A DNA stretch of 62,334 nt, counting the filler, from a bacterium (GTDB taxonomy: Bacteria > JALSQH01), in the NCBI GenBank assembly GCA_027004335.1. It is 10 parts of 10 records of this genome, joined end to end, with 100 filler letters (N's around TTAATTAATTAA, not from the genome) between each part and the next. Parts side by side here need not be neighbours in the genome. Positions count along the whole stretch, not along the records: positions 17,886 to 22,353 come from JALTID010000062.1; 9 more parts are not named here. The stretch is one strand, 5' to 3'. The notes under the pieces are model-generated. The model was not told the DNA's origin, made no database searches, and saw only the letters and a program-made list of their open reading frames with translations. This document shows, one piece after another, positions 1 through 62,334 of the stretch (positions are counted from its first letter, which is position 1; every line of letters starts with the position of its first letter). Both the position numbers and the translations under genes were made by a program.

Positions 1-1
1 C

Positions 2-847
2 ATGGGAGCCATGCCTTTGGATGAAGCCCTCGCAGACAGATTCGGGTTTATTTTCTATTTTAATAATCCTCATGAAAAGTATCTCAAAGAAATTTTAATG
101 GTAAAAACAAAAGAGGATGCTCCACTTTTAAACAACGAAAATGAGATCTCCCCAGACATTGAATTTATGAAAGCGCTGGGATATTACAGGGTACAGTTAG
201 AAAGGAATCTTGAGGATTCTGAAGATCTGAGGGAGACGGTGCAATCAGCTGAGAGAGCATGGAAAACCTATATGCCCAAGAAATATATCAGCCCAAGAAG
301 ATGGAAAATAATTTACTACAACTTAGCAGGAATTAAGACAATAATGAGGAAATTAACACCAGAGCTGGTGAGCAACACAATTTTTTATTCTCTCCCCTTT
401 GCTGCTTATGATGAAGAGTTTCTTGAAAGATTACAGGAGGTAAAACATCTTCTAAGAAATATCATCGGTGGGAAAAAAAGGATCACCTTTTTCGGTAACC
501 TTCCCGGTGTCCACCAGAGATCCCCATTCAATATTGAAAATGAAAACGATCTTGAAGAATTTCTAAAAGAGCTAAAAGACCTTGGAGATAATTGGGAAGA
601 AATTGCAGAAGAAAGAGGATGGGTGTATATCATGATCCTTAAGTTTTTAATAACAGGATCCTATGATGAACACTCCAGAAACTCTCTCATTAATTTTGCG
701 AGATACTTCGGAAACAACTTACCCACCTCTCTCTGGGGAATTGCCTTCATAGCACAGAAGGCATTAACAAAAAGCAGGTCAAGACTGGACGAGGATCATG
801 TGTTAAGAACATATATTAAAACATTTCTAAGGAGGCGAATGCCATGA
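2..847 (+). CDS. MoxR/RavA-like AAA+ ATPase, C-terminal part (5' end outside window)
   Basis: Begins with the 'PLDEALADRF' sensor/arginine-finger segment typical of MoxR AAA proteins; same operon as a vWA protein. Confidence 0.7.
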   Translation: MGAMPLDEALADRFGFIFYFNNPHEKYLKEILMVKTKEDAPLLNNENEISPDIEFMKALGYYRVQLERNLEDSEDLRETVQSAERAWKTYMPKKYISPRRWKIIYYNLAGIKTIMRKLTPELVSNTIFYSLPFAAYDEEFLERLQEVKHLLRNIIGGKKRITFFGNLPGVHQRSPFNIENENDLEEFLKELKDLGDNWEEIAEERGWVYIMILKFLITGSYDEHSRNSLINFARYFGNNLPTSLWGIAFIAQKALTKSRSRLDEDHVLRTYIKTFLRRRMP

Positions 848-1932
848 AAATAATTGCCTACAAAGCCGAAGAAATTGAGAAGGGGATATATGCTTTTGTT
901 GAACAGGAAGAAGAGATGAATATTGATGAGATCATGTTCTTCAGGCCGATCATCAAGCATAGCTTTATTTATTCTCTGGAAATGGACCCATTTAACTTTA
1001 TAAAAAACTACTACAAAAATCTTTACAGAAAATTAGGGCTGGGCGAAATAAGTGACAGAATCCTCACTCTTGGATACGATTCTGAGATTACCATGGTAAA
1101 ATTTATCTCAAAAAACTTTCCCCAATTGCTCCCCTTTTTTGTCCAGTACTCTTCAGGTCATTCAGATGTATTCACTCTTCTTGACTCTCTTTTTAAATTT
1201 GCAGAAGACCAAAAGGTAAGAATCTCATTTCCACCACAACTTCTCAATCTTCCACTTCTTGCAGATATTCTGATACCCCCCTTCATAAAAATGGCATTCA
1301 AAAAAGACAAAGCAGATTTTGAACAGGACACATTCTATCAGCCCAGGAGATATATCTCTCATTATAGGAGGGGAAAACATAGGCCACCGCAACCCCCTGC
1401 GCAGAGGAATTTCAACGGCAGCACGCTGCTTTCCTATACACCAAATTATGAAAATATTTCCTTCGCTGTAGGTAAGATAAACAGAAAGAAGAAGGAAGTT
1501 AAATTCATCACAAAAATTCCAGTGAGTAGAGATATATATGGAGCCGACGGGGAAAGCTTTTCGGAGAAATATATCTATTACAATGGCCACGACTATACTT
1601 TTTATTCCGACATTGGGGAGACCGGAGATAGGGATTTTAACTCAATTTTTCTGATAAATTTTATAATCCTGCCATTTTTCAACCTTCAAGCTGATTATGT
1701 AATTATGCCCAAGGAGGATGAAGAAACAGAAGAAGCAAAATGGCCCGGAGCACCATATATGATCTTTCCATGGTATGCCCCTGTAAAGAGGAAAGATGAT
1801 CAACCTGAAATTTTCTCATCTCACCTGCCCAAGTTTGCCAATCAGGATGTTTACTTCCCGGGTGAACAACTATCAATTGTCCCCATAAAAATCAGCAAGC
1901 CTCTCTTTTTCACAAAAATAGTTACTACCTGA
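844..1932 (+). CDS. hypothetical protein (362 aa) in MoxR-vWA operon
   Basis: Long ORF with ATGA overlap to the upstream gene; no recognisable motif. Confidence 0.75.
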   Translation: MKIIAYKAEEIEKGIYAFVEQEEEMNIDEIMFFRPIIKHSFIYSLEMDPFNFIKNYYKNLYRKLGLGEISDRILTLGYDSEITMVKFISKNFPQLLPFFVQYSSGHSDVFTLLDSLFKFAEDQKVRISFPPQLLNLPLLADILIPPFIKMAFKKDKADFEQDTFYQPRRYISHYRRGKHRPPQPPAQRNFNGSTLLSYTPNYENISFAVGKINRKKKEVKFITKIPVSRDIYGADGESFSEKYIYYNGHDYTFYSDIGETGDRDFNSIFLINFIILPFFNLQADYVIMPKEDEETEEAKWPGAPYMIFPWYAPVKRKDDQPEIFSSHLPKFANQDVYFPGEQLSIVPIKISKPLFFTKIVTT

Positions 1933-1940
1933 GGAGAAAA

Positions 1941-3287
1941 ATGAACAGACTTGATATTCAAAAGATACTTAACAAAGCAAAAAAAATCTCCAAAGAACTC
2001 TCCAGACTTATAGAGTATCTCTTATCAAATGTATCCTCCGTTGAACTCGTAGATGATGGAGTTATATCCACCGCCGCTATAATCATGGAGGAAGAACCCA
2101 GAATATTAATAGGAAAAAATTTCTGGAAGAAAAAGGTTAATAGTTACGAGGACGCTGTAACAGTTTTTGCCCATGAAGTTCTCCATCAAATGATCTATAC
2201 AGAAGAGAGAAATGAGCTGGATAACAGATTTAACAATTTTGTGCAGGACATGTGGATCAATGGTTTTCTATTTGCAAAATATGGGATTGGTAAGAAACTA
2301 TTCAGGAGATTATATGGTCACTCTTCACCTTTTTTCCTTCTGACACCCGCGGGGATCATAAAAGAGAAGGAATCAAAAGCAATCAGAGAATTGTTTCCCG
2401 AATCGGATTTGAAAAGGAAAAAAATTAAACAAATCTGGCTGGGAGTTTCTGAGAATAGATTTACACCACCTCAGCTAAAAAGGCACCTTCTGGAACTTTT
2501 CCCACCTCAATTCATACCCCCTTATTTTCTTCCAGTTCGCACCTTTATTAATCACACAAAATTTCAAAAAAACACCTGGATACCTCTGGAAGTTGGAAGA
2601 GGAAGCAGGGGATTTTCTGAAAATGGTGGTGAGTCTCTGGAGGAAGAAATATCAGAGGTTGATTATGTTTACCACATAAACCAGCTGGTAAAGATCATAT
2701 ATAACTATTTCTCTCCTTCCGGGCAGATCAAGCACAGGATGCTGGAGGAAGAAAATGTAAAGGGAGTCATCCCCAGAATAGGAAGAAGAGAAATTATCAC
2801 CATTTCTCAGGGTAAGACCCCGGTTTTCTTTGACAGTCATGAAATATTTAAAACCACAAGCTACAAATCAGCGGGGATCTGCATTGATGTCTCAGGAAGC
2901 ATGGATGAATTCTATCCCCCTCTCTACTCTCTTATGAAAAAACTATCCAGCTTTATTGAGCCGCCATACTATATTTTCTCAACAAAAATATATGAAACAA
3001 CTCTATCTGATCTAAAGAAAAAAATTATAAGAACCACACTGGGAACATCCATAGATATCGTAATTGAGGATGCAAGAAAAAAGAGGTTGAAAAATGTTGT
3101 CATCGTTACAGATACTCTCTGGCATTTATCCGATGAAAATTTAAAATGGGCTAAAAACAATCTCAATTTGATCCTGATCATCATGGATAACACTGGGCCC
3201 GAGGAATATTTTGAGCTGCCCGATAGAAGTGAAGTAATAAGATTAAAGAAAGCAGGAGCCAGTGTTATAAGATGGTTCATAGCTTAA
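1941..3287 (+). CDS. zincin-like metallopeptidase + vWA domain protein (DUF2201-like)
   Basis: HExxH motif 'AHEVLH', MIDAS 'IDVSGSM', later 'GTS' and 'VIVTD'; GAGGAG RBS. Confidence 0.8.
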   Translation: MNRLDIQKILNKAKKISKELSRLIEYLLSNVSSVELVDDGVISTAAIIMEEEPRILIGKNFWKKKVNSYEDAVTVFAHEVLHQMIYTEERNELDNRFNNFVQDMWINGFLFAKYGIGKKLFRRLYGHSSPFFLLTPAGIIKEKESKAIRELFPESDLKRKKIKQIWLGVSENRFTPPQLKRHLLELFPPQFIPPYFLPVRTFINHTKFQKNTWIPLEVGRGSRGFSENGGESLEEEISEVDYVYHINQLVKIIYNYFSPSGQIKHRMLEEENVKGVIPRIGRREIITISQGKTPVFFDSHEIFKTTSYKSAGICIDVSGSMDEFYPPLYSLMKKLSSFIEPPYYIFSTKIYETTLSDLKKKIIRTTLGTSIDIVIEDARKKRLKNVVIVTDTLWHLSDENLKWAKNNLNLILIIMDNTGPEEYFELPDRSEVIRLKKAGASVIRWFIA

Positions 3288-3352
3288 CTCAGTCTCTGCA
3301 CTTGAACCTTCTCCCAAATCCATGCTATTATTTAACAACCTCGGAAGTAAAA

Positions 3353-3910
3353 ATGAATTATATAAAAGGTTCGCTGATTTCGGCCCTGCTTTTCCCACTG
3401 TTCATCTACAATTTACAGGGGGAAATTAACAAACCTCAACAGTTAGATGCGCAAAAACATATTAAGAAACTTGCTAAGAATTACATAGAGATCCTCAACA
3501 TAGACTACAATCCTGAAAAACTTCTTGAGACTGCTTCGCTTGCATTGGGAATAGTTCAAATAGTAAAGGACAAAAAAGAGGGTGTCCTTATAAAAGATTT
3601 CATGAAAAACATGTAAAAACATAATGATAGAAAGCGAGTATCAGATCGAGCAGTTCACTCTGAATGAGGAAACGGAAAAAGATGTTCTTGAGGAGATGCA
3701 TCGGATCTGATCCGTTATTTTGCCATTACCTCAAAGGAGATGGGCTGGGAAGGGTTACAGACACCCTTCATACCATATTTTGATCCAGCACCATTTAAGA
3801 AAGCAAATTTCCTGTTTTTCCCGAAAGATCTTGTAGTTGCACTTTTTCCCCTGAAAAACAATATAAGAATTGAAGAACCTGTAAAAAGTTTCTATTTTGA
3901 CTGGCGGTAA
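3353..3910 (+). pseudogene. degraded gene for a putatively exported protein
   Basis: Signal-peptide-like start (MNYIKGSLISALLFPLF), stop at 3616; protein-like reading resumes 3692-3910 after stops or frameshifts. Confidence 0.35.
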
Positions 3911-3962
3911 GATTCCCCATAAAAAGTTGCATTACTGAAATTTGGGAATAGAATATTGAAGT

Positions 3963-4829
3963 ATGAAAATAGGTGAATCTCCCTGTGATTTTCTTGGATT
4001 CCAGACGCCTTTTGAAGAAGCTGAATTTATAATACAACCCTTTCCCTATGAGTATACCACCACTTTTGGAAAGGGAACTGGAAACGGCCCGGAAAAAGTC
4101 CTTGAAGTTTCTGACTATCTTGAAATGTACGATGAAGAAAGCGGAACTGAGCCATATCTAAGGGGAATTCGCACAGCAACACCAATTGAACTACCTGAAA
4201 TCAAAGAGGAAAAAGATGTGGAGGAGGCGGGCAGGTTATTTCAAAAATATTTTGAAAATAAGAAAAAGCTACTCACCATAGGTGGTGAACATACAATTAC
4301 ATACCCCATATTTAAAGAAGCCTTAAAGTACTACCCAAAAACTGGTGTTCTCCACCTTGATGCCCATGGTGATCTCAGAGATGAGTATGAGGGTAGCAGA
4401 TACAACCATGCCTGTGTTATGAGGAGAGTTGCAGATACAGGTGTGAAAATGGTTTCAGCAGGGATAAGGGCTATTTCAGCAGAAGAGATGCAATTTATCA
4501 ACAGTAACAGCGACAGGATAAAACTATTTTTAGCTCATCATATATACGATAATACAGGATGGCTGGAAAAAGCCCTCTCCTTTCTTCCCGATGAGGTCTA
4601 TCTTACAATTGATGTGGATGTTTTTGACTCCTCGGTTATCAGGGCAACAGGAACTCCAGAACCTGGAGGGTTAAGCTGGTACTATATATTAAAATTGCTT
4701 AAGAATATCTTCCTCAGAAAAAATGTAATTGCTGTAGATATCGTGGAGATCTGCCCCGATCCGCCCTATGAAGTTTCTACCTATAGTGTAGCTAAACTGA
4801 TTTATAAAATTATCTCTTACTGGAAATGA
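3963..4829 (+). CDS. speB: agmatinase
   Basis: Ureohydrolase motifs GGEHTIT, HLDAHGDLR, TIDVDVFD, TGTPEPGG. Confidence 0.92.
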   Translation: MKIGESPCDFLGFQTPFEEAEFIIQPFPYEYTTTFGKGTGNGPEKVLEVSDYLEMYDEESGTEPYLRGIRTATPIELPEIKEEKDVEEAGRLFQKYFENKKKLLTIGGEHTITYPIFKEALKYYPKTGVLHLDAHGDLRDEYEGSRYNHACVMRRVADTGVKMVSAGIRAISAEEMQFINSNSDRIKLFLAHHIYDNTGWLEKALSFLPDEVYLTIDVDVFDSSVIRATGTPEPGGLSWYYILKLLKNIFLRKNVIAVDIVEICPDPPYEVSTYSVAKLIYKIISYWK

Positions 4830-5969
4830 GTAAAATTAGAATCATCATTATCCTCTTAGCTATTGCACTGATTGCATACCATGACTATCTGCTTTTTTCC
4901 ACAAGGAAAACTGTTTCAATAACCCCTGCTAAATTTTCTCAGGAAAAATTTGGCAAAAAAATAAAACTTAAAGAGAGAGGAAAACCCTTCAGGTACTGGG
5001 AAGTTGTCAANNNNNNNNNNTGGAAATCTTATCGGGATCGTTTTTTACACCCGGGATGCAGGAATAAGGGTAAATGGTTATGGGGGGCCATTAAACTTGA
5101 TCGTTGCAATGTCCCCTTCGGGAAAGGTAATTGACATAGATCTCAGAGAAAACTACGAGACTCCCTCCTACCTTGCTAAGTTAAAGGATTTTTTACAATC
5201 TTTCAAAAATAAAACTATTGGTGAGATCTCCCATATTGACACAGTTGCTGGAGCAACTGTGAGTTCAGAAGCTATCAAAAAAAGTGTGCTTTTAGCAGCA
5301 GAAAAAGCTGGTAGACTTATTCTAAATCAGGAGGGCAAAAGTATATCCGGGGGGAAAATATCACTCAAGGTTATCGCAGGAATAGTAATTTTTTCCCTTT
5401 TCTTTTTACTCTATTATTTGAAAAGAACCAGAGCAACCCGCCTTTTGCTTGATGTAATCTCACTGGCAATTCTTGGATTTTACCTCAACCTTCCTCTCTC
5501 GCTTGATCATATTTTCAAATTTCTTGAGTTGAATTTTCCCGATATAATTTCAGGGATAGGAATTATAGTCATTGCAATTGTTGCTTTCCTTCCAGCAATT
5601 GGAGGGAATAACATCTACTGCCGTGAAATCTGCCCCTTTGGCGCATATCAGCGGCTATTAGCTGCAATTTCCCCTGTTAAACTCAAACCATCACCTTCTT
5701 TAAAAAGAAAAAGCACCCGTATAAGAGATATTATTCTACTCCTCCTCATTATCCTTCATTTTGGATTGAATCTGAAAGGGCTTACCACTGTAGAACCTTA
5801 CTCTTCATTTTTTACACTGGAAGTATCAGGGGGTTTCTTAATATATGTTATTGTAATCACAATAATCTCCTTATTTTACCCCATGTTCTGGTGCAGTTAC
5901 CTCTGTCCTACAGGAGCATTTCTTGACGGAATAAAAATTCACTCACCCCGCAGAAAGAGATCTCCGTAA
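4826..5969 (+). CDS. FMN-binding (RnfG/NosR-like) + 4Fe-4S-binding membrane protein; interrupted by the 10-N scaffold gap at 5011-5020
   Basis: GYGGP, ETP, flavinylation motif 'DTVAGATVSS', two CxxxCP motifs (CREICPFG, CSYLCPTG), TM helices. Confidence 0.8.
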
Positions 5970-7414
5970 TCTTTTAGCATCGGGGGAGTTATTGCATTTT
6001 TCTCAGCAATATCTCCGTAAACTTCTCCTCCTTCAGTCAATATCCGCTTAAAACCATGCTTGTAGTCTACAGTGTAGAGACCAAAACGGGGATAAAAACT
6101 TCCCCACTCATAGTTATCCATCAAAGACCAGTGGAGATAACCTCTTACATCTATCCCATCCTGAATTGCTCTCCACAACCAGTATAGATGAGAAACTATG
6201 AACTCTGCCCTGAACTTACCTGAATGAGTGGCAACTCCATTTTCAGTGATGTAGAGGGGTAGATGGTAACGATCATATGCCAGCTTGAGCACATGGTAGA
6301 TCCCTTCAGGATATACAACCCAGCCCATATCTGTTGTTATGCTATTTTTAACCTGGCACTCTGACGGACCTATAGTTATATAATAAGCTATACAGGGAAA
6401 AGCATGAAGATAATCAAGATCATCAAAATTCACCACCTTTGTCAGAGAATAATAATTTACCCCGATCCAGTCAAGAGTTCTGTCTGTTGTGGGATAAACA
6501 TAATCATACCTGCCATCAAGGTCAAAATCCACCTTACCGAACATTGCTCCATCCAGAAAAATTAAATTAAGCATGTAGGTTACTCTCCATGCTGCATCCA
6601 TATCTTCAATACCCACAGGCTGATAGTCATTCATATTCTGAGCAACTCCCACACTGGCAGCAACACCATCACCGTCAGCATCAATAGTGTCGTACTGATG
6701 TATTATTTTATATGCTTCCCTCTGAGCTTTTATCACATTTTTCATTGCTGGATAAAAATAATGGTCAAAATGAAAAAGATCCCCATAACCTGGTGGTCCT
6801 ACTCCCAGCCAGTACCCCGTCATGGTGAATATATTGGGTTCATTGAAGATCATCCAGTAATCAACTTCATTTCCATACTCTTCAGCCATTTTTTTAACAA
6901 ATCCAAGGAAAGCAGTCACAGCAAAATCACTGATCCAGCCAGGATACTGTGTAACATTGGCAGGATCTTCCACCCAGAGAGGGGTTGTAAAATGGTGAAG
7001 ACACACAACAGGGCGGATACCGTTTTCCCTGAGATCCTCTATTACCTTATGATAATGTTCAATCGCCTTTTCATCCCAGACATTGTAGGCTGGTTCAACT
7101 CTACCCCATTCAATGGAAAAACGGTATGTATTCATATGGATTTTTTTCATAAGCTTTGTATCCGTTTCGTACATAGCATATCCGTTGGAAGCAAGACCGG
7201 GCATATCCTCAGTCTTTCCCATTTCAGCCCATCTGTACCAATTTACATTTGTATCATTGCCCTCAATCTGGAAAGCTGCAGTGGAAGTCCCCCACCAAAA
7301 ATTATCTGGAAAGGCCAGAGAGGTGCCCTCTGAAGTGAGCTCTGGATTTTTGCTTTCGCATGCAGTCATAAAAAGCAGTAATACCAGAAAAGGGATCAAT
7401 AAAATTTTTTTCAT
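5939..7414 (-). CDS. glycoside hydrolase family 1 (beta-glucosidase-like), predicted lipoprotein
   Basis: FWWGTSTAAFQIEG, acid/base 'FNEP', nucleophile 'ITENG', 'WSLMDNYEW'; N-terminal lipobox-like MTAC. Confidence 0.92.
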   Translation of the reverse strand: MKKILLIPFLVLLLFMTACESKNPELTSEGTSLAFPDNFWWGTSTAAFQIEGNDTNVNWYRWAEMGKTEDMPGLASNGYAMYETDTKLMKKIHMNTYRFSIEWGRVEPAYNVWDEKAIEHYHKVIEDLRENGIRPVVCLHHFTTPLWVEDPANVTQYPGWISDFAVTAFLGFVKKMAEEYGNEVDYWMIFNEPNIFTMTGYWLGVGPPGYGDLFHFDHYFYPAMKNVIKAQREAYKIIHQYDTIDADGDGVAASVGVAQNMNDYQPVGIEDMDAAWRVTYMLNLIFLDGAMFGKVDFDLDGRYDYVYPTTDRTLDWIGVNYYSLTKVVNFDDLDYLHAFPCIAYYITIGPSECQVKNSITTDMGWVVYPEGIYHVLKLAYDRYHLPLYITENGVATHSGKFRAEFIVSHLYWLWRAIQDGIDVRGYLHWSLMDNYEWGSFYPRFGLYTVDYKHGFKRILTEGGEVYGDIAEKNAITPPMLKDYGDLFLRGE

Positions 7415-7426
7415 AGCACCCTCCTG

Positions 7427-7981
7427 TTAAAGTGAACTGAGCTCTTTTTTAAAAAGATCAGATGATTCAGCATCAATATTACAGAACCTTATCTCTTTCA
7501 GTGTAGTATCGGGGTGTTTCTCCAGCCATTCAATTGTAGCCTTCACAATAATATGTGCTCCCCTACTCTTGGGAAATCCGAAAATCCCTGTACTTACAGC
7601 AGGAATAGCCACAGAGGAGATTTCTAATTTATCAGCTTCTCTCAAAACACTTTGGATCGCCCTGTAAAGTTTATTATCCTCATCTCCTTCCCCCCATCTT
7701 GGTCCTACAGTATGAATAACATATTTTGCCTTTAATTTCCCTGCCCCCGTTACCACAGCATCACCAACTGGAATGGGTCCTCTTTCCTTAACTATTTTGT
7801 TACTTTCCTCCTGGATCTCATATCCACCTCTTCTAACAATGGCTCCAGCAACACCACCTCCATGAGCAAGGTGAGAATTTGCAGCGTTGGTGATGGCATC
7901 CATATCCTGCGCTGTAATATCACCCCGGCAGACGACAAGTTTGACTTTACCATTCCAGAGATACTCTTTTAATACTTCCAT
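7427..7981 (-). CDS. macro domain protein (O-acetyl-ADP-ribose deacetylase family)
   Basis: [35 protein letters not shown]. Confidence 0.93.
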
Positions 7982-7996
7982 CTAATCACCTCCTTT

Positions 7997-9814
7997 TTAA
8001 TCTGGAGGATAAAGTGCTTCAAGTTGATCCTGATATTTTGAAACAACAACATTCTTCTTAACCTTCAGTGTAGGAGTTATTTCACCAGTTTCAATACTGA
8101 ATTCATGATCAGCAAGGATAAAATACTTTATGGTCTCATAGGAGGGGAGATACTCGTTATATTTTTCTACAAGTTCATTGTAAAATTCAATTACTTCTGG
8201 CATCTGTGTTAACTCTTTCAAACTTGAATATGTTAATTCCTTCTCCTTTGCCCAGTTCTCAAGTTCCTCCTGATTGGGAGAGATCACAGCTGTTAGAAAT
8301 TTTTTCTGGTCACCATAGGGAACAATATGTGAAATATATTTACACCGGCCAAAAACATTCTCAATCTCCTGAGGTGAAATATTCTTACCACCAGCAGTGA
8401 TAATAAGCTCCTTCTTTCTGCCTGTTATCTTCAAATAGCCATCTTCATCAACTTCGCCTAAATCCCCCGAATGGAGCCAGCCCTCTTCATCAATGGTTTT
8501 CTTTGTTTCCTCTCCATTTTTATAATAACCGGCAAAAACATTGGGACCTCTCATGAGGATCTCTCCATCCTCAGCGATCTTTATCTCAACAGAAGGAAGA
8601 GGTTTGCCAACTGTACCAATTTTATAATTATTTGGGGTATTCATGGTAGCAGGAGCCATACACTCTGTCATCCCGTACCCTTCAAAGAGAGGGATTCCCA
8701 GGGATTTGAAAAACTTTATAATTTCAGGAGAGAGGGGAGCTGCTGCAGTTATACCAAATTTAAGCCTGCCGCCCACAGCTTCCTTTAATTTATCAAAAAC
8801 AAGTTTCTCAGCTATCTTATACTGGATTTTTAAGCTCAGAGGAGGGTTCTTTTTCCGTTCCTCATACTCAACCCACCTTTCTCCCACCTTTTTAGCCCAG
8901 TTAAAAATTTTCTTTTTCAATGGTGATGATTCCTCAATCATCTGATTGATCCTCATATAGAGCTTCTCATAAACCCTGGGTACGCCAGGGAGAAGAGTTG
9001 GTTTTATATCTCTCAAATTTTCTCCCACCTTATCAAGAGACTCAGCCACTCCGTAGATTAGCCTCTGGGCAACAGCACCAAAAACATTTATCCTCTCATA
9101 AGCATGAGAAACAGGTAGATACCCAATGGTCACCTCCCCCTCTTCATGCTCAAGGATATTACCTACATCTCTTGCATTTGACATAATATTCCTATGCATG
9201 ATCATTGCACCTTTGGGTAGCCCTGTGGTACCAGAGGTGTATATAATTGTTGCAATATCTTCCTCTGTAATTTTATCAAGCCACTCTTTGTAGAGCTCAG
9301 GATTTTTATTCTTCTCTTCTTCACCAATTTTCAACAACTCCTCCCATTGCATTAGCCATTTATCTTCCTTCATTGATTCCTCATAATCATAGACAATTAC
9401 TTTCTTTATACTGTAAAGTTTATCCCTTATCTTATAAAGTTTCTCCACCTGCTCCCTGTTTTCAGCGAAAACTATGATAGAATCTGAATGATTAATAATG
9501 TACTCAATGTTATGAGGTAATAATGTGGGATAAACAGGAACTGTTATTGCCCCTATGGTCATTATCCCAAAATCAGACATAATCCATTCAAAGCGGGTTT
9601 GAGCTATTATCGCAACCTTATTACCCTTTTTAATATCAAGGGAATAAAGTGCATAGGCAACATTTAAAACAATATCTGCTGCTTCTTTCCATGTAACCTT
9701 AACCCATTTCCCCTCTCTTTTAAACATGTAAGCAATACCATCAGGAGCATCCTTTACATTTCCAAAAAGGCAATGTACAACTGTCTTTTCCGGTCTGTTA
9801 CTTAAGTCCATCAT
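7997..9814 (-). CDS. long-chain fatty acid-CoA ligase
   Basis: AMP-binding YTSGTTGLPKG, EGYGMTE, SGDLG, GRKKELIITAGGKNISP. Confidence 0.92.
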   Translation of the reverse strand: MMDLSNRPEKTVVHCLFGNVKDAPDGIAYMFKREGKWVKVTWKEAADIVLNVAYALYSLDIKKGNKVAIIAQTRFEWIMSDFGIMTIGAITVPVYPTLLPHNIEYIINHSDSIIVFAENREQVEKLYKIRDKLYSIKKVIVYDYEESMKEDKWLMQWEELLKIGEEEKNKNPELYKEWLDKITEEDIATIIYTSGTTGLPKGAMIMHRNIMSNARDVGNILEHEEGEVTIGYLPVSHAYERINVFGAVAQRLIYGVAESLDKVGENLRDIKPTLLPGVPRVYEKLYMRINQMIEESSPLKKKIFNWAKKVGERWVEYEERKKNPPLSLKIQYKIAEKLVFDKLKEAVGGRLKFGITAAAPLSPEIIKFFKSLGIPLFEGYGMTECMAPATMNTPNNYKIGTVGKPLPSVEIKIAEDGEILMRGPNVFAGYYKNGEETKKTIDEEGWLHSGDLGEVDEDGYLKITGRKKELIITAGGKNISPQEIENVFGRCKYISHIVPYGDQKKFLTAVISPNQEELENWAKEKELTYSSLKELTQMPEVIEFYNELVEKYNEYLPSYETIKYFILADHEFSIETGEITPTLKVKKNVVVSKYQDQLEALYPPD

Positions 9815-9969
9815 CTTTTTACTCCTCCCTGGTTAATTTTTTAATAATCTGTCTTACTGATTTTAGCATAAAAAATCTCACAAATGAACCCCCCGTCTTT
9901 CCTGATATCACATGGAAAAATAATGAGATTTATTTTCAATCCTTGTATTCTTCATCTATGGCCCTTTAA

Positions 9970-10516
9970 GGGAGTTATAATATTTTTGTGTAAGGGATAT
10001 AATAGAGGGAAACGAAAAACCTCACAAAAGGTGGCATTCCAATGTCTGAAAAATTATTACCTGATCTTGTTAGTATGATACTCAATGAGACGGGTAATTT
10101 CAAGAAAATTGCTACAAAAGAATTGACAGAGACCTTACTTTCTGCAATTCTCAATCTTATAATGAAGATAGAAAGAGATATTCATCTACAAGACATTCAA
10201 GACTCTAAGAACGGATTTTACCCCATGAGTTTTTCATTTTGGGTTTTTATATCCATGGATGCTAAGGTGCTTGATATCAGGAAAGGAGAAAATGAGGTAA
10301 AAAAGGCGATTTTGTTTAGTGCTAGTTAAATAACATTTCTAAAGAACATCCGCATTTTGCAAAGAAGTTAAGAGAAGATGCAGATAGATACCTCACATTT
10401 ACCCAATTTCCTAAAGAAATAAGAAGCCGTATAAAATCAACCAACGCATCAGAAAATTTACACAAGGAGGAGTTAGCATGAAACTACATTTTTACACAAA
10501 AAATTTGACAACTGCC
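9970..10516 (+). mobile_element. internally deleted IS256-family element (transposase remnant between imperfect terminal inverted repeats)
   Basis: Fragments 'ERDIHL..SKNGFY', 'MDAKVLDIR..EVKKA' (10042-10329) and 'YLTFTQFPKEIRSRIKSTNASENLHKE' (~10390-10470); ends GGGAGTTATAATATTTTTGTGTAA (9970-9993) and TTTACACAAAAAATTTGACAACTGCC (10491-10516). Confidence 0.75.
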
Positions 10517-10814
10517 GAACCCTCAATATAAAGATTCCCAATCACACTTCCCTTGCCTGTAACTTCCCAATATCCTCCGTGATGTCCTGATACATAGGAA
10601 AATGTTAATCAATCTATATTTATTGTTCCCTTTGCTTCTCCATCAGGACTACCATCGCTATAAAAAAACCATGTTGCAGTACTTATAGCATGAAAGAAAA
10701 ACATGGAAAAATCTATATCTTTGGGTATGAGAAATATAGTAACACTCCAAAAATAAGGAAACAGATAAACTACCTTGTATGAAAAGCTGAAATAATCCCT
10801 CCAAAGTAAATAAA

Positions 10815-10890
10815 TGGCAGCCCCTGAGGGGATCGAACCCTCGTTTCCGGACTGAGAATCCGGCGTCCTAGGCCACTAGACGAAGGGGCC
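10815..10890 (-). tRNA. tRNA-Glu(CTC)
   Basis: Cloverleaf GGCCCCT...AGGGGCT-GCCA, anticodon arm CCGGA-TTCTCAG-TCCGG, T-loop GGTTCGATCC. Confidence 0.96.
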
Positions 10891-10906
10891 ACTCTAAAAC
10901 AAAAAA

Positions 10907-10980
10907 TGGCTGAGGGGGGAGGATTCGAACCTCCACTACCGGGGCCAGAACCCGGCGTCCTGCCATTAGACGACCCCTCA
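10907..10980 (-). tRNA. tRNA-Gln(CTG)
   Basis: TGAGGGG...CCCCTCA-GCCA, anticodon arm CCGGG-TTCTGGC-CCCGG, GGTTCGAATCC. Confidence 0.96.
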
Positions 10981-11043
10981 ACTATGATTTAAATTATATA
11001 AGAACCAGAAATCTACGCAAGAGGAAGAGGTAGGTGTATAAAG

Positions 11044-11814
11044 TCAAGGCAATTTTTTCAAAATTCCCCTTATCAATAAATACCCTCTGACAAAAGGGTA
11101 GTGGTGCAATTTTCTGTATTTACTATAGAATTTGATGAGTGCCTTTTCTTTTCTTTTAAATCTCTCAAAATCTCTCCAGCTCTGAGAGGTAGATTTTTCT
11201 CCATAGTGGATTATTCTTAGATTTATCTTTTCAACTTTCATGTTTTTCCTGTGAGCCATATAAAAAAAATCAAGATCCTCCCCATAGATAAAATAATCCT
11301 CTGGCCAGCCACCTATAAGCTCAAAAGTTCCTCTCTTCATCATCAATGCTGAACCCTGACACCATACCCCGTGCCTGAGACCCGCAAAAGATTTTAAAAA
11401 CTCTTCCACAAAAGGAAGGGTAAAACAGTTTTTGTAGAGCTCCTCTTTCTCGTTAAGTAGCAGGGGTACATAGATTTTATGACCTTTTTCAGCATAGATT
11501 TTTTCTGCCCATGGCATTGCAGGTCCAAGGAGCTTAACATCCGGATTTATAAAAAAAAGAACCTTACCTTTTGCACTCTTTACCCCTAAATTATTGGCCT
11601 TTGCAAAACCCAGATTTCCCCCGGACTTCTTTAATTTCACTCTCCCATCATCAATTTTTTCAAGGAACTCCAGAGAAAAATCTGAAGAATCATTATCAAC
11701 AATCACAACTTCAAAATCACCAGAGGTTTTTTCAAAAATGCTTCTCACAGTGGTTTCCAGATATGGACCGGTGTTGTAATTCACAATTATGTAACTGAGA
11801 AGAGGCGCAACCAT
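11044..11814 (-). CDS. glycosyltransferase family 2
   Basis: IIVNYN, VVIVDNDSSD, NLGFAKANNLG, INPD, YGEDLDF. Confidence 0.9.
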   Translation of the reverse strand: MVAPLLSYIIVNYNTGPYLETTVRSIFEKTSGDFEVVIVDNDSSDFSLEFLEKIDDGRVKLKKSGGNLGFAKANNLGVKSAKGKVLFFINPDVKLLGPAMPWAEKIYAEKGHKIYVPLLLNEKEELYKNCFTLPFVEEFLKSFAGLRHGVWCQGSALMMKRGTFELIGGWPEDYFIYGEDLDFFYMAHRKNMKVEKINLRIIHYGEKSTSQSWRDFERFKRKEKALIKFYSKYRKLHHYPFVRGYLLIRGILKKLP

Positions 11815-11871
11815 AACAGGTAAGATTTTACAGGCTTTCTATAAAAATTCAAAGGCACAAAATTTGCCAGA

Positions 11872-13113
11872 TTATGCTCTTCCTTCTCTTTCTTCTTCTT
11901 CCAAGAAAACAGCAAAAATAAAGGACAGTATTGAAAGTGCGATTAAAAGAGAAATAGGAGCTATATACTTACCTGTACTTTTATGTAGAAGCTCCATAAT
12001 CGGGACTATTGCCACAGCTGCACCGTTACCAAGGAGTTGAAGATATGCCGTGGAAATCCCGGCATACTCCTGCCCGCACACTTCCGCTGAAAAGATGAGT
12101 ATAATAGGAAAAGCTGAGATCACAAAAAATCCCGTAATAAATGCATTAAGCATATTCATTGATAGACTCCCACACTCTAAAAGACAGATCAAATCAAGCA
12201 TACCTAACAGTGGAGCAAAAATGAGAAAAGGTTTTCTTCTTTTAATTGTATCAGAAATTACGGGAATCACAATTGAACCCAGAATTCCACCAAAAATCAG
12301 CATGGAGGATACTTCACCTGCATCAACCATGGAGATCCCATGTAGTTCATTTAAAATCTTTTCCAGCCATGTGGCAAGGCCATTAAATACACCAATACCT
12401 ATCATTGCGATAAAACCTAACAGTATGAAGTCTCTGATTTTGAATAATTTCTTCATCCCCTCAAAATACAAACTGGAATCTGAAGTAACCACCTCCCTCA
12501 TTGCAACTGAAGGTTGCGATTTTACAAACAAAAAATAGATGAATAATCCAATTAACCCCAATATGGTGTAGAACCAGAGCATTGTTGTATAACCAAAATT
12601 TTTAACGATGGCAGGTGTTGCACCCAGAGCCATAATCATACCTAAAAACAGAGCAAGAGAACCAAGCCCCACAGCAGTTGCTTCCTCATTTTCTGGAAAC
12701 CATGTCACAGAAAGTTTTGCAACTCCGTTTAGAATAAAGGGTTGTCCCAGAGCAATTCCAAACTGAGAAGCTAAAAGCATTGCAAAGGAATTTGGAGCGA
12801 TTAATCTAAGCAGAGGGAATACTCCCACAAAAATTACACCTACCCCTACCCCGAATTTAAATCCTTTTTTATCAATTAAAATACCTGAAGGTAAAGAGAG
12901 AAAGAGGTAGATAAAGGGGAAAATCACCGTCAGGAGGCTTAGATTCATAGCTGAGATATGAAGAGCTTTTTCCATATAAGTATCTATGGCTGCAAAATTC
13001 AGCCAGTAAAGTTGTGTCAGGGCTGCCACATACATGTAAATTATAAGATTGATCCAGCGATAAAAGGGAGGTTTTCTCTCTTCTGTCACTACGGCATCAT
13101 TCATAATTTTCAC
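11872..13113 (-). CDS. MFS transporter
   Basis: About 12 hydrophobic segments; motif-A-like 'GILIDKKG' and 'ISDTIKRRK'. Confidence 0.88.
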   Translation of the reverse strand: MKIMNDAVVTEERKPPFYRWINLIIYMYVAALTQLYWLNFAAIDTYMEKALHISAMNLSLLTVIFPFIYLFLSLPSGILIDKKGFKFGVGVGVIFVGVFPLLRLIAPNSFAMLLASQFGIALGQPFILNGVAKLSVTWFPENEEATAVGLGSLALFLGMIMALGATPAIVKNFGYTTMLWFYTILGLIGLFIYFLFVKSQPSVAMREVVTSDSSLYFEGMKKLFKIRDFILLGFIAMIGIGVFNGLATWLEKILNELHGISMVDAGEVSSMLIFGGILGSIVIPVISDTIKRRKPFLIFAPLLGMLDLICLLECGSLSMNMLNAFITGFFVISAFPIILIFSAEVCGQEYAGISTAYLQLLGNGAAVAIVPIMELLHKSTGKYIAPISLLIALSILSFIFAVFLEEEEREGRA

Positions 13114-13171
13114 TCCTGTTTTACTTGCTTAAAATTAGCACTGTTTTAGAGAAAAGGCAAAGGTGTTGCTT

Positions 13172-13271
13172 NNNNNNNNNNNNNNNNNNNNNNNNNNNNN
13201 NNNNNNNNNNNNNNNTTAATTAATTAANNNNNNNNNNNNNNNNNNNNNNNNNNNNNNNNNNNNNNNNNNNN
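13172..13271. other. artificial contig linker (N-TTAATTAATTAA-N)
   Basis: Same 100-nt linker also at 17786-17885, 22354-22453, 26901-27000, 39862-39961, 44389-44488, 48903-49002, 53410-53509, 57880-57979. Confidence 0.98.
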
Positions 13272-14803
13272 GTCTAAATAGCCTCAAGAAAATAATCACT
13301 GAAGGATATATTTATGTTGATAAAACTAAACATCTTCTGGAACTTATTGAAAATTCTAATTATTACTTCCTCTCCCGACCAAGGAGATTTGGAAAAACCC
13401 TGACAGTGGACACCCTGAAAAACATTTTTGAAGGAAATAAAGAATTATTTGAGGGATTGTACATTTATGATAAGTGGGATTGGAGTAAAAAATATCCTGT
13501 GATAAGGGTGGATTTCAGTAGAATTAGTGCGGAGAGCGAGGAAATCTTCAAGGAAACTCTCATGGAGGTACTTCACTCCATTGCAAATGATCTGGGAATT
13601 GAAAACTGCAAAAGTGGCATCTACAGTAGTTTTTTTCTATGTTTGATAACAGAGGCTTATAAAAAATACAAGATGCCCGTTGTGGTTCTAATAGATGAGT
13701 ATGACAAGCCAATCTTAGACAACATAGAAAATCCCGAACAGGCAGAAAAGATAAGGGATCTCCTTGCAAATTTTTACGGAATATTAAAGGGACTTGATGA
13801 GTATTTGAGGTTTGTTTTTTTAACAGGGGTGACGAAATTTAGCAAGGTGAACCTGTTTAGCAAGTTAAATAACCTCTATGACATTACCATCAATGAGGAA
13901 TTTTCAGAAATTTGTGGATACACTGAGGAGGAGCTGGACAAATATTTCTCAGAATATCTCAGGGATGTAGACAGAGAGCAGGTCAAACTCTGGTACAACG
14001 GGTACAGCTGGCTCGGTGAGAAAGTTTACAATCCATTTGACATCTTATTATTCATAGCTAATAAATTCTCCTTTCGCCCCTACTGGTTTGAAACTGGGAC
14101 CCCTACATTTCTGATGAAGCTGATAAAAAAGCAGAAGTACTACATCCCAAATCTTGAAAAAGTTTTAGCCACAGATGAACTTCTTGGTAGTTTTGATGTT
14201 TACACAATGGAAATAGAGGCACTTTTATGGCAGACTGGATACTTAACCATAAAGGGAACTACACAATTTGGAGTCAGGCAGAGTTACATTCTTTCCTATC
14301 CCAACCAGGAAGTAAAAATATCCTTAAATGAGCACATTGCAAAGTATCTTTCAGGAATGAGTACCTCGGAATACGGGGAAAAAGCAAATCAAGTATATAG
14401 TGCCCTTGCCCAAGGGGAGGTTGAAGGTTTAATCCAGAACTTTAAATCCCTCTTCTCCTCCATAAGTTACACAAATTTTACAAAAAATGAAATAGACTCC
14501 TATGAGGGCTACTACGCAAGCGTAACCTACGCCTACCTTGCATCTCTTGGGGTAGATTTAATCGCAGAGGATGTGACAAATAAGGGAAGGATAGACTTAA
14601 CAGTCCTCGTGAATGATAAAGCATACATTCTGGAATTTAAAATAAAAGAAAACTTTCAGGATAACAAAACCCCCCTCCAGCAGATAAAGGAGAGAAATTA
14701 CTACCAGAAATACCAGGGGAAGGTTAAGGAGATATACCTCATTGGGATCACCTTTAGCAGAGAGAAGAGGAATATTGTGGGATATGAATATGAAAAACTG
14801 TAA
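13272..14803 (+). CDS. AAA-ATPase-like + C-terminal PD-(D/E)XK nuclease (PDDEXK_9/DUF1703-like) protein, 5' end cut by contig edge
   Basis: YVDKT, LSRPRRFGKT, LIDEYDKP, YWFETGTP, GRIDL...ILEFK; frame open from contig start. Confidence 0.9.
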
Positions 14804-14855
14804 GGCAGATCATCATCTACCCCAACTGTAATAGCGAATAATCATTTACCCCTAC
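14800..14855 (+). repeat. two tandem degenerate GTA(G)-type REP-like palindromes between convergent genes
   Basis: GTAAGGCAGATCATCATCTACCCCAAC (14800-14826) and GTAATAGCGAATAATCATTTACCCCTAC (14828-14855); same ATAATCAT-loop family as 15031 and 51340. Confidence 0.6.
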
Positions 14856-16705
14856 CCGATTTCCTCCATCAATTCCACCTTCTGTGAGGATGCGATAATT
14901 ACAATCTTTTTTAATTCCGGTATCTGCTCTGGATCTCCCCAGGAGGGGTGGGTGAATTTATGGGAGGAGACATATTTTTCTAATTGGGTTATTGCCTTGG
15001 TTTTGATCCGATTTATATTGGGCAGATGATGAGGCGTATGATTATACGCCTCTACAGAATCGGGTCCACGGCCTACATCATCCTGGATATCCTTGGGGTT
15101 CTGTTGGGGCGCACGGCCGTGCGCCCTTACATATTTTATTTCTATTAGGTACTCGTATTTTGTCAATCTTGTCACAGGCCAATTTTTGCGGAGATATATA
15201 TCTGCATAACCACCTGAAGCCTCATATTCTCCTTCAACAATGTATAATGGTGACAATGCGAGATAGGTTTTTAAAAACATCACCACCCCCTCTTCCCTCC
15301 AGATGAAATCCCTGATATTCGCCACTGCTTTGTAGAATTCCTCAAAGAGGAATTCAAAAAGAGGTCTCCATTCCCCCTTGTATGCCATGTTGCGGAATAA
15401 TTCTCCCAATTTCACTGTATCTATCCTCAAATCTGGAAAAGCCTCCTCAACTGCTCTCCGCATATACTCCCATAAAAGCATTCTCACGCTGTTGTTGGGA
15501 ATTGTAAAATTGTAATATCCACCTTCATAACTCTCTTTAATTGTTAGCAGCCCCAGATAGTAGAGGAGGGATATAAACTTCTCATTGGTAACTATTTCCT
15601 CAATGGCAAAACTGTCCACAAGAGCAGCTGAAATTTCCTCTTTATCAACTATTTGCTGGAGTATGTTAAAATTACCATTTAACCGCCTGCTTTCAATAAC
15701 AAGGAATCTTAACTTGCCGTAATCAGTGCGAATATTTGGATCTACAAGATCTTCAGGGATCTTTTGTCTGGAAATGTACTCATCAACAATATAAAGTACC
15801 ATGTCAGTGTCATACAATGTCTTTTTACTGTCACCAAATCTATAGTTGTTACTTGACTCCCGAAGAGTTACCAGCATATTATCTCTGTCTTCTTTGGCTA
15901 TAGCTCCCTCTGAAACATAGTAATCTACCAGATCTTCCACTTCTTCTTCCATTAGCCCGATCATCGTGCAGAATTCTGGTAACAGCGAGATATTCCTCCC
16001 AATATTCATCCCGCTTGTTACATCACTTAAGACAAAGGGACTGACACCTGTTACAAATAGCTTCTCTATGCTCCTGTTTTCAGTGCCATTTTTGATTACT
16101 GCAAAGAAGCTCCTCAAAAATCCTCCCGCATGGGTTATCTGTTTATATGTTCCTCTTCCATGCTCAATTAAGATGTTGTTGGCAAAGTTGTCATACTCAT
16201 CTATGAGGAGATAGTAGGAGATACCTGCTTGAGCCAATTCCCAGATTAATCCACCTAACAAACTGCTGGCGTTGTCCCGATCAGACAACCTGACAGCAAT
16301 TTCCCTAAAGCCAGGATGTAACCCTTCATATTTCTTTAAAAAATAATTTATCTGGTCTTTTATTGAGAGATTAAATAACTTCTCTATTTCATCCAGAGAT
16401 TTCCCCACAGGGATACCTGAAAAGTTTAATTTGAGAATAAGAAAACTGTTCCTCAACTCTGTAGGATTCTCCCCTATGTAGGTATCACCAAAAAGCTCTT
16501 TAAACTGATCCTTCCTTAAAATATCGTAATAATGCTCCAGAATTGAGATAAACAACGATTTCCCAAATCTCCTTGGACGGAGGAAGAAGAGGTACTGACT
16601 CCCAAGAGATTCTAATTTTTCAATGAACTGAGTTTTATCAACAAAGTAGTAGTTCTGTGTTTTTATCTTTTCGTAATTAGCAATACCGTAGGGGATTTTT
16701 TTCAT
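14852..16705 (-). CDS. AAA-ATPase-like + PD-(D/E)XK nuclease protein with in-frame repeat-derived insertion
   Basis: IPYGIANY, FVDKT, LRPRRFGKS, LIDEYDNF, GYADIYL...LIEIKY. Confidence 0.9.
   Translation of the reverse strand: MKKIPYGIANYEKIKTQNYYFVDKTQFIEKLESLGSQYLFFLRPRRFGKSLFISILEHYYDILRKDQFKELFGDTYIGENPTELRNSFLILKLNFSGIPVGKSLDEIEKLFNLSIKDQINYFLKKYEGLHPGFREIAVRLSDRDNASSLLGGLIWELAQAGISYYLLIDEYDNFANNILIEHGRGTYKQITHAGGFLRSFFAVIKNGTENRSIEKLFVTGVSPFVLSDVTSGMNIGRNISLLPEFCTMIGLMEEEVEDLVDYYVSEGAIAKEDRDNMLVTLRESSNNYRFGDSKKTLYDTDMVLYIVDEYISRQKIPEDLVDPNIRTDYGKLRFLVIESRRLNGNFNILQQIVDKEEISAALVDSFAIEEIVTNEKFISLLYYLGLLTIKESYEGGYYNFTIPNNSVRMLLWEYMRRAVEEAFPDLRIDTVKLGELFRNMAYKGEWRPLFEFLFEEFYKAVANIRDFIWREEGVVMFLKTYLALSPLYIVEGEYEASGGYADIYLRKNWPVTRLTKYEYLIEIKYVRAHGRAPQQNPKDIQDDVGRGPDSVEAYNHTPHHLPNINRIKTKAITQLEKYVSSHKFTHPSWGDPEQIPELKKIVIIASSQKVELMEEIG
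15031..15130 (-). repeat. cluster of REP-like palindromes inside CDS
   Basis: GTAAGGGCGCACGGCCGTGCGCCCCAAC (15103-15130), GTAGGCCGTGGAC remnant (15064-15076), GTAGAGGCGTATAATCATACGCCTC (15031-15055). Confidence 0.75.
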
Positions 16706-16794
16706 GGTTATTATTATAGCAGAAATGGTGAAAAGATGTATAGGATAAGGTGCAGGGCTTCAGAACATCTTTGCAATTTAACACATAAGGTATC

Positions 16795-17785
16795 TCATCC
16801 CCTCCTCAACCTTCTCTTCACACCGCCTACAAAGTATCTGAACTCCTCCACCCTCATTATCCATAACATGGCTGCATAAGACAGGAATCCCAGGGTACTT
16901 ATCGCTGTTAACCACAAAAGCCTGATCCAGACTGAATGGTGCCAGGGATAGCTCCAGAGGTTCTCAAACAACCATACAGAGATCCCCGCCACAGCCACAG
17001 CCACACTTAATTTAATAAGATATCCGGAGAAGTTTCTGAACCTCAATCTGCTATGCCTTTTAGCTGCTGCTATCCAGAGGTAGGTAAAATTCCCCATGGA
17101 GGCTACCGCTATTCCCAGAGCAAGCCCCATAAAGGAGATGTAGTGCATGAGGGTAAAACCAATAATAAAATTCAGAGTTAGTGAGATCAGCCCTGAGCGG
17201 AGGGGTACATATGGCTCTTTTCTGGAGTAAAAATATGGAGCAAGCACCCGCACAGATGCAGCTGACCAGAGGCCCACAGCATACATTTTTAGAGCTGATG
17301 AGGTTGCCACAGCCTTTGCAATACTAAAAGCTCCCCTTCTGTAGAGAACATCAACAATGGGAGTCGCCAGCATTAAATAGAGGAGCATTACAGGAACAAC
17401 AAGAAGAAAATTTATCTTTATGGAAAAAGAGAGAAGTTCCGCAGCCCTATCATGTTCAGATTCCGCACTCTGAATGGAGAGGGTTGGTAACTGAGCCGTT
17501 GAAATTGCAAAGGAAAATACTCCAATGGGTAACTGCATCAACCTATCAGCATAGTAGAGGTAGGAAACACTACCCTCATGGAGAAAAGAAGCTAACTGAG
17601 TGGAAACGAGGGTGTTGACCTGATACACCATCATTCCAAGAGCAGCCGGAATCAGGAGCTTACCAACCTCTATCACACCGGGATGTCCGGGATGAAATAC
17701 AGGCATAACCCTCAATTTAGTTTTGGGAAAATAAAGCACCTGCAACACAACCTGACACAATCCACCAAAAAGAACACCATATGCC
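16795..17785 (-). CDS. murJ: lipid II flippase MurJ (5' part missing)
   Basis: QVNTLVSTQLASFL, SYLYYADRLMQLPIGVF, LYRRGAF. Confidence 0.92.
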
Positions 17786-17885
17786 NNNNNNNNNNNNNNN
17801 NNNNNNNNNNNNNNNNNNNNNNNNNNNNNTTAATTAATTAANNNNNNNNNNNNNNNNNNNNNNNNNNNNNNNNNNNNNNNNNNNN

Positions 17886-18948
17886 ACATAGTACCCACCT
17901 GAGTAAAACTCACATTCTCAATACCCTTGAGAAACCCGGTAGCCAATTTCTCCATTATTTCTACCACCTCTTTCCATTTGTTCAGATTCTTCTCAAGATA
18001 ATCAAGTGTAGCCCAGCCTGCTGCCATGGCAACAGGATTCCCGGAAAGAGTGCCTGCCTGATAGATCTCACCCTCAGGAGCCACATGTTCTATTAACTCT
18101 TTCTTACCACCATAAGCACCAACAGGGAATCCACCTCCAATAACCTTGCCCAGTGTAACAAGATCAGGAATAATCCCTGTCAGTTCCGTTGCACCTCCAG
18201 GGGCGATCCTGAAACCTGTCATAACTTCATCAAAAATCAAAATGGAATCATATTCTTCAGTTACTTCCCTTAATGTTTCAAGGAAACCGGGAAGAGGCTC
18301 TACAACCCCCATATTGCCTGCAACAGGCTCCACAATTATAGCTGCAATCTCTTTTCCTCGTTCTTCAAAGAGTCTTTTTACCCCTTCAGTGTCATTGTAT
18401 TCAAGAACTATTGTTTTTTTTACAAAATCCTCAGGGACCCCCGGAGTACCAGGCAGTGAAAGAGTAGCAACCCCGGAACCAGCCTTAACAAGAAGGTAAT
18501 CAGCATGACCGTGATAACAGCCATTAAATTTCACAACGTAATCTCTACCTGTTACCCCCCTGGCAACCCTTATTGCGCTCATGGTTGCCTCTGTACCTGA
18601 GTTTACAAATCTCAACCTTTCTATATGCGGCATAAATTTCTTTATTTTCTCAGCAAGATGGATTTCCCATGGATTGGTAAGCCCAAAACTGAAACCCTTC
18701 TCCACCACAGACTTAACTTTTTCAACCACATAGGGATGGGCATGACCTAGAAGAAGGGGACCCCACGACATGATAAAATCAACATACCTATTTTTATCCA
18801 CATCAAAAATATATGGACCTTCACCTTTATTTATCACTACGGGAGAAGAATCAACAGCTTTAAACGCTCTTACAGGACTATTTACCCCTCCAGGGAAAAA
18901 CTCTCTGGCAGTATTAAAAAGCTTCTCAGAATTTTTTCTCTCTCTCAT
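17886..18948 (-). CDS. hemL: glutamate-1-semialdehyde 2,1-aminomutase (3' end missing)
   Basis: PGGVNSPVRAF, NSGTEATMSAIR, YHGHAD, FDEVMTGFR, GKVIGGG, QAGTLSGNP. Confidence 0.97.
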
Positions 18949-19435
18949 TTAAAAGCCTCCTTGCATAAACAGGGCTACTTTTCTTAAATTCCTTTACACT
19001 TTTATAAATGGCGTATTCCTGGGTGCCAAGCAACTGGACAATTTCTCTTATAATTTTCATAGGCTCTTTTTTGTTTCTTCCATGTATCATTGTAAAAAAA
19101 TTATACTCCCATTTCCCCTGTATTGTAACTCTTTCATAGGCATGGGAAATTTCTCTCTTTTTCTCTACAAATTTTCTAATTTTTTTAAGTTGCTCCTCAT
19201 TCAATTTCCACACAACCATGGCATTGGCCTTATAACCATACTTACGATGCCTCAGTATAGCTCCTATCCTTCTTATATATCCCTTCTGCATTAAAAAATT
19301 AATCCTGTTCAGCACTTCCTCCTGAGAGATCTCAAGAGAATTGCTCAGATCCTTAAATGGCTCAGGCTTAAGAGGTAGATCCCCTTCAAGAAAGGCAAGA
19401 ATCTTAAGATCAAGTTCATCAATATCATTTTTCAT
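18926..19435 (-). CDS. siroheme decarboxylase subunit (AhbB/NirH-like, Lrp/AsnC fold)
   Basis: GDLPL..EPF, RRIGAILRHR..GY.ANAMVVW, SHAYER, YNFFTMIHG; overlaps hemL. Confidence 0.85.
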   Translation of the reverse strand: MKNDIDELDLKILAFLEGDLPLKPEPFKDLSNSLEISQEEVLNRINFLMQKGYIRRIGAILRHRKYGYKANAMVVWKLNEEQLKKIRKFVEKKREISHAYERVTIQGKWEYNFFTMIHGRNKKEPMKIIREIVQLLGTQEYAIYKSVKEFKKSSPVYARRLLNEREKKF

Positions 19436-19520
19436 CCCACAATAGTATATTCACATAATCTTTGTTTTCCAGAGCAACTACCAGCACAGTAGACTAACAT
19501 ATTGGTCCTATACAATAAAC

Positions 19521-19860
19521 TTTTAACCTTTTGAATTTAGTTATAACTTGTTTTAACACTGATAAGACATTTTTTAGCGACCTTCAAAAGCTGTAGCAAT
19601 TGCAAAAGGAATTTTGCGGCCATGCAAATGTACCGGGCGCCATGAATATCCATAATTCAATTTAATAGCCCATTTACATTTGCATAGCAAAATTCTGGAC
19701 ACTAACCAGTTTTTAAAAATAGTATATCTTCCGCAATTGCGTCAACAGCTTTTGGGTCGCACGTTTTTCTTTTGGTGGGTTTTCTTTTTTTGAAAAAGAA
19801 AAGCCACATTATGAGAATGCAATTGAATTTAGCAAGTGAATCATATTGAAAATCCTTTTC
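19521..19860 (+). ncRNA. dispersed structured element, copy A (candidate ncRNA or MITE-like repeat)
   Basis: Homologous to the reverse complement of 51550-52011; nested stems with compensatory changes; 3' triplex motif. Confidence 0.65.
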
Positions 19861-19959
19861 TCTACGAATTTAAGTAAAGATCAAATATGTATTCTCTCTA
19901 AGTGCCAGAGCAACTTCTTTAGTTGCAAATCTATAATAATCCGTTATAATTTTTTTGGT

Positions 19960-20919
19960 ATGAAGTTAGTTGTAATTATCCCTGCCCTAAACGAAGAAAA
20001 AACTATTGCCGATGTTATAAAAAATATCCCCCGGAATATTGAAGGAATTAATAAAATTGAAATCGTAGTGGTAGACGATGGTTCTACAGATAACACTGCT
20101 AAGGTTGCCATGGAAGCAGGAGCTGAGGTGGTTTCACATGGAGTAAATCGGGGAGTTGGAGTGGCATTTAAAACAGGACTAAAAATGGCCCTTGAAAAAA
20201 AAGCTGATATAATGGTTCAGATTGATGGTGATGGGCAGTTCGATCCCGGTGACATCCCAAGGCTTATTAAACCAATAATTGATGGTATTGCAGATTTTGT
20301 TTCTGCTTCACGGTTCAAGAATCCTGAATATACCCCTCCAGATATTTCAGCAGTAAAAAAATGGGGCAACAAAAGGGTCGCATGGCTCGTAAGCAGGATT
20401 GCGGGACAGAAATTTTACGATGTTTCATGCGGCTTCAGAGCTTATAGCAAAGAGGCTCTCCTCAGAATAACACCCATCGCTGAATTCACTTATACTCAGG
20501 AAGTTTTCCTGGAATTAGCATTTAAGAAACTTAGAATCGAAGAGATCCCAGTCAAAGTCAGGGGGCAGAGAGAACATGGCAAATCAAGAATTGCAAGCAA
20601 TATTCCAATCTATGCATATCAGATATCCAAGATCATACTTAGATCTTTCAGAGACTATAAGCCGTTCACCTTTTTTGGGCTTATAGGGCTGGTATTCTTC
20701 CTATCTGGACTACCTCTGGAAGCAGTCCCTGTGATTACCAAAATTTATACAGGTAGTTTCACTCCATACAAAATTTACGGTGCTGCAGGGATAACCATGC
20801 AAATTATAGGTATCCTGCTATTCATAGTGGCCGTACTGGCAGATATAAACACCAGGCATAGAATCCTTCTTGACGAGATTCTTTACTTTGAACGGAGGAA
20901 GAACTTCTACGACCAATAA
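19960..20919 (+). CDS. glycosyltransferase family 2 (polyprenol-phosphate glycosyltransferase-like) with C-terminal TM helices
   Basis: IIPALNEE, VVDDGSTD, IDGDGQFDP, DVSCGFRAY; likely start ATG 19960. Confidence 0.9.
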   Translation: MKLVVIIPALNEEKTIADVIKNIPRNIEGINKIEIVVVDDGSTDNTAKVAMEAGAEVVSHGVNRGVGVAFKTGLKMALEKKADIMVQIDGDGQFDPGDIPRLIKPIIDGIADFVSASRFKNPEYTPPDISAVKKWGNKRVAWLVSRIAGQKFYDVSCGFRAYSKEALLRITPIAEFTYTQEVFLELAFKKLRIEEIPVKVRGQREHGKSRIASNIPIYAYQISKIILRSFRDYKPFTFFGLIGLVFFLSGLPLEAVPVITKIYTGSFTPYKIYGAAGITMQIIGILLFIVAVLADINTRHRILLDEILYFERRKNFYDQ

Positions 20920-20928
20920 GATTTCTTC

Positions 20929-20981
20929 TTGACATCACAATCCTTGTGTGGTTAAATAAAATTGAATATTGTATACAATAT
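20929..20981 (+). promoter_or_regulatory. sigma70-like -35 box and 16-bp palindromic operator upstream of gltA
   Basis: TTGACA at 20929; perfect palindrome ATATTGTATACAATAT at 20966-20981 (GntR-family-like TGTATACA core). Confidence 0.55.
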
Positions 20982-21012
20982 ACAATTAGGAAACTAAACA
21001 AGGAGTAGTGAT

Positions 21013-22317
21013 ATGAAACTCAAAGAAAAGTTAGCGAAAAAGTTAGAGCCATGGAGGGAAGATTACAACAACTTGAGGAAAAACTACGGTGATGTAGTGG
21101 CAGATGAAGCAACAATTGGGAAAATTTTAGGTGGAATGAGGGGGCTAAAGTCACTTTTATGTGAAACTTCCTACCTTGATCCAATTGAAGGGATCAGATT
21201 CAGGGGGCATCCAATTCCTGAAGCAAGAAAACTTCTACCAAAACCTTCAGAAAAAAATGAACCTTATCCAACAGGGTTATGGTTCCTTCTTCTAACAGGG
21301 GAAGTCCCCACAAAAGATGAGGTCCTGGAACTTGAAGAAGAAATGAAGAAAAGATGGGATATCCCCCAGTATGTAATAGATATCCTGCGAGCAGCCCCAA
21401 CAGATACACATCCTATGACGCTGTTCTCTATGGCCATTCTTGCACTCCAGAGAGAATCTCAGTTTTTTAAGGCATACCATTCAGGAGTAGCAAGAAATGA
21501 ATTATGGGAATATGCTCTTGATGACTCAATTACACTCATTGCCAAGCTCCCAAGAATTGCAGCATACATTTTTAGAATGAAATATAGAGGTGATATTCAC
21601 ATTGAACCCGACCCCAAACTTGATTGGGCAGCCAACTTCGCCCACATGCTCGGAGATGATGATCCGGTATTCTATGACCTTATAAGACTTTACTTATTTC
21701 TCCACATCGATCACGAAAGTGGTAATGTGAGCGCCCACACAGGCCATCTGGTACATTCGGCTCTTTCTGATCCATTCTATGCAATTTCAGCCGCAATGGA
21801 TGGGCTTGCTGGTCCTCTTCATGGTCTGGCCAATCAGGAATGCTTGAATTGGATTCTTGAAATGATGGAGAAATATGGTGGAGTACCTACCAAAGAACAG
21901 ATTGAAGAATACGCGTGGGATACTCTGAACAGTGGAAGAGTTATTCCTGGATACGGCCACGCTGTTCTGAGACAGACAGATCCACGGTATATGGCACAGA
22001 GGGAATTTGCACAGAAGTATCTTGCGGATGATCCAGTAGTAAAAACAGTTATGACAGTCTACGAAGTTGTTCCTGATGTACTCAAAAAACATGGTAAGGC
22101 AAAGAATCCATGGCCAAATGTTGATGCACACTCCGGTTCACTGCTCTACCATTATGGCATTAGAGAATTTGAATTCTACACCGTATTCTTCGGCGTATCC
22201 AGATCCATGGGGATTACAGCTGAGATGGTGTACGACAGAATAGTGAACTTTCCCATTGAGAGACCAAAATCACTTACTATTGCAATGTTGAAAGAAATTG
22301 CCGAGGGCAAAAAATAG
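21013..22317 (+). CDS. gltA: citrate synthase, eukaryotic type
   Basis: GGMRGLKSL..ETSYLDP.EGIRFRG, DHESGNVSAH, GLAGPLHGLANQE, PGYGHAVLR, NPWPNVDAHSG. Confidence 0.96.
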   Translation: MKLKEKLAKKLEPWREDYNNLRKNYGDVVADEATIGKILGGMRGLKSLLCETSYLDPIEGIRFRGHPIPEARKLLPKPSEKNEPYPTGLWFLLLTGEVPTKDEVLELEEEMKKRWDIPQYVIDILRAAPTDTHPMTLFSMAILALQRESQFFKAYHSGVARNELWEYALDDSITLIAKLPRIAAYIFRMKYRGDIHIEPDPKLDWAANFAHMLGDDDPVFYDLIRLYLFLHIDHESGNVSAHTGHLVHSALSDPFYAISAAMDGLAGPLHGLANQECLNWILEMMEKYGGVPTKEQIEEYAWDTLNSGRVIPGYGHAVLRQTDPRYMAQREFAQKYLADDPVVKTVMTVYEVVPDVLKKHGKAKNPWPNVDAHSGSLLYHYGIREFEFYTVFFGVSRSMGITAEMVYDRIVNFPIERPKSLTIAMLKEIAEGKK

Positions 22318-22330
22318 TCAGTTGATAGAG

Positions 22331-22353
22331 AAAGGGGGGATTCTCCCCCTTTT
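22331..22353 (+). terminator. intrinsic terminator after gltA
   Basis: AAAGGGGG-GATTCT-CCCCCTTTT hairpin at contig end. Confidence 0.7.
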
Positions 22354-22453
22354 NNNNNNNNNNNNNNNNNNNNNNNNNNNNNNNNNNNNNNNNNNNNTTA
22401 ATTAATTAANNNNNNNNNNNNNNNNNNNNNNNNNNNNNNNNNNNNNNNNNNNN

Positions 22454-22786
22454 GTCCATGAACTATCTGTAAATCTTCCTCTCAAAGGCACATTTCATGT
22501 GGGTGAGGCATACATGCCCATCTATGAGGGTAACACCTACCACTGGCTGGATGTAACTTCTATTCCACATGTATGGGAAGCTTCCCTGATCTCACTCTCT
22601 GTTCTGGCATATTATCACCCTGAGGTCTTTGAACAGATCAGCTTACCGGTGAATTATCCCCCTCCGGCGAAAAAAAAGAAAAGCGCAGGGTGTAGCTCCG
22701 GATCCCCGGATGCAGGATTGCTCATCTTTTTCCTTCTTGTTTTACTCTATTTGTGGCAGAGAGGCCTCAGAGTTCATAGGGATTGA
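22454..22786 (+). CDS. 3' end of the GH15-like glycosidase (continuation of 49003-51260) with Cys-containing C-terminal anchor
   Basis: 22454-22698 matches the reverse complement of 49003-49247 with 4 synonymous differences; tail KKKKSAGCSSGSPDAGLLIFFLLVLLYLWQR. Confidence 0.85.
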   Translation, partial: VHELSVNLPLKGTFHVGEAYMPIYEGNTYHWLDVTSIPHVWEASLISLSVLAYYHPEVFEQISLPVNYPPPAKKKKSAGCSSGSPDAGLLIFFLLVLLYLWQRGLRVHRD

Positions 22787-22847
22787 CAATATCTTTGTCA
22801 CTCGCAGCAGAAATATTTTCTATCTTGCATTTGGGTCTGTTGTACCT

Positions 22848-22882
22848 TTGACAATTCACCTCTCCCTTGCTATTATAACAGC
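22848..22882 (+). promoter_or_regulatory. sigma70 promoter directly abutting the start codon (leaderless)
   Basis: TTGACA-17 nt-TATTAT-6 nt-ATG(22883); no SD. Confidence 0.7.
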
Positions 22883-23725
22883 ATGTTAATCTTTGAGGAT
22901 TCTGATCTAAAGATTTTCATTGTTAATGCCGGAAATTTTCGTCTTGATGGTGGTGCAATGTTTGGGGTTGTGCCAAAGGCCCTGTGGGAGAAAATCATAG
23001 ATGTTAATGAAAAAAACCAGATCCCCATGGCCGCTAACTGCATGCTTGTAAGTTTTAAAAATGATAAGCGAAACATTCTCGTGGATACTGGCAATGGCAA
23101 TAAGTATGATGAAAAATTCATTAATATGTATTCCATTGAAGATAAAACAATAGTTGATGCTCTTAAGGAGGAGGGCTTTAAGCCTGGGGATATAACTGAT
23201 GTTGTGCTGACACATCTTCATTTTGATCATACGGGTGGTTCCACAATGTTGAAAGATGGAGAAGCTGTTCCTACTTTTCCAAGGGCAAATTACTATATTG
23301 GTTCAGATCAATGGGAGCATGCTTTGAACCCCAATGAGCGGGATAGAGCCAGTTATTTCCAGTGGGATTTTCTTCCACTTATGGAGTATGGCCAGGTAAC
23401 CCTCATTGAGGATGAAACAGAAATAGCAGATGGAATAACGATAATCCCCACTGAAGGTCATACTCCCGGACACCAAAGTCTTCTGATAGAAACTAAGGGG
23501 GGAGAAAAATTTTTCTATGCCGGGGATCTGATCCCCACTTCAAGGCATGTCCCCCTGCCATACATTATGGCGTATGATCTTTACCCGGTAACCACTTTAA
23601 AAGTAAAAAAGTATATTCTTCTCAGAGCTGTCAATGAAGATTGGACTTTAATATTTGAACATGATCCAGATACACCAGCAGGGAAAGTTATGATCGATTC
23701 TAAAGGGAAATTCAAATTAAGATAG
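22883..23725 (+). CDS. MBL-fold metallo-hydrolase (YtnP-like)
   Basis: LDGGAMFGVVPK, THLHFDHTGG, GHTPGHQ, AGDL, FEHD. Confidence 0.92.
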   Translation: MLIFEDSDLKIFIVNAGNFRLDGGAMFGVVPKALWEKIIDVNEKNQIPMAANCMLVSFKNDKRNILVDTGNGNKYDEKFINMYSIEDKTIVDALKEEGFKPGDITDVVLTHLHFDHTGGSTMLKDGEAVPTFPRANYYIGSDQWEHALNPNERDRASYFQWDFLPLMEYGQVTLIEDETEIADGITIIPTEGHTPGHQSLLIETKGGEKFFYAGDLIPTSRHVPLPYIMAYDLYPVTTLKVKKYILLRAVNEDWTLIFEHDPDTPAGKVMIDSKGKFKLR

Positions 23726-23734
23726 GAGTGAAAG

Positions 23735-24889
23735 ATGGATTTTCTTCTCAATGATGTTCAGCGGATGCTTCAGGATTCCATAAGAAAATTTGTTGAAAGA
23801 GAAATCGCCCCCCATGCTATGGAATGGGAAGAAAATATGGAATTTCCCATGGATGTGATGAAAAAATTGGGGAATAGTGGTTTCTTAGGAATACCATATC
23901 CAGAGAAGTATAATGGTCAGGGGCTTGGGTATCAGGAGTACATCATTGTTCTCGAAGAGATAGCAAAAGCCTCGGCTGCTCTTGCAATTGCCCTGGCTGT
24001 AAATGGCCTTCCCCAGCTTATACTGGATAAATTTGGAAATGAAAAGCAAAAAATGGAATATTTGCCGAGGTTGAGTTCCGGGGAATTAACTGGTGGTTTT
24101 TCTCTAACCGAGCCAGATTATGGATCTGATGCCAAGAGTATCAAAACAATGGCGGAAAAAAAAGGAGATTACTACATAATAAATGGGACAAAGAGGTTCA
24201 GTTCTCAGGGGGGTGTAGCAGATGTTTATGTTGTTTTCGCAAGGACGCAAAATACAGGCTCTTCACATGATATCTCAGCATTTCTTGTTACAAAGGATAT
24301 AAAAGGTGTAAGTTTTGGAAGGCATGAGAAAAAGATGGGGTTAAATGCAACCCCCACAAGAGAAATTTATTTTGATAATGTCAGGGTACCTGCAGAAAAT
24401 CTCATTGGGGAGGAGGGTATCGGGTTTAAAATTGCTATGATTGCACTTGATTCGGGGAGGGTAACAATAGCAGCAACCGCCGTAGGAATTGCTGAGTCTG
24501 CCAAGAATTATGCCCTGGAGTATGCAATTACTAGAAAGCAATTTAGCAGGCCTATTGTGGAATTTGAGGGAGTTAGTTTTCCCCTTGCTGATATGGAGAC
24601 GAAGATCAATGCTGCAAGGTTGCTCACGCAGCGTGCCGCTTTTCTTAGAGATAACAATTTACCACATAGCAAAGAGGCAGCAATGGCTAAAGTTTTTGCC
24701 ACTGATACAGCTATGGAAGTAACCACTAACGCGGTTCAGATCCTCGGGGGAAATGGCTATATGAGAGATTATCCTGTGGAAAGATATATGAGGGAAGCCA
24801 AGGTGATGCAGATAGTTGAAGGAACAAATCAGATCCAGAGGCTGGTTATAAGCAGGTTGATGGTCAGAGAGATCTCCAGGCAGATTTAA
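23735..24889 (+). CDS. acyl-CoA dehydrogenase
   Basis: [45 protein letters not shown]. Confidence 0.95.
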
Positions 24890-26900
24890 CCTTTTTTCTT
24901 TTCCTCTTTTTCTTTGAGTTTCTTTTGTATTTCCTCTTTGCTAAAAGTGGCTTTACAATTTGGGCACTGGTAATAATAACTTTTCCCTTTCCGTTTCTTT
25001 ACAAGGATAGGATAGCCACAATTGGAGCACTCCACATCTACAGGTTCATCCCATACTGCGAAATCACAGTCAGGATACCTGCTGCAGCTGTAAAATATTT
25101 TACCCTTTGCCGATACTTTTTCTACGATTTCTCCCTCTCTACATTTTGGACACTTTATTCCCAGTGAATATGGTTTAGTATAATCGCATTTTGGGTAATT
25201 CTCGCATGCTATGAATCGAACTCCTCCTTTTCCCCTTTTTACAATAAGTCTTCCTCCACATTTAGGACAGATTTCTCCAGCATACTCTATCTCTTCTGGC
25301 AGGGGCCTTGTGTATTTGCATTTGGGGTAGTTGCTGCATGCGAGAAATTTCCCATACTTGCCGTACCGGATTACCAGAGGGGCACCACAGATAGGGCATT
25401 TTTCGTCGGTAACCTCTACCCCCTCTTTCTTCACATCCTTCATCTCCACCTGGGCTTTTTCAATATCTTTTTCAAATCTCTGGTAAAACTCTTTGAGGTC
25501 ATCTACCCAGTTTCTCTTGCCTTCTTCAATTAGATCAAGCCTCTTCTCCATCTCAGCGGTAAATTTTTCATCCATAATTTCAGGGAAACTTTTATCCAGA
25601 AGTTCTGTTATTAAAAAGCCTAAATCGGTAGGGGTGAGGAAATTTTTTTCTTTTTTTACATATTCCCTCTCCTGAATTGTGGAGATAATTGTGGCATAAG
25701 TTGAGGGTCTCCCGATTTCTTTTTCTTCAAGTGCCCTTACAAGAGAGCCCTCCGTGTACCTTGGAGGTGGTTTTGTGAAGTTCTGCTTCAATTCCACCCT
25801 CTTAAGTTGCAATTTTTCTCCATCCTTAACAGGTGGGAAGGTCTGTTCCTGATCTTTTTCATCAATTTGATCATTGTAGACTTTGAGATAACCTGCAAAT
25901 TTTAATACCTTTCCTGATGCAGTGAGTGTGTATTTCCCTGCCTTAATAGTTATTGTTGTCTGATCATACTCAGCCGCTGGCATCTGGGAGGCTACAAATC
26001 TATCCCAGATGAGTTTATACAGCTTCCACCTATCTGAATCTAAATATTTTTTGACCAGATCAGGTGTAAATTGAGTTGAAGTTGGCCTTATCGCTTCATG
26101 GGCATCCTGTGCGCTGTTTTTGTTTTTAAATCTATTGGGTTGTGCCGGCAAAAAATCTTCGCCATAGTTGTTTTTTATATATTCTCTTACCATTGAAATT
26201 GCTTCATCGGCTGTTCTCACAGAGTCTGTTCTCATATATGTGATCAACCCCACTGATCCGAAATTCCCGATATCAACACCTTCATATAGCCGCTGAGCGA
26301 GCATCATGGTTTTTTTAGCGGTAAATCCGAATCTCCTTGAAGCCTCCTGCTGGAGTCTTGATGTGATAAATGGGGGAAGGGGATTTCTCTTTATCCGCTT
26401 TTTTTCCACCTTCTCTATGATAAAATCGCTGTTCTCTAATTCTCCTTTGATCTTTTTAGCTTCTTCATCATTGCTTACTTTAGCTTTTTTACCATCTATT
26501 TTGGTCAGAATCGCTTTGATCTCAGGTGGTTGAGATGCGTTGAGAAGAGCCGTGATGGTCCAGTATTCTTCGGGGATAAAATTCTGGATCTCCTTTTCTC
26601 TCTCACAGACAATTTTAACTGCTACAGATTGAACTCTTCCAGCACTGAGTCCTCTTTTAACTTTTTTCCAGAGGAGGGGGCTTAACTTATAACCAACCAG
26701 TCTGTCAAGGATTCTTCTTGCCTGCTGAGCGTTGAAAAGATTTTCATCCAGTTCCCGGGGATGTTTTATAGCATCGGTTACAGCCCTTTTTGTAATTTCA
26801 TGGAAAACAGCTCTTTTCAGCGGCTTATCTTCCGCGTGTTTTTTTATGTCCTGTGCAATATGCCAGGCTATGGCTTCTCCTTCACGGTCAGGGTCCGGAG
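24886..26900 (-). CDS. topA: DNA topoisomerase I (5' end missing)
   Basis: DPDREGEAI near contig edge, [40 protein letters not shown]-terminal zinc ribbons. Confidence 0.96.
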
Positions 26901-27000
26901 NNNNNNNNNNNNNNNNNNNNNNNNNNNNNNNNNNNNNNNNNNNNTTAATTAATTAANNNNNNNNNNNNNNNNNNNNNNNNNNNNNNNNNNNNNNNNNNNN

Positions 27001-27788
27001 AGCTCACCTGCAACTTTTTCACCGATTTTATCCGAATAAACGGAGAGATTATTATAAGCAAGATCTCCCTCCAATCCGTGACCGACAGCTTCATGAATTA
27101 TCGTACCCCCAGCATCTGAAGAGATAACAACACTCATAACTCCGGCCTCTACCCACTCTGATTTAAGAGCCTTCAAACCTCTTTCCACAGCAATCGTAGC
27201 AACTTTCTCAGGAGGAAATTCATCAAAAATCTCAAGACCTTTGCCTCCTCCTACAGCTTCATACCCTGTTTCCATGCCTCTCCCAGGATCAGAAACAACA
27301 GCCTGTACAAAAAGTACAATTTCACTCTGTCTGTCATAACTTTTTATCCCTGATGAATTGATTACCTCTATTTCTCTCTCAATTTCTCTAAACATTATTC
27401 TTCTAAAATTTACTTCATTATACTTCTTTATCTCATTATCTGCCCTCAATAAAAGATCAAGTTTTTCTCCAATGCTCTTTTCCTTAAAGGGAATTTTAAT
27501 AGAATACACATAACTGGAAGCTGGTGTTAAAAAATTTTGAGGAGCTACCCCTTTTTCAATAGGAGGAATAAGTCTTTCAATATCCTTACCTTTGAGAGAA
27601 GTTGTGTAAAAATAATTGAAGCGTTCATTATTTCTTAACCTTATCCCTGTTCCCTGATCTTCGGATTTCCACAATTTCTCTACTTCTCCCTGTTCTAAAA
27701 GAATTAGAAGCTCTTTTTTCCTTTCTGCAAATAGTTCAACCCATTCAGAACATCCCAGCCAGCTATCTTTAAATCCTTCTATAAGCAT
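27001..27788 (-). CDS. tldD: TldD/PmbA family metalloprotease (TldD-like, 3' end missing)
   Basis: 'GGTIIHEAVGHGLEGD' HExxxH motif; GIR in N-domain. Confidence 0.85.
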
Positions 27789-27894
27789 CTCTACTCCAGA
27801 AAAATTATTTTACCATATCTAAAAAATTATCAGGAAGAAAATTTGATTTTTTGGTAAACTTGATATAGGATTATCCTTGGGTGGAGCAAAGAAA

Positions 27895-29934
27895 ATGAGA
27901 AGGTTTTTCAAGTATATTACGATACTATTCATCATCATAGGTGCAGGATGTGCATCCTTTCAATTAAAAACAAAGCTCTATAAGGTGCAGAATATTATAA
28001 ACAATGGTAGTGGAAAAGACATTCTAAGAGCCGAAAGAACTCTTCTTGAGCTTCTTCCCAGATATCCACAAAACCCGAAGATCCATCTCTTACTTGGTAT
28101 CACATATTACTATGAGAGAAGATGGAAAGAATCTCAAGAGGAGCTTGACAGAGCTATTCTCTTAGGTTCAAAATCCTACCTACCACATTACTACAAGGGG
28201 ATAATTTACTACATAAATGGGGAATATGAAGAAGCAAAAGAAGAGTTAGATCAGGCAATTAAGGTAACAGGCAGTCAAAATATCTGCATCCCAGAAATTT
28301 ACAAAGTAATGGGGTCAATGTACGAAATCATGGATACCCCATATCCTGCGATTGCTCTTTATAAAAAAGCTCTTAGCTGCCCTATGGAAGACAAAAACCC
28401 CTATGAAAGAAACTCCTTTAAAGCAGAGTTGTATGAAAGACTTGGAATAATATTTGAAAAATTGGCCCAAAAGGCTCTAAATAGAGGTAATGAAGAAGAA
28501 TCAGAAAAGAAAGTTTCTCAGGCCAAAAAGTTCTACCTTAAAGCAATCAAACTTTATCCTACAGAGGCAATCTATTTTATGAATCTTGCAACACTTTACC
28601 TATGGCAACCTGAGATAAGAGAAGCTCTTTCTTATTTTCGTAAAGCTGCAATTGCTGCAAATAATAGTGGAGAGACAACAGTGCTAAAAGAATCCTATTT
28701 TTATCTTGGCTACCTCTCTCAAAAAATAGGAGAAAGACTAAGTGATTCAAAAACATTAAAAAAAGCTCTAATAATGTACAACTATGTTAAATCACTTGAT
28801 CCTAACTACAGAAATGTGACCTGTAGAATAGGTAGAATTTATTTCCTCATCGGTGAGAAACAAAAAGCATATAAAGAGTTATCTGAGTGCTGTGAAAATC
28901 CATCTGGAGTATACGAGATTCAAATAGCACCACCCAAGTCTATAATCTGTAAGACCCTTTATGTCCAACTCAAAAAAACAAGAGAAGTTGCAGCCATCTC
29001 CCCAATCAAGACAAGCTCTTCACCAGAACCACTGGAAATTAGAACAGAAAATATCAATGCAGGGAGAACCACCCATACCAAAGTTGAAGTTACTGAAATG
29101 GAAAATCCACAAGCTGTGGAACTCTCTAAAGAAACGGCTTATGGTGAAAAAAATACTAAAAGACAAAATATTAGGACCAAACCTGAAAAGGCTCAAAATG
29201 GAGGAGAAAAGAAAAAACTGGCTATGCAAACAAAAGAAAATAAAACTCTCCCTCTTACGCAGAGAGGAGATAGAAGAAGTGGAACTCTCACTCAGAAATT
29301 GCCCAGTAAAACCATAAAGCAAAAACCTCTTATACCTCAGAGCGATGCAAATCTAAAGAGTAAGATTCCATCTTCCAACAAAACAAAAAAGAAAAAAATC
29401 ATTGCCTCTCCCTTAATTCCTGACATTGACACAGGGATATCAAATATAGATTCTCTTTTGGCACAACAGGGATCAATCCAAAAAAAAGAAGGAATTGAGG
29501 TAGGAGGGATGAGGAAAAAAGCAACTATTCAGAATGTAGATATAGATATTGAGGCAGAAGAAGGCAAACAAATTAACCTTAAAAAAGAAACAAAGAAAAT
29601 TGAAGCACAAATCAAGCTAAATACCTCAGGGGAAAACCGCGGTACTCTTGATCCTCGGGTGATCTCACAGGCAATTGCCTCACATTATGGTGAAGTTAGA
29701 TACTGCTATGAGAAGCAACTGAAAATACATCCGGAGCTGGAAGGAAAATTGATGGTAAAATTCACTATCGGGGAAAGTGGTAGAGTTAGATCGGCAATTG
29801 TAACTGAGTCCACCATCAATAATATTGAAGTTGAAAGTTGTGTTCTCTATAAGATCAAAGGATGGAGATTCCCTCCTCCTCAAGGTGGAGAAGTAAGTGT
29901 AATTTTTCCATTTATATTTATGGGAGGAGGTTAA
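27895..29934 (+). CDS. TPR-repeat lipoprotein with C-terminal AgmX/PglI (TonB-C-like) domain
   Basis: Lipobox GAGC, TPR-like repeats, K/E/Q-rich linker, 'VRYCYEKQL..PELEGKL.VKFTI...WRFPPP.GG.V.V.FPF.F'. Confidence 0.8.
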   Translation: MRRFFKYITILFIIIGAGCASFQLKTKLYKVQNIINNGSGKDILRAERTLLELLPRYPQNPKIHLLLGITYYYERRWKESQEELDRAILLGSKSYLPHYYKGIIYYINGEYEEAKEELDQAIKVTGSQNICIPEIYKVMGSMYEIMDTPYPAIALYKKALSCPMEDKNPYERNSFKAELYERLGIIFEKLAQKALNRGNEEESEKKVSQAKKFYLKAIKLYPTEAIYFMNLATLYLWQPEIREALSYFRKAAIAANNSGETTVLKESYFYLGYLSQKIGERLSDSKTLKKALIMYNYVKSLDPNYRNVTCRIGRIYFLIGEKQKAYKELSECCENPSGVYEIQIAPPKSIICKTLYVQLKKTREVAAISPIKTSSSPEPLEIRTENINAGRTTHTKVEVTEMENPQAVELSKETAYGEKNTKRQNIRTKPEKAQNGGEKKKLAMQTKENKTLPLTQRGDRRSGTLTQKLPSKTIKQKPLIPQSDANLKSKIPSSNKTKKKKIIASPLIPDIDTGISNIDSLLAQQGSIQKKEGIEVGGMRKKATIQNVDIDIEAEEGKQINLKKETKKIEAQIKLNTSGENRGTLDPRVISQAIASHYGEVRYCYEKQLKIHPELEGKLMVKFTIGESGRVRSAIVTESTINNIEVESCVLYKIKGWRFPPPQGGEVSVIFPFIFMGGG

Positions 29935-31202
29935 CTTTTTCTTTTCCGCTGAGTAATTATCTTCTGAATCACACTGGTAGCGATCCCGGAGATCCTACTT
30001 ACCTCAGGAATAATCTTCAAATCCTCTATACCCTTACCCGGTCCATTATCAAGGTAAAAAATCAAAACCGTTTTACCTGTAACTCTGACTGGTGTGATAA
30101 GAAGGTTCCTTGGTGGATTTGTAGAACTCCCCAATGCCCTCATAAATTTTTCAACAATCAAATCTTCCATAGGAGGAGGGCCAAAAAAGGTCTCACCTGT
30201 GTCAGAAGCTGTTTTAAAAATAGAGGGGGTACAGAGAGGAACCATCAATACATCAACCATCTCAGGGAGAACCCCTTCACCTTTTCCCACCCATCCAAAA
30301 GCTACATCCTTCTGAACCTTGAATATTATCGCTCTTTCTGACATCCTGGAAAAAAGTTTTACCAGAGAATATACAAGCTCATCCATATTCTGAGAAGCAA
30401 TTAAATCTTCTTCAGTTACAACCTCCTCTCCTGGAGGAGTCCATTCTTCTATTACGGATGAAATCTCTTCTCTGGAAGGAGCTTCTTTCTCAATCTGCTC
30501 AACAGGAGGGATAATTTCCTCAGAAGATTTCTCTACTGGTGGGGGAGCTTCTTCTATAAACTCATTCTCACCTGCGGGAGGCTGAATTTCCTCCACTTCT
30601 TCTGCCTCTTCATAAACTGGTTCAGAAGGGGGAGGGGCTACCTCTTCCACTACTTCAATATTAGGAGATTTTCTTTCTTCCCTCTCCGCAGCAGGTGTCT
30701 CACTGGTAGTCCTAACAGTTCCAGCAGTTGGAACTGTGACAAATTCTTCAACAACCTCCTCTTCAGGCTCAACTTCAATATTATAATATTTTTTTAAGGC
30801 GTTGTATAGAAGGCCTTCCGGAATTATAAGAGGAATCACAGCTTTATCCAGAAAAAAAGAAAGCTCCGAAAGTATCTGAGTATTCTGGGGATCAATCGTC
30901 GCGATTTTTATCTCTCTATCATCTGATTCTACCGGTAAAACATGGTACTCCTCTACAATATCACGAGGGACTGAATTAATTACACTATACTCAATATTTT
31001 CAATTTCCCTGGGATCAACCGTCTCAACATTTAATTGCTCCTTTAGAACTCTCCCTAAGGTTTCCGCATCAAGATACCCCAATTGTATAAGGATACTACC
31101 AAGCTTACCCCCCATTTCCCTCTGTATTCTTAATGCATCCTCAAGCTGCGCTTTATCAATCAAACCTTCTTCAAGCAGCATACTACCCAATTTCTTTCTC
31201 AT
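29931..31202 (-). CDS. MshEN / T2SS-E N-terminal domain protein without ATPase domain
   Basis: Tandem 'KLGSMLLEEGLI...L..AL..Q' and 'KLGSILIQLGYL' repeats, acidic Pro/Glu linker, GAF-like C-terminus. Confidence 0.75.
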   Translation of the reverse strand: MRKKLGSMLLEEGLIDKAQLEDALRIQREMGGKLGSILIQLGYLDAETLGRVLKEQLNVETVDPREIENIEYSVINSVPRDIVEEYHVLPVESDDREIKIATIDPQNTQILSELSFFLDKAVIPLIIPEGLLYNALKKYYNIEVEPEEEVVEEFVTVPTAGTVRTTSETPAAEREERKSPNIEVVEEVAPPPSEPVYEEAEEVEEIQPPAGENEFIEEAPPPVEKSSEEIIPPVEQIEKEAPSREEISSVIEEWTPPGEEVVTEEDLIASQNMDELVYSLVKLFSRMSERAIIFKVQKDVAFGWVGKGEGVLPEMVDVLMVPLCTPSIFKTASDTGETFFGPPPMEDLIVEKFMRALGSSTNPPRNLLITPVRVTGKTVLIFYLDNGPGKGIEDLKIIPEVSRISGIATSVIQKIITQRKRKS

Positions 31203-32929
31203 CCTTTTCCTCCCCTGCGAGTAAGTAAGATTAAATAAGTTAAAATATCTACTTCCTTTCCCTGTCCCCTGTGGGGTTTAATCTTAGAAAGGGTTTCACG
31301 AGCTTTTCTCTTCTCATTTTTCTCCAGGTAGATTCTTGCCATCAAGTAAAGCGGGGAACTCCATTCAGGATTCAACTCAATGCTTTTTCCAGTAAAGAAT
31401 TCAGCCAGACGCAGATCCTTATCTGAAGCATGCCTTTTATAGTAGTAATATCCAATAAGGTAATAGACATAAAAATTCTTCAAACCATTACTCATAGCAA
31501 GAGTTAGCTCTGTTATAGCTTTTGAATAGAAAAAAGTTGAAAAAGTCTGGGATGTTTCCCCTGCTGAATATTCACCCTCAGATCCATAAAGCAATCCAAG
31601 AGAAAGATGAGCCATTGGATCTGCTGGGTTGAGCCTTATGGCTTCCCTATAATTTAAATATGCTTGATGAAATTTTCCCTGTTTGTAATACACAACTTCT
31701 AATTTACCCTGTGCAAAATAAATATTACCAAGCTTAACATACACCTCTGACTGATTACTATCCAGAGAAAGTGATTTCTTGTAATTTGAAATTGCTTTCT
31801 TGTAATACCCCTGCCTTTTTTCAATAGAACCCATCTCTCCTTTCAAGTAATAAATATCACCAAGCAAAGAATATGCTAAAGGATCCTTTGGATCTACTGC
31901 TATCATTTCCTTAACTTTCTTTTCTGCTTCATCTAACTTGTCGCTATCCTTCAAAAAAATTGCAAGACCTAACATTGCATCAACATCAACAGGCCTCTTC
32001 AGTTCCTTTAACACAGGATAAAGTGAAAATGCTTTACGATAATAATACGATGCAGTCTTATCATCTCCGATACTTTCCTCCATCCCAGCAAGGATAAAAT
32101 AATTTCCACCAACATACGAGGGAGCTTCATAACCTTTTTTAGCAAGTTCTACGGACTTTTCTAAATATTTTACCCCCTCTTTAATATCTCCAATCTTTAT
32201 TTTTAAATCACCGTAAAGGAAATAGGCAAGAGAAAAATCAGGGTTAAGTTTAATGCTTTTATTATAATATACAATCGCCCTGTTAAAATCATTCTTCAAT
32301 TCATAAATTGCTCCCATAGCAAGATAAATTTCAGGGTACTGGTACTTAGAAAGAATCCTTTTGTACAATTCTAATGCCTTATCATATTGACCAATTCTTG
32401 CATACAGACCTCCAAGACTTGAAAGAGCAAATAGATTCTCAGGATCCTTTTGTAAAATTCCTTTATAAATTTTTACTGCATCAGATAATTTTTTCAAATT
32501 TGAAAGGGTATAAGCCTTATTTATTGAAACATACACCCACCCAGGCTTCACCTGTAAAATCTTATTATAAATCTCAAGAGCGAGCCCATATTTTTTCGCC
32601 CTATCATATGCAACTGCAAGATTCAGAAGAAAGTAAACATTATCTGGCTCTCTTTTAACTGCCCTGACAAGATAACGAATAGCTTTAACTTCATCACCTA
32701 TATTCAGATAGGCGAGACCAATATCATTTAATATTCTGGGATCATCAACTAATTTAGATGCGTTAAGAAAAAAAGCAAGAGCTTTCTCCCATTTCCCAGA
32801 TTGAGCAGCTTCTACACCCTCTTCAAGGAATTTTTCTGCTTTATAACTCTTTGGCAGAATAATACCAAAAACAGAACATCCATTCACAAGGAGTAAAATT
32901 AAGGGGAAAAAAAGTACAAACCTTTTTAT
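31199..32929 (-). CDS. TPR-repeat lipoprotein (probable ATA start at 32929; first canonical start GTG 32887)
   Basis: Many TPR repeats; in-frame extension gives (M)KRFVLFFPLILLLVNG-C signal peptide behind AGGAGG. Confidence 0.8.
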   Translation of the reverse strand: MKRFVLFFPLILLLVNGCSVFGIILPKSYKAEKFLEEGVEAAQSGKWEKALAFFLNASKLVDDPRILNDIGLAYLNIGDEVKAIRYLVRAVKREPDNVYFLLNLAVAYDRAKKYGLALEIYNKILQVKPGWVYVSINKAYTLSNLKKLSDAVKIYKGILQKDPENLFALSSLGGLYARIGQYDKALELYKRILSKYQYPEIYLAMGAIYELKNDFNRAIVYYNKSIKLNPDFSLAYFLYGDLKIKIGDIKEGVKYLEKSVELAKKGYEAPSYVGGNYFILAGMEESIGDDKTASYYYRKAFSLYPVLKELKRPVDVDAMLGLAIFLKDSDKLDEAEKKVKEMIAVDPKDPLAYSLLGDIYYLKGEMGSIEKRQGYYKKAISNYKKSLSLDSNQSEVYVKLGNIYFAQGKLEVVYYKQGKFHQAYLNYREAIRLNPADPMAHLSLGLLYGSEGEYSAGETSQTFSTFFYSKAITELTLAMSNGLKNFYVYYLIGYYYYKRHASDKDLRLAEFFTGKSIELNPEWSSPLYLMARIYLEKNEKRKARETLSKIKPHRGQGKEVDILTYLILLTRRGGKG

Positions 32930-33092
32930 ACTCCCCTCCTTTTTGTTTATTTTATCCCACCTTTTTATTTATGTCAAAATTTCCAGGAAAAATATCTTTA
33001 TTAGAAGAAATTTGATTTTTTAAACAAATCTAAGATAATATTGTCAAAGGAAATAAAGGGAGTGTAATATAATTAAACATAGGAGGGGAAGC

Positions 33093-33548
33093 ATGAAAAA
33101 AATTATTGGGTGGGTTTTTTTTGCTGTTGTTATTTTGGCTTCCTCCTGTAACAGAGGGAAAATTAACCTGAGAGCAATGAAACACTCGCTTGATGTGAAA
33201 GTCAGCAAATATTTTGACGCTCTTACCAATCAGAATAAATTTAAGATGTACATGCTGGAGCCTAAATGGGAAAAGCAGAATATTCTTTATTCCTCCTATA
33301 ATCCCAAGCTCCTACAGGAAAGAAGAAAAAAAATATTCGTGAGTGCCTTTGTAAGGAATATACAGTATGATCTTTTACATAATAAAGCAGTAGTTATAGT
33401 TCATTTTATGAAAGAAGAAATTTTATCAAAAAGGGGGCCTGTTGTTTTAGTCCCTGCTTTTATTGAAAAACAACTATGGGAATACAAAAATGGGGAATGG
33501 GGATATGTAAAAACCCTGAAGCGAATCTCTCCTGAGTTAATTAAGTGA
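33093..33548 (+). CDS. hypothetical lipoprotein
   Basis: AGGAGG RBS; signal peptide ending LASS-C. Confidence 0.75.
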   Translation: MKKIIGWVFFAVVILASSCNRGKINLRAMKHSLDVKVSKYFDALTNQNKFKMYMLEPKWEKQNILYSSYNPKLLQERRKKIFVSAFVRNIQYDLLHNKAVVIVHFMKEEILSKRGPVVLVPAFIEKQLWEYKNGEWGYVKTLKRISPELIK

Positions 33549-35174
33549 GTTTAGAGCCTTTCTCGCATCAGCATTTTCGGGATTTATTTCAATTATCCTC
33601 TGAAGATAATTTCTTGCTCCCCCAGTATTCCCCTTTAATTTTTCATAAAGATATCCATGAAAAAGAATTTTTTCGTTGTGTAAGTTACTATCCAAAATAT
33701 CAAGAAACTTCTTTTGGTATTCTTCTGCTTTCTGGCCATCCATTCCCCTATAATAAAAATACCCTGTGAGGAAAGCAGCAGATTTATACTCTATTTTCTC
33801 AGGATATAACTCTTCTGCTGATCTGAAGAGGTAATATGCTTCCTTAAAATCCTCTCTCAGCAATTCCAGCTCACCTTTTTCATATTGAATAGAAGCTTCA
33901 AAAATTAGCTTGTTACGCTGGAAAATTTCTTTTCTATACTTTTCTCTGCTACTCCTCTCTTTCAAAACTTGATAAGCTTCATCAATCAATCTGTTAATAT
34001 TGGATAAAAAAGCCATTATCTCCTCATCATCAGGATACTTCGCAGGATTATATAGAGCCTTTGCATCTCTGTAAGCTGCTTCAACTTCCTCCTCTATCGC
34101 GGATTCGTGAAGCACAAGCCTTCCAAAAAAGTTATCCCCATGAAGCCTTTCAAGTTTTTCTTTAAGCTCAATTTTCAAGTTTTGAATATTTTCTTCTTTA
34201 ATCATCTTTTCTCTAAACTCAATCATTCCAAGTTTTGCAAGAACAACAATCACTCTGTATGTAGAAAGAAGCATAAGAGGGCTCAAAGAGATAACTTCTC
34301 TTACAAGTCTCGGACGCTCTTTTACAACATCAACAAGAATTTTCTCCCTTTGATCAAGATTGATCTCTCCCCAGTTAAAGGAAGGCTGCGAAGCAGGATA
34401 AATATACATATTTATCCTGTTTTCAATAAAATCAGTTATTTCATCATTAGATAAATTCTCTTTCAGCACCTTGTAGAGAATAGAGCCCGTGCTTAATTCA
34501 TGCATAAATGGGATATCAAAACTCTTCCGAGGGACAAATTCAGCTTCACCTTTCTTCCATTTAAAAAGGTTAACAACCTTTATTTCAACCTGCTTTCTCA
34601 AAACCCGCTGAAGCACTTCCCTTGAAATTATCCCCTTTTCAACAACAATATCCCCTAACCTTGCATGGATTTTTTCACTCTCCCGAAGAAGCTCTTTTAG
34701 TATTTCTCTATCAATCACACCGATTGCCACCAATAAACTACCCAACAACTCTGAAGAAATATTTGATACTGCATACACAGGATTCCCTTTCCTGAAAAAA
34801 ATCATTTTCCACTCTGAATCTTTCTTTACTTTCAAAAACCCATCAAGTTTTTCCTTCTTTATTTTTATAAAAATTTCCACTATCCCTCCCTCTGAAAAAG
34901 AAAGGGTAAATCCTTCATTAACAACAGGTTGACTGGATGTATCTGCTACATCCTTATCTTTCAACCCCTCTACTTTTATAACTCCTTTACTGAAGAGACT
35001 TTCTAAAATTGGTATCAATTTACTTTCTACCAATCCCGTAAGAACTTTTAATTCTTTGAAAGATAATTTTCTCTCTATTCTGGAAAGAACTAATCCTTCC
35101 TCAGGTGTTAAATTAATTGAGAAAATATCAATATCCTTACTTGGCTTAATCAAAGTACTATGATCCCATCTCAC
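33537..35174 (-). CDS. DUF4388-like / degenerate DnaJ-like / TPR protein
   Basis: 'IFFRKGNPVYA.S...LLG..L', 'LFKWKKGEAEF', degenerate J-domain 'AYRDAK.LYNPAKY...IDEAYQVL', C-terminal TPR. Confidence 0.65.
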   Translation of the reverse strand: MRWDHSTLIKPSKDIDIFSINLTPEEGLVLSRIERKLSFKELKVLTGLVESKLIPILESLFSKGVIKVEGLKDKDVADTSSQPVVNEGFTLSFSEGGIVEIFIKIKKEKLDGFLKVKKDSEWKMIFFRKGNPVYAVSNISSELLGSLLVAIGVIDREILKELLRESEKIHARLGDIVVEKGIISREVLQRVLRKQVEIKVVNLFKWKKGEAEFVPRKSFDIPFMHELSTGSILYKVLKENLSNDEITDFIENRINMYIYPASQPSFNWGEINLDQREKILVDVVKERPRLVREVISLSPLMLLSTYRVIVVLAKLGMIEFREKMIKEENIQNLKIELKEKLERLHGDNFFGRLVLHESAIEEEVEAAYRDAKALYNPAKYPDDEEIMAFLSNINRLIDEAYQVLKERSSREKYRKEIFQRNKLIFEASIQYEKGELELLREDFKEAYYLFRSAEELYPEKIEYKSAAFLTGYFYYRGMDGQKAEEYQKKFLDILDSNLHNEKILFHGYLYEKLKGNTGGARNYLQRIIEINPENADARKALNSLN

Positions 35175-35213
35175 ATTTTTATGATAATTAAAAAAAATAG
35201 AAATAGCAAGGAG

Positions 35214-37160
35214 CTAAAATGAAATCTCTCCAAGTTTTCCAAAAGACATCCACAAAGACCACTTTTGATTCTTCCTATAGGGCCAGTTATAATAACTAAA
35301 AGAGAATGAAAAACAGTGGCAGGGATCAGAATATTGAAGTGAGATATTCTCTTCAAAGACTTTTTTATTGCCTATAAGGAATCTTTCACCTACTTCTCCT
35401 TTCCAGTTTCCAATTCTTCTGGAAAAAGAGAAAAACCACTGGCCTTCTCCCGACTCCGTGAAATATGGGTAATAAAATGGTTGCTCCGAAATATACATTT
35501 CTTCATTGACTGGCCATAAAAGTGAACCAACATGAAAGCTACCTGCTGAATTATGAATAAAAAAATCAATAAAAACATCAGCTAATCTCCTTCCATCAAA
35601 AATCTGGTGGGAGAGAAGAGAAAGATCATCTTTTTTAACAAGGAAGTCATGAGAAAGAAAGAGTTTTCCGTTCATTCCTATTAAGAACTTCTTACTATCA
35701 GCAAGAATAAAATCACCTGTATCAATTCTGTCATTCACCTTTACAAAAAAACCTTTAAATGGAGAGAATGAATCCAGCCCGTCATTATAGACATCAAGCA
35801 CTTTCCGCCAGAAAAGATATCTGTATCCTGCTGTTATAACTGAATTATGGGTAAAATATGAATTACTTCCCTTTATCATCATGGTAATAGCGTAATTTAG
35901 ATACCAGATTCCGTAGTAATTTCCAGAAAAATTTTCCAGCACAGAATTTTGATCAATAGAAAATGTAGCATAACGCATATTAAAACTCTTTCCCCAGAAA
36001 ATTCCAGTGAGATTTCTTACCTCTTTTTTGCTCTGTGGTATATCAAATCGACTCCAGACAACCCCATCTCCCAGTGAAGTTAAAGCTGGAACAGATGAGA
36101 AACCGATGACTGGGTAAAAAGAAAAATTCCCTGTTCCCACATCCTGAAAGAGAGTTATATCACCGTAAAATTTTCCAAGATCAATAAATTTCTGGTAATC
36201 AAAAGATGAAGGCAGAAAACTCTTCCCCCGGCTTGCAGGATCATCAACATAGTATGCTCTCAAAAAAGGATTCAACATCATATCAGCATTAATATTCCAT
36301 GCGACTGACGAACCATTGTAAAAATGCGATCCTCGTAATTCTGCAAAATTTCCTGCATCCCCGAAAGCGCTTTTCAAACTCCATCTACCTTTGCTCTTCT
36401 CAGAAATAATGTAATTGAGTAATCCACCTATACCTATATTTCCTGTGGAGTAATAATCAAGTTGCAATATCCCCTCTGACCATGGTGAAAGATTAAGGTA
36501 AAAGGGTAAATGCATCTCAAACCCTCTCTCTCCAGTATAGCTAAATCTTGGAAAAAGAAACCCTGTTTCTCTCTCATATTTGGCAGGCAAAATCAACAGA
36601 GGCACCCAAAGAACTTTTATTCCTCTAAATCTTACAGAACCACTAAAAATCCATGAGTATCCCCCAAGTCTCATCGTTATCTTACCTGCCTCAATTTCCC
36701 AGAAAGGGGGAGGATGTTCACAAGCACAGGAAGAGTAGTAGGCGTCTGTCACAATTATTCTCCTGCCCTCAACCTTGAGAGACTTTCCCCTTATGGTAAG
36801 ATGTTCAAGTGGAAATAAAACTTTCACATCCTCAACATATATTTTTCTCGGATAAACAGAAAAAGTTAAAGATCTCCCATACATAACGAAGCCTTCACCT
36901 ATTACAGACACCTCTCCAGAAGAGGAAAATTTGAAGTTCTTTTTATCAAGTAAAAATTTATCTCCCTTGATAAGAATATTACCATATTTAATTTCTACAT
37001 TGCCCTTCAAATAAAGGACCTTCTTCTTCCAGTTGTAACGGAGGTAATTCGAATAAACAGTAACTCCTGTAATTTCAACAGAAGCGGGAGGAACATAGGC
37101 AGCAACAGAAGAAACAACGCTTTCAAAAGAAAATAGAAAAAGAAAAAAAAACTTTTTCAA
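35214..37160 (-). CDS. lptD: LPS-assembly protein LptD-like
   Basis: OstA-like 'LKGNVEIKYG', 'YSSC.C..PP.W.I.A', 'RETGFLFP', aromatic beta-barrel C-terminus with 'DPCHCF'. Confidence 0.7.
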   Translation of the reverse strand: MKKFFFLFLFSFESVVSSVAAYVPPASVEITGVTVYSNYLRYNWKKKVLYLKGNVEIKYGNILIKGDKFLLDKKNFKFSSSGEVSVIGEGFVMYGRSLTFSVYPRKIYVEDVKVLFPLEHLTIRGKSLKVEGRRIIVTDAYYSSCACEHPPPFWEIEAGKITMRLGGYSWIFSGSVRFRGIKVLWVPLLILPAKYERETGFLFPRFSYTGERGFEMHLPFYLNLSPWSEGILQLDYYSTGNIGIGGLLNYIISEKSKGRWSLKSAFGDAGNFAELRGSHFYNGSSVAWNINADMMLNPFLRAYYVDDPASRGKSFLPSSFDYQKFIDLGKFYGDITLFQDVGTGNFSFYPVIGFSSVPALTSLGDGVVWSRFDIPQSKKEVRNLTGIFWGKSFNMRYATFSIDQNSVLENFSGNYYGIWYLNYAITMMIKGSNSYFTHNSVITAGYRYLFWRKVLDVYNDGLDSFSPFKGFFVKVNDRIDTGDFILADSKKFLIGMNGKLFLSHDFLVKKDDLSLLSHQIFDGRRLADVFIDFFIHNSAGSFHVGSLLWPVNEEMYISEQPFYYPYFTESGEGQWFFSFSRRIGNWKGEVGERFLIGNKKVFEENISLQYSDPCHCFSFSFSYYNWPYRKNQKWSLWMSFGKLGEISF

Positions 37161-37163
37161 GCA

Positions 37164-37961
37164 CTACCTCTCCATCATCCATTTGAAGATATACCAGACA
37201 TACACAGGAATCCTGTCTCCCATTATCAGGTCTATATGTCCCCAGTGAGCTTTATCATCCTTGTAACTGGAAATCCTGTACTCTTTATCCCTTGACGAAG
37301 AAAATAGATATGCTGGATGTGCACCAATATGGGTACACAGAGTATCTTTATCGCCGGTTATTAGCAGAATAGGTGTATCCAGAGATAAAAAAGATTCTGA
37401 ACAATCCCGTTCCCCAGAAGTATCTGTAAGTTCGCCTGAAGCAGCCCATCTCTTCATCAGTTTCAAAACCTCAATCCTAGTTTTATCAAAACCTACTTTT
37501 GTTATAACCACTCCTAATTTATCCGGGAAAAGTGGAGCAGAAGTATAGACAATTGCTCCACCAAGACTATGCCCAATAAGAAAAAACTTTTCTTTATCTC
37601 CAGAAATTTCAAGAGCCTTCTCAACAGCGGCTGGGAGATCATAATTCACATAATCTTCAAAAAATCTTGGAGAACCAGAACACATTGAACTTCTTCCATG
37701 TCCCCTCATATCAAAATTAAAAATATCGTCACCATCATAGGCGAGACAATTAACGAAATTCCTGCCACGCAAATGCCATCTGTATCTACTCTGAGCAAAT
37801 CCATGGAGGAGAAGCACAAATCCCCTTTTTCTATCATCAGGATAGACTTTTTTCACCATCTTTAAAAGGCAACTATCCCCAGCAGGAACTGAAATGATTT
37901 CTTTCCTTAAAAAAACTCCCTGACCCTCTGTAATCTTTTGCCAGACAAGGAATGAAGGCAT
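37164..37961 (-). CDS. alpha/beta hydrolase, apparently internally deleted
   Basis: LLHGFAQ, DMRGHG, IGHSLGG, GDKD, WGHIDL; cap region appears missing. Confidence 0.65.
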   Translation of the reverse strand: MPSFLVWQKITEGQGVFLRKEIISVPAGDSCLLKMVKKVYPDDRKRGFVLLLHGFAQSRYRWHLRGRNFVNCLAYDGDDIFNFDMRGHGRSSMCSGSPRFFEDYVNYDLPAAVEKALEISGDKEKFFLIGHSLGGAIVYTSAPLFPDKLGVVITKVGFDKTRIEVLKLMKRWAASGELTDTSGERDCSESFLSLDTPILLITGDKDTLCTHIGAHPAYLFSSSRDKEYRISSYKDDKAHWGHIDLIMGDRIPVYVWYIFKWMMER

Positions 37962-37968
37962 TATGAAT

Positions 37969-38370
37969 CTATTTTCTCAATTTACTCTGTTTCAACTTCG
38001 TCTCAATCTTCTCCAAAAGATCATAAAGTTCCCTCTGGCGGAAAGGTTTTTTAATATAACCAGTAGCTCCTTTCCTTAGAGCTTCAAGAACACTTTCCTC
38101 CTCACCCTCAGTACTTATTATAACAATTGGGATATTCCCGTATTTGTCTTTTTCCCTTCTCACTATTTCAAGGAAGGTTATCCCATCCATGATTGGCATA
38201 TTTATATCCAGCAACACCACATCAATCCCCTCAACTTCTTGAAGTTTTTTCAAAGCTTCAACACCATTCTTTGCTGTAACAAGTTCAACATCAGGGTATC
38301 TTTTAAAAGTCATCTTGTGAAGATTCAAGATAACATCAGAATCATCTACAGCAAGAATTTTTCTAAACAT
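37969..38370 (-). CDS. single-domain response regulator (CheY-like)
   Basis: ILAVDDS, LLDINMP.MDG, ISTEG, GYIKKPF. Confidence 0.93.
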   Translation of the reverse strand: MFRKILAVDDSDVILNLHKMTFKRYPDVELVTAKNGVEALKKLQEVEGIDVVLLDINMPIMDGITFLEIVRREKDKYGNIPIVIISTEGEEESVLEALRKGATGYIKKPFRQRELYDLLEKIETKLKQSKLRK

Positions 38371-38948
38371 TACTTCTTCTCCAGGTTTATTTTACCATTA
38401 GAAATGTAAAGGTCCTCACCGTCATCAAGACCTATTCTCGCCCAGAAACTTCCTTCAACTACATTGCTAAATTTTCTTATCACAAGCATGCCATTTTTAA
38501 CTTTCTGTATGGTCTTTACCGTGCCACCGGAAACAGCCTCCTGATAGAAAAAAACAGCATCATTCTGCGATTGAATCCTACCAGAAACAAGATCATAAGA
38601 ATTCGGATATGACATTGCTTTCATGAAAGTAAAACTTATAGTATACGCAATATTATTTACCTCCACATCCCCGCTGAGAAAAACAAAAGTATTCTGTTCA
38701 TATATCGTGGTGTTATCTGGAGGAACCTCAATATCCCTATCTCTCACGGTAAAAAATATACCATGTTCTTTTTCTGGTTGCTGCTCCTTGGGGGAAGTCG
38801 TTGGAGTCGCTTCTTTTTGACCAGGAACATACCCGGTGAAGGGAGTACCACTTTGATTTGATGAAGATGTGGTATTACCATATTGCCCCCCGCAATTAGT
38901 AATAAGGAAAAGAAAAAGCAAAATTAAAGAAACAGTTTTCACTTTCAT
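38370..38948 (-). CDS. hypothetical lipoprotein
   Basis: Signal peptide ending ITN-C, Ser/Thr/Pro linker. Confidence 0.7.
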   Translation of the reverse strand: MKVKTVSLILLFLFLITNCGGQYGNTTSSSNQSGTPFTGYVPGQKEATPTTSPKEQQPEKEHGIFFTVRDRDIEVPPDNTTIYEQNTFVFLSGDVEVNNIAYTISFTFMKAMSYPNSYDLVSGRIQSQNDAVFFYQEAVSGGTVKTIQKVKNGMLVIRKFSNVVEGSFWARIGLDDGEDLYISNGKINLEKK

Positions 38949-38978
38949 TTCAGTAAAATTTTACCGAAAATTTCAATT

Positions 38979-39861
38979 TTACTCAAATTTTAATATAAAA
39001 AATTTTTTCTTCCCCACTCTGAAGATATATTTTCCCTCCCGTTCTATCTTATATTCGGGGTTAGATATCTTTTCATTATTTATTCTCACTCCTCCCTGCT
39101 GTAGTAATCTCTTCCCCTCAGATGTGCTTTTTATAACACCCACCTCTTTAAGAACTGAAGGAAGCCATGATTCTCCCTCTCTTGGAAGGGATATCTCTTC
39201 CATATCATCCTCTCTCATTTCTTTTTTTGAGAACAACCTCCTGAACACATCCCGTGCATTTTCAGCGGCTTCTCTGCCATGGAATCTTTCAACAATTTCA
39301 AAGGCAAGATTTTCTTTAGCATCCTTAGGATGTATCTCTCCTTTTTTAACTTTATCAAGATACTCGTTAGAGCAATTACTCAACAACTCATAATAGACAA
39401 TCATAAGCTCATCAGAAATTGACATAATTTTACCAAACATATCCTGAGGAGGTTCTTCAATTCCCACATAATTCCCATAAGACTTGCTCATCTTTTGAAC
39501 ACCATCAAGACCCACCAAGAGAGGCATCGTCATAACCACCTGTGGTTGTTGACCAAATTCCCTCTGGAGCTGCCTCCCCACAAGAAGATTGAATTTCTGA
39601 TCAGTGCCCCCCAATTCAATATCAGCTTTCAACGCAACAGAGTCATATCCTTGAATAATAGGATACACAAGCTCATGCAGGAAAATTGGACGATTCTCCT
39701 GAAATCTTTTGGAAAAATCATCTCTTTCAAGCAGTTGAGCTACTGTAAATTTACCGAGGAGCCGTATGAAATCCTGAGGTGTTAATTTTTCATTCCATTC
39801 ACTGTTAAATACGATCTTTGTCTTTTCAGAATCAAGAATTTTAAAAACCTGTCTTTTATAG
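38979..39861 (-). CDS. tyrS: tyrosyl-tRNA synthetase, C-terminal part
   Basis: YPIIQGYD, ELGGTDQKFN, KMSKS, S4 domain 'SEGKRLLQQGGV'; open to contig end. Confidence 0.95.
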
Positions 39862-39961
39862 NNNNNNNNNNNNNNNNNNNNNNNNNNNNNNNNNNNNNNN
39901 NNNNNTTAATTAATTAANNNNNNNNNNNNNNNNNNNNNNNNNNNNNNNNNNNNNNNNNNNN

Positions 39962-41492
39962 ATTTGGTTATATGGATGATGCTTTCAGGAGGATAGATTA
40001 TATAACCACTTTCCAGCCAGATTCAGTGACAATGGAGGTTAGTGGGTTAAATGTGATTTTAAAGGGTGATGTGGTGAAGAAATTGTTTTCCGGTGTTACC
40101 ACCGATGTTGTAACTCTCAGTCTGGATGGAGAGTGGGGGATGCCAGAGGTGCTTTTTGTAGGGGCATTGATGAGTGGTTTTTACGGTGTGTGGGAGATTC
40201 TTATGTCCCAGAATTTGGGTATGGCAAGTGACTGGATAGCTATTTCCAATGATTATAAGTCAATGGTTGATAGTGATGCAGAGATGCCCAATTTTATAGC
40301 TCATGTGTTTGGTAACTACAGGAATCTATTTACATGGGATAAAAATGGGAAGAATTACTATCTGAAGAGTAGATATTATTTTGCAGGGATGCTTGATTAT
40401 CTATTTGGCGGTAAGGAACAATTAACATTTCCTGATGGAACAACATTTATCGCACCAGCTACTGAAGGGTTGATGAATTTATTAAAGAGCAGAGTTGTTT
40501 CATCCAGCAGCAGTACCTCAAAGTATCTTACCATAGTTGATACAGATGATAGTGGAGATATTTCTCCGGGAGATCTATTTGCAGTAAAGGGTATTCAAGC
40601 TCTTTATGAGCTTGCTAAAAGTGAAAAACAGGGTTATATCATCAATCCATTTTCTCAGAAACTACTTGATGAGATTTCCACTGCAGCTGAAAAGATAAAG
40701 GAGCAGATATTGAATTATGAGCAATCCAATGCTGATGTTGATTTTGGGGTGTTGGTTTCTAAAATTTTAAGAGATCTACGTGAAGCAGTGGGTTATACTG
40801 GAGGAACTGGAGATGTATTCCCTGCGGGATTCGTTATGGCGGATTTTGGAGCTCTTTACAGGGTGGTAGATGAAGATGAATTTCGTGGGTTGAGGTTCTT
40901 TTTGCCTGCATGGGTCTATAATGGAGGAGCTACAAGGAGTGACAGCGGATATATTCGTGGAGATGCAGATGCGTTTTTTAGACCTTTTGATTATATTATG
41001 ATGTGGGAGTGGGAGGGATACCTTGGAGATAATCCTTTTTGTCATGATTGTTATGCTTATGATGGCGAGGTAGATGGCAGGGATGGGCCTTTTTTGGGTT
41101 TCGAAATTTACTCTGTTCCTTTTACAGATGTTTCCCATTTTAATCTCTTTTTATCAGATAGTGGTGTGTTGAACAAAGATTTTCTTGGTAATGTTTCAGA
41201 TCCCACAGATGCAATTATAAAAAATCTTGTTATATTACCACCTGATGGAATACTTCCCCCGGCAGATGAAAGGGGTAGTGTGCTGTACTACTTTGATTGG
41301 CAGGAACCCACTCTCTGGGGATTTTTGAGGATTGATCCCGGTAAGTTCCCTGATAATTGTAAGCCTGCAATAAGTGCAGGGTATGACGAAACCACCCTTA
41401 ACCAGATAGAAATTAATGGTTTTCTTAATTGCATTTTAATCAATTATAATGGGTTGAATGACTATGTGAAAAAGCAGGGATTGATAAGGTGA
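39962..41492 (+). CDS. hypothetical protein (5' end missing)
   Basis: ORF of over 500 codons; EF-hand-like 'DTDDSGDIS'; no family recognised. Confidence 0.7.
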
Positions 41493-41920
41493 TAACCAGA
41501 AATGGTAATTTTAGGGATCTGGTAAATCCTTTCACCTGCAGGATCTAAAGCAGTTTCTACAGGAGAAATAGAAGAAAGAGAAATGGTTATGTTTTAACAA
41601 AGTGTATGAGGAGGATAAGGTAATCTATGACATTTATGTCAGTTTAATGGGGTTGTTAACTTATCAGGGAGGAGAGAGATGGACATACTGTCTGCAGAAT
41701 TGTGTTCATCTGTGAATTCAATTAGATACATTTACCCGATATCTGAATAGGTATGACCTGCCGGCAGGTTCCAGGAATTCCTCTTGATGTGCTCGGTCCC
41801 CTTGACTAAACTCGGGAACCGTGTTACGGCAAGGAATATTAAGGTCACTGGGCAAGGTCGAAATGACCACTTTAAGGCGGCTCCTTGAAAGCCCTCATAA
41901 ATACTGCTATTATTAAGTAT

Positions 41921-43621
41921 ATGAGAAAGTTTGTGGTATTACTGGTTTTCCTCGCCTCCTGCTCCTATCTTCCCGTGAAAAAGTTTTCCTTTCCATTTTT
42001 TTCTTATTTCACTACTTCCTCTGCAGAGAAGATAAGTTTCTCACAGCCTGCAACCTACAGCACAATGGTAAGCGCTGCCACTCTTTATCCGTTAAAACAA
42101 ACGGAGGGAGTAGAGGAAGAGGTGATCTATCCTGATGAAGAGCAGCTAACAACCGAGGAAGGGATTAATGTAGAACTCCCTGAAGTTAAGTTGAATGTAC
42201 CACTACCTTTTCCATATCCAGTCACAAAAGTTTCTTTTGATTTTCCAGTTACATATAACACACAGGTAGAAAACTGGATTAAATTTTTCACCGGGAAAGG
42301 CAGGATACATTTTGCAGAATGGCTCTCCAGAATGTATCTATATATTGATTATGTTAAGCGAGAATTTATAAAAAATAATTTGCCCTCAGATCTTGCGTAT
42401 CTTCCTCTTATTGAAAGCGGTTTTAATGTGAGGGCAAGGTCACCTGCATGGGCAATAGGAATGTGGCAATTCATGGCTTACACAGGCAGAAAATATGGCC
42501 TCAAGATTAACTACTGGATCGATGAGAGAAGAGATCCGTGGAAGTCAACTGAGGCTGCGATAAAATATTTGAAGGAGCTTCACAAAACATTTGGGGACTG
42601 GAACCTGGCAATTGCTGCTTACAACGCCGGTGAAGGCAAAATAAAAAAAGCAATCAGAAGATATGGAAGCAGGGATTTCTGGGTTGTTAAAAAGCACAGA
42701 TATATAAGGAGGGAGACAGCCAATTATGTTCCCAAATTTATAGCTGCCCTTATTATTGCAAAATGTCCAGAGTGCTTCGGGTTCCACCTTACTAAGGATA
42801 CGCCACTGAAGGTAGATAGAGTTAAGCTTCCCTATCCGGTGGATCTCTATCTGGTCTCAGAAATTACAGATGTACCTCTGGATAAGCTTCTTTTTTATAA
42901 TCCGGAGCTGAGGCACTGGGTTACTCCTCCTGACTATAAAGGATATGAATTGAAGTTACCGGCGGGAAAAGGCGAAGCTTTCCTTCTTAAGCTCAAGAAC
43001 TTTAGTAAGAAAGTAATTGCGAAGAGATACCTCAAGTACAGGAAATATGTAAGAGAGAGGATTTTTATCCGTCACAGGATGCGATGGGGGGAAACTCTCT
43101 CTCATGTGGCGAGGAGATATCATGTCTATGTTAGGACTTTGATGAGGATAAATCACATAAGAAATCCTCGGAGGGTCAGGGCTGGACACAGAATTCTAAT
43201 CCCCGTAGTAAGGGGGAGGACCCTTGCATATTATACTTCCGGTAAGTACTATGCACCGGTTTCAAAGAGATCCAAGATATCCAGCAGGCATAATAGGGGC
43301 ATAAGATACAGGGTGAAACCAGGTGATACTCTATGGTCTATTGCAAGGAGGTTCGGGGTAACAGTTTCTCAGTTAAAAAGTTGGAATAGAATAAGAGGTA
43401 ATTTTATAAGAGATGGGAGGATTCTCTATGTAAGAAAGTATCACAGATATTATTCTCGGTACAGAAAAGGTAAAATAAAATATATTGTGAGAGAGGGAGA
43501 TACCTTGTGGGATATTTCAAGAAAGTTTGGAGTCCCTATTAACAGGATAAAAACAGTTAAGAAAAAGTATCAGGGGCGAAATCTCTACCCTGGTGATGTC
43601 CTTATAATAGAAAAAGATTAA
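41921..43621 (+). CDS. mltD: membrane-bound lytic murein transglycosylase D-like (SLT + 3 LysM)
   Basis: Lipobox [39 protein letters not shown], LysM repeats (GETLS, GDTLW x2). Confidence 0.88.
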
Positions 43622-44016
43622 CCTTCTATAACTTTTATATATACTTTTCTGCTTCTCGGCCCATCAAATTCGCAGAAGAATATCCCCTGCCATGTTCCTA
43701 AAACTATTTCTCCATTTTCAATTATCAAATTTATTGAAGCTCCCACAATTGTTGATTTGATATGCGAATCTGCATTTCCTTCTAAGTGGAGATAGCCTTT
43801 ATCTGGTGGAACAAGTTTGGTTAGAGTATTTTCAATATCCTTTGCTACGGAAGGATCTGCATTTTCATTGATTGTGACCCCTGCTGTCGTATGGGGAACA
43901 TAAACGATGGCTATCCCCTCTCTTACACTGCTTTCTTTTATAGCTTGACGCACTCTGGAAGTTATGTCTATCATCTCTATTCTTTTGGAGGTTGAAACAG
44001 TTATAACTTTATACAT
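43618..44016 (-). CDS. yjbQ: UPF0047/YjbQ family protein
   Basis: [42 protein letters not shown]. Confidence 0.93.
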
Positions 44017-44029
44017 ATTTTTCCTCTCC

Positions 44030-44388
44030 TTATTTTTCTACACCAACATCAAAATCAACCACCGGATAAATGAAATAAAAATTACCGTAGATAGCGTTTA
44101 TTGTTGTGTCAACCATTACTATACTCTTTCCTCCAGAAAGGGTGAAGACATAATCAAAGTCGGGAATTGTTTTTACCATAGAAGGATCTGTAATACTCAT
44201 ACCATAGCTCTCATCTATCAGGTAAGAAGTTGGTCCTGTAGAAAAAGACGCATAGAGAATGTTTCCTTTCTCTGTATCAGTAGCGATAACTCCTTGAAAA
44301 TCAGGAGAAAGAGCAAATCCTCCTGCTTCTAAGTATCCAGAATCACTACCAAAGATCCTGGAGAAAGATTTTTCTGCATCCATATCAG
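44030..44388 (-). CDS. hypothetical protein, C-terminal fragment (beta-propeller-like)
   Basis: ORF open to contig edge. Confidence 0.55.
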
Positions 44389-44488
44389 NNNNNNNNNNNN
44401 NNNNNNNNNNNNNNNNNNNNNNNNNNNNNNNNTTAATTAATTAANNNNNNNNNNNNNNNNNNNNNNNNNNNNNNNNNNNNNNNNNNNN

Positions 44489-45255
44489 TCATATGGGGTT
44501 GCGTTCAGATTGGAAATATCACCACCGAGATCGTCATTACTGATTACTTCGCTTCCGACTGCCGGAGCATCAGAACTTGTTGTGCCTGGATCGTAGTAAT
44601 AAGCGATCAGTCTCTGTGTATCAGTTTTGATTCCATCTACCCAGTTTCTTAGCGCGTGTCCCTTCCCACTGGCGGCTGTTGAAGCATAGAGAACCGGATG
44701 GTTGCCATACATTCCTGCTGTACTGTAAGAATCATCATAGAAATCTAGACCACCTCCAATGTATAAGCTACCACTTTCAATATCGTTACCTGTTTGTTCT
44801 TTGAAAACCTTGATGATTCCATTTGTGAAAACTTCCAGTCCAGTGAAATTACCGTATTTAGTCCCATCTTTGTATATTACTTCCATGATTCCATCAAATT
44901 CATGAGACATGGGAGAAAGCCCCCCTTCGTTAGTCCACACATGGTATGGAAAATAATATAGAAAGCAGTGTGTCTCACCTTCGATTGTGAAGTAGTATAA
45001 GGCCGCCGGTAGACTCCCATCGGTACTCTCAGCATAGGGGATATTGTTGGATGGGTCAAAATCTCCATCAAAATCCACAGATGTGATTCTGTCAAATTTA
45101 GCAATGTTCTGGTCTGAAGATGCCACTTCCTGATAGATCACAGGAGCATAATACCTTGCCAGATCGTCACAGCTCAGAGTCGCTGCTTTTCCTGCTCTAC
45201 TAAAATCCATGACCCCTAAAAGGATCGCTGCGAAGAGTATTAGGTATTTTTTCAT
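44489..45255 (-). CDS. secreted hypothetical protein (3' end missing)
   Basis: Signal peptide; 'LARYYAPVIYQ', 'DFDGDFD', 'HEFDG'. Confidence 0.7.
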
Positions 45256-45386
45256 CTTATATCTTCCCTTTTTAACTATATTTAAGCAGAAAAATAAGAT
45301 ATTGTCAAGATGTTAAAAGTGTCAATTTTAGAGGTGCTGAGACGGAAGGTTGTTTTTTTAGAATGATTCTGCTAAAATTTATAGTA

Positions 45387-45671
45387 ATGAAAACAGAAAA
45401 AAGAGAAATTGAAGTTGAAATAGCAGGAAAAAAATTTACTCTTTATACTGCAGAAGATGAACAATTAATAAGGAGGGGAGAAAACCTTGTAAATGAGAGA
45501 TGGAATAAGGCAATAGAAAATTTAAAAAATGTTGATAGTTTTTCAAGGTTGCTTCTTCTCGCCTTTGACCTTGCTGTGGAGGTTGCAAAGCAGGAAGATT
45601 TAAAAAACGAACTAAATTTCCTGGATGCAAAGAGTAGAGATTTGCTAGAGAAGGCGGGAGGAGTTGTTTAA
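45387..45671 (+). CDS. zapA: cell division protein ZapA
   Basis: 'IEVEIAGKKFTL', 'LLLLAFDLA'; canonical zapA-6S-ygfA-rny synteny. Confidence 0.8.
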   Translation: MKTEKREIEVEIAGKKFTLYTAEDEQLIRRGENLVNERWNKAIENLKNVDSFSRLLLLAFDLAVEVAKQEDLKNELNFLDAKSRDLLEKAGGVV

Positions 45672-45680
45672 TAATTTATA

Positions 45681-45800
45681 ACAGGGGAAAGAAGAGGAAG
45701 CAATGACTGCTTTTCTATATAAAATTTTTTCAGCAGTCCTAGAAAATTTACTGATAAAGTTCAGAATAGTAGGCTAATTTCCCCCCTTCTTTCTCCCTGT
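45681..45800 (+). ncRNA. ssrS: 6S RNA candidate (short)
   Basis: Lies between zapA and the 5-FTHF cyclo-ligase; rod fold ACAGGGGAAAGAAG/CTTCTTTCTCCCTGT, CTGCTTTTCT/AGAATAGTAG, AT-rich central bubble, TCAG/CTGA. Confidence 0.6.
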
Positions 45801-45810
45801 GGGAGTCTTT

Positions 45811-46404
45811 ATGACGGTGAAGGAGGATGTCCGTAGGTTATGTATAGATTACAGGTTCTCGGTACCTCCACCTGAGAGAACTGTGCGGCAAAGAACCATT
45901 CTTTTTAAGATCATGCAATTTGTTTTAGAGGGAGAGTTCCATTCAGTGGGCTTATTCTATCCTGTGAAAGGTGAACCTGATTTGCGACTTCTTGTCCCAA
46001 TCTTTAGAGAAGAAGGAGTTGAGATTTCCTTCCCTGTAGTTGCTGGGGAAAAACTATTATGGAGTGTTTTTAATGGGTGGGAAAGGGGAAAGTTTAATAA
46101 ATGGAATATATGGGAACCAGAAGGCCCAGAGACTCTTTCTGAGCTTATTATTGTTCCCGGAGTGGCTTTTGACCTGATGGGCAATAGAATAGGTTACGGA
46201 GGAGGTTTTTTTGATAGGTTTCTGAAAGATTTTTCTGGAACATCTGTTGGAGTAGTTTTTCACAGGTGCCTTTTTACCTTGCTTCCCGCAGATGAACATG
46301 ATGTGAGAGTTAACTTTGTTATTTCTGAATCAGTAGTGGTAGGTGAGAAGGGATGGCTGAGATATAGAAAGGAGGTTGGAAATGTATCTGATTTATCTGA
46401 TTAG
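45811..46404 (+). CDS. 5-formyltetrahydrofolate cyclo-ligase
   Basis: [35 protein letters not shown]. Confidence 0.93.
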
Positions 46405-47941
46405 TATTGCTGTTGTTTCTGTTTTGTTTGGAGTTGCGGCAGGTTATTTCCTTGCCAGGAGAGTTTCTTCCAGGAGAGTGGATGCAGCGAGAAGATTATC
46501 TGAGGAAATTCTGGAAGAGGCGAAAAAAGAGGCTGAAACAATAAAAAAAGAAGCTGAACTGAAAACAAGATCAGAGTTCTTGAAGCTGCAGACAGAAATG
46601 GAGAAAGAATTCAGACAAAGAGAGGACGAGATAAGGAAAAGGGAACAACGACTGATCCAGAAAGAAGAAAACATTGATAGAAGAATTGATCAGATTGATA
46701 AGAAAGAGCAGGAGCTTCAGCGTAAGGAGAGGGATGTAGTAAACAGGGAGCTTGAATTTGAAAGAAAAATAAGCTACTATAATCAGCTTGTAAGCGAAGT
46801 TAAAACAAAACTTGAAAAAGTTGCCGGTATGACACAGGAGGAAGCTAAAAAAGAATTGAAGCAGCAGGTGATTGATGAGGCAAAGCATGAATCTGCCAAG
46901 ATGGTTAAACAGATAATTGATAGTGCAAAAGAGGAAGGAGAGAAAGAAGCAAAAAAAATTATCGCCATGGCTATCCAGAGGTACGCTGGTGATTATGTCT
47001 CTGAGTCCACTGTTTCGGTTGTATCTCTTCCCAACGATGAGATGAAGGGAAGAATAATAGGTAGAGAGGGAAGGAATATCAGAGCTATTGAAGCTGCCAC
47101 CGGTGTAGATGTAATAATTGATGATACCCCAGAAGCTGTGATTATTTCAGCTCATAATCCGGTTAGGAGAGAGGTAGCGAGGCTTTCTCTGGAGAAATTA
47201 GTAGCAGATGGAAGAATTCATCCTGCCAGAATAGAGGAAGTTGTCCAGCAGTCAAAAAAAGAAATTGAGAGAGAGATAAGAGAAGCAGGAGAAAAGGCGA
47301 TTTTTGACCTCGGAATTCAAAAGATTCATCCGGAGCTTGTAAAACTTGTGGGACGACTTAAATACAGGACCAGTTTTGCGCAGAATATTTATCTTCATTC
47401 CATTGAAGTAGGTTTTATTGCGGGTATTATAGCTGCTGAGTTGGGGCTGGATGAAAAAATGGCAAGGAGGGCTGGACTCCTTCACGACATTGGTAAAGCT
47501 GTGGATCATGAAGTGGAAGGTTCTCATGCGAAAATTGGTGCTGATCTTGCAAAGAAATATGGAGAGCCGATTGAGATTGTTCAGGCAATAGCCCAGCATC
47601 ATGATGATAATCCTGAAAGTATTCTCGGAGTTATTGTTCAAGCATCTGACGCACTTTCTGCTGCCAGGCCAGGAGCAAGAAAGGAGATGTTAGAAAACTA
47701 CATAAGAAGACTTGAAGAGTTAGAAAGTATTGCTGTGCAATTTCATGGTGTTCAAAAAGCATATGCTATTCAAGCTGGTAGAGAATTAAGAGTTATTGTC
47801 CAGAGTGATAAAATCACCGATGAAGATTCCCTGATGCTCTCAAGAGATATTGCTAGGGAAATTGAAAGTAACCTAAACTATCCAGGTCAGGTAAAAGTGA
47901 CAGTGATCAGGGAAACAAGAGCAATTTCCTTTGCGAGGTGA
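46382..47941 (+). CDS. rny: ribonuclease Y
   Basis: N-terminal TM, coiled coil, KH '[14 protein letters not shown]', HD 'GLLHDIGK'. Confidence 0.97.
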
Positions 47942-47943
47942 TA

Positions 47944-48732
47944 ATGAGAATCCTTTTTTTGGGGGATATCATTGGCAAGCCGGGTAGAAGGAGTGTAAAA
48001 AGGTTCCTTTCTCAAAAAGAGCAGTTGGGAATTAATCTGGTTATTGCCAATGTGGAAAATAGTGCAGGTGGATTTGGCATAACTCCTCCAGTCTTCAATG
48101 AATTGAGAGAAATTGGTATTGATATTATGACCTCTGGTAACCATATATGGGATAAAAAAGAAGGTGCGAAACTTCTTGATGAGTATCCAGAAGTTATTAT
48201 AAGGCCTGCTAATTACCCGCCTGGTGTGAGAGGGAAAGGATGGGCTGTTAGAAAAGTGGGTGGTTTTAATATTGCGATCGTAAATCTGCAGGGAAGGGTT
48301 TTCATGGATCCCATTGATGATCCACTGCGAAAGGCCGAGGGAATACTTGCAGAAATCAGAGGCGTATCTGATATAATAATTGTTGATTTCCATGCTGAGG
48401 CAACTGCTGAGAAATATGCTCTTGGGTGGTATCTTGACGGAAAGGTAACTGCTGTGATCGGTACCCACACTCATGTTCAGACTGCTGATGAACGATTACT
48501 AAGGAAAGGGACCTTTTTTATAAGCGATGCTGGAATGTGTGGATCTGTGGATTCTGTGATAGGAACGCGGATTGAAGATGCTCTTTATAGGTTTAAGTAT
48601 CTTACACCTATTCGTTTCAATGTCGCCAGGGGTAATGAGGAGGTTCAGGGTGTTTTGTTAGATTTAGATGGATTTGGTAGGGTTATAGATTTTAAAAGAG
48701 TAAAGGAGAGGATAGAAAGTGAGCAAAATTAG
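47944..48732 (+). CDS. YmdB-family metallophosphoesterase
   Basis: [37 protein letters not shown]. Confidence 0.95.
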
Positions 48733-48902
48733 AATCTCTTTTGATAAGGGATATGAGCTTTTAATGAGAGGGATAGTGGAGGTAATTCCAGATGATGGTC
48801 TGATTAAGAAACTTAAAATAGCCAAGGAAGAGGGAAGACCTCTTAGAATAAAAGCTGGTTTTGACCCAACTGCACCAGATCTCCATTTGGGACATACGGT
48901 TT
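48719..48902 (+). CDS. tyrS: tyrosyl-tRNA synthetase, N-terminal fragment
   Basis: [15 protein letters not shown] (HIGH motif); cut by contig end. Confidence 0.93.
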
Positions 48903-49002
48903 NNNNNNNNNNNNNNNNNNNNNNNNNNNNNNNNNNNNNNNNNNNNTTAATTAATTAANNNNNNNNNNNNNNNNNNNNNNNNNNNNNNNNNNNNNNNNNN
49001 NN

Positions 49003-51260
49003 GAGCTACACCCTGCGCTTTTCTTTTTTTTCGCCGGAGGGGGATAATTCACCGGTAAGCTGATCTGTTCAAAGACCTCAGGGTGATAATATGCCAGAAC
49101 AGAGAGTGAGATCAGTGAAGCTTCCCATACATGTGGAATAGAAGTTACATCCAGCCAGTGGTAGGTGTTACCTTCATAGATGGGCATGTATGCCTCACCC
49201 ACATGAAATGTGCCTTTGAGTGGAAGATTTACGGATAGTTCATGGACAATTTCCCCAAGGGTATCCCTCCTTGAATCAGTAGCAGGCAAAATATAATCCA
49301 TTGCCACAGCAGTTTTGGCATCATAGGCTGAGCCATAAGGAGAAGGATGAAGGATATTCCCCTGAAGGGTATTAAAAGCGTAATCAATCTGCCCCACCCA
49401 TCTTGGATCATTTTTTGGCCACAGTTCTACAGGCCACATTGCCCAGGAACCATTACCATAATATTCAAAATTACCGTTAAATCTTCTCAATTTTTTGTCA
49501 TAGAGATTCTCATAAATTGCCTCATTTAGCTCTTCTGCTCTACTTTCCCATTTCTTCATATCATCAATCTTACCCAGATACCCGGCAACCTCAGCAGCAG
49601 ATTTCAAACCAAGATACTCAGTTACTGCCCCCTGCAACCCCTGAGTGGGGAAAATATTATCATCCTCACTGGCAGGACATTGAAGCTTATTATCAGGATC
49701 CCTGCACTTCATCAGCGCCTCGGCAGCAAGTTTTATATCGGGATAAAACTCGTTGTAATACTCTTTCCTCTCCTTTTCATCACTGATAAACTTCCCATGA
49801 ATACACCATGACCAGAGGACAAGTCCCGTTTCATCAATTTCAAAATCAATGGGACCTCCTACCATGCCATCGGGGAAAAAATTCATGGCAAAGGTTCCAG
49901 CGGGGCTGTTAGGAGTAAGTGCCTTCTGATAATCCCACTTCCTCTGCATATCTGCGTAAAAATGCTCATGTTTCAGGACAAGATCATGGTACCCCACAGT
50001 ATCAAGGAAATAATTTATGAAAGCTCCATCCCTTGGCCAATCGAGGAAATATGGAGGCTGATTTGCCACAGAAGCCACAATAGCACCTGTCTTCTTATCC
50101 ATAGAGGTAGCGATGGTTATAACGGTGCGCAGGACAAAGCGTTTCTCATCCTCTGGAATATCCCCAGGGATCTTAGCCTTTGCCGTAAAATTTTCCCACC
50201 AGCCAAGGATATCTTGAAGGAGAGAAGAAAAACCACTATTTTTAACTTCAGACAAAGCGCTTAATGCTTCATCCTGTGTGTTAGCAGATGATAGATAAAT
50301 TGCATTCCATTCCCCACTCTTTACATTTCCCATAAGAGCTAAATCAACTCTGTTAGTAGAAATCTGATTCTCTGAAAGTTTACCATCCATCAGGTCCTGA
50401 TATGCATCCTGGATACTACTTCTCTGTAAAATCTCTCTATCAACTCCACACTGAAACTCGCTGATGGGGAAACTGGACCCTACAACAAGATATAGCCCTT
50501 TTCCAAAGTAATCCCCGATACCCTCTATCTTTGATTCAATATTTTCTCCGGAAATTGTTCCCAGCCACGAATTAAGTTTATCAAGACTATCCTGAGTTAG
50601 TGATGGTGGAACATAATCTATAAAATATTGACCTGTACGGGAATAAGAAAGTAGAAAACCTTTGTCTTTATCCATATAAGAAGAAAGAGGTACAAATTCA
50701 ATCCTTTTCATGGAAAGAGCCGGATTCAAGAAGAAGAAGAGTTTGACACCTGTGATCGTATCAGGATATCTTACATTAAATGCTATTGTGAGAACATCGC
50801 TCTCAGGATGCACAAAATCCACCTGTGTTACATCAATACTGTACTCATCAGAATGGAATCTATGAACAAGCACCCCGGAGTTATCTGTATAATATTCAGT
50901 GGTGACACTCCATGTTACAGGATCCCGAAAAAAAGTAACAACTTTTTTATCATTGAGAAAAAAAACCAGCCCCCCAAACCCTCCCATATTATCCAGTGCT
51001 CCAAGATGAGGCAGCTCCCTGGCATCAGGGGCACTTGAAGTAGTGTAATTCAACAATTCATAGTAGGAAGGGTTGGGCCATCGAAGCACCGTTAACTCGC
51101 CCCATTTTGAAAAAGCAGCAGTGGTACCACCCTCACCAACAATTCCGTAAATATTGGTGGCACCAAACATCAATTCCGCTTCATTAGCAGCAGGAAAGAG
51201 GAATAAAGGAAGGAGTAAAATTGCAAAGCAAATAAATAAATAACTTACTACCCTTTTCAC
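49003..51260 (-). CDS. secreted six-hairpin glycosidase (GH15/glucoamylase-like); C-terminal tail is on the contig starting 22454
   Basis: Signal peptide, 'GAIVAS', 'DWPRDG', 'FEIDETG', 'SEDD'. Confidence 0.75.
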
Positions 51261-51339
51261 AAGTTTAATTATAATAGAAAATGTTAAAAAAATGAAGAGC
51301 TCCTGAAATTTTTAACAGAGCAGGTTTTAAATTTAAGAG

Positions 51340-51367
51340 GCAGGGGCAGATAATCATCTGCCCCTCC
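51340..51367 (+). repeat. REP-like palindrome
   Basis: GC-AGGGGCAGAT-AATC-ATCTGCCCCT-CC; same family as 14800-14855 and 15031-15055. Confidence 0.65.
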
Positions 51368-51549
51368 TGGAAATTCAAAATCCGGATGATTCTCCAGATA
51401 TTTTGTTATCGTCCTATAAACAACATCATCCTTACGCAGTTCATCAAGGTATTTAATCATGTGTAAAAATTAGCAGATGATGGGAGAAAAAGCAAGAGGA
51501 CACTATTTCTCAAAGAGATGGGGGATACATCCTGCCCCCTTTGCTTAAG

Positions 51550-52011
51550 AAAAAGGATTTCTCAATATGATTCACTTGCTAAATTCCATTGCATTCTCAA
51601 ATGTGGGTTTTCTTTTTCAAAAAAAGAAAACCCACCAAAAGAAAAACATGCGACCCAAAAGCCGTTGACGCAATTGCGGAAGATATTCTATTTTCAAAAA
51701 AAGATAATATCCGGAATTTTGCTATGCGAACATAAATGGGCTACTCAATTAAATTCCAGAGATTCACGGCGCCCGTATATTCGCATTGACGCAAAAAAGG
51801 CGTATTTGCCTCCGCTGTATTACCTTTCTCTTTTCCAATCTGCTTCTCATGTATTTGCAGGTATGGATAACATAACCTATTTATAATAGCCCATCGGCTT
51901 TTGATCGGACAAAATGTCCGCTCAAAAAATTGCTACGGCTTTTGAAGGTCGCAAAAAAAGGAGGTTCGATTCCTGTTAATACAAGATATAGTTAACTCCA
52001 TAAACTTAAAA
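51550..52011 (-). ncRNA. dispersed structured element, copy B (longer form)
   Basis: Homolog of 19521-19860 plus a ~130-bp internal segment (51797-51927) with its own hairpins. Confidence 0.65.
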
Positions 52012-52019
52012 AGATTATT

Positions 52020-52085
52020 TCAGGGGTCAATATTTCTCAGATCCCGCTCGGCAGAATGTTTCCACAGGATCTTATAATAATCCAT
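52020..52085 (-). pseudogene. truncated RelE/ParE-type toxin (21 codons)
   Basis: MDYYKILWKHSAERDLRNIDP-stop overlapping the antitoxin 3' end; resembles the RelE N-terminal 'Y.I.....A..DL..I' pattern. Confidence 0.65.
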
Positions 52086-52293
52086 CTTTTTTAAGATGTT
52101 CTTTCAAGTCTTCAAACGAAATTGTGGGTTCATCCTTTCGCTCTGCAATCACGGCAAGATCATGAAGATCCTCTATTATTTTTTCATACTCTTCAATAGG
52201 GAGAACTACTGCGATCTTTTCTCCCTTTTCATTTACAATATATTGCTCATGAGCTTCATTTACCATAATTTCACTTTCTTTATTTTTTTTCAT
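52072..52293 (-). CDS. type II antitoxin (RelE-partner type)
   Basis: 'QYIVNEKGEKIAVVLPIEEYEKIIEDLHDL...ERKDEPTISFEDLK'; AGGAG RBS before ATG 52293. Confidence 0.75.
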   Translation of the reverse strand: MKKNKESEIMVNEAHEQYIVNEKGEKIAVVLPIEEYEKIIEDLHDLAVIAERKDEPTISFEDLKEHLKKDGLL

Positions 52294-52428
52294 ATTCTTT
52301 CTCCTGCTTATTCTATCTAATTTTATTGTATGCCGCGAAACAATATTTGTCAAAAATGAGAATTATCTCTATAGATAACCAATGTCATATTTCCCTCCTC
52401 TCTCCCGTTTATTTATTAGATATGCTCT

Positions 52429-52881
52429 ATGGTGGTGATATTTATGGAAATCAGGATCTTCAAATTGAGGTCGGCATTGTACTGGAAGGGGAAGAAGATA
52501 TACTCAATGGATCATATAAATCCATTCCTTGGAATAAAAAGATACGGAGATGGAAATATTAATTTTTATTCTGGATGCCCTATCTCATTTGTATGGGAAT
52601 TGGCAGGGAAAGGGGTTCCATTTTTTGATGAGACAGAGACAGAGCTCAAGCTCCCCTTTATTGTAGAGGTATGGAATGAAGTTATCATTCCAGAAAATAT
52701 GATCATAAAGGAATTAGCCACAATTCCCCGGAGAATATTCAGAGAAAAAATGAAAATTACAAAGTACCTGAGCAATGAAACAGATCCTGAGATTCTGTCA
52801 TTCAGGGAAAGGGAGAAGAACCGCTGGAAAGAAATTCTCCTGAGACTTTCATTATGCTACTTTCCCACGCTTAACAAATAA
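52429..52881 (+). CDS. hypothetical protein
   Basis: 150-aa ORF (alternative ATG 52444); no motif recognised. Confidence 0.55.
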   Translation: MVVIFMEIRIFKLRSALYWKGKKIYSMDHINPFLGIKRYGDGNINFYSGCPISFVWELAGKGVPFFDETETELKLPFIVEVWNEVIIPENMIIKELATIPRRIFREKMKITKYLSNETDPEILSFREREKNRWKEILLRLSLCYFPTLNK

Positions 52882-52882
52882 T

Positions 52883-52945
52883 TCACAGCTCAATTTCTTC
52901 AAGAATGTCTTCCAGGACTACCTTCAAGATCCGCCTTTTAGACAT
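52883..52945 (-). pseudogene. truncated HepT/DUF86 HEPN toxin (20 codons)
   Basis: MSKRRILKVVLEDILEEIEL-stop overlapping the MNT gene end; resembles the DUF86 N-terminus 'MSKR....LEDILE.IE'. Confidence 0.65.
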
Positions 52946-53234
52946 AGATAACTTCTTCCAATATGTAGGGCTTAATCCTCGGTTTTAGCGCTGTCTTGCT
53001 AACAAGATCCACAGGAATTTTAAACAGATCCTCAAGGTAAAATTTCAAACCCATGTAATTATCAAGGGTTTTAAATCCTTCTTTAAACTCAACAAGGATG
53101 TCGATATCGCTTTTCATGGTAGCATCTCCACGCACATAGGACCCAAAAATTCCGATCTCTTTTATACCAAATCTTTCACGGATCTCAGGATCATGTAATT
53201 TAAGAAGATTGATTATTTCTTCTAACTTCTTCAT
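52938..53234 (-). CDS. MntA-type minimal nucleotidyltransferase antitoxin
   Basis: 'IGIFGSYVRGD....SDIDILVEF', 'LEDLF..PVDLV'. Confidence 0.9.
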   Translation of the reverse strand: MKKLEEIINLLKLHDPEIRERFGIKEIGIFGSYVRGDATMKSDIDILVEFKEGFKTLDNYMGLKFYLEDLFKIPVDLVSKTALKPRIKPYILEEVIYV

Positions 53235-53509
53235 TGTTATCCCTAAATTGATTATGTCACAAAGAAAACTTTCAGTCAAATGGGGAATTATCAAATAATT
53301 ACTCTGTTCTCCCTTTAATCTCTATCCCCGAAAAATAAGTAGAAGAACAAACTGAAAATTAAAAACAGAACAAACAATATACCAAAAGGAGGAAAAATCA
53401 ACCACAGGGNNNNNNNNNNNNNNNNNNNNNNNNNNNNNNNNNNNNNNNNNNNNTTAATTAATTAANNNNNNNNNNNNNNNNNNNNNNNNNNNNNNNNNNN
53501 NNNNNNNNN

Positions 53510-54472
53510 AATTATAATAGTTCTTACATTATATTGTTTAGCGATCATGCTCACAACAACAGGTACCTTTCCATTCATGGTGGTCTTATCCACTTTACCC
53601 TCCCCTGTGATTAATAGATCCGCTCCCTGAAGAGCTTTTCGCAAGCCTGCCACCTCTGCAATAAACTCTGCTCCCATAACAATTTCTCCATCAAAAAGCA
53701 CATATAGCATTGCTGGAATACCCCCGGAGGCACCACCACCTTCAACCTCCTCTGGATCTTTCCCTGTGATACTTCTTACTATTTCGGAGAAATTACTCAT
53801 ACCCATCTCAAGGATTACAACATCCTCAGGAGAAGCTCCCTTCTGATGTGCAAAGGTCCTTACCCCTCCATTCTTACCCTGAAGTCTATTTTTTACATCA
53901 ACAAGGATTTTTATTTTTGCGGGAAAATTCTCACAAAGAGAAGACAGTTGTATCCTGTTAATCTTTATAAGTGATTCCCCAACAGGTTTTAACTCTCTTC
54001 CTCTCTCATCTAAAAATTTGCAACCAAGGGCTGCTAAAATTCCCATGGCTCCATCCACTGTTGAACTTCCACCTGCAGCAATCCAGATCTCTTTTGCACC
54101 CAATTCCACCGCTTTCTTTATCAGCTCTCCCGTACCATAAGTGCTGGTAAAGAGAGGATTCCTTCTCTCTTGAGGAACAAGAACAAGTCCTGCGGAGCTG
54201 GCAACTTCAACAACTGCAATTTTCTCATCTAAAAAAAGCAAAGGTGCTTTGTGCCTGCTATCAAGGAGAGGTGTCGAGACGGAGTAATATTTAATTTCTC
54301 CACCCAGAAGGTAATGTAAAACCCTGAATGTCCCATCCCCACCATCTGCAAGGGGAATTTTAACAACATCTGCCTCTGGAAAGACTTCTTTGCAAGCCTG
54401 CTCCATAATGTCCGCTACCCTGAAAACATCAATTGTACCTTTAAACTCATTGGGAGCAATGACACATTTCAT
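53510..54472 (-). CDS. glycerate kinase (3' end missing)
   Basis: IAPNEFKGT, PLADGGDGT, TSTYGTGELI, GGSSTVDG, LITGEGKVD. Confidence 0.93.
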
Positions 54473-54564
54473 GTGAAAAAGGATAGAGGAAATTAAGGAA
54501 AAAAGCAATCCGGGACAGATATCAAGAAAAGGAAAGCAATATACTACTTCTTATTCCGAAATAC

Positions 54565-55230
54565 TCAGGAGTTAACATCTAAAAAAATATCCACAATGTA
54601 TCGGCTTAATTTATGTTTCCGGGGAAAGTCAAGACAGTGTCTCATTACCTTTAATGCAGCCTCCCACTCTTCTTTCGTTTGGGGACCATCTACACTTTGA
54701 TCTCCTATAAAATAAACAAACAGTAAAAATACAGATTTCTTATGTTTCACCCTCAAAAACCATAAATGAGCAAGTCTGTTAGCATACTGGTAAAATTTAT
54801 CCGCCCAGCAATCATTACCTTGGATTTTCAAATCATTTTGAACTCTCTGGAAAGAATCTTTAATAAGACACAGAGACTTTCCCTGGGCTCTTATAGAAGT
54901 AAAGATCTCCTTTATATTTGCCTTGGCTTCAACAAGGATTATTTTACCATCATCTGTTACAGCAAGCGCATCCCATTGAGGTCCCCTTCCAGGCCAGAAA
55001 GAATATAGATCTATCATATCTGCCTTTAAACCAATTTTCTTAATAAATTCCTCGTCCCTATATTCTGCATATCTATCTTTGCTTAATGGCGATTTCCAGT
55101 TTATCTTTCCCTTAATCTCGGGAAAAACCTCTTTGATTGCATTATCAATCAGCCATGGCTTTTCATTGATAAGAATTTGAAGATCTCTTTGACTACCTGC
55201 TGTAGCTTTTTTCTGAGGAACCCTTGCCAT
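54565..55230 (-). CDS. hypothetical protein, putative PD-(D/E)XK nuclease fold
   Basis: 'PQWDAL....IILVEAKAN' and 'FYQYANRL'; promoter TTGACA-17-TATTAT at 55265-55293. Confidence 0.65.
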   Translation of the reverse strand: MARVPQKKATAGSQRDLQILINEKPWLIDNAIKEVFPEIKGKINWKSPLSKDRYAEYRDEEFIKKIGLKADMIDLYSFWPGRGPQWDALAVTDDGKIILVEAKANIKEIFTSIRAQGKSLCLIKDSFQRVQNDLKIQGNDCWADKFYQYANRLAHLWFLRVKHKKSVFLLFVYFIGDQSVDGPQTKEEWEAALKVMRHCLDFPRKHKLSRYIVDIFLDVNS

Positions 55231-55316
55231 CACTTCCCTCCTTACACAACTATATTCATCTAAAATAATATGAACCACAGAACAAAATGTCAAATGAGCG
55301 TCTTATACAAAAAGCT

Positions 55317-55332
55317 TGTTTCACATGAAACA
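55317..55332. promoter_or_regulatory. parS centromere-like site
   Basis: TGTTTCACATGAAACA, 15/16 match to the parS consensus TGTTTCACGTGAAACA. Confidence 0.75.
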
Positions 55333-55334
55333 TC

Positions 55335-55835
55335 TTGCCCGACCATCCTGTTTCATGTTTCATAAAAACTGAAAAGGGGAGAGAAGAAATACCAGAATTA
55401 AAATCATCTTTCAAAACATCAGCTATTGCGGTAGCCATTCTCGTTATAGGCTACTTCGCCGTCGCATATCTTCCAGATGTAATGAAGAAAAGAACAATGG
55501 TAAGTGAAGCACGACATTATTTAACTCAGCAACTGGATAAATGGAAAAGGGGAGAAGAAAATGAGATAAAAGGAATTCTTTCAGCCTTTGTTTCCTCTGA
55601 TTTAAAGCAGTGGATGAAAGTAACCCTTCTGGACTACAAAATAAAATCATTGCGGAAAGTTGATAAGCGGGTTCATAAATTCTTTGGTTCAAGAAGATGT
55701 AGATATGTTTCAGATCCTGTTAAAGCTAAAACTATTCTAACAATTGAGGATGAAAATGGCATCGAGTCCTCTGAAGAAGCAGTTTATCATATAAGAGCCC
55801 TTGGGAAACACCGGTGGAAGACTTCAAATTATTAA
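55335..55835 (+). CDS. hypothetical membrane-anchored protein (start uncertain)
   Basis: 166-aa ORF with one TM segment. Confidence 0.5.
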   Translation: MPDHPVSCFIKTEKGREEIPELKSSFKTSAIAVAILVIGYFAVAYLPDVMKKRTMVSEARHYLTQQLDKWKRGEENEIKGILSAFVSSDLKQWMKVTLLDYKIKSLRKVDKRVHKFFGSRRCRYVSDPVKAKTILTIEDENGIESSEEAVYHIRALGKHRWKTSNY

Positions 55836-56735
55836 TTAATGGGAATGCCTATGGTCATGATTTCCTATTTCCATCTTCCTTATTAATTCCCTGGGATGGT
55901 TCGGGTGAAATTCAGGCTGAAAGGTTACATGATTTATTCCAATATCCTTAATTTTTTTCTCTAATGTCTCTATAATTTCTGTTGCCTTTCTCAGTTCAAC
56001 ATTCTCTTTAAAATCAATATGAGCTTCAAGATGGATCTCGTTCTCGTTTAGCTGCCAGATATGAAAATGGTGGAAGCCTTCAATCTCGGGAATAGAAGTA
56101 AAAATAGACTTTATCTTTTCATAATCCACACCTTCTGGAGCAAAATTCATCAGGATCCTGTAAACTTTTTTGAAACTGTCCCTTGAAGAATAAAAGATAA
56201 AAGAAGCTATGAAAATAGATAAGATGGGATCAATTATATAGTAGTCAGTATACTCTATAATTAAGCCCCCCAAAACTACAGCTATAGATGTAAACATATC
56301 TGTTAGAAGATGTAGATATGCAGATTTAACATTCAGACTTCGGAGAAAACCACCATGTAGATGGGATGCGCTCATAGCATTAATAACCACACTCAAAAGA
56401 CCAATCCATATAATCAGTTTAGAATTAACCTCTGCAGGAGAAATGATTTTCAATATTCCTTCAACTATTAAATAGAACCCTATACCAATTAAAACCATTA
56501 AATTTACAAAGGCAGCCAGAATTTCTATTCTTCTATACCCGAAAGTTTTTGTAATGTCAGCTTCCTTCTCAGAGATTTTTCTCGCAACATAGGTGATCAA
56601 GAGAACAAACACATCACTTAAATTATGTAGAGCGTCAGAAAGAAGGGAAAGACTGCCAGCAAGAATACCAGCGATAAATTCGGTAAAAGTGATGATAATA
56701 TTAAGAACTAAAGAAACTAATATCCTTCCATTCAT
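55836..56735 (-). CDS. cation diffusion facilitator (CzcD/ZitB-like)
   Basis: LLSDALHNLSD, TFGYRRIE, SAYLHLLTD, HHFHIW, His-rich tail. Confidence 0.93.
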   Translation of the reverse strand: MNGRILVSLVLNIIITFTEFIAGILAGSLSLLSDALHNLSDVFVLLITYVARKISEKEADITKTFGYRRIEILAAFVNLMVLIGIGFYLIVEGILKIISPAEVNSKLIIWIGLLSVVINAMSASHLHGGFLRSLNVKSAYLHLLTDMFTSIAVVLGGLIIEYTDYYIIDPILSIFIASFIFYSSRDSFKKVYRILMNFAPEGVDYEKIKSIFTSIPEIEGFHHFHIWQLNENEIHLEAHIDFKENVELRKATEIIETLEKKIKDIGINHVTFQPEFHPNHPRELIRKMEIGNHDHRHSH

Positions 56736-56774
56736 TACTTATAGGATATTGAACCAAAGATGTAAGGCAAGCAA

Positions 56775-56790
56775 TGTTTCACATGAAACA
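56775..56790. promoter_or_regulatory. parS centromere-like site
   Basis: Second identical TGTTTCACATGAAACA, intergenic. Confidence 0.75.
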
Positions 56791-57879
56791 TTAAGGGTTA
56801 GAACTCAATGTTCGCTTCAACTTCCTTACCTCCAACCAGCCCCAGCTAAAGCCAATAATACTCGCAAGAATATTCCCGGCACCTATCCCTGCCCACACTC
56901 CTGGTAGGCCTTTTTTAAGAACAATGCCAAAGAGGTAAGCAAAACCAAGCTGAAAGATCAAGGTCCTCAGTATCGTAACTGCAAGGGCATTTTCACCCTT
57001 ACCAATTCCCTGAAACATGGAAGAGGTCAACATTCCAAGTGGGGTAAATGGCACAAAGAGAATCAACATTCTCAGCGCAACCACCAGGTCGTGATGTATA
57101 TAACCGCTCCCTTTCGCATAGGAAAAAATATAGGCAATATAATAGGCAAAAACCTCCACAAGGAGTAGTACAAAAAGCTCGCTAATAAAACCAATCTTCA
57201 CACCAAAATAGTACCCTGTTTTGAGTTTCCCGAAATCCCTCGCCCCAAAGGCAGAAGCAGTTACAGCAGTTACACCAATAGCAATTCCCAAAAGGGGTAT
57301 TATTCCTACAAGCACAATCCTCCATGCACTGGTAAAAACAGCAATACCATCTGTACCGCCGGCTCTGGAAACAATCACATTAAGAAAGAACATTGTCAGA
57401 GCCATGGAGAGCTGGGCAAAAGATGATGGCAGACCTACCCTGAGGATCTCCCATGTAAGAGTTGAGGAGTACCTAAAAAGTTTAAAAACAACCTCCACAT
57501 AGGTATCCCTCTTTATAAAAACCCAGTAAAACATCAGGGATGAAGTAACAATAGTAGAAAAGAGCGTTGCCCACGCTGCCCCACTTACTCCCAATTTGAA
57601 GGTGTAGATGAAAACAGGATCAAGCACAATATTCAGAAGAGTCCCCAGTAACATTGCATACATCGCCCTTTTGACATCCCCCTCCCCCCGCAGAATTCCG
57701 TTACTTATATTATTAAAAACAAGGAAAAAAGATCCCAGTACAAGTATCCTTGAATAGGATAAAACATAGCTCAGAGTTTTACCTTTTGCTTTCATAAGGA
57801 CAAAAATTTCCCTGAGGTAGGGATATATGAGAGCCACGACTATTACAATAAAAATAAAACCTATCACATAAGTGTGAAG
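56791..57879 (-). CDS. MATE-family efflux transporter (5' end missing)
   Basis: GILRGEGD, LNIVLDPVFIY..LGVSGAAWAT, FQGIGKG. Confidence 0.92.
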   Translation of the reverse strand, partial: LHTYVIGFIFIVIVVALIYPYLREIFVLMKAKGKTLSYVLSYSRILVLGSFFLVFNNISNGILRGEGDVKRAMYAMLLGTLLNIVLDPVFIYTFKLGVSGAAWATLFSTIVTSSLMFYWVFIKRDTYVEVVFKLFRYSSTLTWEILRVGLPSSFAQLSMALTMFFLNVIVSRAGGTDGIAVFTSAWRIVLVGIIPLLGIAIGVTAVTASAFGARDFGKLKTGYYFGVKIGFISELFVLLLVEVFAYYIAYIFSYAKGSGYIHHDLVVALRMLILFVPFTPLGMLTSSMFQGIGKGENALAVTILRTLIFQLGFAYLFGIVLKKGLPGVWAGIGAGNILASIIGFSWGWLEVRKLKRTLSSNP

Positions 57880-57979
57880 NNNNNNNNNNNNNNNNNNNNN
57901 NNNNNNNNNNNNNNNNNNNNNNNTTAATTAATTAANNNNNNNNNNNNNNNNNNNNNNNNNNNNNNNNNNNNNNNNNNNN

Positions 57980-58560
57980 AGTTGGAAAAGTTCCTTATTG
58001 TGGGACTTGGCAACCCCGGTCCACAGTATGAATTGACAAGACATAATATTGGTTTTCTTGTTCTTGATTTTTTTGTTGATGCACTGAGCTTGAATGACTG
58101 GAAAAAAAAGTTTAAAGGTATATACTTAACAGCAAATATTTTTGATAAGTTTTTATTTTTTTTAAAACCACATACTTTCATGAATAAAAGTGGAGAATCT
58201 GTTAAGGAAGTGATTAGAAAAGAAAGTATTGTTATTTCAAGTACTTTAGTGGTATATGATGATGTTGATATGGAATTTGGGAAGGTAAAATTTAAATTTG
58301 GTGGTGGGGATGGAGGACATAAAGGTGTAAGGTCAATTATAAATGAGATAGGTGATAGAGATTTCTGGAGATTGAAAATGGGCATCGGGAGAGGAGGTGA
58401 TACGGTAGATTATGTTCTTTCCAGATTTGACGAGGAACAGTTTTCTCTTCTTGATGATTTTCTCAAACTTGCTTCTGATGCTATTACCTGCTTTCTGAAG
58501 GAGGGTCCTTCAAAAGCAATGAACGAGTATAATGGTAGAAGCGTAATTGCCAACGATTAA
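57980..58560 (+). CDS. pth: peptidyl-tRNA hydrolase
   Basis: LIVGLGNPG, TRHNIGF, KPHTFMN.SG, YDDVD, GGHKGV, DYVL. Confidence 0.95.
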
Positions 58561-58572
58561 AAGGAGGTACTC

Positions 58573-60630
58573 ATGGGAGAAGTGTTGAAGATCATTTCAT
58601 ATTTAGTTCCATTGGCTGGTTTACTGGGATTAATTATTGCTGGTTTTCTCTATTTTTACCTTAAAAAACAGAGTCCCGGTAATGAAAGGATGCAGGAAAT
58701 TGCGGGGATGATCCATGAGGGAGCTCAAGCTTTTTTGAAAAGGGAATATCTTGTGCTTTCCGTATTCGTTCTTATTGTATTCCTTGCTCTATGGTGGGGG
58801 ATCGCCATTCAAACTGCAGTTGCGTTTATATTTGGGGCATTGAGTTCTGTTTTTGCTGGTTATTTTGGGATGCAGGCGGCTACCATGGCGAATGTTCGGA
58901 CCGCTGAAGCAGCAAGGAGTACTGGACAGGATAAAGCGCTTTTTGTTGCTTTCATAGGTGGTTCAGTTATGGGGCTTTCTGTAGCAAGTCTTGGTCTGTT
59001 AGGTGCGGGAATTTTTTATATAATTTTTAAAGATCCATCCACTGCTAAATTTATAAATGGTTATGCCATGGGTGCTTCTTCAATTGCTCTTTTTGCCAGA
59101 GTCGGTGGTGGAATTTATACGAAAGCTGCTGATGTTGGTGCTGATTTAGTTGGTAAAGTTGAAGCAGGAATCCCCGAGGATGATCCAAGGAACCCAGGAG
59201 TTATTGCAGATAATGTTGGTGATGATGTTGGAGATACAGCGGGAATGGGGGCTGATATTTTTGAGTCCTATGTGGGTTCCATGATCGCCACCATTGCTCT
59301 TGCAGCAACTCTCAAAGATTCTGCAATTGTTAAATTAATAGGTCAGAGTGATAAACTTCATAGAGAAATACTAATGCTGATGCCTCTTTTTATGGCCTTT
59401 CTTGGTATTCTTTCCTCCTGGGCAGGTATTGCTACAATGACCATTTTCAGAAAATTAAATCCACAGGCTGCTCTTAGGTATGCAACGATTCTTGCTGCAG
59501 TTATATTCCTTATTATTGCATATTTTGGCATTGTTTATTTTGACATAAGTGTTGGTGTTTACTGGTCAATCCTTTCCGGTACAATTACTGGGGTATTGAT
59601 TGGGTTGATAACTGAATTTTACACCTCAGCGAGTCCCATTTTTAGAATCACCGAGGCAAGTAAAACAGGTCATGCAACAAATATTATTCAGGGGCTGGCA
59701 GTGGGGATGGAAAGCACAGCAGTGCCTGTTCTTGTAATTGCTGCTGCGATCTATGTGGCTTATGTAAGTGCAGGCCTCTACGGGATCGCTATCTCAGCAG
59801 TTGGCATGCTGGCAACTGTTGGGATCACAATGAGTGTTGATGCCTATGGTCCCATTGCAGATAATGCTGGTGGAATTACAGAGATGTCAGAGTTAGGAGA
59901 AAATGTCAGGGCAATTACAGATAGGCTTGATGCTCTTGGAAACACCACAGCAGCAATTGGAAAAGGTTTTGCCATTGGCTCTGCTGCTCTTACCGCCCTT
60001 GCCCTTTTCTCTGCATATACACAGTCCATTGGAATTGCTTATCAAAAACATGCTGGTGGTGTTATAATTAACCTTGATAATCCTTATGTTTTAATTGGAT
60101 TACTTATCGGGGGTATTCTTCCATTTTTTATTGCTTCTCTTGCCATGACTGCTGTGGGTCGTGCCGCATCAAAGATGGTTGATGAGATCAGAAGGCAGTT
60201 TAAGGAGATATCTGGTCTTCTTGAGGGGAAGCCCGGAGTCAAACCTGATGCTGCAAGATGCGTTGAAATCTCAACCAATGCTGCTTTAAAAGAGATGATT
60301 GCTCCTGGGTTAACGGCTGTTCTTGCTCCCCTTGTAGTTGGATTTGGTCTGGGTGCTAAGGCTCTTGGTGGGATGCTTGCTGGTGCCACTGTAACAGGTG
60401 TTCTTCTTGCTCTTTTCATGGCAAATGCTGGTGCAGCATGGGATAATGCAAAAAAGGCTATTGAAAGTGGTAGAGTAGAAGGGGAGAAAAAAGGCAGTGA
60501 TGCTCATAAAGCTGCTGTAACAGGTGACACAGTGGGGGACCCCTTCAAAGATACAGCCGGTCCTTCCATGAATATTCTTATCAAGCTTATGAGTATTGTT
60601 TCCCTTGTTATTGCACCATTCTTACACTGA
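58573..60630 (+). CDS. hppA: membrane-bound pyrophosphatase, K+-dependent type (probably Na+-translocating)
   Basis: [31 protein letters not shown] (Ala rather than Lys) marks the K+-dependent class. Confidence 0.93.
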
Positions 60631-60632
60631 AG

Positions 60633-61163
60633 TTAAAGGGGGCTTCTGCCCCCTTCTTTTTTTATAATAAAGACATTAAGTTCTCTTGGTCCATGTGCTC
60701 CCTTCACAATTATTTTTTCAATATCAGCTGTTTTTGATGGTCCTGTGATCAGGGTCATATCCCTGTCGGGGGTTATGAGATCAAATAGCTTATCAATGTC
60801 TGGTACTATTTTTTCTTCTTCAATAAGCCCAATTGTTACTTCAGGCAGGAGAGAGGCCAGTTTTTCATATCTGTTAGAGTGGATTGTTAGAAGGGTTCCT
60901 GTGTTAGCGACCCCACTTTCTACCTGAAATATACCCACTACATTTTCAGATTTCCGGGGGAATTCCCTGCCAATTGATTGAAGATATGGATAAAGGTGTA
61001 GCTGATTGTATAATTCTTCCGGTGAAGTTACTACCTCTGAGATATTTTTCTTCCAGAGGAATTTAACTATTTCTCTTTTTAATTCTTCCCTTGAGGTTAC
61101 AATTACTTTGGCTACATCCTGTTTTTTCAAATTATCAATGAATTCTTCAAGCAATTCTCTCAT
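60633..61163 (-). CDS. LutC/YkgG family lactate utilisation protein
   Basis: VANTGT, SLLPE, LITGPSKTADIE...GAHGP. Confidence 0.9.
   Translation of the reverse strand: MRELLEEFIDNLKKQDVAKVIVTSREELKREIVKFLWKKNISEVVTSPEELYNQLHLYPYLQSIGREFPRKSENVVGIFQVESGVANTGTLLTIHSNRYEKLASLLPEVTIGLIEEEKIVPDIDKLFDLITPDRDMTLITGPSKTADIEKIIVKGAHGPRELNVFIIKKEGGRSPL
60636..60664 (+). terminator. intrinsic terminator after hppA (overlaps the lutC-like 3' end)
   Basis: AAGGGGGC-TTCT-GCCCCCTT followed by a T run. Confidence 0.65.
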
Positions 61164-62334
61164 CTTATTTCAATATCCCTCTCTTTTGTCCATTTTTCTA
61201 AAAAGGGTAATTTGTGGATCACTCCTTTCCCCCTGGCTGCCCTACGAAATATTTTCAGAAAAAAAGAGAAAAATTTGTTTGTCTCTTGGTTGGTGAACAT
61301 TGTTTTCCATGAGCTTATGATAAATTTCTCCCGCCAGGTTAAATTCTTTCTGTACTGCTGACTTCTCAGTTTGAGGATCATGCCCGTGAGGTCAATTTTC
61401 TCGGGGCATATCTCTGTGCACGCTCCACATAAGGTGCAGGCGTAAGGGAGGTCACCGGGGGCTTCATCTCCGTAGGCCATATAATTCCAGAGAATTCCTA
61501 TGGGTCCTGAATAAGTTCCTCCGTAGGGATGCCCCCCCGTTATCTCAAAAACTGGACATGCATTGGCACATGCACCGCATTTTATACATTTCAGAGCTTC
61601 ATAGAACTCTCTGTTTTTCAGAAACTTTTTTCTTCCGTTATCCAGTAAAACTATGTGTCTCTCCACTTCATCGGAACCGGTAAGAATTGAGACATACCCT
61701 GTTTGTCTCTGTCCCGTTCCGTTGGGAGCGAGAATATTAAGAAAATATTTCAGATCCTTGAATTCGGGTATGAGCTTTTCTATCCCCGTCAGGATAATGT
61801 GAAGTGAGGGAAGGGTAGTGGACATACGGATATTCCCCTCATTCTCAACAAGAACTACAGCTCCTGAATCTGCAACTAAAAAATTTGCGCCGGTTATGCC
61901 TGCATCTGCTCTGAAAAATTTTTCTCTGAGGTATTTTCTTGCTATTAAAGTTAATTCCTCTGGAGATTCTGTGTAATCCACTTTCAACTTTTCCTGAAAT
62001 AGTCTTCCTATTGTTTTTCTGGTCATATGTATTGCTGGAGCTGTGATATGGGCCGGTTTCTCACCTGCCAACTGAATTATGAATTCTCCTAAATCTGTCT
62101 CAAGAGTTTCTATATTGTGCCGTATCAAAAACTGATCCAGTTCTATTTCTTCAGAGGTCATTGATTTCCCCTTTACTACAAGTCCTGTATCGTGAGATTG
62201 AAGTATGTACAAAATAATTTCTCTTGCTTCATCTGATGAGGATGCAGTATGTATATGGAAACCTCTCTCTGATGCGTTTCTTATGAATTTTTCCAAAAGT
62301 TCCTGATGATTTTTAATAACTCTGTCTTTTATAT
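61160..62334 (-). CDS. LutB/LldF family Fe-S lactate utilisation protein (5' end missing)
   Basis: KGKSM.SEEI, ETDLGE, HITAPA.H, ENEGN, CIKCGACANACP, CTLCGACTEICP. Confidence 0.93.
   Translation of the reverse strand, partial: IKDRVIKNHQELLEKFIRNASERGFHIHTASSSDEAREIILYILQSHDTGLVVKGKSMTSEEIELDQFLIRHNIETLETDLGEFIIQLAGEKPAHITAPAIHMTRKTIGRLFQEKLKVDYTESPEELTLIARKYLREKFFRADAGITGANFLVADSGAVVLVENEGNIRMSTTLPSLHIILTGIEKLIPEFKDLKYFLNILAPNGTGQRQTGYVSILTGSDEVERHIVLLDNGRKKFLKNREFYEALKCIKCGACANACPVFEITGGHPYGGTYSGPIGILWNYMAYGDEAPGDLPYACTLCGACTEICPEKIDLTGMILKLRSQQYRKNLTWREKFIISSWKTMFTNQETNKFFSFFLKIFRRAARGKGVIHKLPFLEKWTKERDIEIR

Follow-up and report, generated by a model that had tools for sequence, protein, structure and literature searches.

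What is the non-coding element that occurs twice in this DNA of an uncultured hydrothermal-vent bacterium, in diverged copies whose base pairing appears to be kept? The window, meaning the whole stretch of 62,334 nucleotides that was analysed, consists of contigs chained with N spacers and has a G+C content of 38%; within it the element measures 350–470 bases and encodes no protein. An earlier note on the same DNA had proposed either a new non-coding RNA or a mobile element. The two copies, the fold that they share, their surroundings and their possible relatives were examined computationally, and the candidate explanations were weighed against each other.

Two copies in unrelated surroundings

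The limits of blastn homology placed copy A at positions 19514–19859 on the plus strand and copy B at positions 52019–51551 on the minus strand. The limits given in the earlier note (19521–19860 and 51550–52011) were a near match to these but were not exact at the ends. The copies lie on different contigs (17886–22353 for A and 49003–53409 for B) and in unrelated gene contexts, as had been stated previously. The flanks past the element are unrelated (14 of 41 positions identical beyond the right end), and the right-hand homology stops abruptly at 19859/19860 in A. Identity between the copies by blastn was 87.6% over the 3' 249 nt and 75% over the 5' 92 nt. A third copy was found in the window neither by blastn nor by a covariance model run with the filters off, which scored the two copies at 205 and 151 bits (150.9 for B) and the next match at 15 bits. 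Two copies within 62 kb of a genome of probably a few megabases suggest that more copies are present elsewhere in the genome.

Copy A is located inside a 526-nt gap between a leftward gene encoding an AsnC/NirDL-type regulator (18926–19435) and a rightward gene encoding a GT2 glycosyltransferase (ATG at 19960), which is followed by the citrate synthase gene. Copy B, read on the minus strand, has a RelB antitoxin gene upstream and, downstream, a 58-codon ORF and then a gene for a GH15-like enzyme with a signal-peptide-like N-terminus. Each copy is oriented toward the next gene and lies about 100 nt from the start of that gene.

Copy B begins, within about 15 nt, where a stub of a ParE/RelE-type toxin gene ends (52020–52085, minus strand). 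This stub, which comprises 21 codons and a stop and overlaps the end of the RelB gene, aligned with the N-termini of five out of six ParE_toxin-family proteins of other genomes, with low scores of 27–40, and alone had no match in Pfam or among PDB sequences. The remaining ~80 toxin codons were absent on both sides of copy B. We infer that the toxin gene was cut on arrival of the B segment, or by an associated deletion. Because only the first 21 toxin codons are left after the RelB-type antitoxin gene (52020–52353 region, minus strand), the antitoxin is orphaned; a gene encoding an MNT-type nucleotidyltransferase is located nearby (52938–53294).

Anatomy of the element

Copy A starts with an AT-rich 5' module of 63 nt (19514–19576, plus strand), which carries a small conserved DNA palindrome and showed no significant fold (z −0.98). 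The module is followed by the 5' strand of a long closing stem, P1 (19577–19603), which reads as 6 bp, a UU bulge, 10 bp, an A and 8 bp and pairs with the 3' strand at 19733–19760. P1 thus has 24 bp (6 + 10 + 8), and its UU bulge and 1x4 internal loop are kept in both copies; the identity between A and B is 25/27 for the 5' strand and 25/26 for the 3' strand. Taken as DNA, the strands of P1 are inverted repeats of 27 bp that enclose 129 nt in A and 250 nt in B. The interior of A (19604–19732) consists of an inner arm of four helices (19608–19620; 19622–19632/19675–19685; 19635–19638/19668–19671; 19643–19647/19655–19659), followed by a mostly unpaired 3' strand (~19699–19732). The second of these helices, of 11 bp, is the inner stem nested within P1.

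P1 ends in GGUCGC, and 3 nt past it begins a U-tract (19764–19773; 9 U in 10), which exists on the A+/B− strand only, referred to here as the sense strand, and which may be terminator-like. An intrinsic-terminator scan made no call in A and called only a small local hairpin in B, and P1 as a terminator stem would enclose 130–250 nt, which is atypical. Hairpin 2 (19775–19807) has a T/A-rich stem of 15 bp with a G/G mismatch in A and perfect pairing in B, and the element is completed by an unstructured, highly conserved 3' tail of 52 nt (19808–19859).

The corresponding parts of copy B (51551–52019, minus strand) are P1 at 51952–51928 with 51677–51650, hairpin 2 at 51635–51603 and the tail at 51602–51551. 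The interior of B is larger by 92 + 29 nt (121 nt in total). The first insertion (51836–51927, 92 nt) folds into small hairpins of its own and is bordered by similar short words, which could be the mark of a nested insertion or, alternatively, of a slippage deletion in A. The second insertion (51797–51825, 29 nt) forms part of a 14-bp helix (51831–51818 with 51709–51696), which uses the 3' strand that stays unpaired in A.

Pairing and conservation between the copies

The pairing claimed in the earlier note was borne out in all three of its stems. In the outer stem, P1, a U-A pair in A is C-G in B; the inner stem carries two double compensatory changes and one change from U-A to U-G; and the apical 5-bp stem carries one change from G-C to G-U, so that two compensatory doubles and two G-U changes fall within the interior. 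When B was compared with the 56 pairs of the fold of A, 12 positions were found to have changed, giving three compensatory doubles, three G-U pairs and two breaks, and both broken pairs sit in the weakest helices. Paired cells made up 98.2% of 112, a proportion that fell to 29–42% once partners were slid by 1–3 columns. In 100,000 random placements of the 12 stem substitutions of B, two or fewer broken pairs were obtained in 0.023% and at least three compensatory doubles in 0.099%, which corresponds to a P of ~2e-4 to 1e-3 for the pairing kept in B. An alignment shuffle test, which is weak with two sequences, gave 59/500. The two doubles and the wobble of the inner stem lie within 5 bp of each other, and the third compensatory pair is located about 100 nt off in a different helix. 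Pairing has therefore been maintained, by whatever means, as judged from three events in two sequences.

It had also been argued that the wobbles work only on the A+/B− strand and that this implies a fold of defined polarity. The first part of this argument holds, with three G-U pairs and no A-C pairs on that strand; the second is less well supported, as the folding energies do not favour A+/B−. The core of A folds at −64.9 kcal/mol in the sense and −74.7 kcal/mol in the antisense direction, and the core of B at −97.2 kcal/mol in the sense, slightly better than −93.2 kcal/mol in the antisense direction. The three G-U pairs in one copy weakly suggest a polarity leaning toward A+/B−.

Conservation between A and B is uneven. 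Instead of the roughly 55 conserved nt that had been noted on each side, the flanks were found to be unequal, with the 63 nt of the 5' module at 65% identity (41/63) and the 99 nt of the 3' module, which includes the U-run, hairpin 2 and the tail, at 93% (91/98). The inner arm is identical at 77/96 positions and the unpaired 3' strand at 27/33. The 3' module is the best conserved part and lies outside the big fold, and the 25 nt immediately upstream of P1 are poorly conserved. Changes were found in 12 of 112 paired columns versus 17 of 73 unpaired columns; since paired columns change less than unpaired ones, the constrained parts are the stems and the 3' module, not the loops and junctions. 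Such a contrast between the two modules is more suggestive of functional constraint than of dead copies drifting apart.

Coding capacity, promoters and known families

No conserved ORF was found in any frame of the two copies, and Pfam scans of 50 window ORFs and three short frames detected no transposase, reverse transcriptase, integrase, HUH or TnpB domain, in agreement with the earlier note, which had seen no transposase and no convincing ORF. A recombinase was likewise not found within the window. The sole hydrophobic frame shared by the copies lacks a start codon and is shifted by a 1-nt indel in B, and a type I toxin was rejected on these grounds. A retron was rejected because no reverse transcriptase gene lies downstream, where the GT2 and citrate synthase genes follow A and the 58-codon ORF and the GH15-like gene follow B; an IS110-type bridge RNA was rejected because the flanks have no target motif in common, and a tRNA-fragment integration site was dropped after reading by eye. 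Elsewhere in the window, two convergent paralogous genes (13406–14803, plus strand, cut by the contig end; 14852–16705, minus strand) are each predicted to encode an AAA-ATPase (PF09820) and a PD-(D/E)XK nuclease (PF08011), and four long ORFs of 362, 448, 648 and 506 codons (844–3287, 35214–37160, 39972–41492) have no Pfam match at E 1e-5.

No Rfam family accounts for the element, as had been anticipated. Among the 4227 models of Rfam 15, including those for 6S RNA, HEARO, IS605-orfB, group II introns and riboswitches, none reached its gathering cut-off over either copy, and two tRNAs alone passed the cut-off in a scan of the whole window. At E values up to 10, neither copy gave anything but noise, which fell chiefly on hairpin 2 with its low complexity and scored 21.9 bits at best against a cut-off of 78.

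Signs of the ends of a classical mobile element were also absent. In local alignments of the left end with the reverse-complemented right end, shuffled sequences did as well in 300/300 cases for A and 230/300 for B, so that no terminal inverted repeats were recognised, and for terminal direct repeats, which were not recognised either, shuffles were as good in 43/300 and 62/300 cases. No target-site duplication was seen, there being no direct repeat at the homology boundaries of either copy. The word ATATTG recurs in both copies, once close to the left boundary and again within the tail, but the conserved sequence runs on past it.

The 5' module contains no sense sigma-70-like promoter. Two promoter-like sites, recognised by consensus match only, are kept in both copies: a sense site across hairpin 2 (TTGAAA, 16 or 17 nt, GAGAAT; 19790–19818 in A), the first hexamer of which lies in the loop of hairpin 2, and one on the antisense strand at the P1 boundary. 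Of the promoter-like sites around A, the strongest (TTGCAA, 16 nt, TATAAT, 10 of 12 matches; 19923–19950) is located between the element and the start codon of the GT2 gene, which makes it unlikely that the element is the leader of that gene. This near-consensus promoter ends 9 nt before the ATG, and no Shine-Dalgarno sequence is present (19923–19962), suggesting that the GT2 mRNA may be leaderless or nearly so. The 58-codon ORF after B likewise has no Shine-Dalgarno sequence, and two G/C-clamped, terminator-like hairpins at 51489–51541 and 51326–51347 (minus strand), just downstream of B, lie inside or after this ORF and cast doubt on it as a real gene.

Searches for further copies and relatives

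A distant-mode blastn search of phages and plasmids returned no further copy, and there were no matches to one exact pattern of the element in a genome contig collection and none to three patterns in a viral contig collection. In a metagenome contig collection, one exact pattern gave a single chance match within a coding gene. BLAST with the element in five genomes yielded short weak matches only (best E 0.006), mostly to the low-complexity stretch of hairpin 2, and none at all in the 13 genomes that represent the order of the best citrate synthase relative. A covariance model, R1, with 162 positions and 45 pairs, for which A was entered twice and B once, found no homologue in those 13 genomes, in a 151-genome sample of their class or in 13 genomes of a second candidate lineage. 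None of the searched genomes is close to the organism of the window, so these blanks say little. When the 122-codon ORF on the antisense strand of B served as a stand-in for further copies, no protein matched it. Hairpin 2 (19775–19807 and 51603–51635) gave many short weak BLAST matches in distant genomes, 17 of them in one genome (G001); being of low complexity, it could mislead searches.

The neighbouring genes were also used as queries. The citrate synthase query returned 80 loci, with up to 68% identity to some Acidobacteria-labelled bins, and the AsnC-like gene, hemL, RelB, GH15 and other neighbour genes were shared by none of the 112 loci examined, so that there was no empty site to compare. 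None of the 13 genomes from the order of the best citrate synthase relative carried a close GT2 orthologue. RNase Y of the window reached 54–55% at most in 401 genomes of the Acidobacteria-labelled phylum, five other candidate genomes and a candidate phylum of 13 genomes; three of the 401 are flagged as unpublished, and none of the conclusions depends on them. Judging from these protein comparisons, the organism of the window has no close relative within the genome collection searched.

Parts of the A locus were present in two hydrothermal-vent metagenome runs, and the only runs with near-identical words were hydrothermal-vent metagenomes. Four vent-metagenome runs were compared as Logan contigs only, which drop minor forms and in which stretches without cover say nothing. 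Among the contigs of run X2, record 8 (19506–19655) has seven differences from the window and record 10 (19779–19902) has three; record 10 extends 43 nt beyond the right end of the element, which indicates that a related strain has the element at the A locus. Record 9 (19590–19759), with 18 differences, three single-base gaps and none of the insertions of B, represents a third variant, and in one contig 19618 is joined to 19724, the 105-nt inner arm being missing or replaced. At least two further variants were found among the X2 contigs.

The element contigs of X2 (records 8 and 10) are 2–5% off the window and the flanking-gene contigs (records 7 and 11) are 12–14% off, a difference compatible both with purifying selection on a gene and with a recent spread; different strains may have contributed the contigs. 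The summed contig depth of the element is roughly that of its flanks, which argues against a high copy number there. Since the short X2 contigs perhaps come from different strains, only two conclusions were drawn from them, namely that vent communities harbour further members of the element family and that the interior of the element varies. The interior is dispensable or expandable, having gained 121 nt in B and being skipped over 105 nt in the X2 contig. No strand-changing joint at the enclosed segment was listed among the contigs, which are a poor test of inversion.

Interpretation of the element and its rivals

The reading that we prefer, with a probability of about 0.4, is that the element belongs to a small, lineage-restricted family of non-coding, dispersed, non-autonomous hairpin-based repeats, similar in behaviour to REPINs and to Correia and ERIC repeats. 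This reading draws on the unrelated loci, the sharp ends of homology, the truncated neighbour gene, the modular interior, the conservation of stems above loops and the lack of any promoter, ORF or RNA-family match. From the earlier proposal of a new non-coding RNA or a mobile element, a two-copy non-coding element with kept pairing has been upheld, and a non-autonomous hairpin element fits somewhat better; the terminal repeats were not found, and a partner gene was not seen in the window. The absence of terminal repeats, of a target-site duplication and of a mobility domain in the scanned window ORFs, together with the presence of two copies only in the window, stands against a dispersed repeat, as do the strongly uneven conservation and the X2 contig depth.

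If the element is such a repeat, it would be copied to new places by an enzyme that is probably encoded outside the window, and its stems would be needed in single-stranded form, either as DNA while the element is being copied or as RNA where transcription from the neighbourhood reads through. The working unit may then be made up of the constant parts, which are P1, the U-tract, hairpin 2 and the tail, with the interior hairpins as tolerated or nested additions, and copy B would have been pasted beside the toxin gene of which only a stub is left. Effects on the host, if there are any, would be secondary: the element could act as a hairpin in RNA or in the manner of a terminator, and its 3' module may include a promoter directed outward.

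The closest rival, which we regard as possible but less probable than the dispersed repeat, is a family of sibling small RNA genes, in which an RNA of ~190–200 nt would be transcribed from the A+/B− strand, closed by P1 and ended at the U-tract, with the 5' module serving as its promoter and regulator site. The compensatory changes, the G-U rather than A-C pairs of B on the A+/B− strand, the restriction of the U-tract to that strand, the uneven conservation and the X2 element contigs that are nearer to the window than the flanking-gene contigs are all in its favour, as is the start of homology ~63 nt upstream of P1, which is the size of a promoter region and includes the conserved small palindrome. 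However, the 5' module has no sigma-70-like sense promoter and is poorly conserved in the 25 nt before P1, hairpin 2 and the tail, at 93% the best conserved part, lie past the putative RNA end, the interior is enlarged in B and skipped in an X2 contig, folding of A is better in the antisense direction, and the covariance model found no homologue in the 13 + 151 + 13 genomes, none of which is a close relative. A large functional RNA with a conserved core is likewise difficult to reconcile with stems more conserved than loops, an interior that varies by +121/−105 nt and a best-conserved 3' module outside the fold. It is also unlikely, though worth consideration, that the element represents a new class of structured element of a deep-branching vent bacterium, be it a modular non-coding RNA with the long bulged closing stem and the 3' single-stranded tail as its core, or a non-autonomous element copied via a strand-specific single-stranded hairpin by an enzyme that has so far not been associated with substrates of this kind.

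Three less probable explanations were considered as well. In a duplicated stretch without function, template switching in replication or repair within the palindromes, and not selection, could preserve the complementarity of the quasi-palindromes, and template switching is reported to create and maintain hairpins via apparent compensatory changes (bioRxiv 10.1101/2021.04.15.439925). The two doubles and the wobble in the inner stem are close enough to have arisen in a single event, and both strands fold about equally well. A templated copy would be expected to give perfect complements, yet three of the changes are G-U, the third compensatory pair lies in another helix, and the conserved bulges and uneven conservation are left unexplained, so that we consider this explanation improbable. 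Invertons occur upstream of surface-polysaccharide genes, and the P1 repeats could be recombinase sites around a segment that flips and so changes how the glycosyltransferase or secreted glycosidase gene next to it is expressed, with the matching repeat changes arising by homogenisation during inversion. The inverted repeats around 129 or 250 nt, the GT2 gene downstream of A, the GH15-like enzyme with its signal-peptide-like N-terminus after the 58-codon ORF, and the promoter-like hexamers in or at the edge of the segment would all suit such a switch. Inversion would not account for the hairpin that the interior forms by itself or for the compensatory changes within it, and the repeats of both copies share the same bulges, the GT2 gene has its own strong promoter outside the element, the window contains no recombinase and the contigs, a poor test, list no strand-changing joint, all of which make an inverton very unlikely. 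Lastly, a cis-regulatory leader, such as a riboswitch or attenuator for the downstream carbohydrate genes, is suggested by the orientation of both copies toward a next gene that starts ~100 nt away and by two U-rich runs that might pair alternatively with the A-rich strand of hairpin 2. We regard such a leader as very unlikely, because the best promoter of the GT2 gene is located between the element and the ATG, the GH15 gene lies ~290 nt past B with its own TATAAT-like box (read by eye), the position of A between divergent genes makes orientation uninformative, loops and junctions are less conserved than stems, which is the reverse of riboswitches, and paralogous leaders are seldom 88% identical over 249 nt.

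Two findings would give the element wider significance. If the full genome contains more copies and a co-occurring gene, a lineage without a close sequenced relative would have yielded a new non-autonomous element of the hairpin type, perhaps together with its enzyme; if a discrete transcript is made, the element would define a new structured RNA family. As it stands, the repeat is well supported, if unexplained, and its two sequences are useful as a seed for covariance-model searches of vent metagenomes.

Comparison with known systems

Sibling small RNAs and 6S-like RNAs resemble the element in its 184-nt fold (19577–19760), the ends of which are paired in a long bulged stem followed by a U-tract. 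6S RNA itself was rejected because no Rfam 6S match was obtained at E up to 10, the internal loop has 4 nt on one side and ~35 nt on the other and is not a balanced bubble, and the interior is variable. Integron attC sites are similar in their bulged stem, variable centre and single-strand folding, and toxin-antitoxin genes, the remnant of which lies beside one copy of the element, are a common integron cassette cargo. attC sites measure 57–141 bp and occur in arrays, whereas each contig carries one copy of the longer element, and the R/L box pattern was not seen on reading the stem; an attC site was rejected on account of size, array and box pattern.

REPINs, which are doublets of REP sequences that form hairpins and are moved by RAYT, share with the element its non-coding, dispersed and extragenic nature and its two inverted conserved arms around a less conserved spacer. 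Compensatory changes in the hairpin of REPINs are reported as common (PMC3116915). REPINs are ~70–100 bp long and symmetrical and reach tens to hundreds of copies, in contrast to the 350–470 bp, the unrelated 5' and 3' modules and the two observed copies of the element.

Correia (CREE), ERIC and BOX-type repeats are, like the element, imperfect palindromes in intergenic DNA, and size variants of Correia and ERIC repeats arise from internal insertions or deletions. Correia-type repeats are reported to bear promoter-like sequences at an end and to be folded and cut as RNA hairpins (PMC2649163). These repeats differ from the element in having terminal inverted repeats at their very ends, with a TA duplication in Correia, where the ends of the element are not repeats; the element is also two to three times longer and is present in few copies. 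The element did not pass formal tests for a MITE, as neither terminal repeats nor a duplication were found, and the copy number looks low. In conclusion, the feature is real and could be assigned to none of the described families against which it was tested; as a structured intergenic repeat or small RNA, represented by two full sequences, it is of a familiar kind.
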